A DNA stretch of 32,000 nucleotides from Leptolyngbya sp. PCC 6406 (GCF_000332095.2 NZ_KI913949.1:1379169-1411168), one strand, 5' to 3'. Counted from the stretch's first letter, positions 1-32,000 are shown. The notes: a model not told the origin generated them from the sequence alone. Made by a program: numbers and translations.

Positions 1-477
1 GATGATTCTGCGGCGGGAGAGCCCACTCTAGAAGAGCGTCTACTCAATGCCCAGAATTACGCCATTGATGCAAACGCAAAGGCTGGAGATCCGCAAGGAC
101 TACCTGCCATCACTGATGCCAGTAATTGGGGAGATAATCTTGACTTTGCCATCAAGGATATTTTGTTGATACCCCATACATTCAGCATCTCCTATCAGCT
201 CAAATGTGAGCATCCCCTGAATCCTCCCCCTGCAAAAGGGCTTTTAGCGGTTGTCTTAGATCCAAACGGCACTATTCTGGAAGGGTTTGAAGTTATCTAT
301 TCATCGAAATATCCTCTCTTGGATGAGCAAGCGATAGACCAAGCCCAGGAAGAAATTAGGCAATTAGATTGGCCATCACCTACTCCACCCGCAGATGCAG
401 TCCAAGACGGGAAGCCAAATAACAAGCTGTATACGCTAGAGTTCACCGTTGACGCTGATCCCAGCGGCTGCCCATGA
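1..477 (+). CDS. hypothetical protein, 3' portion (gene starts upstream of window); weak TonB C-terminal-like pattern
   Basis: Frame +1 has no stop from base 1 to TGA 475-477. The listed 163..477 ORF (TTG start) is therefore only the tail of a longer gene. The tail reads GLLAVVLDPNGTILEGFEVIYSSKYPLLDEQAIDQAQEEIRQL, which loosely resembles the TonB_C pattern (G-x-V...SSG..LD..A). The similarity is weak. Confidence 0.4.
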   Translation, partial: DDSAAGEPTLEERLLNAQNYAIDANAKAGDPQGLPAITDASNWGDNLDFAIKDILLIPHTFSISYQLKCEHPLNPPPAKGLLAVVLDPNGTILEGFEVIYSSKYPLLDEQAIDQAQEEIRQLDWPSPTPPADAVQDGKPNNKLYTLEFTVDADPSGCP

Positions 478-570
478 AGGGCTTTGCTCCTGTTTAACGG
501 ACTTCTGCTATGAGCCAGGGCAATTTATTCCCTGGCGGATGGGCAGCGAAGCTTAAGTCGAACTCAGGTT

Positions 571-695
571 GGGGTATCAACTCAAAGCGGGACAAATCTC
601 GTGGGGAGGAGTTAGGAGCCAGAATCTAGGAGAGTACTGGATTCTGACTCCTGAATTCCTCGGAGCCCATATTGTCTCAGCTTAGGTTGATGCCC
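571..695 (+). repeat. dispersed ~125-130 bp repeat, family A, copy 1
   Basis: GGGGTATCAACTCAAAGCGGGACAAATCTCGTGGGGAGG...CGGAGCCCATATTGTCT...GTTGATGCCC recurs in reverse complement at 26291-26422. A ~40 bp core recurs at 12394-12434. Copies differ mainly by 7-8 bp indels. Confidence 0.85.
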
Positions 696-722
696 GTATT
701 AGGGTTAGCTTCTCAATCTCGC

Positions 723-1919
723 CTACACATCCCGATCGCCGTCATACCAAGGGGGCGTAGATCGAGCGGGTCGATGGATAGTGAAGGTCTCAAAGGCCGG
801 AGGGGGCACGCGGGGAGTACTGCCGGGAGGGGGACCCAGGGCGAGATCACGGCGATGGCCCACCGTTATATTGACTTGGCTCCCCAGCAGCAGTAGCAAC
901 CAACCCAAGTGCAGCCACAGCAGCAACACCACCAGGATTACCCCACCGTAGATCCAGGGATGAATCTGCCAGAGACTAGAGAGGGCAGGACTCCCCAGTC
1001 GCACCACAGCAGCTAACCCCACCCAGCTCATTGCAGCCAAGATTGCTCCCGGCAGCACCGGGCGGCGGCGACGGTGACGACGGGGACCAAACCGATACAG
1101 CAATCCCAGCGCCAGGGTGACCACCCCCACCGCTAGGGGCCAACTCACCATCTGCCACCCAAGTAACCACCATCCAGACCAGGGGGAATTTTCCGGGAAA
1201 GACCCAGCCCGCAGTAGGGCATCGCTGGCAAAAACGAGCCCCCAGGCCAGGATCAACAAGCTCAGGGTACTCAGGGCCAGCCCCAGGGTTAGTAGCCGCG
1301 ATGGCCAAGGGCCGGCCCTTAGCCATCGCAGTTGGGATCCCAGTTGGGATCGCGATCGCGGCAAGCCATGGATCAGATCCAGCGTCTCCCGCACGGTGCC
1401 CATCACCCCCACAGCAGCCCAGAGAGCCAAGAATAGACTCCCGAAAAATAACCACCGCTGTTGGGTTTGGCCTAGACCAGAGATCTCGTCAGTCCCCGGA
1501 ACCATCTCCCCCGGCAGGACCGTAGCGCTCCAGTGGGCCAACAAGACAAGGATCTGCGATGGCCCCTGTGGGCCGGTCTCTGACCATCGCAGATTCTCCC
1601 CCCAGCCCATTGCTGTCAACACCGCCACGATTCCCGCCCCCAGGACCAGCAGCGTTCCATAGGCTATCTCCGCCGACCGGCCAGGGAGGCGTTGGCGATG
1701 GGCCTTTTGGGCAATTTCGCGACAGGCAGCCCCGTCCAGATAGCGCAAGAAGCGTCCCACGCCATGGAAGCGAGACCGCCGGGGTGAGCGGGGCAGCGGT
1801 GGTCGAAACATTAACAGCTTGCGGCGGCTAGGCATGGGCGCGGCTAGACCGAGGCACAATGCCCCAGATGAGGACGAGAGTTGCTCCCCAGGATAATGCC
1901 CCTGGGAAAAATAGGGCAC
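723..1919 (-). CDS. YihY/BrkB family inner-membrane protein
   Basis: Multi-pass hydrophobic ORF. It carries RSAEIAYGTLLVL near the N-terminus. The C-terminal part reads LLYRFGP...PGAILAA...YGGVILVVLLLWLHLGWLLLLLGSQVN, typical of YihY/BrkB. The longest ORF is given; ATGs at 1835 or 1811 are more plausible true starts. Confidence 0.75.
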   Translation of the reverse strand: MPYFSQGHYPGEQLSSSSGALCLGLAAPMPSRRKLLMFRPPLPRSPRRSRFHGVGRFLRYLDGAACREIAQKAHRQRLPGRSAEIAYGTLLVLGAGIVAVLTAMGWGENLRWSETGPQGPSQILVLLAHWSATVLPGEMVPGTDEISGLGQTQQRWLFFGSLFLALWAAVGVMGTVRETLDLIHGLPRSRSQLGSQLRWLRAGPWPSRLLTLGLALSTLSLLILAWGLVFASDALLRAGSFPENSPWSGWWLLGWQMVSWPLAVGVVTLALGLLYRFGPRRHRRRRPVLPGAILAAMSWVGLAAVVRLGSPALSSLWQIHPWIYGGVILVVLLLWLHLGWLLLLLGSQVNITVGHRRDLALGPPPGSTPRVPPPAFETFTIHRPARSTPPWYDGDRDV

Positions 1920-2168
1920 AGTCTCGCCCCCCTGCCGATGCTACCGGGACAAGGATTATGTTCCAAAATGTTAAGCTCTTGAAACCCCCTTTGGCCCATG
2001 GGAAAAGCCTTGGCACAGTCTCCCCCTCACCAGCCCCATCTCGGTGTCCCAGCCCTAGGGAGAATGTTCAGGGAAATCCCAGAGAGGGGATGTATAGTCA
2101 GAGGGCCAGTTGCCCCATTGTCAGAGGGCCAGTTGCCTCCTGGCCGCATTGGACTCCTACAGCGCACT

Positions 2169-4226
2169 ATGTCTGACCACAACCCGATTAGGATTTCTGG
2201 GCACCGATGGAGCCTTACAGTTGGGGCAATAGCCCTGGGAACCCTCTTCACCAGCCCCTCAGCGACGGCAACCGCCAGCCCCTCAGCGACCACCACGCCA
2301 GCAGCACTGCTGGCCCCAGCTACTGACGATCATCTGGCCCAGCGCGTCGTCCCCCGCAGTGACCCAGCCGGTTCCCTGGGCAACTTTGACGACCCAGCGG
2401 ATCAAGTAGCGCCACCGGGTCTACGGGTAGAACCAGGCAATACCCCCATCAGCCCCTACCTAGCCATCTCCATGCGCCAGGAGCTAGAAAGCCTGATGGG
2501 ACGCTTTGAAAGCGCCCTAATCTCCGCCAATGCTGCTGAACAACCCACCACACTTAGGGCCATCAACCCCGATACGATCCTGACCGCTTCTACAGATGGC
2601 AATGTGGGCATTCTTCCCCCAGACCTCCACCCAGCTCTGGTCGAAACCCGTGAACTGTTGGCCAACTGGGCAGATTTAAATGAACGTCAAGCCTATGGAG
2701 AAGCCCGCGATCGCTGGTTGGCGGCACGGCAAACCCTCTGGCAAAACTTCCCGGTAGATCGCCCCTTTGCCCAGCCAGAAATTCGAGCCATATGGCTGGA
2801 CCGAGGCACGATTGTACAAGCCGGATCCCGAGATCGCCTTGCCACCCTCTTTGACCGCCTCGATGCCGCTGGTATCAACACCGTCTTTTTAGAAACCGTC
2901 AACGCCAGCTACCCGATCTACCCCAGCCGTATCGCCCCCCAGCAAAACCCCTTCACCCAACGCTGGGATCCCCTCCAGGCTGCTGTGGAACTGGCCCACG
3001 AGCGGGATATGGAACTCCATGCCTGGGTGTGGGTGTTTGCCGCAGGCAACCAACTCCACAACGTCTTGCTGAACCAGCCCCAGGACTATCCCGGCCCTGT
3101 GCTCAGCGCCAACCCCACTTGGGCCGCCTATGACAATAGTGGCAACCCCATCCCCCGAGGCCAAACCAAGCCCTTCCTAGATCCTGCCAACCCCGAGGCC
3201 CGAGCCTACCTGCTGAGCCTAGTGGAGGAAATTATCACCCGCTATGATGTGGACGGCATCCAGCTCGATTATATTCGCTATCCCTTTCAGGATCCCTCCG
3301 CCAACCGTACCTATGGTTATGGCATCGCTGCCCGCCAGCAATTTGAAGCCCTCTCAGGGGTTGATCCCCTGACCCTAACCCCCCGCATCGACTTCTCCCA
3401 ACCCGCCGCCGTGCAAGAGCGGCAGCGTCTCCTGTGGGATCGCTGGACTGAGTTTCGCATTCAGCGCATCACCTCCTTTGTGGGAGAGACCTCACGGCTG
3501 GTGCGCCAACTGCGCCCCGATATTGTGCTCTCCACGGCGGTCTTTGCCCAGCCCGACCACGAGCGTCTACAAAAAATTCAGCAAGACTGGGGCACCTGGG
3601 CCAAGCAAGGGCTGGTGGATTGGATTGTGTTGATGAGCTATGCCCAAGACACCAATGGCTTTCGATCGCTGATTCGACCTTGGGTAACGGCAGGGGCAGA
3701 TTACGGTTCGACGCTGATCATTCCCAGCATTCGCCTCCTAAATCTGTCGGAATCGGCAGTGTTGGATCAAATGCAGGCGTTGCGAGATTTGCCCAGCCCT
3801 GGCTATGCCCTCTTTGCCACCGCAAATCTGAACACCAGTTTTCAAACCATCCTGAGTCGTACCCAAGGATCTACAGCCCAGCCGATTCCCCAAAAGGCTC
3901 CCTTTGCCACCGCTGCCGCCCGCTACCGAACCCTACAACGGGAATGGAACTGGTTGATGAGTAATGGTCAGCTCTGGCTGCGCCCCGACCTGCTGGACTA
4001 CTGGGTTGCAGAGGTCAACGCCATTGGGGAAGCGCTAGATGATTTGGGTTCTAACCCCTCTCCACGGGACATTGCAGCGGTGCGATCGCGCCTCACAAAT
4101 CTCCGCCAAGGCTTGGGTGCAGGCATGGATCTGCAAACCGCCAACCGCGACTATCGCCTAGAGGCATGGCGACTGCGACTGGTCACCATCGACCGCTTTC
4201 TCACCTATGGCGAAGCCCGCCTGTAG
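2169..4226 (+). CDS. glycoside-hydrolase-like GHL10 (DUF187, YngK/YddW-type) family protein, secreted or membrane-anchored
   Basis: Motifs IRAIWLDRG, AGINTVFLETVNASYPIYPS, WDPLQAAVELAHERDMELHAWVWVF and DGIQLDYIRYP are present. The start is placed at ATG 2169 because MSDHNPIRISGHRWSLTVGAIALGTLFTSPSATA looks like a signal or anchor. The ORF is open back to 1998. Confidence 0.75.
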   Translation: MSDHNPIRISGHRWSLTVGAIALGTLFTSPSATATASPSATTTPAALLAPATDDHLAQRVVPRSDPAGSLGNFDDPADQVAPPGLRVEPGNTPISPYLAISMRQELESLMGRFESALISANAAEQPTTLRAINPDTILTASTDGNVGILPPDLHPALVETRELLANWADLNERQAYGEARDRWLAARQTLWQNFPVDRPFAQPEIRAIWLDRGTIVQAGSRDRLATLFDRLDAAGINTVFLETVNASYPIYPSRIAPQQNPFTQRWDPLQAAVELAHERDMELHAWVWVFAAGNQLHNVLLNQPQDYPGPVLSANPTWAAYDNSGNPIPRGQTKPFLDPANPEARAYLLSLVEEIITRYDVDGIQLDYIRYPFQDPSANRTYGYGIAARQQFEALSGVDPLTLTPRIDFSQPAAVQERQRLLWDRWTEFRIQRITSFVGETSRLVRQLRPDIVLSTAVFAQPDHERLQKIQQDWGTWAKQGLVDWIVLMSYAQDTNGFRSLIRPWVTAGADYGSTLIIPSIRLLNLSESAVLDQMQALRDLPSPGYALFATANLNTSFQTILSRTQGSTAQPIPQKAPFATAAARYRTLQREWNWLMSNGQLWLRPDLLDYWVAEVNAIGEALDDLGSNPSPRDIAAVRSRLTNLRQGLGAGMDLQTANRDYRLEAWRLRLVTIDRFLTYGEARL

Positions 4227-4259
4227 TCGCAAACGGGCTCAGGGGGTTAGCGAAAAACT

Positions 4260-4712
4260 CTAAACGGGCAATAGAGATCGCTGACAGGTGGGACACACCG
4301 CATGGATGGTGAGTTGGCAATCCAGGAGGTGGTAGCCCGACTTCTTTGCCGTGCGGGCTCCCACCTTAAGCACCGAATCATTTTTGAACTCAATGGTTTT
4401 GTTGCAGCGCACACAAATTAAATGATGGTGATGGTGGGGGGAAGGTTGATTGATTTCGTAGCGTTTTTGACCTTCCGCCAACTCTAATTCCCGCAAAATA
4501 CCCATACGGGACATGAGTTTGAGATTTCGGTAAATCGTAGAGAGACTGACCTGCTCCCCCTGATCCGCCAAGAGATCTCGTAAATCTTCAGCACTCAGGT
4601 GTTCCCCTCGGGTCAGGTTTTGAAACGTCTCCAGGATTGTCTCCCGTTGAGGGGTCATGCGCCAGCCGCGCTCGTTGAGTTCTGCTCGTAATGCAGATGC
4701 AGTGTAAGCCAC
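4260..4712 (-). CDS. fur: Fur family transcriptional regulator (FurA-like ferric uptake regulator)
   Basis: LRAELNERGWRMTPQRETIL...LSTIYRNLKLMSRMGILRELELAEG...HHHHHLICVRCNKTIEF...LLDCQLTIHAVCPTC is near-collinear with my recollection of cyanobacterial FurA. It has the His-rich patch and two CxxC pairs. GTG start at 4712 is preceded by AAGGAGG (minus strand) 5 nt upstream. Confidence 0.9.
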   Translation of the reverse strand: MAYTASALRAELNERGWRMTPQRETILETFQNLTRGEHLSAEDLRDLLADQGEQVSLSTIYRNLKLMSRMGILRELELAEGQKRYEINQPSPHHHHHLICVRCNKTIEFKNDSVLKVGARTAKKSGYHLLDCQLTIHAVCPTCQRSLLPV

Positions 4713-4725
4713 CAGCTCCTCCTTA

Positions 4726-4778
4726 TCAATAGCGCTTGGCTATTGACAATAATAGCGATTTCTCTGGGGTATTTGCAA
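4726..4778 (-). promoter_or_regulatory. candidate fur promoter (-35 TTGCAA, -10 TATTAT) plus 8-5-8 palindrome between -10 and the ribosome-binding site
   Basis: On the minus strand, TTGCAA (4773-4778) is followed by an 18 nt spacer and TATTAT (4749-4754). Then comes the palindrome TCAATAGC-N5-GCTATTGA (4726-4746) in AT-rich context. It ends 14 nt before the GTG start. Confidence 0.35.
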
Positions 4779-4934
4779 GAATGTCGGCTTATTGGGAATA
4801 CTTCCTGACTGTTCCTGGGGGTACAGGAAGCTTCAATGGGCCTCAAGGCTCCAGGGGTAGGGGATCGAGGTCCGAAAAGCCACTCCACAACAGTCCGTTA
4901 CAAAGCTGCTGGACAGGGCCGTAATCCTGGTAGC

Positions 4935-5381
4935 CTACAAACTTGGTTCCAGGCTGGGGGGCTGAATGGCGATGCCGATCTGCACCCCAGGGATGGAGCG
5001 CAGCCGATCCATCACTGCCACGACCTGACCATGGGGCACTTGGGTATCAGCTCGAATCACCACCACCACCGTTTGGGTGCCCACCCGACGCACCTGAATC
5101 GCCTCCGGTAGAGCATCGAGGGTGGTGGGTTGAGTCCCAAGGAACAGGCCCCCCTCCCGCTGCATCACCACTGTCAAGGTGTTTTGGGTGGGGCCGCTCT
5201 CTTCTCCGGTGGTGCCCGTGGGCAGATTTACGGGTAGGGACTGCTGCGATCGCGTTAGATACAGACTCGATACCATGAAGAAAATCAGCACCGCAAAGAT
5301 CACATCAACCATCGGTACGATGTTGATCTGGGTCCGGGTCTCAGGTTCGTCGGGGAGATTCATTGCTTCCAGGCTATCCAC
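4935..5381 (-). CDS. exbD: ExbD/TolR family biopolymer transport protein
   Basis: INIVPMVDVIFAVLIFFMVSS forms a single N-terminal TM segment. A periplasmic domain follows (VVVIRADTQVPHGQVVAVMDRL), the standard ExbD/TolR layout. Confidence 0.85.
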   Translation of the reverse strand: MDSLEAMNLPDEPETRTQINIVPMVDVIFAVLIFFMVSSLYLTRSQQSLPVNLPTGTTGEESGPTQNTLTVVMQREGGLFLGTQPTTLDALPEAIQVRRVGTQTVVVVIRADTQVPHGQVVAVMDRLRSIPGVQIGIAIQPPSLEPSL

Positions 5382-5456
5382 TGCTGTGCTAGGGGATAGC
5401 CTATAGGCTACTGTGCCTGTATTCCTAGTGCTCAGTCAACTTTACCTTGGTGAGTT

Positions 5457-5496
5457 TGCGTAGGTTGGGTTCCACTTCGCTTCACCAACCTACGCA
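5457..5496. repeat. 12-bp perfect-stem hairpin (TGCGTAGGTTGG / CCAACCTACGCA)
   Basis: Arms lie at 5457-5468 and 5485-5496 with a 16 nt loop. The hairpin sits just 3' of the minus-strand TVP38-like gene. No U-run follows, so terminator function is uncertain. Confidence 0.6.
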
Positions 5497-5528
5497 GGCT
5501 CACAAATTGAAGGCTGACAGCCCCTAGT

Positions 5529-6194
5529 TCACGGTATTCGGTGCTGCCGTTGTAGCCACAGGGGTAGCAGGGAGAGGAGGGTCAGAAAACCCAAGGCCAG
5601 ACCGAGCTGCCAGAGTCCTCTGCCCGCGATCGCATCTAGCCCCGCCATCCCCAACCAGGTGTAAGCGATGGTCCCCGGCGTGATGCCGATGAAGGTGCCC
5701 AGGGCATAGGTCGTTACAGGCACCGAGGTCAGGCCAAACAAAAAGTTGACTAAATTGAAGGGAGAAAGGGGCGAAAACCGCACCGCTAGAACACAATTGA
5801 TGGCATGGGTATCCATCAGCCGATCAATCTGACTCAGTAGAGAATGGCGCTGAAAACGGTGACGGAACCAGTCTTGCAACAGATAGCGAGCCAGCCAAAA
5901 AGCCGCAATCGCGCCCGCCGTTGCCCCCAGCAACGACCAGAGCGACCCCCACCACAGCCCAAAGCGAATCCCCCCTACAACGACCAACAGGCTGGCGGGG
6001 ATTCCCAGAACATTGGTAATAATATGAATTCCCAGAAATACAGGCACCTGCCAGGGGCCGAGGGTATCCAGCCAATCCAGTAACGCGGGGGGATTAAAGA
6101 GGATGGTAATATAGCGTCCGCCCAGGGCCAGTACAATCCCACAGCCCACCAGCAACCAAAAGCTCTTTTTGCGCAAGATCGACAGGACCATCAC
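5529..6194 (-). CDS. TVP38/TMEM64 (DedA/SNARE-associated) family membrane protein
   Basis: VFLGIHIITNVLGIPASLLVVVGGIRFGLWWGSLWSLLGATAGAIAAFWLARYL is the characteristic TVP38 core. There is a GTG at 6194 and an ATG one codon later at 6191. Confidence 0.8.
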   Translation of the reverse strand: MMVLSILRKKSFWLLVGCGIVLALGGRYITILFNPPALLDWLDTLGPWQVPVFLGIHIITNVLGIPASLLVVVGGIRFGLWWGSLWSLLGATAGAIAAFWLARYLLQDWFRHRFQRHSLLSQIDRLMDTHAINCVLAVRFSPLSPFNLVNFLFGLTSVPVTTYALGTFIGITPGTIAYTWLGMAGLDAIAGRGLWQLGLALGFLTLLSLLPLWLQRQHRIP

Positions 6195-6481
6195 TCCGGC
6201 ACCAAGGTGGGCAAGAGGCAGCTAGAGCAATCACCAGTGGCAGCGCCTCTTGTTGGCGGTTCCCGGCCTCCGGTTGAGAACGAGGAAAATCTGACAATCC
6301 CCACCAACATTAAGGGAGTTCTTACTGAACTGGCTACGGCAAAACATTGCCCCATTCCAGTCAACACGACACCTCCGCCCTAACCGCTGAAGGTGACCTG
6401 AGAATTTCCTGAGAATCCTAGGGAATGTCTGGAAAACATCCCCATACACTCCCCACCGATGGTGATCCCTGGATAGGAGGA

Positions 6482-7636
6482 CTACTGGGGCTGAAGTTGA
6501 GACAGTTGGACCCCTCGGTAATAGTGACCCAGAATTTGCTGATAGGAATTGCCCTGCTGGGCGAGATTATGAGCTCCCCACTGGCTTAGACCAATCCCGT
6601 GACCAAATCCTCGACCCGATACCTGCACCGTGCTGCCATTCACCGCAATGGAAAATAAGGTGCTGCGGAGATTCAAGGCACGGCGCAGATCATTACCACT
6701 GACCACACGCGAGCCACCATTACCCTCTAGACGCATATTCACAACGCGGCCTCGGGGCGTCAAGCGCTGGGGGGCTGCGGTCTGTAGCCTGCCCACTCCC
6801 GGCACCCGATTGCTAAATTCATCTAGGGAAAATGTGGCGGTCCATTGGTATACCGGGCTGCCCGCATCAAAATCCTGGACGCCCCGCAGGTAGGGCAGGG
6901 GCTGACTCCAGATATCCTCGACATTTTCCGTATGGCCCCCGGAGGCCGAATGAAACACCGCCTCAATCACCTGACCATTATGGGTCAGAACTTGAGCACG
7001 GGTATTTTCCACTGCCGTCTGGGTACTGAGGGCTTCATCGTTCAGACCCCGGTAAACCTGCCAAGCGGTGGTATTGCCGATGTCGTAGTGGGGGTTGCGG
7101 CCCCGCTGGCGGTGATACATCACGTAGGAGCGAGCGGCTACAGCCTGGGCCTTAAGGGCTTCGCTGGGCCAGCTTGTGGGCATTTCCCCCCCCACAACGC
7201 TGTAGAGGTAATGCTCTAGGTCCACGTAGTTAATGGCGGCGAGGCCATTACCGTTAGGGCGCACCAGCACCCGACCCCGATACCACCGATCGCCAATAAA
7301 GACATGGCCATCACTCCCAGGTTCAACCCAAAAGGCGGTGCTTTGCCAGTCCCCTGCCCTAACTTGACTTCCCTGGGCCTGCACGATGAGGGATCGTCCA
7401 GCAGGCGTGGTCCCTACCGCATTGCCGTTGAGGTCTCGCAACGTACCATTGGTGGAGGTGCCCACGGTAATCTGGCTGGCCCCTTCGCGAATAGCTACGC
7501 GCAATTCCAGGGCACTGGCGGGCAGACAGAGAACCAGCCATAGGAGCAGAGTCAGTCCTTTACCGAGCACAGGGCGCGGGCTCTGGGGACGAACCTTTTG
7601 AGCCCAGGCACGGGCGCGAGTGAGAGCACTTACCAT
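6482..7636 (-). CDS. SpoIID/LytB domain-containing protein
   Basis: An N-terminal signal-like segment is present. Motifs LEHYLYSVVGGEMPTSWPSEALKAQAVAARSYV, FHSASGGHTENVEDIW and GHGIGLSQWGA are typical of the SpoIID amidase-enhancer family. Confidence 0.85.
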   Translation of the reverse strand: MVSALTRARAWAQKVRPQSPRPVLGKGLTLLLWLVLCLPASALELRVAIREGASQITVGTSTNGTLRDLNGNAVGTTPAGRSLIVQAQGSQVRAGDWQSTAFWVEPGSDGHVFIGDRWYRGRVLVRPNGNGLAAINYVDLEHYLYSVVGGEMPTSWPSEALKAQAVAARSYVMYHRQRGRNPHYDIGNTTAWQVYRGLNDEALSTQTAVENTRAQVLTHNGQVIEAVFHSASGGHTENVEDIWSQPLPYLRGVQDFDAGSPVYQWTATFSLDEFSNRVPGVGRLQTAAPQRLTPRGRVVNMRLEGNGGSRVVSGNDLRRALNLRSTLFSIAVNGSTVQVSGRGFGHGIGLSQWGAHNLAQQGNSYQQILGHYYRGVQLSQLQPQ

Positions 7637-7804
7637 TGTTTAGAATCCCAAGGGAGAACAAACATCATCCGTCAAGGGCTAGACGGACCACATGGACAGA
7701 AAGTTCAGCCCCTAAGATATCACTAGCCTCCCGGAAGGGATCATTAGGTTTTCCTCCTTTGGGTGAACAAAATTTTGCTCATCCTAAGGGACCATGCAGT
7801 TCTG

Positions 7805-7877
7805 TAGGGTGCATAGCGCTAAGGCGCGGCTTCGCCTTATTATGTCGCTTGCGAAACGCGAAGCAATGCACCGCAGA
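7805..7877 (+). repeat. dispersed ~72 bp repeat, family B, copy 1
   Basis: TAGGGTGCATAGCGCTAAGGCGCGGCTTCGCCTTATTATGTCGCTTGCGAAACGCGAAGCAATGCACCGCAGA aligns along its length with 9033-9104 with scattered substitutions. It contains internal GC hairpins. Confidence 0.85.
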
Positions 7878-7912
7878 GATGCTGAACAAAATTGTGTTCA
7901 GCGTTGGTGGGG

Positions 7913-8482
7913 CTATTCAGTTTTTAGCTCCCCATGGCGAAAGCAATCCAGGGTGTGGTCATTGACCATGCCGATGGCTTGCATTAGGGCATAGCAAATT
8001 GTTGAGCCGACGAACTTGAATCCCCGCTGTTTGAGATCTTTGCTCAGGGCATCAGATATAGGCGTGCGGGCAGGGATGTCTGCCAAGGTGGCCCAGTGAT
8101 TTTGCTGAGGTTTGCCCTCTACAAATCGCCATAGGTAGGCGTCAAAGCTGCCAAATTCCTCCTGTACCTGGAGAAAGGCTTGGGCATTGAGGGTTGCGGC
8201 GGTCACCTTGAGTCGATTCCGGACGATGCCAGCATCCGCCAGAAGGGATTGGTGTTTCGGGGGCTCGTAGCGGGCGACCACTGCGGGGTCAAATTGATCA
8301 AAGGCGCGGCGGAAGTTCTCTCGCTTGCGTAGAATCGTGAGCCAGCTTAGTCCGGCTTGGAAGCCTTCGAGGATGAGGAACTCAAATAGGGCTTGATCTT
8401 CGTGGAGGGGGACGCCCCATTCCTGATCGTGGTAGGCAATTTCTAGAGGATCATCGTGGACCCAGGCGCAGCGAATCGACAT
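7913..8482 (-). CDS. tag: DNA-3-methyladenine glycosylase I
   Basis: MSIRCAWVHDDPLEIAYHDQEWGVPLHEDQALFEFLILEGFQAGLSWLTILRKRENFRRAF is the canonical Tag N-terminus. The start is set at ATG 8482. The ORF extends to 8584, but that extension is not Tag-like. Confidence 0.9.
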   Translation of the reverse strand: MSIRCAWVHDDPLEIAYHDQEWGVPLHEDQALFEFLILEGFQAGLSWLTILRKRENFRRAFDQFDPAVVARYEPPKHQSLLADAGIVRNRLKVTAATLNAQAFLQVQEEFGSFDAYLWRFVEGKPQQNHWATLADIPARTPISDALSKDLKQRGFKFVGSTICYALMQAIGMVNDHTLDCFRHGELKTE

Positions 8483-8761
8483 AGGTGTGATGAATATAAC
8501 AATTTGACTAGTCTTCTCAAAGCAGAATAGAGGAAAGTAACGTTCTCTGGTGGGTGATAAAAATTCTGTGGCAGCCTCAGCCAAGAATCTTACCCCCTAG
8601 CAAGTACGGATTCGCTGACATTCCCCTGTCAGCAGGCTTTTAGACTGTACTGACAAGTGAGGTCTAGGGTTGTAGAAAGGGGACAGATTTGGCCCTATGA
8701 GTCCCCCGTAGTGGTTAGCCCCCGTAGTTCTGATTTCCCTTGCCGCAGGCTAGTACAGAAA

Positions 8762-8789
8762 GGCAGAAGGATGAAGGCAGAAGGATGAA
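8762..8789 (+). repeat. 2 x 14-bp tandem GGCAGAAGGATGAA (two heptamers per unit)
   Basis: This is the same 14-mer that forms the array at 31879-31976. One exact inverted copy (TTCATCCTTCTGCC) lies at 9223-9236. Confidence 0.85.
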
Positions 8790-8838
8790 AAGGAGTTTCT
8801 TGTCTCACGAGGGTTCCTGCTGCATCAAATGAGGTGAG

Positions 8839-8880
8839 GTATTTCTGTCATTGAGTCCTAGTGCTCAATGACAGAAATAC
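8839..8880. repeat. perfect 17-bp inverted repeat hairpin
   Basis: GTATTTCTGTCATTGAG (8839-8855), 8 nt loop, CTCAATGACAGAAATAC (8864-8880). It lies in the ~1.07 kb gap between tag and the histidine kinase. Confidence 0.8.
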
Positions 8881-9032
8881 TCTAACCGTTCCATCGTGGC
8901 ACGCCTCGGCCCCTCACCGTTCGGCTGAGCTCATGCCGAAGTCTCACGCCGAAGCCCTAGCCCTCTCCCAGGGGGCGAGGGGACCGAAAAATCTTGGCCT
9001 AGTACAGCACAAGTTTGATTCTCAGGGTTTCA

Positions 9033-9104
9033 TAGGGTGCATAACGCTGAAGCGTGGCTTTGCCTTTTATGTCGCTTGTGAAACGCGAAGCAAGGCACCG
9101 CAGA
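9033..9104 (+). repeat. dispersed ~72 bp repeat, family B, copy 2
   Basis: TAGGGTGCATAACGCTGAAGCGTGGCTTTGCCTTTTATGTCGCTTGTGAAACGCGAAGCAAGGCACCGCAGA is collinear with 7805-7877. Confidence 0.85.
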
Positions 9105-9554
9105 AAGGCCACACCTAGGGGAAATGGACACAGGATTTCTGCCATCTCAAGTACTAGTACTGGCTGGCAGAAATCCTACCCATCTGCTAAAGCAAGCACT
9201 CTTGTGTTTCCTGGAATCCCGTTTCATCCTTCTGCCTGGTATGCACGGGCACAGCCCTACATCAGTTCTGCCTTGCAGTACTAAACTCAACCGAGGGAAG
9301 CCTGCGTAACGGAATGATATTGGGATTTATATCGTAGGGTCTTAGGATTTTCTGGGTTCAGTGGTACTTAAGATTTGGCGAGCATTGCTTACCCTACAGA
9401 ATGCTTAAGGTGGGCATTGCCTAATCTACAGGAGACCCAGGATCTTGCCCTACCTAAGGTATAACAAGGTTTACAGCGATCTGAAGAGACTTAATCTCAA
9501 TGCCGCTGGTCTCTGGGTTGCATCTCCAAAGTCTTTGCCCTTCAAGCTTAGTTC

Positions 9555-12350
9555 ATGGCTTTTTCTGACCGTCTACCCCGTAGCTTGAGTTCATTAGAAA
9601 CCTGGGGATTTGGCCTCACCGGGCTCTTGCTTTGGCTGGGGGTGGCTCCGGCGATGCAGCTTGATCTTGGCCCGCAAGTTCTGTGGGTGTGGCTACCGGG
9701 AACGGTGATTGGCGTATTAATCAATCTCCAAGTGCGGCGACTGGGGGAAACCTGGGCAGATCTCTCGGGGGGAACGCCCAGCTACATTCGTCGGCTCCTT
9801 CCCGATCGCCCAGGGCTGGCTACCTATGCAGCCCTGGGTTACTACCTGAGTTGGGTGTCGGCGCTGCCCGTGAGTGCCATTGTGCTAGCGGATTTAGTCC
9901 GGGCTAATTTGGAACCCTTTGGGCTGGCTTGTCCTACGGTGGTTCTGGAGGTAGGCTTTACTGCGATCGCATTTGTCGTAGCCCTGACAGGTACTCGGGC
10001 CTTGGGCGTCCTGCATCTCTTTTTTGTGGTCCCCGCGATCGCCCTAATGCTGCTGTTTTGCCTTCAGGGATTGGGGTGGCTGGTGTGGGTAGATTCCGTG
10101 GAACTCCCGAGGGACTGGGGGCAGTTCCATCTGGGCAATTGGGCCAAGTGGTACATCATTTCCTCCTACGCAGTCTATGCCTGCGAAACCGCTGCTGCCT
10201 TTGTCGCGGATAGCCGCAATCCCCACCGCACGCTGCAAGTCTTACCTGTGGCGGCGGTCCTAATCCCCCTGGTGTACCTCGGGGGGAGTGGGGTTTTGCT
10301 GGGGCTGGCGGATCCCGCCTTGGGGGCTAATACCCCCTATGAACAACTGCTGGGGGCATCCCCCTTTTGGGGACAAAGTGCGCCGCTCATTGTCACTTTT
10401 TTGCTGGCGGTGGGGAGTTTGCTGATCTGTGCGACGGCGGTGTCCAATAGTCCCAGAATTCTCTATCAACTAGCCCTAGACGGCCACTTACCCGCGTCCT
10501 TTGCCCAATTGTCTCGGCAGGGGGTGTTGGGGCCGGGACTGCTGTTGACCTTGATCCTGAGTATTGCCTGTCTACTGTGGGGAGACATCGCCCAGATTGT
10601 GCTGGTGACGGGTATTGGTTGGATGAGCTCCTTTGTGATCTTCCATTGGGGGTTATGGCGACAGCGGCAGCAGGACTATGTCCTCTGGCCTTGGTGGTCC
10701 TTGGGATTTGCTGGGTTAGAAGTCGTGGCGATCGGGGCGGGAGGCTGGTCTTGGGGGGCGACGGATCTGGTTTTGGGGCTGGCATTGCCGGGAGGCGCAT
10801 GGCTCTTAGGGCAAACCCTGGGCCGAATTCCCCTGCCCCCATCAGCCCCCGAGTTGCCCTTGGGAACTGCCGTGCAGCGCAGTGACGATTTCATCATGGG
10901 TCAGATTGGTGGGCTCATTGCCCTCATCACGGGGGCCATTGTCCTAAGCTGGCTCATTCATGATGCTGTTGACGCCCTGCCCACCCAAGCCCAGAGCAAT
11001 ATATTGATAGTGGTGTTGCTGATCGGGGCTTCAGTGGGGGTTGCGATCGCGGGTTGGACAATGTTGCCCCAGGTAGCGGCGGTAGCCACCGCCCGAGAGC
11101 AAGCAGAGCAGTTTTTCAACCTGGCAGCGGACGGCATTATGGTCCTCGACGAGGGGGGGCGAATTCAGCAGGCCAACCAGGCCAGTGAACGCCTGTTTGC
11201 CCAGACGGCGACGGATCTGCGGGGAATGACCCTGGAGGCTCTGTTACCAGACCTCCCAATTGCGCTCACCCCCCAAACCCAGTCGGGGAAAGAAGCCCTC
11301 ACAGCGGCCTTGGGGGAGCGGATGGTGGAGGTGACCCTCTCCCGTCCCTCGGTCCAGATGCGGGCGGCAGTTGAGACCGAAGGCAGTTACGTAGCGGTGT
11401 TGCGGGATATCACGCTGCGGCGAGCAGCGGAGGATGCCCTGCGGATCCAAGCCCAGGAACTAAAGCAACTTCTGGATGAACTCACCCGCACCCAGAGTCA
11501 ACTGGTGCAGGCGGAGAAACTGTCCAGCCTGGGACAGTTGATGGCGGGGGTGGCCCATGAAATTAATAACCCAGTCAGCTTTATCTCCGGTAATGTGACC
11601 TTTGCCCAGGACTATGCCAAGGAACTGTTGGCTTTAATGGCTGCCTTTCGCCAAGCCTATCCCAATCCCCCCCCCGACTTGGTGGAAAAAATGGCGGCGG
11701 TGGATGTGGACTTTCTCCAGGCTGATTTCCCCCGACTTCTGGCCTCGATGCAGGAGGGGGCGGAACGTATTAATCGGATTGTCCGTAGCCTCAGCACCTT
11801 CTCCCGCCAGGACAACCTGCCGACCCCAGGCATCAAGCTGCAAGAGGGCATCGACAGCACCATCATGATTTTGCAGAACCGCCTCAAGGCCCAGGGCCAT
11901 CGTCCTGCGATCGCACTTCAGCAGCAGTTCAATAATGTGCCCTTGGTGGAGTGCTACCCCTCCGCTCTAAACCAGGTGTTTATGAATCTCTTGGTCAATG
12001 CCATTGATGCCCTAGAGGAAGCGATGCACCAGGATCCCACCCTAGAGCCTCAGATCACCATTGCCGCCACCGCTACCCCCCACAACGGGGAGGCGGGAGT
12101 GGAAATTCGCATTGGTGACAATGGCTTGGGCATCCCCACCGAATTGCGCGATCGCCTCTGCGACCCCTTCTTTACCACCAAGCCCATTGGCAAGGGCACG
12201 GGGTTGGGACTCTCCATCAGCTATCAAGTGGTGGTGGAGCAACACCGGGGCCGATTTACCGTCGAGAGTACGCCAGGGTCGGGGGCCACCTTCATTCTCT
12301 GGCTACCCCAAACACTGGCGGCGGCTCCTACGGCAGTTGCGATCGCATAG
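9555..12350 (+). CDS. sensor histidine kinase with N-terminal APC (amino acid/polyamine permease)-like 12-TM domain, PAS, HisKA and HATPase domains
   Basis: The N-terminal ~450 aa are polytopic and carry APC-type motifs: LGETWADLSGGTPSYIRR, YAVYACETAAAFVADSRNPHRTL and RILYQLALDGHLPASFAQL. A PAS region follows (FFNLAADGIMVLDEGGRIQQANQASERLF). Then come the H-box [13 protein letters not shown]-box NLLVNAIDA, G1 DNGLGI and G2 GKGTGLGLS. Confidence 0.85.
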   Translation: MAFSDRLPRSLSSLETWGFGLTGLLLWLGVAPAMQLDLGPQVLWVWLPGTVIGVLINLQVRRLGETWADLSGGTPSYIRRLLPDRPGLATYAALGYYLSWVSALPVSAIVLADLVRANLEPFGLACPTVVLEVGFTAIAFVVALTGTRALGVLHLFFVVPAIALMLLFCLQGLGWLVWVDSVELPRDWGQFHLGNWAKWYIISSYAVYACETAAAFVADSRNPHRTLQVLPVAAVLIPLVYLGGSGVLLGLADPALGANTPYEQLLGASPFWGQSAPLIVTFLLAVGSLLICATAVSNSPRILYQLALDGHLPASFAQLSRQGVLGPGLLLTLILSIACLLWGDIAQIVLVTGIGWMSSFVIFHWGLWRQRQQDYVLWPWWSLGFAGLEVVAIGAGGWSWGATDLVLGLALPGGAWLLGQTLGRIPLPPSAPELPLGTAVQRSDDFIMGQIGGLIALITGAIVLSWLIHDAVDALPTQAQSNILIVVLLIGASVGVAIAGWTMLPQVAAVATAREQAEQFFNLAADGIMVLDEGGRIQQANQASERLFAQTATDLRGMTLEALLPDLPIALTPQTQSGKEALTAALGERMVEVTLSRPSVQMRAAVETEGSYVAVLRDITLRRAAEDALRIQAQELKQLLDELTRTQSQLVQAEKLSSLGQLMAGVAHEINNPVSFISGNVTFAQDYAKELLALMAAFRQAYPNPPPDLVEKMAAVDVDFLQADFPRLLASMQEGAERINRIVRSLSTFSRQDNLPTPGIKLQEGIDSTIMILQNRLKAQGHRPAIALQQQFNNVPLVECYPSALNQVFMNLLVNAIDALEEAMHQDPTLEPQITIAATATPHNGEAGVEIRIGDNGLGIPTELRDRLCDPFFTTKPIGKGTGLGLSISYQVVVEQHRGRFTVESTPGSGATFILWLPQTLAAAPTAVAIA

Positions 12351-12393
12351 GGTGATTTCTGGAAAATATCCGCCCTAATTCAGGGTAATCGCA

Positions 12394-12434
12394 GGGTATT
12401 AACTCAAAGCGGGACAAATTTTGTGGGGAGGAGT
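12394..12434 (+). repeat. family A repeat, partial core copy
   Basis: GGGTATTAACTCAAAGCGGGACAAATTTTGTGGGGAGGAGT matches the 5' core of 571-695. Confidence 0.7.
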
Positions 12435-12582
12435 GGTGAAAGTCCCCTGTGGAAATAACGACTCTGTTCCTGGTTCCCAGGCTCTGCCTGGGAACTCTGC
12501 ACGAGGCTCTGCCTCGTCTTTATGTGTGTGGGTAAGTGCTTGGCTCATAGCCGGGTCGGAGATATAGGTGCCATCCCGCTGA

Positions 12583-12754
12583 GAAGGTGTCTGAAAAGGG
12601 TATAGCAATCCTGCATGGGCTTTGAGTCAGCCTCTTGCTCCGTGGGTTACGCTTCGCTCTACCCACGCTACGAAGGCTTTCAGGAATATGAGTACTGGCG
12701 CATGACGAAAGAAGAAGGGTTTCAGCACCCATACTCTACTTCTCAGACACCCTC
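12583..12754. mobile_element. MITE (172 bp) derived from the IS at 21137-22047, with TGA target-site duplication
   Basis: The left end GAAGGTGTCTGAAAAGG resembles the IS right-end inverted repeat. The right end CTACTTCTCAGACACCCTC is the reverse complement of the IS left end GAGGGTGTCTGAGAAGTAG. It is flanked by TGA at 12580-12582 and 12755-12757. It has no coding capacity. Confidence 0.75.
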
Positions 12755-13040
12755 TGAACTATAGACTTTATGCAAGACTGGAGAATCGCGCTCTTGTCAA
12801 GTTCGCTTTATACATTTCAGATGCGATTATCCTGCTACATTCTTAAATAACTGTGTCATCCCTATAAACTCACCCAAATTAGATAAAAGCACGGGAAAAA
12901 CACTGTCAATTGTTACCAATTGTTATTTTGCAGTACGGATGGCAATGAAGTACCATTTTTGCTTGCATAGTCCTAACGGCTGAGTACTTTTTGAAGGGTT
13001 GCATCTTTCTGAAGGGTTGCATAGCCGGGGTTTTTGTCTT

Positions 13041-13796
13041 ATGTGGAGAATTCACCAAATGATGACCCCTGATATCTTGTTGGAACACCTGAATCCGATC
13101 GCTAAATCCTACAACCTTTGCGCCCATCCTTTTATGGTGCGGTTTGCAAAAGGGGGATTCACTGCTGGTCAAATTCAGTGGTGGGCCAAGAAAATGCTGC
13201 CCGGTTCAAATCGGTTTAATACATCGTTTATCCTAGCTGTATCAATGGCTACCGATGTGCAGGATCGGGTTATTCTGCTAGACAATGTTTACAGTGAACA
13301 TGGTTATTTGAAGCCTGGAACAACCCATGTTGAGCTGTATATGAACTTCATGAAAGCCATTGGTTGCAAAAATATCTCTGTTCACGAAGATGACGGCAGT
13401 GACAGAGTTTCAGCCCTCGCCTTTAAGCGGTTTTTGGTTAATCGCGATGAACCCTTTGCCGGAGTCCTAGCCCGGTTCCTGGCCATTGAAACAGTCTTAC
13501 CTGATTTGTTCCCACAGTATATCAAGGGTCTTAAAAAGACCTTCCCGGCCATCTCCGATGAAGCGATCGAGTATTTCTACATCCATAGTGAGCTTGATCC
13601 GAAACATCAGTCTGATTTGTTAGAGGTGATTGGCAGAAATACACAATCCGAAGCTGACATTGACATTGTTAAGTACAACTTTGAGTTGATCTTTAAGCAG
13701 CTAGTAGCCATGTTTGACTACATGCTGCTTGAGCTTGATCAGCAGCCTTGGCAAGCTCAAGAACAACCTGAGCTGGTCTCTGCAGTCAGTGCTTGA
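13041..13796 (+). CDS. heme-oxygenase-like fold, iron-containing redox enzyme family protein (PqqC/CADD/TenA-like diiron oxidase candidate)
   Basis: The protein looks all-helical with a candidate metal-ligand pattern: SEHG...TTHVE, LAIETV and IHSELDPKH (HxxxDxxH). HPFMVRFAKGGFTAGQIQWW is typical of the family N-terminus. Start is ambiguous: ATG at 13041, 13059 or 13062, and the listed 12999 is a TTG. Confidence 0.6.
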   Translation: MWRIHQMMTPDILLEHLNPIAKSYNLCAHPFMVRFAKGGFTAGQIQWWAKKMLPGSNRFNTSFILAVSMATDVQDRVILLDNVYSEHGYLKPGTTHVELYMNFMKAIGCKNISVHEDDGSDRVSALAFKRFLVNRDEPFAGVLARFLAIETVLPDLFPQYIKGLKKTFPAISDEAIEYFYIHSELDPKHQSDLLEVIGRNTQSEADIDIVKYNFELIFKQLVAMFDYMLLELDQQPWQAQEQPELVSAVSA

Positions 13797-13964
13797 TCCA
13801 ACGTTTAGTACGGTTATTTGATCGTCATACCGTTGCTATGTCCAAAGAGTTGAGGAGGCAAAATCAAGTGACTTTGAACCTCAGCTCTTTGGCACAGCCA
13901 TGGGTCGCACCTACCTACTAATGTCAGACATTTAGATTATTGAAGAGATTGCAGATATGGTTCA

Positions 13965-14074
13965 GAGGGTGTCTGAAAAGGATGGTTGCCTACAAAAGAG
14001 TAAGGATTTCAGCACTGGGGTATGACGAAAGAATAAGGGTTTCAGCACCCATACTCGACTTCTCAGACATTCTC
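13965..14074. mobile_element. MITE (110 bp) of the same family, with TCA target-site duplication
   Basis: GAGGGTGTCTGAAAAGG is at the left end and GACTTCTCAGACATTCTC at the right. The interior (ATGACGAAAGAATAAGGGTTTCAGCACCCATACTCGAC) matches the MITE at 12583-12754. It is flanked by TCA at 13962-13964 and 14075-14077. Confidence 0.75.
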
Positions 14075-14132
14075 TCAGGCTGCCATAAACAGAACTAAGG
14101 TTAGTCCTCGTCGTTCGATTTTCCGGAAACCG

Positions 14133-15146
14133 ATGTTAAAGCGATCTACCACCGATGACAGCGACCTTTGGGATATTGTGCTGGGGCATTTCAGCAACCA
14201 CATGCTGCTAGTGGCCCACAATCGCAAGCTGTTTCCACTACTGGCACAACAACCTCAAACCCTTGAGGAAGTTGCCAGCCAACTCGGTATTGCCCTACGA
14301 CCCACCCAGGCCATGCTGACAGCGGTCGCCTCTATGGGCTTCATCAAGGTCGATCAAGCCCATTACAGCCTCACTACCTTTGCAGAGGAGTACCTGCTGG
14401 AGGGCAGCCCTACTTATTTTGGGGGTTTTTTGGACATGGTCACGGCTAACCATGCGGTCAATACCTATGACAGCTTGCAAAAAGCGATTACAGATAACGC
14501 GGCTCAGGTTTATACCGATGGGGATTTGTTTGCCTCCCATCAGCAACAGGCGGAGCTAGCAAAGGCATTTACCCTGGCGATGCATGGCCACAGCATGGCC
14601 GCTGCCTTGGAGTGGGTTGAGCTATTGGATCTCTCCGGTCATCAGATGCTGCTGGATGTGGGCGGGGGTTCTGGTGCCCATGCGATCGCAGCGGTCCTCA
14701 AATGGAAGCAACTCCGAGCGGTGGTGGCCGACTTGCCCCCCGTGTGTGAAGTGGCGGATGGGGTGATTGCACGCCATCAGCTACAGCAGCGAATTACCAC
14801 CCAGCCGACGGATATGTGGGAAACCCCATTCCCCGATGCTGATGTCCATTTCTATGCCGATATCTACCACGATTGGCCACCAGAAAAGGGCGCATTTTTG
14901 ACCGCTAAGAGCTTTGAGCAATTGCCCTCCGGTGGTCGCATTATCATCCATGAGATGTTGCTCAACGCGAATAAAACCGGCCCGATCTCGGTGGCCAATT
15001 ACAATACGGCGATGTTGCTCTGGACCGAAGGCCAGCAATATAGCGATATAGAGCTAGTGCAGCTCCTAAAGCAACAGGGGTTTATTGAGGTTGAGATTAT
15101 TCCTAGCAGCGGGTACTGGAGTCTCGTGACGGGGGTTAAGCCTTAG
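14133..15146 (+). CDS. class I SAM-dependent O-methyltransferase (PF00891-type, with N-terminal dimerisation/winged-helix region)
   Basis: LLDVGGGSGAHAIAAVLKW..LRAVVADLPPV is the SAM-binding motif I and post-I region. Overall length and the C-terminal IIIHEMLL...LLWTEGQQYS resemble small-molecule O-methyltransferases. Confidence 0.8.
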   Translation: MLKRSTTDDSDLWDIVLGHFSNHMLLVAHNRKLFPLLAQQPQTLEEVASQLGIALRPTQAMLTAVASMGFIKVDQAHYSLTTFAEEYLLEGSPTYFGGFLDMVTANHAVNTYDSLQKAITDNAAQVYTDGDLFASHQQQAELAKAFTLAMHGHSMAAALEWVELLDLSGHQMLLDVGGGSGAHAIAAVLKWKQLRAVVADLPPVCEVADGVIARHQLQQRITTQPTDMWETPFPDADVHFYADIYHDWPPEKGAFLTAKSFEQLPSGGRIIIHEMLLNANKTGPISVANYNTAMLLWTEGQQYSDIELVQLLKQQGFIEVEIIPSSGYWSLVTGVKP

Positions 15147-16882
15147 GTGCGGGCTTCCGTCTGTTTCAGCGGAATCGTAACGACAAATTCTGTGCCACCC
15201 GTTGGGTGGGAGTTACAGGTCAGGGTGCCATTGTGTTGTTCGACAACAATTTGGTAGCTGATGGAAAGGCCCATACCAGTCCCTTTGCCAACGGGTTTAG
15301 TCGTAAAGAAGGGATCAAACAGGCGCTCGCGCACCGCTTCTGGTATACCGGGGCCATTGTCAATAAAGGTGATGCGGGCCTGTTGGTCTGGAGTAACCTC
15401 AGTACGAATCTGAATTTGACTGGGGATGGACGCTTTGGGATCGGTGCGTTTACTCTCCTGCTCTTCTAGGGCATCAATGGCATTCGCCAAAATATTCATG
15501 AAGACTTGATTGAGCTGTCCTGGAAAACATTCAACCAAAGGGAGGTCACCATAGTCTTTATGGACTTGAATGGCAAGCCGCTTGGGGTTGGCTTTGAGGC
15601 GATGAGCCAAAATCATCAGGGTACTTTCGATTCCCTCTTGGAGATTGACGGTTTTGAGGTCGGCCTCATCCATGCGGGAGAAATTCCTTAGGGACAGGAC
15701 GATTTGGCTAATGCGATCCACCCCGATTTTCATGGAGGTGAGTAATTTGTTTAAATCCTCCACCATGAAGTCGAGCTCGATCTCCTCAATTTCCGCTTGA
15801 ATCTCTGGGGCTGGGGTGGGGTAATGGGTTTGATACAGACTGAGTAAACCTAACAAGTCCTGAATATAGTTTTTGGAATGGTTGAGGTTGCCGTTGATGA
15901 AATTAACGGGGTTATTGATTTCGTGGGCAACACCCGCCACTAATTGCCCCAGAGATGACATCTTCTCGCTCTGAAGCAGCTTGGATTGGGTCTGCTGTAG
16001 TTTTTGCAAAGTGACCTCTAGATCCTGAGCTTTTTGCCGCAGGGCAATTTCTGAGGCCCGCAGGGCTTCTTCTGCTTTTTTGCGATCGCTGACATCCCGA
16101 GCGATCCCCTGTAGGCCAATAGGGTGCCCCTCAGCATCAAACATGGGGGAGCTATTACAGATAATCCAGCACCAAGAGCCATCCTTGCGCTGAGTGCGAA
16201 ACTCGAGCCCATTATCTTTCTGCCCCGTTTGCATCACATGTTGGGCAGAGGTCATCACCTGCTGAAGATCCTCGGGATGAACGATTTCAGCAAAAGACTT
16301 GTCGGCAAATTCTTCCAGCTCATAGCCCCACATGGCTTTGAATTGGGGTGATAGATAGGTAAAGGCACCATCAAGGCCAATCATATAAATCAGGTCATTG
16401 GCCGATTCGATCATCCGCTGAAACTTAGCTTCGCTCTGAGCCAGAGCAGTTTCAAGACTACTGGAACTGGTATTGCCACTACGAACCGCCTCGGCCCGTT
16501 TTTGTGCCGTAATATCTTCCCGAATCACGCAAAGTCCGCCCACCGCGTCATCTTGATCGCGCCATGGGGCAAGTCGCCACTTGAGCCAGCCCGTGGTTTT
16601 GGGACCGACCTCGGTAAATTCTTCTCGGCAGATCTCTCGATCTTCCCGTAGGCAGCGCTGGTAGATGAGCGGCCATTCCCCCACTTGATGGCCAGCCCTG
16701 TCTAGGTGGTTTTGCCCGGTGAGGTCATCACTGCAATCGCAATCGTCGAGCCACCGCTGACTGACAAACAAGTAATTAAGGTTACTGTCTAACATGGCGA
16801 TCGCCACAGGGGCATAGCACAGAAACCGTTGTGTTAATTCTGAGCTGATCAGTTGGTTACCCCAAGGGTGATCTGGCAACAT
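15143..16882 (-). CDS. PAS domain-containing sensor histidine kinase (two PAS, HisKA, HATPase)
   Basis: Two PAS-like regions are present ([19 protein letters not shown]; [21 protein letters not shown]...[16 protein letters not shown]). The H-box is [12 protein letters not shown], the N-box [10 protein letters not shown]1 DNGPGI and G2 GKGTGMGLS. The kinase core is a clear paralogue of 9555..12350. ATG 16882 was chosen; a TTG at 16903 is possible. The stop overlaps the convergent methyltransferase stop. Confidence 0.85.
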
Positions 16883-16992
16883 TAGCGATTTAGCAAACAA
16901 CAATGGTCAAGACAAACAGGGATTAGGGATCTGCGGCTTAATAGCGTACCAAGTAGCCCGGTTGCGACTCCGCTCAACCTTCAGTGATCGAG

Positions 16993-17114
16993 GGCTGAGC
17001 GAAGTCGTTCTCTTCCGCTGGCTGAGCGGAGTCGTTCGCTTTAGCGTCTCCCGAAGGGAGAAAGCCAGCGTCTCCCGAAAGGAGAAAGCCAGCGTCTCCC
17101 GAAGGGAGAAAGCC
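16993..17114 (+). repeat. tandem repeats: 2 x ~26 bp (GGCTGAGCGRAGTCGTTC...) then 3 x 24 bp (AGCGTCTCCCGAAGGGAGAAAGCC)
   Basis: The 24-mers lie at 17043-17066, 17067-17090 and 17091-17114. The middle copy has one substitution. Each contains a TCTCCC/GGGAGA hairpin. They lie in the divergent region between the kinase and the small helical-protein gene. Confidence 0.85.
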
Positions 17115-17347
17115 CGATCAACGGGCACCTTATTTTTCTGCGATTTCCTCAAGGCTAGATTACCCATTTGCATTGCGCTCAGCAACATCGAACGCTGGTC
17201 TCCCCCCAGAATTGGGGGGACTAAGGGGGGCGATACAGCATTTGGAGGCAGCAATCGAGATGGGTGCCGAAGTTAGGCGAATACGCACTGAGGAGCCCTA
17301 TGGCCGGGAGAGTGAGTAAAAGGCTACTTTAGAGGGGATTTTGCCCC

Positions 17348-17809
17348 ATGCTGAGCCATCCCCTAGCCATGAGCGACCCCTTAACCGCCAGTGTGATTGC
17401 CTCTATTGCCTTTAAGGCTTTTTTAGAAGCGGGGGCAGGCGAAGCGGCTAAAGCCCTCACCGGGGCGGCCACCAAGGCGGCGGCAGAAAAGCTGAATGCC
17501 CTGCGGAAAACCATTTGGCAAAAGCTCCGGGGCAATCCCTCAGCGGAGACCTCGATCAAAGCCCTAGCGGAGCAGCGGGGCAGCGAAGCGGACTTGCAGA
17601 AGGTGGAAAGCTATTTGCAGGTGGCGATGGTGGAGGATCCCCAGTTTGCCGCTTCGGTGCAGCAATTGGCCCAGGAGATTACCCTGCTGCAAATTGATGA
17701 CGACAGCACCATGACCCAGGTCAACTACGGCGGCACCAATTACCAGACCAAAACCGGCCCCAATAACACCAATTTCTTTGGCGGCGAGCATCGTCATGGG
17801 GGAGCATGA
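17348..17809 (+). CDS. small helical protein with Ala/Gly-rich N-terminus and C-terminal G/N/Q/Y-rich motif (candidate Bell-like effector with amyloid-signalling motif)
   Basis: The N-terminus is MSDPLTASVIASIAFKAFLEAGAGEAAKALTGAATKAAAEKL. The C-terminus TQVNYGGTNYQTKTGPNNTNFFGGEHRHGG matches the N-terminus of the next protein at 20 of 30 positions. The TGA stop overlaps the next ATG (ATGA at 17806-17809). An alternative ATG lies at 17369. Confidence 0.7.
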   Translation: MLSHPLAMSDPLTASVIASIAFKAFLEAGAGEAAKALTGAATKAAAEKLNALRKTIWQKLRGNPSAETSIKALAEQRGSEADLQKVESYLQVAMVEDPQFAASVQQLAQEITLLQIDDDSTMTQVNYGGTNYQTKTGPNNTNFFGGEHRHGGA

Positions 17810-20436
17810 GCACCCAAACCAACCAGGGCGGTGAAAACTACCAAGTCACCACCGGCCCCCACAACACCAATTACTTCGGCGGTACCCATTACCACGGACA
17901 ACCCATGCCCTCCCCCCAGGGCACGCCCAACACCCTCAAGCCCAGCGGTGCCCTGGCCTTTGTGGGGCGAGAAGATGCCCTGGCCAACCTGGCGGCTCAA
18001 CTCCAGGGCAGCGGGCCGCTGCTGATTACGGCGCTGAAGGGGATGGGGGGCATTGGTAAATCGGAATTGGCCCTGCGCTATGCCCTGGCCAACCTGGCGG
18101 CGGGCACCTACCCGGATGGCATTCTCTGGATTGAGGGGCGGGGGGTGGACCTGGGTACCCAAATTGTGACCTTTGCCCAGGCCCAACTGGGGCTGACCCC
18201 ACCGGACAACCTAGACCTGGCGGGGCAGGTGGCCTATTGCTGGCGACACTGGCCCCCGCAGCAGGACGCACCAGGGCGGGTGCTGGTGGTGTTTGACGAT
18301 GTGACGGACTACGCCGCCCTGCGCCCCTACCTGCCCCCCACGGAGGATCGCTACCGGGTGGTGCTGACCTCGCGGCGGCGGTTTGGCCCCTCGGTGACGA
18401 CCCTGGAACTGGATGTACTGGATCTGGAGCCCGCCCTGGCCCTGCTGGGGTCGCTGGCGGGGCAGGAGCGCATCGAGGCGGTGCGGACTGAGGCAGAGGC
18501 ACTGGTGGAGTGGCTGGGGCGGCTACCCCTGGCGCTGGAACTGGTGGGGCGCTACCTGGCCAACCAGCCAGACCTGGACCTGCCGACGCTGCAACGCCGC
18601 CTGGAGGCGCAGACGGTGCGGGCAAGATCGCTGCTGAAGCCAGAGGAGGACGACAGCTACGGCGACATGACCGCCCAACTGGGGGTGGCGGCGGCCTTTG
18701 AGTTGAGTGTGGCGGAACTGACGGCGGCCCAGGGGGAACTGGCCTATGGCCTGAGTTTGTTTGGCAATGGGGCGATGCCGTGGGAACTGGTGTCGCCCTG
18801 CCTGCCGGAGGCGGATGAGGAGGCGATGGAAGCGGGGCGCAGTGCCCTGGTGAACCGCAGCCTGCTGAAGCGGGTGGAAGCGGGGCTGTATCAAATGCAC
18901 CCGCTGATTCGGGAGTTTGTGCGGCTGTGGGGGCCGGAGACGCTGGCGGCGGCGCAGGTGGAGGAGCTGAAGCGGCGCTACTGCGAGGGGATGGTGGCGG
19001 TGGCGCAGCAGATCCCCGATACCCCGACCCGTGGGCAGATTGCGGCGGTGGCGGCGGCGGTGCCCCATATTGCTGAGGCGGCAACAACATGGCAAGGTTG
19101 GCTGACTGACGAAGATGCCATCTGGCCGTTTGTGGGTCTAGGCCGCTTCTATCAGGGCCAAGGACTCTACAGCGCAGCGGAACCCTGGCGTACCCGCTGT
19201 TTGTCTTTCGCCAGAGAAAAATTCGGCGACGAGCATCCCGATGTGGCCTCCAGTTTCAATAATCTGGCGGGACTTTACCGTTCTCAGGGGCGCTACAGCG
19301 AGGCGGAACCCCTGTATCAACAAGCCCTGGCCTTGAGGCAAAAATTGCTCGGCGACGAGCATCCCGATGTGGCCTCCAGTTTCAATAATCTGGCGGCACT
19401 TTACGACTCTCAGGGGCGCTACAGCGAAGCGGAACCGCTCTATCAACAAGCCCTGGCCTTGATGCAAAAATTGCTCGGCGACGAGCATCCCGATGTGGCC
19501 ACCAGTTTCAATAATCTGGCGTACCTTTACCGTTCTCAGGGGCGCTACAGCGAAGCGGAACCCCTGTATCAACAAGCCCTGGCCTTGAGGCAAAAATTGC
19601 TCGGCGACGAGCATCCCGATGTGGCCTCCAGTTTCAATAATCTGGCGTACCTTTACGACTCTCAGGGGCGCTACAGCGAAGCGGAACCGCTGTATCAACA
19701 AGCCCTGGCCTTGAGGCAAAAATTGCTCGGCGACGAGCATCCCGATGTCGCCTCCAGTTTCAATAATCTGGCGGCACTTTACGACTCTCAGGGGCGCTAC
19801 AGCGAGGCGGAACCGCTCTATCAACAAGCCCTGGCCTTGAGGCAAAAATTGCTCGGCGACGAGCATCCCGATGTGGCCACCAGTTTCAATAATCTGGCGT
19901 ACCTTTACGAATCTCAGGGGCGCTACAGCGAAGCGGAACCGCTCTTGCAACAAGCCCTGGCCTTGATGCAAAAATTGCTCGGCGACGAGCATCCCGATGT
20001 CGCCTCCAGTTTCAATAATCTGGCGGCACTTTACGACTCTCAGGGGCGCTACAGCGAAGCGGAACCGCTCTTGCAACAAGCCCTGGCCTTGAGGCAAAAA
20101 TTGCTCGGCGACGAGCATCCCGATGTGGCCTCCAGTTTCAATAATCTGGCGTACCTTTACGAATCTCAGGGGCGCTACACCGAGGCGGAACCCCTATATC
20201 AACAAGCCCTGGCCTTGAGGCAAAAATTGCTCGGTGACGAGCATCCCGATGTGGCCGCCAGTTTCAATAATCTGGGCATGTTGCGGTTTAGCCAAGGGCG
20301 CTACAGCGAGGCGGCAACGTATTTGGAGCGGGCGCTGGTGTTAATTGAACGGCTGCTGGGGCCGGACCATCCCAACACTCAGACCATGCGGGCAAATCTT
20401 GATTTTGTGCGGCAAAAGGTTGCCCAGTCAGCGTAG
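17806..20436 (+). CDS. NB-ARC (STAND P-loop NTPase) protein with C-terminal TPR array and N-terminal G/N/Q/Y-rich motif (bacterial NLR-like)
   Basis: Walker A is GMGGIGKSELA (from 18040) and Walker B is VLVVFDDV. VVLTSRR and the GLPLA-type motif GRLPLALELVG are also present. About 10 TPR units of 42 aa follow (EHPDVASSFNNLAxLYxSQGRYSEAEPLYQQALALRQKLLGD). The N-terminus is TQTNQGGENYQVTTGPHNTNYFGGTHYHGQ. Confidence 0.9.
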   Translation: MSTQTNQGGENYQVTTGPHNTNYFGGTHYHGQPMPSPQGTPNTLKPSGALAFVGREDALANLAAQLQGSGPLLITALKGMGGIGKSELALRYALANLAAGTYPDGILWIEGRGVDLGTQIVTFAQAQLGLTPPDNLDLAGQVAYCWRHWPPQQDAPGRVLVVFDDVTDYAALRPYLPPTEDRYRVVLTSRRRFGPSVTTLELDVLDLEPALALLGSLAGQERIEAVRTEAEALVEWLGRLPLALELVGRYLANQPDLDLPTLQRRLEAQTVRARSLLKPEEDDSYGDMTAQLGVAAAFELSVAELTAAQGELAYGLSLFGNGAMPWELVSPCLPEADEEAMEAGRSALVNRSLLKRVEAGLYQMHPLIREFVRLWGPETLAAAQVEELKRRYCEGMVAVAQQIPDTPTRGQIAAVAAAVPHIAEAATTWQGWLTDEDAIWPFVGLGRFYQGQGLYSAAEPWRTRCLSFAREKFGDEHPDVASSFNNLAGLYRSQGRYSEAEPLYQQALALRQKLLGDEHPDVASSFNNLAALYDSQGRYSEAEPLYQQALALMQKLLGDEHPDVATSFNNLAYLYRSQGRYSEAEPLYQQALALRQKLLGDEHPDVASSFNNLAYLYDSQGRYSEAEPLYQQALALRQKLLGDEHPDVASSFNNLAALYDSQGRYSEAEPLYQQALALRQKLLGDEHPDVATSFNNLAYLYESQGRYSEAEPLLQQALALMQKLLGDEHPDVASSFNNLAALYDSQGRYSEAEPLLQQALALRQKLLGDEHPDVASSFNNLAYLYESQGRYTEAEPLYQQALALRQKLLGDEHPDVAASFNNLGMLRFSQGRYSEAATYLERALVLIERLLGPDHPNTQTMRANLDFVRQKVAQSA
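19231..20238 (+). repeat. 8 x 126-bp near-identical in-frame tandem repeats (TPR units) inside the NB-ARC/TPR gene
   Basis: Each unit begins GAGCATCCCGATGT. The start positions 19231 + n*126 were verified through 20239. A ninth, diverged unit and a partial cap follow. Confidence 0.9.
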
Positions 20437-20453
20437 GGTGGGCAATGCCCACC
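20437..20453. repeat. palindromic GGTGGGCA-N-TGCCCACC element directly after the NLR stop codon
   Basis: The palindrome starts at 20437 and TAGGGTGGGCAATGCCCACC begins with the TAG stop (20434-20436). An inverted partner GGTGGGCAGTGCCCACCCTAC lies at 20591-20611. Related copies occur at 9411-9425 and inside the CDS at 28373-28461. It is hairpin-capable and might terminate transcription, but there is no U-run. Confidence 0.6.
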
Positions 20454-20620
20454 GTTGATCAGCATCTCTTAGCAAAAGCCGTGTGTCCCACCGCTGCCCC
20501 CCCGCGCCGGAATGGTATTCCGCCGCCCATCCCAACCGTCCTCTTTAAGAGGGCTCGCGATCAGAGCACTCCCGATCCTTCGATCAGGTTGGTGGGCAGT
20601 GCCCACCCTACTTAAAGCAC

Positions 20621-20820
20621 TTGTTACACACGACTTGGAAGGTTATGTCTTGAAACAAGCTGAAAAGCTTGCTACGTCGTTGTCTCCATACAAACATCCA
20701 GTTCCCTGAGCGGAGTCGAAGGGAACGGCCAGAACCCGGTGGTGTGGCTGGCTTCGACTCCGCTCAGCCAGCGGTCAACGGGCTCGATTCTCCGTAACCT
20801 TCCAAGTCGTGTGTTACACA
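20621..20820. repeat. nested-palindrome MITE-like element (~200 bp)
   Basis: The outer 20-bp perfect inverted repeat is ACACACGACTTGGAAGGTTA (20626-20645) with its complement at 20795-20814. The inner 16-bp perfect inverted repeat is CTGAGCGGAGTCGAAG (20706-20721) with CTTCGACTCCGCTCAG (20752-20767). Confidence 0.7.
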
Positions 20821-21029
20821 GGCGTTTCAGCGATTTATCACCCTTTAAGAGGCCAGTGCCTAGTACTCTGCGGTGTAAATACCCCAGCCGTTCTATCGGG
20901 GTACACCTCGGCCCCTCACCCTAGCCCTCTCCCACGGGGAGAGGGGACCGGAAAATGTTGGGCTGGTGCGGCAGATCGTAAGGCTATTTCCGCCAAGCAG
21001 TACTAGAGCAGAGAACCTCTGCTCTGGAG

Positions 21030-21136
21030 TTACGGTTGCCAGTCTACGGGCTCCTCAAAGATGTCTGCCTCAGAGAAAGGGCAAGATTGAGGAAGTTGTT
21101 TGGGATCGAGGGGCGTTTCTTGACCTACAAGGTTTA
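21030..21136 (-). pseudogene. displaced 3' fragment of the DUF29 gene interrupted by the IS
   Basis: Removing 21137-22047 and one TTA copy joins codon 112 of the DUF29 ORF in frame to NLVGQETPLDPKQLPQSCPFSEADIFEEPVDWQP-stop (TAA at 21030-21032). A 9-bp stem hairpin follows at 21005-21025. Confidence 0.7.
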
Positions 21137-22047
21137 GAGGGTGTCTGAGAAGTAGAAAGGCCCTCAAAAACGCTACTCTATCAGTCAGTAAGTACACTTG
21201 ATAGGGTTTTTGAGGGCAATGCGATTATCCTACCCCACCGATTTGACTGATGAACAATGGGATATTCTCTCTCTCTTGATTCCTCCGGCGAAGCCTGGTG
21301 GACGACCTCGGAGCACGGATATGCGAGAAGTGGTCAATGCGATTCTGTACGTTCTGGACAATAGCACCAAGTGGCGGTGCTTACCCCATGATTTCCCGAA
21401 GGCCAAAACGGTCTACCATTATTTTCGCCAATGGCGCAATGATGGGGTGTGGGAACACATCAATCACCGATTGCGGGAGTTGGTGCGGTTAACGGAGGGG
21501 CGCGAAGCGTCTCCCAGTGCAGCGGTGATGGATAGTCAGTCGGTGAACAGCGATGTCTACATTTCGGAGTCGGTCGGCTTCGATGCAAACAAAAAGGTCA
21601 AAGGTCGGAAGCGAAACGTGGTGGTCGACACAATGGGTTTAGTGCTGATGGTTGTGGTTACCGCAGCGAGTCTCCCTGAGCGGGATGGCGCACGAAAGGT
21701 GCTAGAAAAAATGCATCAGGTTAGTCAGTGGTTCACTCGCCTGTGTGTCATTTGGGTTGATGGGGGATATAGCGGTAACGATTTCATGAAAGAGATCATG
21801 GACCGCTTTCGATGGGTGATTGAGGTGATCAAGCGCCCCGACTGTGCGCAGGGATTTGTGCTGTTACCCAAGCGGTGGGTGGTGGAGCGCACATTTGGCT
21901 GGTTTACTTTTTGCCGCCGCTTGAGTAAAGACTATGAGCGCCTACCAGAGACCGCTGAGGCATGGATTTATGTGGCCAATATTCGAGTCATGTTAAGGCG
22001 ACTAACGTGCTAATTCATACCTACATTCCAGCTTTTCAGACACCCTC
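21137..22047 (+). mobile_element. IS5-family insertion sequence (IS1031-like group), 911 bp, intact
   Basis: Terminal inverted repeats are GAGGGTGTCTGAGAAG (left) and CTTTTCAGACACCCTC (right). A 3-bp direct duplication TTA lies at 21134-21136 and 22048-22050. A single transposase ORF fills the element. Confidence 0.85.
21219..22013 (+). CDS. IS5 family transposase (DUF4096 N-terminal region plus DDE domain)
   Basis: MRLSYPTDLTDEQWDILSLLIPPAKPGGRPRSTDMREVVNAILYVL...WRCLPHDFP...TVYHYFRQWRNDGVW is the typical IS5/IS4-like N-terminus. DDE-region motifs include MDSQSV, VDTMGL and WVDGGYSG. ATG 21219 was chosen over the listed TTG 21198. Confidence 0.9.
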   Translation: MRLSYPTDLTDEQWDILSLLIPPAKPGGRPRSTDMREVVNAILYVLDNSTKWRCLPHDFPKAKTVYHYFRQWRNDGVWEHINHRLRELVRLTEGREASPSAAVMDSQSVNSDVYISESVGFDANKKVKGRKRNVVVDTMGLVLMVVVTAASLPERDGARKVLEKMHQVSQWFTRLCVIWVDGGYSGNDFMKEIMDRFRWVIEVIKRPDCAQGFVLLPKRWVVERTFGWFTFCRRLSKDYERLPETAEAWIYVANIRVMLRRLTC

Positions 22048-22384
22048 TTAGACCATATCGATAGCTTTTACCAATCGCTTCGCTCAGATAGGGTTTCAAG
22101 CTAGGGTTTTCTGCCAAGTGGTCTTGTATCCGCTCCCGCTGCTCTCTAATGGTATAGACCCAACTCTTCGATCTCGCCTCTGGCTGGTAATACCACTTGA
22201 GGAGGTGCCCCAGCAACACCCCTAATCGGTTGCGTAACTCTTGCCGTTGTTGTTTGCCCAACGATTCAATCTCCTCGACCAGATTCTCGATATCGAGTTC
22301 CCCGAATCGACCAGAGCGCAGTAGCTTTGTTTGCTGCTGAGTCCAAGCGTAAAAGTCTTGGTCGTAGAGCGTAGTGGTTTGCAT
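22010..22384 (-). CDS. DUF29 family protein, C-terminally truncated and altered by the IS insertion (likely nonfunctional)
   Basis: The N-terminus LYDQDFYAWTQQQTKLLRSGRFGELDIENLVEEIESLGKQQRQELRNRLGVLLGHLLKWYYQP is a textbook DUF29. From codon 113 (position 22048) the ORF reads into the IS inverted repeat, giving RGCLKSWNVGMN-stop. Confidence 0.8.
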   Translation of the reverse strand: MQTTTLYDQDFYAWTQQQTKLLRSGRFGELDIENLVEEIESLGKQQRQELRNRLGVLLGHLLKWYYQPEARSKSWVYTIREQRERIQDHLAENPSLKPYLSEAIGKSYRYGLRGCLKSWNVGMN

Positions 22385-22390
22385 CAGAAA

Positions 22391-22531
22391 TCAAATGGGA
22401 TTGCTATAGGTTTTGGGGTGAATGCCATACGACTTGCGAAATGTCGTTGCCAAAGAACTGCGATCGCAGTAGCCCACCCGTCTCGCCACCGCCTCAACTG
22501 GCAGGTCTGAATCGGTGAGCATTAGATGCGA
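22391..22531 (-). pseudogene. AraC-family regulator remnant (C-terminal HTH only)
   Basis: The minus-strand frame reads LMLTDSDLPVEAVARRVGYCDRSSLATTFRKSYGIHPKTYSNPI-stop, which is the second HTH of AraC/XylS proteins. In-frame TAA and TAG stops lie immediately upstream (22532-22534 and beyond). No N-terminal domain is present. Confidence 0.6.
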
Positions 22532-22563
22532 TTACCCTGCTCCCTAATTGCCAAAATCCTGCC

Positions 22564-22929
22564 CTACACTGTGACCGCTTCGGGCTCAGGCTCGTAGAGA
22601 TACTCAAACCAGTTGCCGTCGGGATCCTTGCCATAGAAGGAGGCGGTACCATCCCGATGTTCATGGATTTCCGTGATGTAGACCCCGTCAGCCTTGAGGC
22701 GATCATAGGCTGCGGTGACTTCAGCGCGATCGCGAAACACAAACCCAAAATGCGGACCCGCTTGCTTGTAGCTTGGGCTCAGGAGCGCCAGCCCGTCCTC
22801 TCCCGCCTTGACATAGGCCCAATCCGCATCATGCCAAGCCACGTCCATGCCGAGATTTTTATAGAACTCAACGGCCTTGCCAATGTCTTGTACACAGATA
22901 GCCACGTGTCCGAGGCGCTTAGGTTTCAT
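22564..22929 (-). CDS. VOC family protein (glyoxalase/bleomycin-resistance/dioxygenase fold)
   Basis: LGHVAICVQDIGKAVEFYKNLGM...GPHFGFVF...HRDGTASFYGKDPDGNWFEY shows the typical paired beta-alpha-beta-beta-beta module motifs. Confidence 0.8.
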   Translation of the reverse strand: MKPKRLGHVAICVQDIGKAVEFYKNLGMDVAWHDADWAYVKAGEDGLALLSPSYKQAGPHFGFVFRDRAEVTAAYDRLKADGVYITEIHEHRDGTASFYGKDPDGNWFEYLYEPEPEAVTV

Positions 22930-23183
22930 GGGTTAAATAAAGCTATCACAATCTTACTTTTCATTGTAATGCAGCTATCTTGGGGCAGGATGGGTAGGGC
23001 GGTAAGCCGCCAAAGGTTTAGCGTTTTCTAGCGAAATACTTATCCAGACTTATCCAGAATCTTCATCAACGATCCAGGGATGCTATTCCTAGGGCCGTAG
23101 GCTGAATCGATCCCAGAGATGATTTTTAGATGGAATACTCTTAAACAGGCTCTAGTCCCAGTCCTTCGTTCTTCACTGCCCCT

Positions 23184-23924
23184 ATGCTCTTTAGCAGCAT
23201 TAATCTACCCTACTGGATCTTCCTAGGCGCAGGAATCACCCTGTTTTTATTTGTCATTGTCTCTGGCGGCAGCGACGATGACCTTGATGCCGACGTAGAT
23301 GCCGATGTGGATGCCGATCTCGACTTCGATGTAGATGCTGATGTAGATGTGGATGTAGACGCCGACGTAGGGGGCGACAGCTTCTGGGGAATTGATGGTG
23401 ACGGAGAGGGCTTAAGCCCTCTGCAAATACTGGCCTGGTTTGGGGTAGGCAGAACACCGCTGTTGTTGCTGCTGGCGATGGACCTGACCCTGTGGGGTTT
23501 CATGGGCTGGGTGCTGAATGTGGCCCTTGGAGATGTCCTCAACCAGCCCCCAGTGGGGCTATTGGCCCTAGGGGTGTTTGGGGGATCTCTGATCTTTGCG
23601 CTGATGGTGGGCAGCCTATTGTCGCAACCCATCGGTCGCATCTTCGCCGCCTTTGGTGAAGACGCCAGCAGCGATCGCCTCGTGGGCTGCCTAGGCACCG
23701 TCACCTCCGCCTTTATTCCCTTAGAGGAGTCTGGCAAAATTGGCCAGGTAGATGTGAAGGACGCAGCGTGCAATCTAGTCACCATCAGCGCCAAACTTCC
23801 CACCTGGGCCACCATTACCCTGCGGCGTGGAGCCAGAGTCATCGTGATCGAGCGCCAGGGTGGCTATTACTTGGTCATCGGTCAAGACACTGTGGATCAG
23901 GCGCGATGGTTGGAGGAGGGGTGA
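23184..23924 (+). CDS. YqiJ/NfeD-like membrane protein with C-terminal OB-fold and an acidic D-x-D-V repeat
   Basis: An N-terminal TM segment is followed by DDDLDADVDADVDADLDFDVDADVDVDVDADVGGD (23274-23378) and further TM segments. The C-terminal region GTVTSAFIPLEESGKIGQVDV...RGARVIVIERQGGYYLV is NfeD-type. It lies directly upstream of a flotillin gene, as in E. coli yqiJK. Confidence 0.65.
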   Translation: MLFSSINLPYWIFLGAGITLFLFVIVSGGSDDDLDADVDADVDADLDFDVDADVDVDVDADVGGDSFWGIDGDGEGLSPLQILAWFGVGRTPLLLLLAMDLTLWGFMGWVLNVALGDVLNQPPVGLLALGVFGGSLIFALMVGSLLSQPIGRIFAAFGEDASSDRLVGCLGTVTSAFIPLEESGKIGQVDVKDAACNLVTISAKLPTWATITLRRGARVIVIERQGGYYLVIGQDTVDQARWLEEG

Positions 23925-24025
23925 TGGGTGTGTGGGGGTGATGGGGTGATGGGGTGATGGGGTGTGGGGGTGATGGGGTGATAGGAATTTTGAGTTTTGA
24001 ACTTTGAATTTTGAGTTGAATTTCC
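23917..24025 (+). repeat. short tandem repeats: G-rich 8-mers (GGGGTGAT) then T-rich heptamers (TTTTGAR)
   Basis: Positions 23918-23983 carry about eight GGGG runs. The first unit supplies the TGA stop (23922-23924) of the upstream gene. Positions 23986-24024 hold about five TTTTGAG/TTTTGAA-type heptamers. Confidence 0.85.
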
Positions 24026-24138
24026 CGTAGGGGCGCGGTTTCCGCGCCCGATGTAGGATGCCGCTGTAGGGGCGCGGGGATTAGCGCCCTCTGTAGGGAC
24101 TGTGGCGAAATCGTTATTTTTCTCCTGTGGAGGTGTTT

Positions 24139-26094
24139 ATGTTGTACTGGTTGACCTTTATTCAATCCTTGCCTACTCTGCCTGCGTCGGTGTCTTGGCA
24201 AAATCAGGGCGCGGAATCTCAGCCGGAATCTCAGGCGGAATCTCAGGCGGAGAGGGTGGCGCTGGTGGAGACGGTGCCGGGGGGAATTGCGCCGACGGTG
24301 GGGCAGTTGGGCGGGCTGGGGGTGCTGGCTTCCAGCGGGGTGGTTACCTTTGTGGTGCTGCTGTTGGCGGCGGTGTGGGCCTACACGCGGGTCTATGTGA
24401 TCACGCCCACGAACGAGGCATTTGTGAAAACGGGCGGGGTCATCCGCAAGCGCAAGAAGGTGATTCTCAACGGCGGCTGTGTGGTGCTGCCGGGGTTCCA
24501 TGAGTTGACGCGGGTGCCTCTGCGGGAAATGTCCATTGATGTGGAACGCACGGGAAAGCTGGCGGTACGGACCCAGGATTATCTGCGGGCGGATATGCGG
24601 GCAACGTTCTATGTCTGCATCAATGCCTCGGAAGATGATGTCCTGACCTCTGCGGCCCGCCTTTCACGGGATGGCAAAATTACGCCGGAAGACATTAAGA
24701 ATGCCCTGGAAAAGCGGGCGGATGATGGCTTGCGGGCGGCGGCGAAGACCAAGACTCTGGCGGAAATTGATTCGGACAAGCTGGGATTTGCTCAGGAGGT
24801 GCTGAACCTGATCGAGCCGGATCTGAAGAAGGTGGGGCTGACTCTGAATAATCTGGCGATTTCGGAGATTGAGGAAAGCGATACCTACGACACCAACAAC
24901 TTTTTTGACGCCCAGGGGGTGCGGCTACGGACGGAAACGATTCAGCGCTCAATCCAGCAAAAGCGGGAGGTGGAGCTGACGACGCGGGTCGCTATTGAGC
25001 AAAAGGAATTGGATGCGGAGAAGCGATCGCTGGAAATTACCCGCGATCAGGAGGATGCCAAACTGGCCCAGGTTCTGGAAATTGAGTCTTTGAAGGCAGA
25101 GCGCGAACGGGCTATTCAGGAAAAGCGCGATCGCGAAGCAGCCACCGCCCAACGCACCAAGATTTTGCAAGAGAAGTCGGTGGAGGAGGAAGAAATTCAG
25201 CGCAAGCTGAGTGTCCAACAGGCCCAAATCCAGGCGGATATTGAACTAGAGGAACAGCAAAAAGTCTTGAAGGTAGCCCAGGCCCGCCAGCAAGAAGAGG
25301 CGGAAGTCGCGGAAGTCCAGCGCCAAAAATCCGTCGATGCCTCCCAATACAAGGCACTGGTAGAACTAGCGGAGGCAGAGCGGGAGTCGAAGGTGGCCCA
25401 GCAGGATGCGGCGATCGCGATCGCGGAGCGAGAACGGAACCGATTCCAGACCGAGGCAGAACGCGCCCAGGCCCAAGCCAAGGTCCAGACCGCCACCGCC
25501 GTAGAAGAGGCAGAACGGCAACAACGCCTTGCCATCATCGCCGCAGAACAGGACGCCCAAGAGCGCCGCATTGCCGACCAAAACGTAGTAGAGATCGACG
25601 TATTCCGCAAGCGGCGACAGGCAGAAATTGCCCGCCAGACCTCAGAACTAGAGGCAGAGGCCATCCGTACCCTGGCCCAGGCAGAACTCGATCGCGCCCT
25701 CGCCGAAGCCCAAGGTACTGAGGCCAAAATTCAAGCCCGTAATGTCATCAGCAACGCCAACCTCACCGCCGATGTCATTGCCCAAATCTGGCCCGAGCTA
25801 GCGGATCGACTGCCGGAGGTACTGCGCGCCCTCGCTCCCCAACCGGGGGTCATCGGCGATGCCCGGATCTACGCCTTTCCTGGTGCTGGAGAGAATGGCC
25901 ATGGAGCCGGGGACATCAACAAGCTCATGCTTTCCACCAGCGGCCTTGCCCTGATCAATAGCCTGCTCGAAGATGGCAAACTTGGGAGCGTCCTCGGGCA
26001 GGTGAGCCAACTCATTCGGGGCGGTGGCGACAACGGAGCGCCCCCCAGCAGCCCTAATGCCCCGGAGATTACAGAGGAAGATTCCCTCTTCTAA
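24139..26094 (+). CDS. flotillin family protein (SPFH/Band 7 domain, YqiK-like) with long Glu/Ala/Gln-rich coiled coil
   Basis: An N-terminal TM segment is followed by YVITPTNEAFVKTGG...VILNGGCVVLPGFHELTRVPLREMSIDV...LAVRTQDYLRADMRATFYVCIN (SPFH). About 300 aa of heptad-like EA-rich sequence follow. ATG 24139 has GGAGG 5 nt upstream; the listed 24127 start is GTG. Confidence 0.85.
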   Translation: MLYWLTFIQSLPTLPASVSWQNQGAESQPESQAESQAERVALVETVPGGIAPTVGQLGGLGVLASSGVVTFVVLLLAAVWAYTRVYVITPTNEAFVKTGGVIRKRKKVILNGGCVVLPGFHELTRVPLREMSIDVERTGKLAVRTQDYLRADMRATFYVCINASEDDVLTSAARLSRDGKITPEDIKNALEKRADDGLRAAAKTKTLAEIDSDKLGFAQEVLNLIEPDLKKVGLTLNNLAISEIEESDTYDTNNFFDAQGVRLRTETIQRSIQQKREVELTTRVAIEQKELDAEKRSLEITRDQEDAKLAQVLEIESLKAERERAIQEKRDREAATAQRTKILQEKSVEEEEIQRKLSVQQAQIQADIELEEQQKVLKVAQARQQEEAEVAEVQRQKSVDASQYKALVELAEAERESKVAQQDAAIAIAERERNRFQTEAERAQAQAKVQTATAVEEAERQQRLAIIAAEQDAQERRIADQNVVEIDVFRKRRQAEIARQTSELEAEAIRTLAQAELDRALAEAQGTEAKIQARNVISNANLTADVIAQIWPELADRLPEVLRALAPQPGVIGDARIYAFPGAGENGHGAGDINKLMLSTSGLALINSLLEDGKLGSVLGQVSQLIRGGGDNGAPPSSPNAPEITEEDSLF

Positions 26095-26145
26095 CTCGAT
26101 AGCAACGACCATGGCGGGGGTGAACGAACAAAAGCACACTCCCTG

Positions 26146-26230
26146 AGTCGCCCCTTGCCAAGGGGCGACTGGGTACACATATAGCGCTTCTCACTCGGGT
26201 TAAGGACAGGCAAGGGGCTTCAGCCCCTTG
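26146..26230 (+). terminator. two hairpins downstream of the flotillin gene (possible terminator region)
   Basis: The first hairpin is AGTCGCCCCTT-GCC-AAGGGGCGACT (26146-26170, 11-bp perfect stem). The second is CAAGGGG-CTTCAG-CCCCTTG (26211-26230), followed by TT. There are no long U-runs. Confidence 0.4.
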
Positions 26231-26290
26231 TTCCCCGAATTGCCATCCAGTTGAGCTGTACCTCATCCATTAGGGAACCGCTATATTTTG

Positions 26291-26422
26291 GGCATCAACG
26301 TAAGCCCAGACAATATGGGCTCCGAGGAATTCAGGAATTCAGGAGTCAGTACTCTCCTAGATTCTGGCTCCTAACGCCTAACGCCTCCCCACGAGATTTG
26401 TCCCGCTTTGAGTTGATACCCC
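26291..26422 (-). repeat. family A dispersed repeat, copy 3 (reverse orientation)
   Basis: The reverse complement is collinear with 571-695 (GGGGTATCAACTCAAAGCGGGACAAATCTCGTGGGGAGG...GTTGATGCCC). It ends 3 nt from the stop of the pentapeptide gene. Confidence 0.85.
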
Positions 26423-26424
26423 TC

Positions 26425-27066
26425 CTACAGAGCGAGCCGCGTTCCTAGCAAACAGGCTCCTGCCAAGGTGATGCCCTTCACGTTGGCTCCATCCACCTCC
26501 GCACAAAGCAAGTTGGCCCCACTCAGGGAAGCCCCCGCCAAATTCGCCTCTCGTAAATCCGCCTCCTCCAGGTTGGCCTCGTTGAGCACCGCCCCTTGGA
26601 GGTCGGCGTGGGCCAAAATCGCTCCCTGTAAGTTGGCTCCACTCAGATTGCTTCCCCGCAAATCGGCCCCCCGCAGGTCCACCCCCTTGAGGTTCACCCC
26701 CATTAGGTTGGCCCCGTTCAAAAAAGCGCCCGCCAAACTCACCCCAGTCAATGTCGCCCCCATGAAGTTGGCCCCCCGCAGGTTCGCCCCCCGCAAATCG
26801 GCCCCGGTGAGATCCGCCTGCATCAAGTTAGCCCCCCACAGGTTCGCCCGCAGGTCGGTGCCCTGGAGCTGTGCCCCCATCAGGTTCGCCCCCTCTAACT
26901 TGGCCCGCGCCAGATTGCTCTGGGCGAGATTAGCCCCCACCAAGGTGGCCCCATTCAGCACAATACCGCTGAGATCGGCATTGGACAGATCTTCATCCTC
27001 TAGGTCAGCCCCCGGCAGATGGCGCTGGGCACCACTATGAATGGCTTGAATGTCCTGGGTAGTCAT
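26425..27066 (-). CDS. pentapeptide repeat-containing protein
   Basis: Nearly the whole 213 aa is A(D/N)LxG-type pentads (ANLMGAQLQGTDLRANLWGANLMQADLTGADLRGANLRGANFMG...). Confidence 0.9.
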   Translation of the reverse strand: MTTQDIQAIHSGAQRHLPGADLEDEDLSNADLSGIVLNGATLVGANLAQSNLARAKLEGANLMGAQLQGTDLRANLWGANLMQADLTGADLRGANLRGANFMGATLTGVSLAGAFLNGANLMGVNLKGVDLRGADLRGSNLSGANLQGAILAHADLQGAVLNEANLEEADLREANLAGASLSGANLLCAEVDGANVKGITLAGACLLGTRLAL

Positions 27067-27385
27067 AGGGGTAGGAGGTCGGTCATCAATAGGGCTGCAT
27101 CCGGTATGGTAATCCTCTTACCTCTGAAGAAACAACGTTTTTAGGATGGACTGGGGGGCTATTGCGGGGGAGGCGGAGCCTCCGGGGAGGTGCCGTGGCA
27201 GCGCCACGGCACCAGAATATAGGGGAGCTAAACCCGCCCCTACGGGATCTTGTGGCGGTGGGGCCGGGGTCAGGGATAGGGCTTGAGGGGGAGACGGGGA
27301 TACCCGAAAAAATGCAAAAAATTCGGGCGCGAAGCGCGGAAGAGGTCTGCCTTGAGCGAAGTCGAACATAAACAGCCCAAAATGC

Positions 27386-27414
27386 AAAAAAATTTCTTCG
27401 CGCTCTGCGCGAAG
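27386..27414 (-). terminator. candidate intrinsic terminator of the caspase operon
   Basis: The minus strand reads CTTCGCGC-AGA-GCGCGAAG followed by AAATTTTTTT. It begins about 50 nt after the stop at 27467. A weaker related copy lies at about 27305-27340. Confidence 0.5.
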
Positions 27415-27466
27415 GGGAAGGGTAAAGAAAAAAGATAATAGTGCAAAAGTACTATAGGGCAGAGGG

Positions 27467-29596
27467 CTACGGAAGAGGCCACGAGGAGACACAGACAACC
27501 CGAAAACCGATGATGTAGTTCTGGTTATCGCGCGTGCCCCAGTTGCGATTGGCCGAGCGGCAGTACCTGGGATCGTCGTACCACGAACCGCCCCGCAGCA
27601 GCCGATTTTCATTCTCGTTAGAGGATAACCAAGCACTGCCATCGGTGGGAGCACCTTCGTAGCTGCCGTGCCAGGGGTCTTGGCACCATTCCCACACGTT
27701 GCCGTGCATGTCATAGAGACCAAAGGCGTTGGGGGGAAAGCTACCCACGTCTAGGGTCTTTTGGCGATAGGTGCCTTTGGGGCCATTGCCATAGGGGTAG
27801 TTGCCATCGTAGTTGGCTAAATCAGGGGTGATGGTGTCGCCGCAGTGAAAGGGGGTTTCGGTGCCAGCCCGACAGGCGTATTCCCATTCGGCTTCACTGG
27901 GCAGGCGGTAGTCGTGGCCGCTGTGGCGGGTGAGACGATCGCAGAATTCCACTGCGTCATACCAAGACACGCGCTCTACCGGGCAATTGTTCCCTTTGAC
28001 ATGGGCAGGATCGGGCTTGAGATCGGTCTTGACCTTAGGCAATCCGGCTACCGCTCGCCACTGGGCTTGGGTGATGGCATATTTCCCCAGCCAGAAGCCG
28101 GGAACCTGAACCCGATGGCGGGGCTTCTCATCGCCATAACCCTCCCCATCTGGGGAACCCATCCAGAACTCCCCTGGAGGGATCTTGACCAGATCTAGGG
28201 GCACTTCCCCTGGCAGGGTCTCTCGGCGATATTCAGCCCGATGTTGTTCTCGGCTCGTTAGGACTCTGGGCGATCCGAGCCCCAATAATTTCCGCTCAAC
28301 TCCCGTGATCTTCAGCACACTGAACTCAAATGTAGGGAAGGTCTCAGGGGCAGTGGAGGGTGTTGTGGGGATGGTGGGCGGTGCCCACCCTACGGGGGCA
28401 GCGTTGGTGTTGGGGGACGATCCCTCCGGGATGGGGGGCGATGCTGCCCACCCTACGGGGGCGGGGGGCGGCGCTGCGGGGGTGGGTTTGAGGTTGAGGC
28501 GTTGGGTGAGGGCTTGTTCGATTTTGGTGGCATCGGCTGACCCCAGACCTAGGTTGAGGCGGATTTCCGCCAGCCGCCGCTGGTTACGCTCTGTGGGTAG
28601 GTAGCCATTTTTAGCTGCCATTTGAAAGTACTTGGCGTACTCACGGCGCTGACTGGCCCGTTTTTGATAGGGGGCTTGCACTTGGGCCTCGATGGCGGCG
28701 GCGGCTTCGCGGGTTAAGCCTAGCCGTTGGCGTCGCGTTTCTAAGATGCCGCGATCCAGATCGTCCTCAATGGTGCCATTGAAGTCGAGGTCTAGCTCTG
28801 CATCCAGTTCCTGAAAGATGTCATCCACCGCCTTGCGATATTCCTGCTCGGCATCCAGTTTGGGTGCCCGCACCAGGGGCAGATCAAATCCGGTATCCTC
28901 AGCCAGGATTTTGGGGAGATAGCCGCCTTTGCGCTCGATTTCGAAGCGGCGCTCGGCGTGGTTGTGGAGATCGCGCACCAAGATCCAATCGCCATGGCCG
29001 GGGTAGGCGGCTCCTTCCATCCCTTCAACTAGGTAGCGAGTATAGAGGGAGAGGCCGTCTTTTTCTTGCAGGGCGATGTTGGTGGCGCTGGAGGAGGCTA
29101 AAATCACCCGCCCCTTGGCCTTTAGTTCGCCAAAGTCGATGGGGGTGTCTCCCTTTTTGAGTAGATCTGCGATCGCGCCACTGTAGCAACAGTCCAAAAT
29201 CACCACAATCCGTTGGCTCCGACTCAGCTCCATTCGCCGCTGGAGAAAGGTAGCGGAAACGGCGCTGGATTCCACCAAGCGCCCTTGGGGCTTTTGGCTG
29301 CTGCGGGTGCAGAAATGCAGTTGGGGAGACAAAATGCCCCCACTGCCCAAGTCGCCATGGCCAGAGAAATACAACAGCAGCAAATCCTCTGACTGTCCCC
29401 GTTGAAAAAATTGCTCCAGGTGGGTGCGGAAGGTCTCACTGTCGCAATTCTCCAGAGAGGTGACATCGAAGGCACCCCCCTCTGGGTCCGACAGCACACG
29501 GGTCATGGCCTGCACGTCCAGCACGCTCCCCGGCAGGGGCTCGAAGCCCTCGCCGTAGTCACTCACCCCCACCAGCAATGCCCGCCGCTCACCCAT
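27467..29596 (-). CDS. orthocaspase (peptidase C14 p20-like domain) fused to a C-terminal FGE-sulfatase (SUMF1-like) domain
   Basis: The N-terminus RALLVGVSDYGEGFEPLPGSVLDVQAM...LLLLYFSGHGDLG carries the catalytic His. VVILDCCYSGA carries the catalytic Cys. The C-terminus has PPGEFWMGSP...EKPRHRVQVPGFWLGKYAITQAQW...VERVSWYDAVEFCDRL...YRLPSEAEWEYACRAGT...GLYDMHGNVWEWCQD...LLRGGSWYD...RSANRN, the standard FGE-sulfatase motifs. Confidence 0.9.
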   Translation of the reverse strand: MGERRALLVGVSDYGEGFEPLPGSVLDVQAMTRVLSDPEGGAFDVTSLENCDSETFRTHLEQFFQRGQSEDLLLLYFSGHGDLGSGGILSPQLHFCTRSSQKPQGRLVESSAVSATFLQRRMELSRSQRIVVILDCCYSGAIADLLKKGDTPIDFGELKAKGRVILASSSATNIALQEKDGLSLYTRYLVEGMEGAAYPGHGDWILVRDLHNHAERRFEIERKGGYLPKILAEDTGFDLPLVRAPKLDAEQEYRKAVDDIFQELDAELDLDFNGTIEDDLDRGILETRRQRLGLTREAAAAIEAQVQAPYQKRASQRREYAKYFQMAAKNGYLPTERNQRRLAEIRLNLGLGSADATKIEQALTQRLNLKPTPAAPPPAPVGWAASPPIPEGSSPNTNAAPVGWAPPTIPTTPSTAPETFPTFEFSVLKITGVERKLLGLGSPRVLTSREQHRAEYRRETLPGEVPLDLVKIPPGEFWMGSPDGEGYGDEKPRHRVQVPGFWLGKYAITQAQWRAVAGLPKVKTDLKPDPAHVKGNNCPVERVSWYDAVEFCDRLTRHSGHDYRLPSEAEWEYACRAGTETPFHCGDTITPDLANYDGNYPYGNGPKGTYRQKTLDVGSFPPNAFGLYDMHGNVWEWCQDPWHGSYEGAPTDGSAWLSSNENENRLLRGGSWYDDPRYCRSANRNWGTRDNQNYIIGFRVVCVSSWPLP

Positions 29597-29984
29597 CCCG
29601 TTTTTGCTTCGTCGCCTCGACCGCAGCTAAAAAAGTCTGGAAATCTGCCATGGGGTCGCGATCGCCCCGCACCTTGAATTCCAGCTTGGTGCCTTCGTGT
29701 TCCAGCTTAATTTCACTGGTACTGCCTGCTACCAGGTTCTGCAATCCCCCCACCAGCAGCTTCAGCAGGGCCAAATCAACCTTGAGATCAAACCAGTCGG
29801 GTCGGGTCCAGCCTTTTTCCACCAGTCGAGGGTCAGGCTCCGGCCCCGGCCCTGCAACGGGGACAACTTCAGCCCCTTGACGGGCCAAGGTCATCGCCAG
29901 GGTGGTCAACATCTGGTGCAAGTCTTCATCCGTTGCTTGGGGATCCGTCACGGAGATTCGCAGCGCTAGGGTCGTGTCATCCAT
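29589..29984 (-). CDS. small acidic protein translationally coupled to the orthocaspase (possible EACC1-like effector-associated component)
   Basis: This 131-aa ORF has a TGA stop overlapping the caspase ATG (ATGGGTGA, 8-nt overlap at 29589-29596). Its layout is LRISVTDPQATDEDLHQMLTTLAMTLARQG, a Pro-rich linker, then DLKVDLALLKLLVGGLQNLVAGSTSEIKLEHEGTKLEFKV. Family assignment is tentative. Confidence 0.6.
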   Translation of the reverse strand: MDDTTLALRISVTDPQATDEDLHQMLTTLAMTLARQGAEVVPVAGPGPEPDPRLVEKGWTRPDWFDLKVDLALLKLLVGGLQNLVAGSTSEIKLEHEGTKLEFKVRGDRDPMADFQTFLAAVEATKQKRDG

Positions 29985-30333
29985 TATTCAGTCCCCAAAG
30001 CAATGTCTTAGTTTAGACCAGCCCAATTGAGAAACTATTCGGAAATCCAGTCCGATTAAATGACCACACAAATCTATTCCATCGGTAGGGGCGTTAGCGT
30101 AGCCATGCCGAAGGCTTTAAGGCTTTTCGCCCTTTCCAGAATTGTGCCCCATTAACCGGACATCATCGGAAATAGCCAGCTTTCGTCCAGGGTGCTATCA
30201 CGCCCTCAAAATCCTCCTATCCTAGAGTCACCTTGACTTTCCCAGTCTCACTGTCATCGCTCCCTGATCGCTTCTCGTGCGGGGGGCACAATTCTGGGCA
30301 GTCTGGGAATAGAGTTCTAGAGTGCTTTACCCC

Positions 30334-31884
30334 ATGAGCCCGACTGATGTCACTACCGCAGAGTTGCTACTAGAGCGCTATGCCCAAGGAGAACGGGACT
30401 TTTCCCAGGTCTCTCTGAATGAATGCAACTTGGCTGGAGCCCAGATTCCCCATATCGTGCTGCGCCAAGCCAACCTCAATATTGTCAACCTCAGTACCGC
30501 TAACCTCAGCTTCAGTGACCTTCAGCAGGCGTCTCTGAATGTGAGTCGTTTCAGCGGGGCCAACCTCAGCCAAGCCTGTCTGCGTCAGGCCCAACTCAAT
30601 GTGGCCAACCTGATTCGGGCGGTGCTGGTGGGGGCCGACCTGTCAGAGGCATCCTTGATTCGGGCAGAACTGCTGCGGGCAGATCTCAGTAACGCCACCC
30701 TCAACCAAGCCAACCTCAGCGAGGCAGATTTGCGGGAGGCCCGTCTGCGCTGGGCGCGCCTGAGCGGGGCCAACCTGAGCCAGAGTGATCTGCGTAAAAG
30801 TAATTTTCTCGGGGCCAACCTAGAGGGGGCACAACTCTACGCCGCCCAGATGGAGGACACGGTGCTGAGTGGAGCGGTCTTGCAGCGGGCAGAACTGCGC
30901 CATGCCACCCTGATGGGGGCGGATCTGAGTGGGGCCAACCTGCGGGGGGCTAACCTGCGGTGGGCCGACCTGAGTGGGGCCAATCTCCAGGAGGCAGACC
31001 TGACCGATGCCAAGCTCAGCGGGGCCACTCTGGTGGGGGCAGACCTGAGTGGAGCCACCCTGGTCAATACCATCCTGGTCCATACGGACTTGAGCCGGAC
31101 CAGACTCCAGCGGGTCTATTGCGTAGACTCCGATCTGTCGGGGGCGACCCTGAATGGTGCTTTCTTGGCCGGGGCGGTGTGCTACGACCTCGTGACCGCT
31201 GAAACCACCTGTGATTGGGTGGATCTGAGTGTGAATGGGGATGGCTCTAAGGTGCAGCGCTTCACCGATGCCGGGGCTATCCATGCCTTCTTTAATCGCC
31301 GACCGCCCCAGGTGCAGGTGGTGGTGGATGTGGCTCTAACCCAGGGAGCCCACGCTAGCTTGGCCCAGGCGTACCATCAGCTCGCGGCGGTGCTGGATTG
31401 GTTTGTCATGCCGCCGGATATCGAGATTAGCCATCGTCGCACCGTGCTGACCTTTAAGGCCGATACCGAGACGACGCTAATGGCGATCGCATTTCTATCC
31501 ACTTGGCCCTTTAAGGATCGCAAGGCGGTGCGGACCGCTCTCTTGGGCTTTGTCACGGCGGAGAAGACTGCTGCTGTCCCCAATTTGCCCAACCAGGCTA
31601 TCCTCGAATGCCTGGAGGCTACCGTATCCGAAGTGGATACCTTGGAACTGTGTCCCCTGCGGGAGGACTTAGATCAATCTTCCTTTTTTGCCGCCCCCCT
31701 GCAAGTGAAGCTCACCAACACCACGGGGCAGGCTCTAGAGCTTTACCACAACCCTCGTTTTGGTGTGCGCAATTTTCCCCTGGCCCAGGGGTTGTTTCCG
31801 GTCCAACCCCGGCAAGATCCCTTTCCCCATTTGGAAGATTATCAGTCCTTTGTGGCAGGGTTTCGGGATGGGACATCAGGATGA
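30334..31884 (+). CDS. pentapeptide repeat protein (~290 aa of repeats) with ~230-aa C-terminal domain of unknown function
   Basis: Long runs of A(N/D)LSx pentads are present (ANLSFSDLQQASLNVSRFSGANLSQACLRQAQLNVANL...). A non-repetitive C-terminal half follows (VQVVVDVALTQGAHASLAQAYHQLAAVLDWFVMPPDIEISHRRTVLTFKAD...). ATG 30334 was chosen; the listed GTG is at 30322. Confidence 0.8.
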   Translation: MSPTDVTTAELLLERYAQGERDFSQVSLNECNLAGAQIPHIVLRQANLNIVNLSTANLSFSDLQQASLNVSRFSGANLSQACLRQAQLNVANLIRAVLVGADLSEASLIRAELLRADLSNATLNQANLSEADLREARLRWARLSGANLSQSDLRKSNFLGANLEGAQLYAAQMEDTVLSGAVLQRAELRHATLMGADLSGANLRGANLRWADLSGANLQEADLTDAKLSGATLVGADLSGATLVNTILVHTDLSRTRLQRVYCVDSDLSGATLNGAFLAGAVCYDLVTAETTCDWVDLSVNGDGSKVQRFTDAGAIHAFFNRRPPQVQVVVDVALTQGAHASLAQAYHQLAAVLDWFVMPPDIEISHRRTVLTFKADTETTLMAIAFLSTWPFKDRKAVRTALLGFVTAEKTAAVPNLPNQAILECLEATVSEVDTLELCPLREDLDQSSFFAAPLQVKLTNTTGQALELYHNPRFGVRNFPLAQGLFPVQPRQDPFPHLEDYQSFVAGFRDGTSG

Positions 31885-31976
31885 AGGTAGAAGGCAGAAG
31901 GCAGAAGGATGAAGGCAGAAGGATGAAGGCAGAAGGATGAAGGCAGAAGGATGAAGGCAGAAGGATGAAGGCAGAA
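31879..31976 (+). repeat. tandem array of 14-bp unit GGATGAAGGCAGAA (alternating heptamers), about 7 units
   Basis: Five perfect units run from 31907 to 31976. They are preceded by GGATGAAGGTAGAA and two GGCAGAA half units. The first unit supplies the TGA stop (31882-31884) of the preceding gene. Confidence 0.9.
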
Positions 31977-32000
31977 GGGGGATTTCAAGACACACAAGGG

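Follow-up and report, generated by a model that had tools for sequence, protein, structure and literature searches.

Two overlapping genes of the cyanobacterium Leptolyngbya sp. PCC 6406 (Leptolyngbyaceae), located within the window of 32,000 nucleotides that constitutes the whole stretch of DNA analyzed here, are predicted from their sequences to form a two-gene NLR/Bell amyloid-signaling cell-death module, a reading to which we assign a probability of roughly 0.8. The pair combines a small protein, ORF A (WP_008314040.1, named 'hypothetical protein' in the public record), with a large STAND NTPase, ORF B (WP_225886441.1, named 'tetratricopeptide repeat protein'). The architecture of such pairs has already been described for cyanobacteria; what is new is the motif shared by the two proteins, which has no earlier name. 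The features of the pair are the following:

17348-17809, plus strand: ORF A, predicted small effector with a Bell domain and a BASS-type motif (153 aa counted from 17348, or 146 aa counted from the second ATG at 17369)
17369-17695, plus strand: Bell-like helical domain of about 109 aa, delineated by profile search, AF2 and hydropathy
17711-17803, plus strand: effector-side motif MTQVNYGGTNYQTKTGPNNTNFFGGEHRHGG at the C-terminus of ORF A, disordered in the AF2 monomer (pLDDT < 50)
17806-17809, plus strand: ATGA overlap of the ORF A stop codon and the ORF B start codon
17806-20436, plus strand: ORF B, NLR-like STAND NTPase of 876 aa
17812-17901, plus strand: receptor-side motif TQTNQGGENYQVTTGPHNTNYFGGTHYHGQ, residues 3-32 of ORF B
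17971-18897, plus strand: NB-ARC nucleotide-binding/oligomerization module (Pfam residues 56-254, extended to the MHP at 364)
19222-20433, plus strand: TPR sensor array of ten 42-aa units

The two genes are co-oriented and, as a preliminary description of this DNA had stated, overlap as ATGA; no terminator-like site was found between them and no sigma-70-like promoter 5' of the pair. The 153-aa ORF A of that description survives as a reading frame, but its start is more likely to be the second Met (MSDP..., giving 146 aa) because the homologs begin there. A GAGGGG lies 9 nt 5' of 17348, i.e. ahead of the first ATG. Rfam and tRNA scans of the whole window returned no matches. An older annotation of the receptor, 797 aa long, sets the start at M80 and hence lacks the motif, which may be the reason that the pair went unnoticed in the survey of Dyrka et al.

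The evidence that ties the two proteins together is the approximately 30-residue segment that ends ORF A (TQVNYGGTNYQTKTGPNNTNFFGGEHRHGGA) and begins ORF B (MSTQTNQGGENYQVTTGPHNTNYFGGTHYHGQ). The two copies share 20/29 identities (E=1e-12; BLASTP, composition-adjusted, single comparison), in keeping with the earlier count of 20/30, and the likeness noted at the DNA level also holds, with 60 of 90 nucleotides identical between the two 90-nt segments. Third codon positions, however, match at only 16 of 30, and the same codon is used for 12 of the 20 shared residues against 8.7 expected from codon usage; therefore, judging from the sequences, the likeness is kept at the protein level and does not reflect recent duplication or gene conversion. 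The motif, with the consensus M-T-Q-x-N-Y-G-G-T-N-Y-Q-T-K-T-G-x-N-N-T-N-F-F-G-G-x-H-x-H, is rich in G, N, T, aromatic residues and His, poor in aliphatic residues, ends in a conserved GGxHxH, and shows much stronger conservation than the Bell domain beside it. The V/I-rich hydrophobic pattern described in the literature for BASS motifs is absent from it, and an internal pseudo-repeat, as in HET-s, scored no higher than in shuffled sequences.

The paired arrangement recurs in relatives. In all of the 15 related loci with enough DNA (12 of them non-redundant), a STAND NTPase with the same motif at its N-terminus is encoded beside the small gene, as expected if orthologous pairs keep a matching motif pair; the tagged pair was found in further metagenomic loci too. 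The relatives come from Nodosilinea, Stenomitos, Cyanosarcina and metagenome-assembled genomes of Leptolyngbyaceae; like Leptolyngbya, the three named genera are filamentous. Apart from the small gene and the STAND gene, the gene neighborhood differs in every one of these loci, and the sensor arrays differ among the partner STAND proteins. At one locus of Stenomitos rutilans (L005), a single effector is flanked by two receptors. Pair-specific co-variation of the effector C-terminus with the NLR N-terminus, the accompanying suggestion for a check, was not detected: cognate copies share on average 18.9 and non-cognate copies 18.5 of 29 identities (permutation p = 0.11 for 15 pairs and 0.09 for 12 pairs), since the effector-side copy of the motif hardly varies at all and the variation resides in the receptor-side copy.

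The motif is not among BASS1-10. Exact fragments of it were found neither in Table S2 of Dyrka et al. nor in a search of 8 million full texts, and no BASS12 or higher-numbered motif was found in the literature. On the strength of a profile-profile match and of natural hybrids, its sequence identifies it as an unnamed family that is a sister of BASS9. The hhalign comparison with BASS9 gives 93% probability and E=2.9e-7; its 35 aligned columns take in the linker that precedes the motif and is common to both. Membership in BASS9 itself was considered and rejected: an HMM made from the published BASS9 (nlr_20) sequences yields 4.0 bits for the effector copy and -0.8 bits for the receptor copy, with 23 of 2000 and 557 of 2000 shuffles, respectively, scoring at least as high. 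BASS9 (nlr_20 sub-motif, e.g. MTQNNYDNARGWQTKVEGGTAYI) and the new motif have flanks in common (a ...DNSSMTQxN... start and a ...HxHG end), as well as a central [WY]QTK and a similar overall length, whereas their cores differ, GGTNYQTKTGxNNTNFFGG in the new motif against DNAxGWQTKVEGGTAYIG in BASS9, with compensating one-residue indels. In three natural hybrids (P0090, L028 and L039) the first half is of the BASS9 type and the second half of the new type; a motif-profile search of an index of 5.8 billion proteins returned eight fragments and was informative for these hybrids only. Bell domains 70-74% identical to each other carry either the new motif or BASS9, and Bell domains only 14-20% identical carry the new motif almost unchanged. 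A rather speculative extension, which we consider on the improbable side, is that QxNYGGTNYQTKTGxNNTNFFGGxHxH is a BASS family acting as an 'address code': motif identity, and not the death domain, would set which receptor fires which executioner, parallel NLR-to-Bell pathways would be kept from activating one another by repeated swapping of motifs, and the GGxHxH might make the switch responsive to metal or pH.

AF2 models ORF A (pLDDT 75.7) as a bundle of helices followed by a disordered tail, consistent with the helical body proposed earlier; the modeled Bell domain comprises helix 1, a one-turn helix and then four further long helices. Helix 1, directly after MSDP, is the most hydrophobic stretch of the protein (LTASVIASIAFKAFL; Kyte-Doolittle maximum at residues 5-19). 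The N-terminus (MSDPLTASVIASIAF) is of the 'MEPIS' type, with an acidic position 2-3 and then the hydrophobic helix, and ORF A read from the second Met (MSDPLTASVIASIAFKAFL) displays this combination as it is described for Bell proteins; its homologs begin with MEP, MTDP or MPEP, following the pattern M-x-[DE]-P. A profile of the helical domain only recovered 537 matches at E<=1e-3 among 1.84 billion representative proteins. Published cyanobacterial motifs (BASS7, BASS8 and BASS9) are present in many of these, and the matches with BASS7, BASS8, BASS9 or Cyanothece PCC 7822-type motif strings had E-values of 1e-16 to 1e-35. The C-termini of these matches read ...NNTFNF for BASS7, ...YGRDQINI... 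for BASS8 and ...GWQTKVEGGTAYI for BASS9, and the PCC 7822-type motif reads EVWNVIGKAEKN...; comparison of these strings with the Bell-protein entries in Table S2 of Dyrka et al. supports homology of the helical domain of ORF A to the Bell domains of small cyanobacterial proteins, to which it is linked via their motif strings. The same domain is also found N-terminally in NB-ARC/TPR, TIR and CHAT/TRADD-N/TIR proteins. A PDB sequence search with the Bell profile gave nothing below E=0.045, a Foldseek search of the PDB with two AF2 models of the domain recovered no solved relative (best E=0.8), and no Pfam match to HeLo, Helo-like, MLKL or RPW8 domains was obtained in the pair; in the literature, likeness within the HeLo / MLKL-4HB / CC helical superfamily is nearly limited to helix 1.

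ORF B was described as a complete NB-ARC followed by a TPR array, and domain searches recover this order: Pfam identifies NB-ARC at residues 56-254 (E=4e-9) and TPR_12/TPR_10 ten times. The Walker A, Walker B, GxP and MHP motifs are all present, with the signatures GMGGIGKS at 79, VLVVFDD at 159, VLTSR at 186, GRLPLA at 238 and MHP at 364, and the closest solved relative of the module is AfsR (8k60/8jke; E=2e-17). TPR units 1-8 have an average DNA identity of 94%, and multi-nucleotide replacements cluster at codons 17 (Y/A/G) and 20 (D/R/E). Sensor repeats that are highly similar to each other with few hypervariable positions are a trait of fungal NLRs, which the array of ORF B shares.

Gene pairs of Bell-domain/BASS proteins and NLRs have been described bioinformatically in filamentous Actinobacteria and Cyanobacteria, with gene overlap in 42% of them (Dyrka et al. 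2020, 10.1101/2020.01.06.895854). The PCC 6406 pair resembles these in the filamentous cyanobacterial host, in the size of the small protein (about 140-150 aa, of which the helical Bell domain takes up about 100 aa), in the acidic residue at position 2-3 ahead of the hydrophobic helix 1, and in the C-terminal G/N/Q-rich motif repeated N-terminally in an adjacent, collinear and often overlapping NB-ARC/TPR gene; it differs in its motif, which lies outside BASS1-10. Every feature that can be checked in the sequence fits a Bell-domain/BASS plus NLR amyloid-signaling pair, and the architecture first suggested for this locus is supported by the Bell homology, the hydrophobic N-terminal helix, the NB-ARC/TPR partner and the motif paired in all 15 related loci with enough DNA. 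The accompanying claim that no cyanobacterial example has been tested experimentally is only partly right, given that the BASS3 motif of Nostoc punctiforme has been assayed in Podospora as a prion-forming domain (10.1101/2020.01.06.895854).

Two systems provide the mechanistic precedent. The Bab/Agp BASS11 pair of Escherichia coli, for which a role in abortive infection has been shown by experiment (Ibarlosa et al. 2024, 10.1101/2024.11.07.622273), is the source of the experimentally supported mechanism assumed for the PCC 6406 pair. It likewise consists of adjacent genes sharing a terminal motif (amyloid in Bab/Agp), and its effector is, like ORF A, small and helical with a conserved N-terminal 'MEPIS'-type helix; however, the effector domain (Babybell) is shorter, about 80 aa against about 109 aa in ORF A, the sensor is TPR-GreA/B-C-PIN and not NB-ARC/TPR, and the motif family (BASS11) is a different one. 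The fungal HET-S/NWD2 system (HeLo plus HRAM motif, with a NACHT/WD receptor) follows the same logic of a receptor with an N-terminal motif, an effector with a C-terminal motif and adjacent genes, but has two motif pseudo-repeats where the PCC 6406 pair has a single motif copy, and a NACHT/WD in place of an NB-ARC/TPR receptor. By analogy with these two systems, we infer amyloid formation, toxicity and a defense role for the pair. The TPR array of ORF B would bind a ligand, probably a non-self cue such as a phage, upon which the NB-ARC module would oligomerize; the clustered N-terminal tags could then take up a cooperative cross-beta fold and template the tag of identical type on the Bell protein. 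With this tag refolded, the Bell domain would free its helix 1 for insertion into the membrane, and the cell would die, either by abortive infection or by regulated cell death. In PADLOC only a generic TPR model and PDC-M71B matched, with no Avs or bNACHT match, and the window presents no obvious defense island.

Among alternative explanations, the one with the most to recommend it, which we nevertheless regard as unlikely, holds that the shared tag mediates a specific non-amyloid interaction, for example beta-strand augmentation, the formation of a small hetero-oligomeric beta structure or a metal bridge via the terminal HxH, by which the STAND receptor would tether or release the Bell protein without prion-like templating. 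The unusual scarcity of aliphatic residues and the conserved GGxHxH end speak for such docking, and a near-invariant effector copy facing a variable receptor copy would suit a defined docking interface too. On the other hand, the G/N/Q/T-rich composition, the length, the placement at two termini and the disordered monomer all match BASS motifs, of which the tested BASS1, BASS3 and BASS11 motifs form fibrils; the motif is moreover related to BASS9, and one effector is common to two receptors in the Stenomitos rutilans locus.

A far less probable proposal starts from the match of ORF B to NCBIfam NF040586 (FxSxx_TPR; 384.3 bits with a cut-off of 300), along with HaaT and AfsR models that match below their cut-offs: ORF B would belong to an FxSxx-COOH or cyclophane RiPP-type system as an FxsT/HaaT-like TPR protein, with ORF A as its precursor or accessory peptide. 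FxSxx-COOH systems have an FxSxx-COOH peptide and a radical-SAM/SPASM maturase as neighbors. Yet none of the 10 neighboring proteins scanned had a radical-SAM/SPASM match, no ORF near the pair ends in FxSxx (the sole match, a 44-residue segment at the window's far end, is spurious), the related loci lack a conserved third gene, and the NF040586 match spans the generic NB-ARC+TPR body (residues 51-647); with its partner genes lacking, this interpretation of the match was rejected. Negligible in probability is the notion that the motif likeness is a functionless by-product of local duplication or low-complexity composition in genes that are mere neighbors. Both segments do have a G, N and T bias, but the BLASTP significance is composition-adjusted, both partners carry the motif in each of the 15 loci, which come from different genera, its third codon positions have diverged, and it is far better conserved than the domain next to it; the comparative data already refute this explanation. 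We regard the NLR/Bell amyloid-signaling module as the best account of the pair.

Among bacterial amyloid-signaling systems, only the E. coli Bab/Agp pair, which has no NLR, has to date been demonstrated in vivo; for the NLR/Bell pairs of filamentous bacteria, the evidence consists of bioinformatic prediction supported by prion assays in heterologous hosts. The concept of NLR-coupled amyloid signaling is unchanged by the PCC 6406 pair; the catalog of motifs gains an unnamed sister of BASS9, and the history of the receptor annotation illustrates how annotation-based screens can overlook such pairs when a start codon is wrongly placed. The pair offers a clean and compact example: its genes overlap, its NB-ARC is complete, and its very regular TPR array has two positions that are hypervariable. 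It is a good experimental candidate. The motif family has many members, the conservation of the effector-side copy suffices for the direct design of peptides and beta-breaker mutants, and the natural BASS9/new-motif hybrids and swaps are usable for probing the specificity of amyloid templating.

The locus of Leptolyngbya sp. PCC 6406 consists of two co-oriented genes overlapping by ATGA:

17348-17809, + strand: ORF A, 153 aa, small effector (exact match to WP_008314040.1, 'hypothetical protein')
17806-20436, + strand: ORF B, 876 aa, adjoining STAND receptor (exact match to WP_225886441.1, 'tetratricopeptide repeat protein')

The last 30 residues of A align without gaps to residues 3-32 of B (20/29 identity, E=1e-12 in composition-adjusted BLASTP), in keeping with the preliminary description of two overlapping genes with a common motif of about 30 residues, here termed the tag. 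The DNA of the two tag segments is identical at 60/90 positions, with third positions matching at 16/30 and the same codon used at 12 of the 20 common residues versus 8.7 expected; thus, the likeness is held at the protein level and does not reflect a fresh duplication. The close homologues of A (78-82, all about 140-150 aa) mostly begin with M-x-[D/E]-P and then a hydrophobic helix, which makes the second ATG (17369) the likely start of A.

Searches of Pfam, NCBIfam and PADLOC matched nothing in A. A profile of its helical part only, with the motif removed (A4), was run against 1.84 billion representative proteins and matched 537 of them at E<=1e-3, of which 261 reached E<=1e-10. The tails of these matches bear strings of known bacterial amyloid-signalling (BASS) motifs.

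Strings in tails of A4 matches that Table S2 of Dyrka et al. (10.1101/2020.01.06.895854) gives for cyanobacterial Bell proteins
BASS9: MTQNNYD.A.GWQTKVEGGTAYI
BASS8: ..Y.NYGRDQINI..
BASS7: ..NNTFNF
unassigned Cyanothece PCC 7822 motif: EVWNVIGKAEKNxFTDNKAPIIKD

By these sequence criteria A has a Bell domain, and the Bell-type effector proposed earlier is upheld by the recovery of BASS7, BASS8 and BASS9 bearers with a domain-only profile. In longer matches the domain is N-terminal on NB-ARC/TPR, TIR, CHAT/TRADD-N/TIR and GUN4 proteins. Three of these (P0112, P0129 and P0143; 355-393 aa) fuse a Bell-like N-terminal domain to a GUN4-like porphyrin-binding domain, an architecture of which we know no previous description. 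Two others combine the Bell domain and a BASS9-type motif in one chain with NB-ARC/TPR (P0190, 967 aa) or with CHAT, TRADD-N and TIR (P0113, 617 aa), the amyloid motif being kept despite the effector-receptor fusion. Dyrka et al. (10.1101/2020.01.06.895854) reported N-terminal Bell domains on proteins of NLR architecture, as well as TIR2 and CHAT effectors that carry BASS motifs.

AF2 models A as a helical bundle in which helix 1 is joined by a single-turn helix and another four long ones, with the motif region predicted to be disordered; the Bell domain modelled alone has a mean pLDDT of 75.7. Helix 1 contains the most hydrophobic window of the protein, LTASVIASIAFKAFL, and matches the 'MEPIS'-type N-terminal element of Bell, Hell, Bab and some antiphage NLRs. 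Foldseek retrieved no solved relative of the modelled domain, and thus no structural link to HeLo, MLKL or Bab; in the literature, Bell-type structural similarity to these is nearly confined to helix 1.

In B, Pfam detects NB-ARC at residues 56-254 and ten TPR_12/TPR_10 units, and inspection identifies Walker A (GMGGIGKS), Walker B (VLVVFDD), VLTSR, GRLPLA and MHP, confirming the complete NB-ARC and TPR array initially noted; among solved structures, the Streptomyces AfsR NOD comes closest (8k60/8jke, E=2e-17). Eight 42-aa TPR units have a mean DNA identity of 94%, and their multi-nucleotide replacements concentrate at codon 17 (Y/A/G) and codon 20 (D/R/E); with a spacing of three residues, both positions should fall on the same side of the first helix. 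This pattern fits a fast-evolving recognition surface. G+C rises to 0.69 at 18000-19000, the NOD-coding part of B, versus roughly 0.50-0.55 in adjoining genes, so that the gene may be of foreign origin or peculiar in composition. An older record of B (UPI000482A180, 797 aa) begins at M80 inside Walker A and thus lacks the tag; the 2020 screen may therefore have left the pair unlisted, and mis-annotated start codons can conceal Bell/NLR pairs from screens.

The survey covered eight loci from GTDB genomes plus eleven retrieved around single homologues. Wherever the DNA flanking the small gene was long enough (15/15 loci), it encodes a STAND protein, mostly NB-ARC/TPR in architecture, that carries the motif within about its first 35 residues, so that the matching motif pair expected in relatives is indeed present; the STAND gene is mostly directly 3' of the small gene, with gaps of -4 to about +170 bp. 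A metagenome pattern scan yielded 29 loci, the genuine ones all being Bell C-termini or STAND N-termini. The comparative data rule out chance or duplication as the source of the tag likeness, and the initial reading as a Bell/NLR pair, a class already described for cyanobacteria, is correct. The genes around the pair vary by locus, with toxin-antitoxin genes close by in some, which suggests a mobile two-gene module.

Some loci depart from the simple pair. In Stenomitos rutilans (L005 1264-9144), two different 1223-aa STAND proteins surround one Bell gene as a receptor-effector-receptor triad; both have the motif at the N-terminus, one consisting of NB-ARC and a C-terminal region without TPR, with mTOR_dom as the sole further Pfam match, the other having an nSTAND5-like NTPase (score below the curated cut-off). 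At L039 1033-1686, an NB-ARC ORF without its own motif continues in frame beyond the stop codon of a hybrid-motif Bell gene; a stop codon may have split a fused gene here, or the arrangement may reflect a sequencing error or read-through. At L003 3295-3906, a Bell gene with the motif runs into unrelated RIIFHFTPKHCSWLNQI after ...NTNFFGGTH in place of its usual 3' end, and truncation of the tag by mobile-element insertion is suspected.

The named motifs in the literature comprise BASS1-10 and BASS11, and the PCC 6406 tag belongs to none of these; no fragment of it occurs in Table S2 or the searchable literature. The two tag copies go undetected by an HMM of the published BASS9 (nlr_20) sequences, at 4.0 and -0.8 bits. 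Profile-profile comparison of the tag with a longer BASS9-type alignment gave 93% probability (E=2.9e-7), the two motifs agree in their flanks (DNSSMTQxN... and ...HxHG) and in the central [WY]QTK, and natural hybrids (P0090, L028, L039) join a BASS9 first half to a PCC 6406-type second half. Together these sequence comparisons point to a sister of BASS9.

The anticipated co-variation of effector and receptor motifs did not materialize: cognate pairs match at 18.9 and non-cognate ones at 18.5 of 29 positions (permutation p about 0.1). The effector-side motif is almost invariant (consensus MTQxNYGGTNYQTKTGxNNTNFFGGxHxH), partly by ascertainment since the first homologue search used shared 5-mers, and the receptor-side copy is more variable; the unbiased domain search produced looser variants (P0105, P0131, P0146). 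Bell domains with the PCC 6406-type motif reach 74% identity to BASS9-bearing ones (P0010/P0091; P0069/P0139), whereas identity among bearers of the same motif falls to 14-20%; therefore, motif and death domain appear to have recombined repeatedly.

Other features lie around the pair:

16965-17034 and 20705-20768: intergenic regions flanking the pair, holding all five window copies (0.25 expected) of the 14-mer GCTGAGCGGAGTCG (up to 1 mismatch), possibly a MITE remnant or small dispersed repeat on either side of the module
17043-17114: upstream of A, three tandem copies of the 24-bp unit AGCGTCTCCCGAAGGGAGAAAGCC, each containing a hairpin; a terminator-like stem comes next, at 17112-17126
20433-20818: directly downstream of B, MITE-like nested inverted repeats, 20433-20453/20591-20611 (21-nt arms), 20622-20645/20795-20818 (24-nt arms) and 20706-20721/20752-20767 (16-nt arms)
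21136-22048: IS4/IS5-family insertion sequence with 17-nt terminal inverted repeats (21136-21152/22032-22048); transposase ORF 21198-22013, DUF4096 and DDE_Tnp_1
24127-26094, + strand: SPFH/flotillin protein, <10 kb from the pair
27467-29596, - strand: caspase-domain (Peptidase_C14) protein fused to an FGE-sulfatase domain, <10 kb from the pair

The architecture of the pair, its homology and the conservation of the tagged pair are established, and the mechanism is drawn from the fungal HET-S/NWD2 and the experimentally characterized Bab/Agp systems. By this analogy, ligand binding to the TPR array of B would cause NB-ARC oligomerization; the clustered N-terminal tags would nucleate a cross-beta fold and template the tag on A, and release of helix 1 would lead to membrane attack and cell death. 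That the tag is instead a non-amyloid docking element agrees with its paucity of aliphatic residues and its terminal GGxHxH, though we regard this as improbable. An FxSxx system was also considered: B matches NCBIfam FxSxx_TPR above cut-off, which reflects its generic NB-ARC/TPR body, and neither an FxSxx peptide nor a radical-SAM partner was found near the pair among neighbouring proteins and window ORFs.

Novelty is limited to a concrete, hitherto unannotated pair, a putative BASS9-related motif family without a name whose effector copy is strikingly conserved, and probable motif/domain swapping. The pair thus offers a good experimental substrate for NLR-driven amyloid signalling in bacteria.
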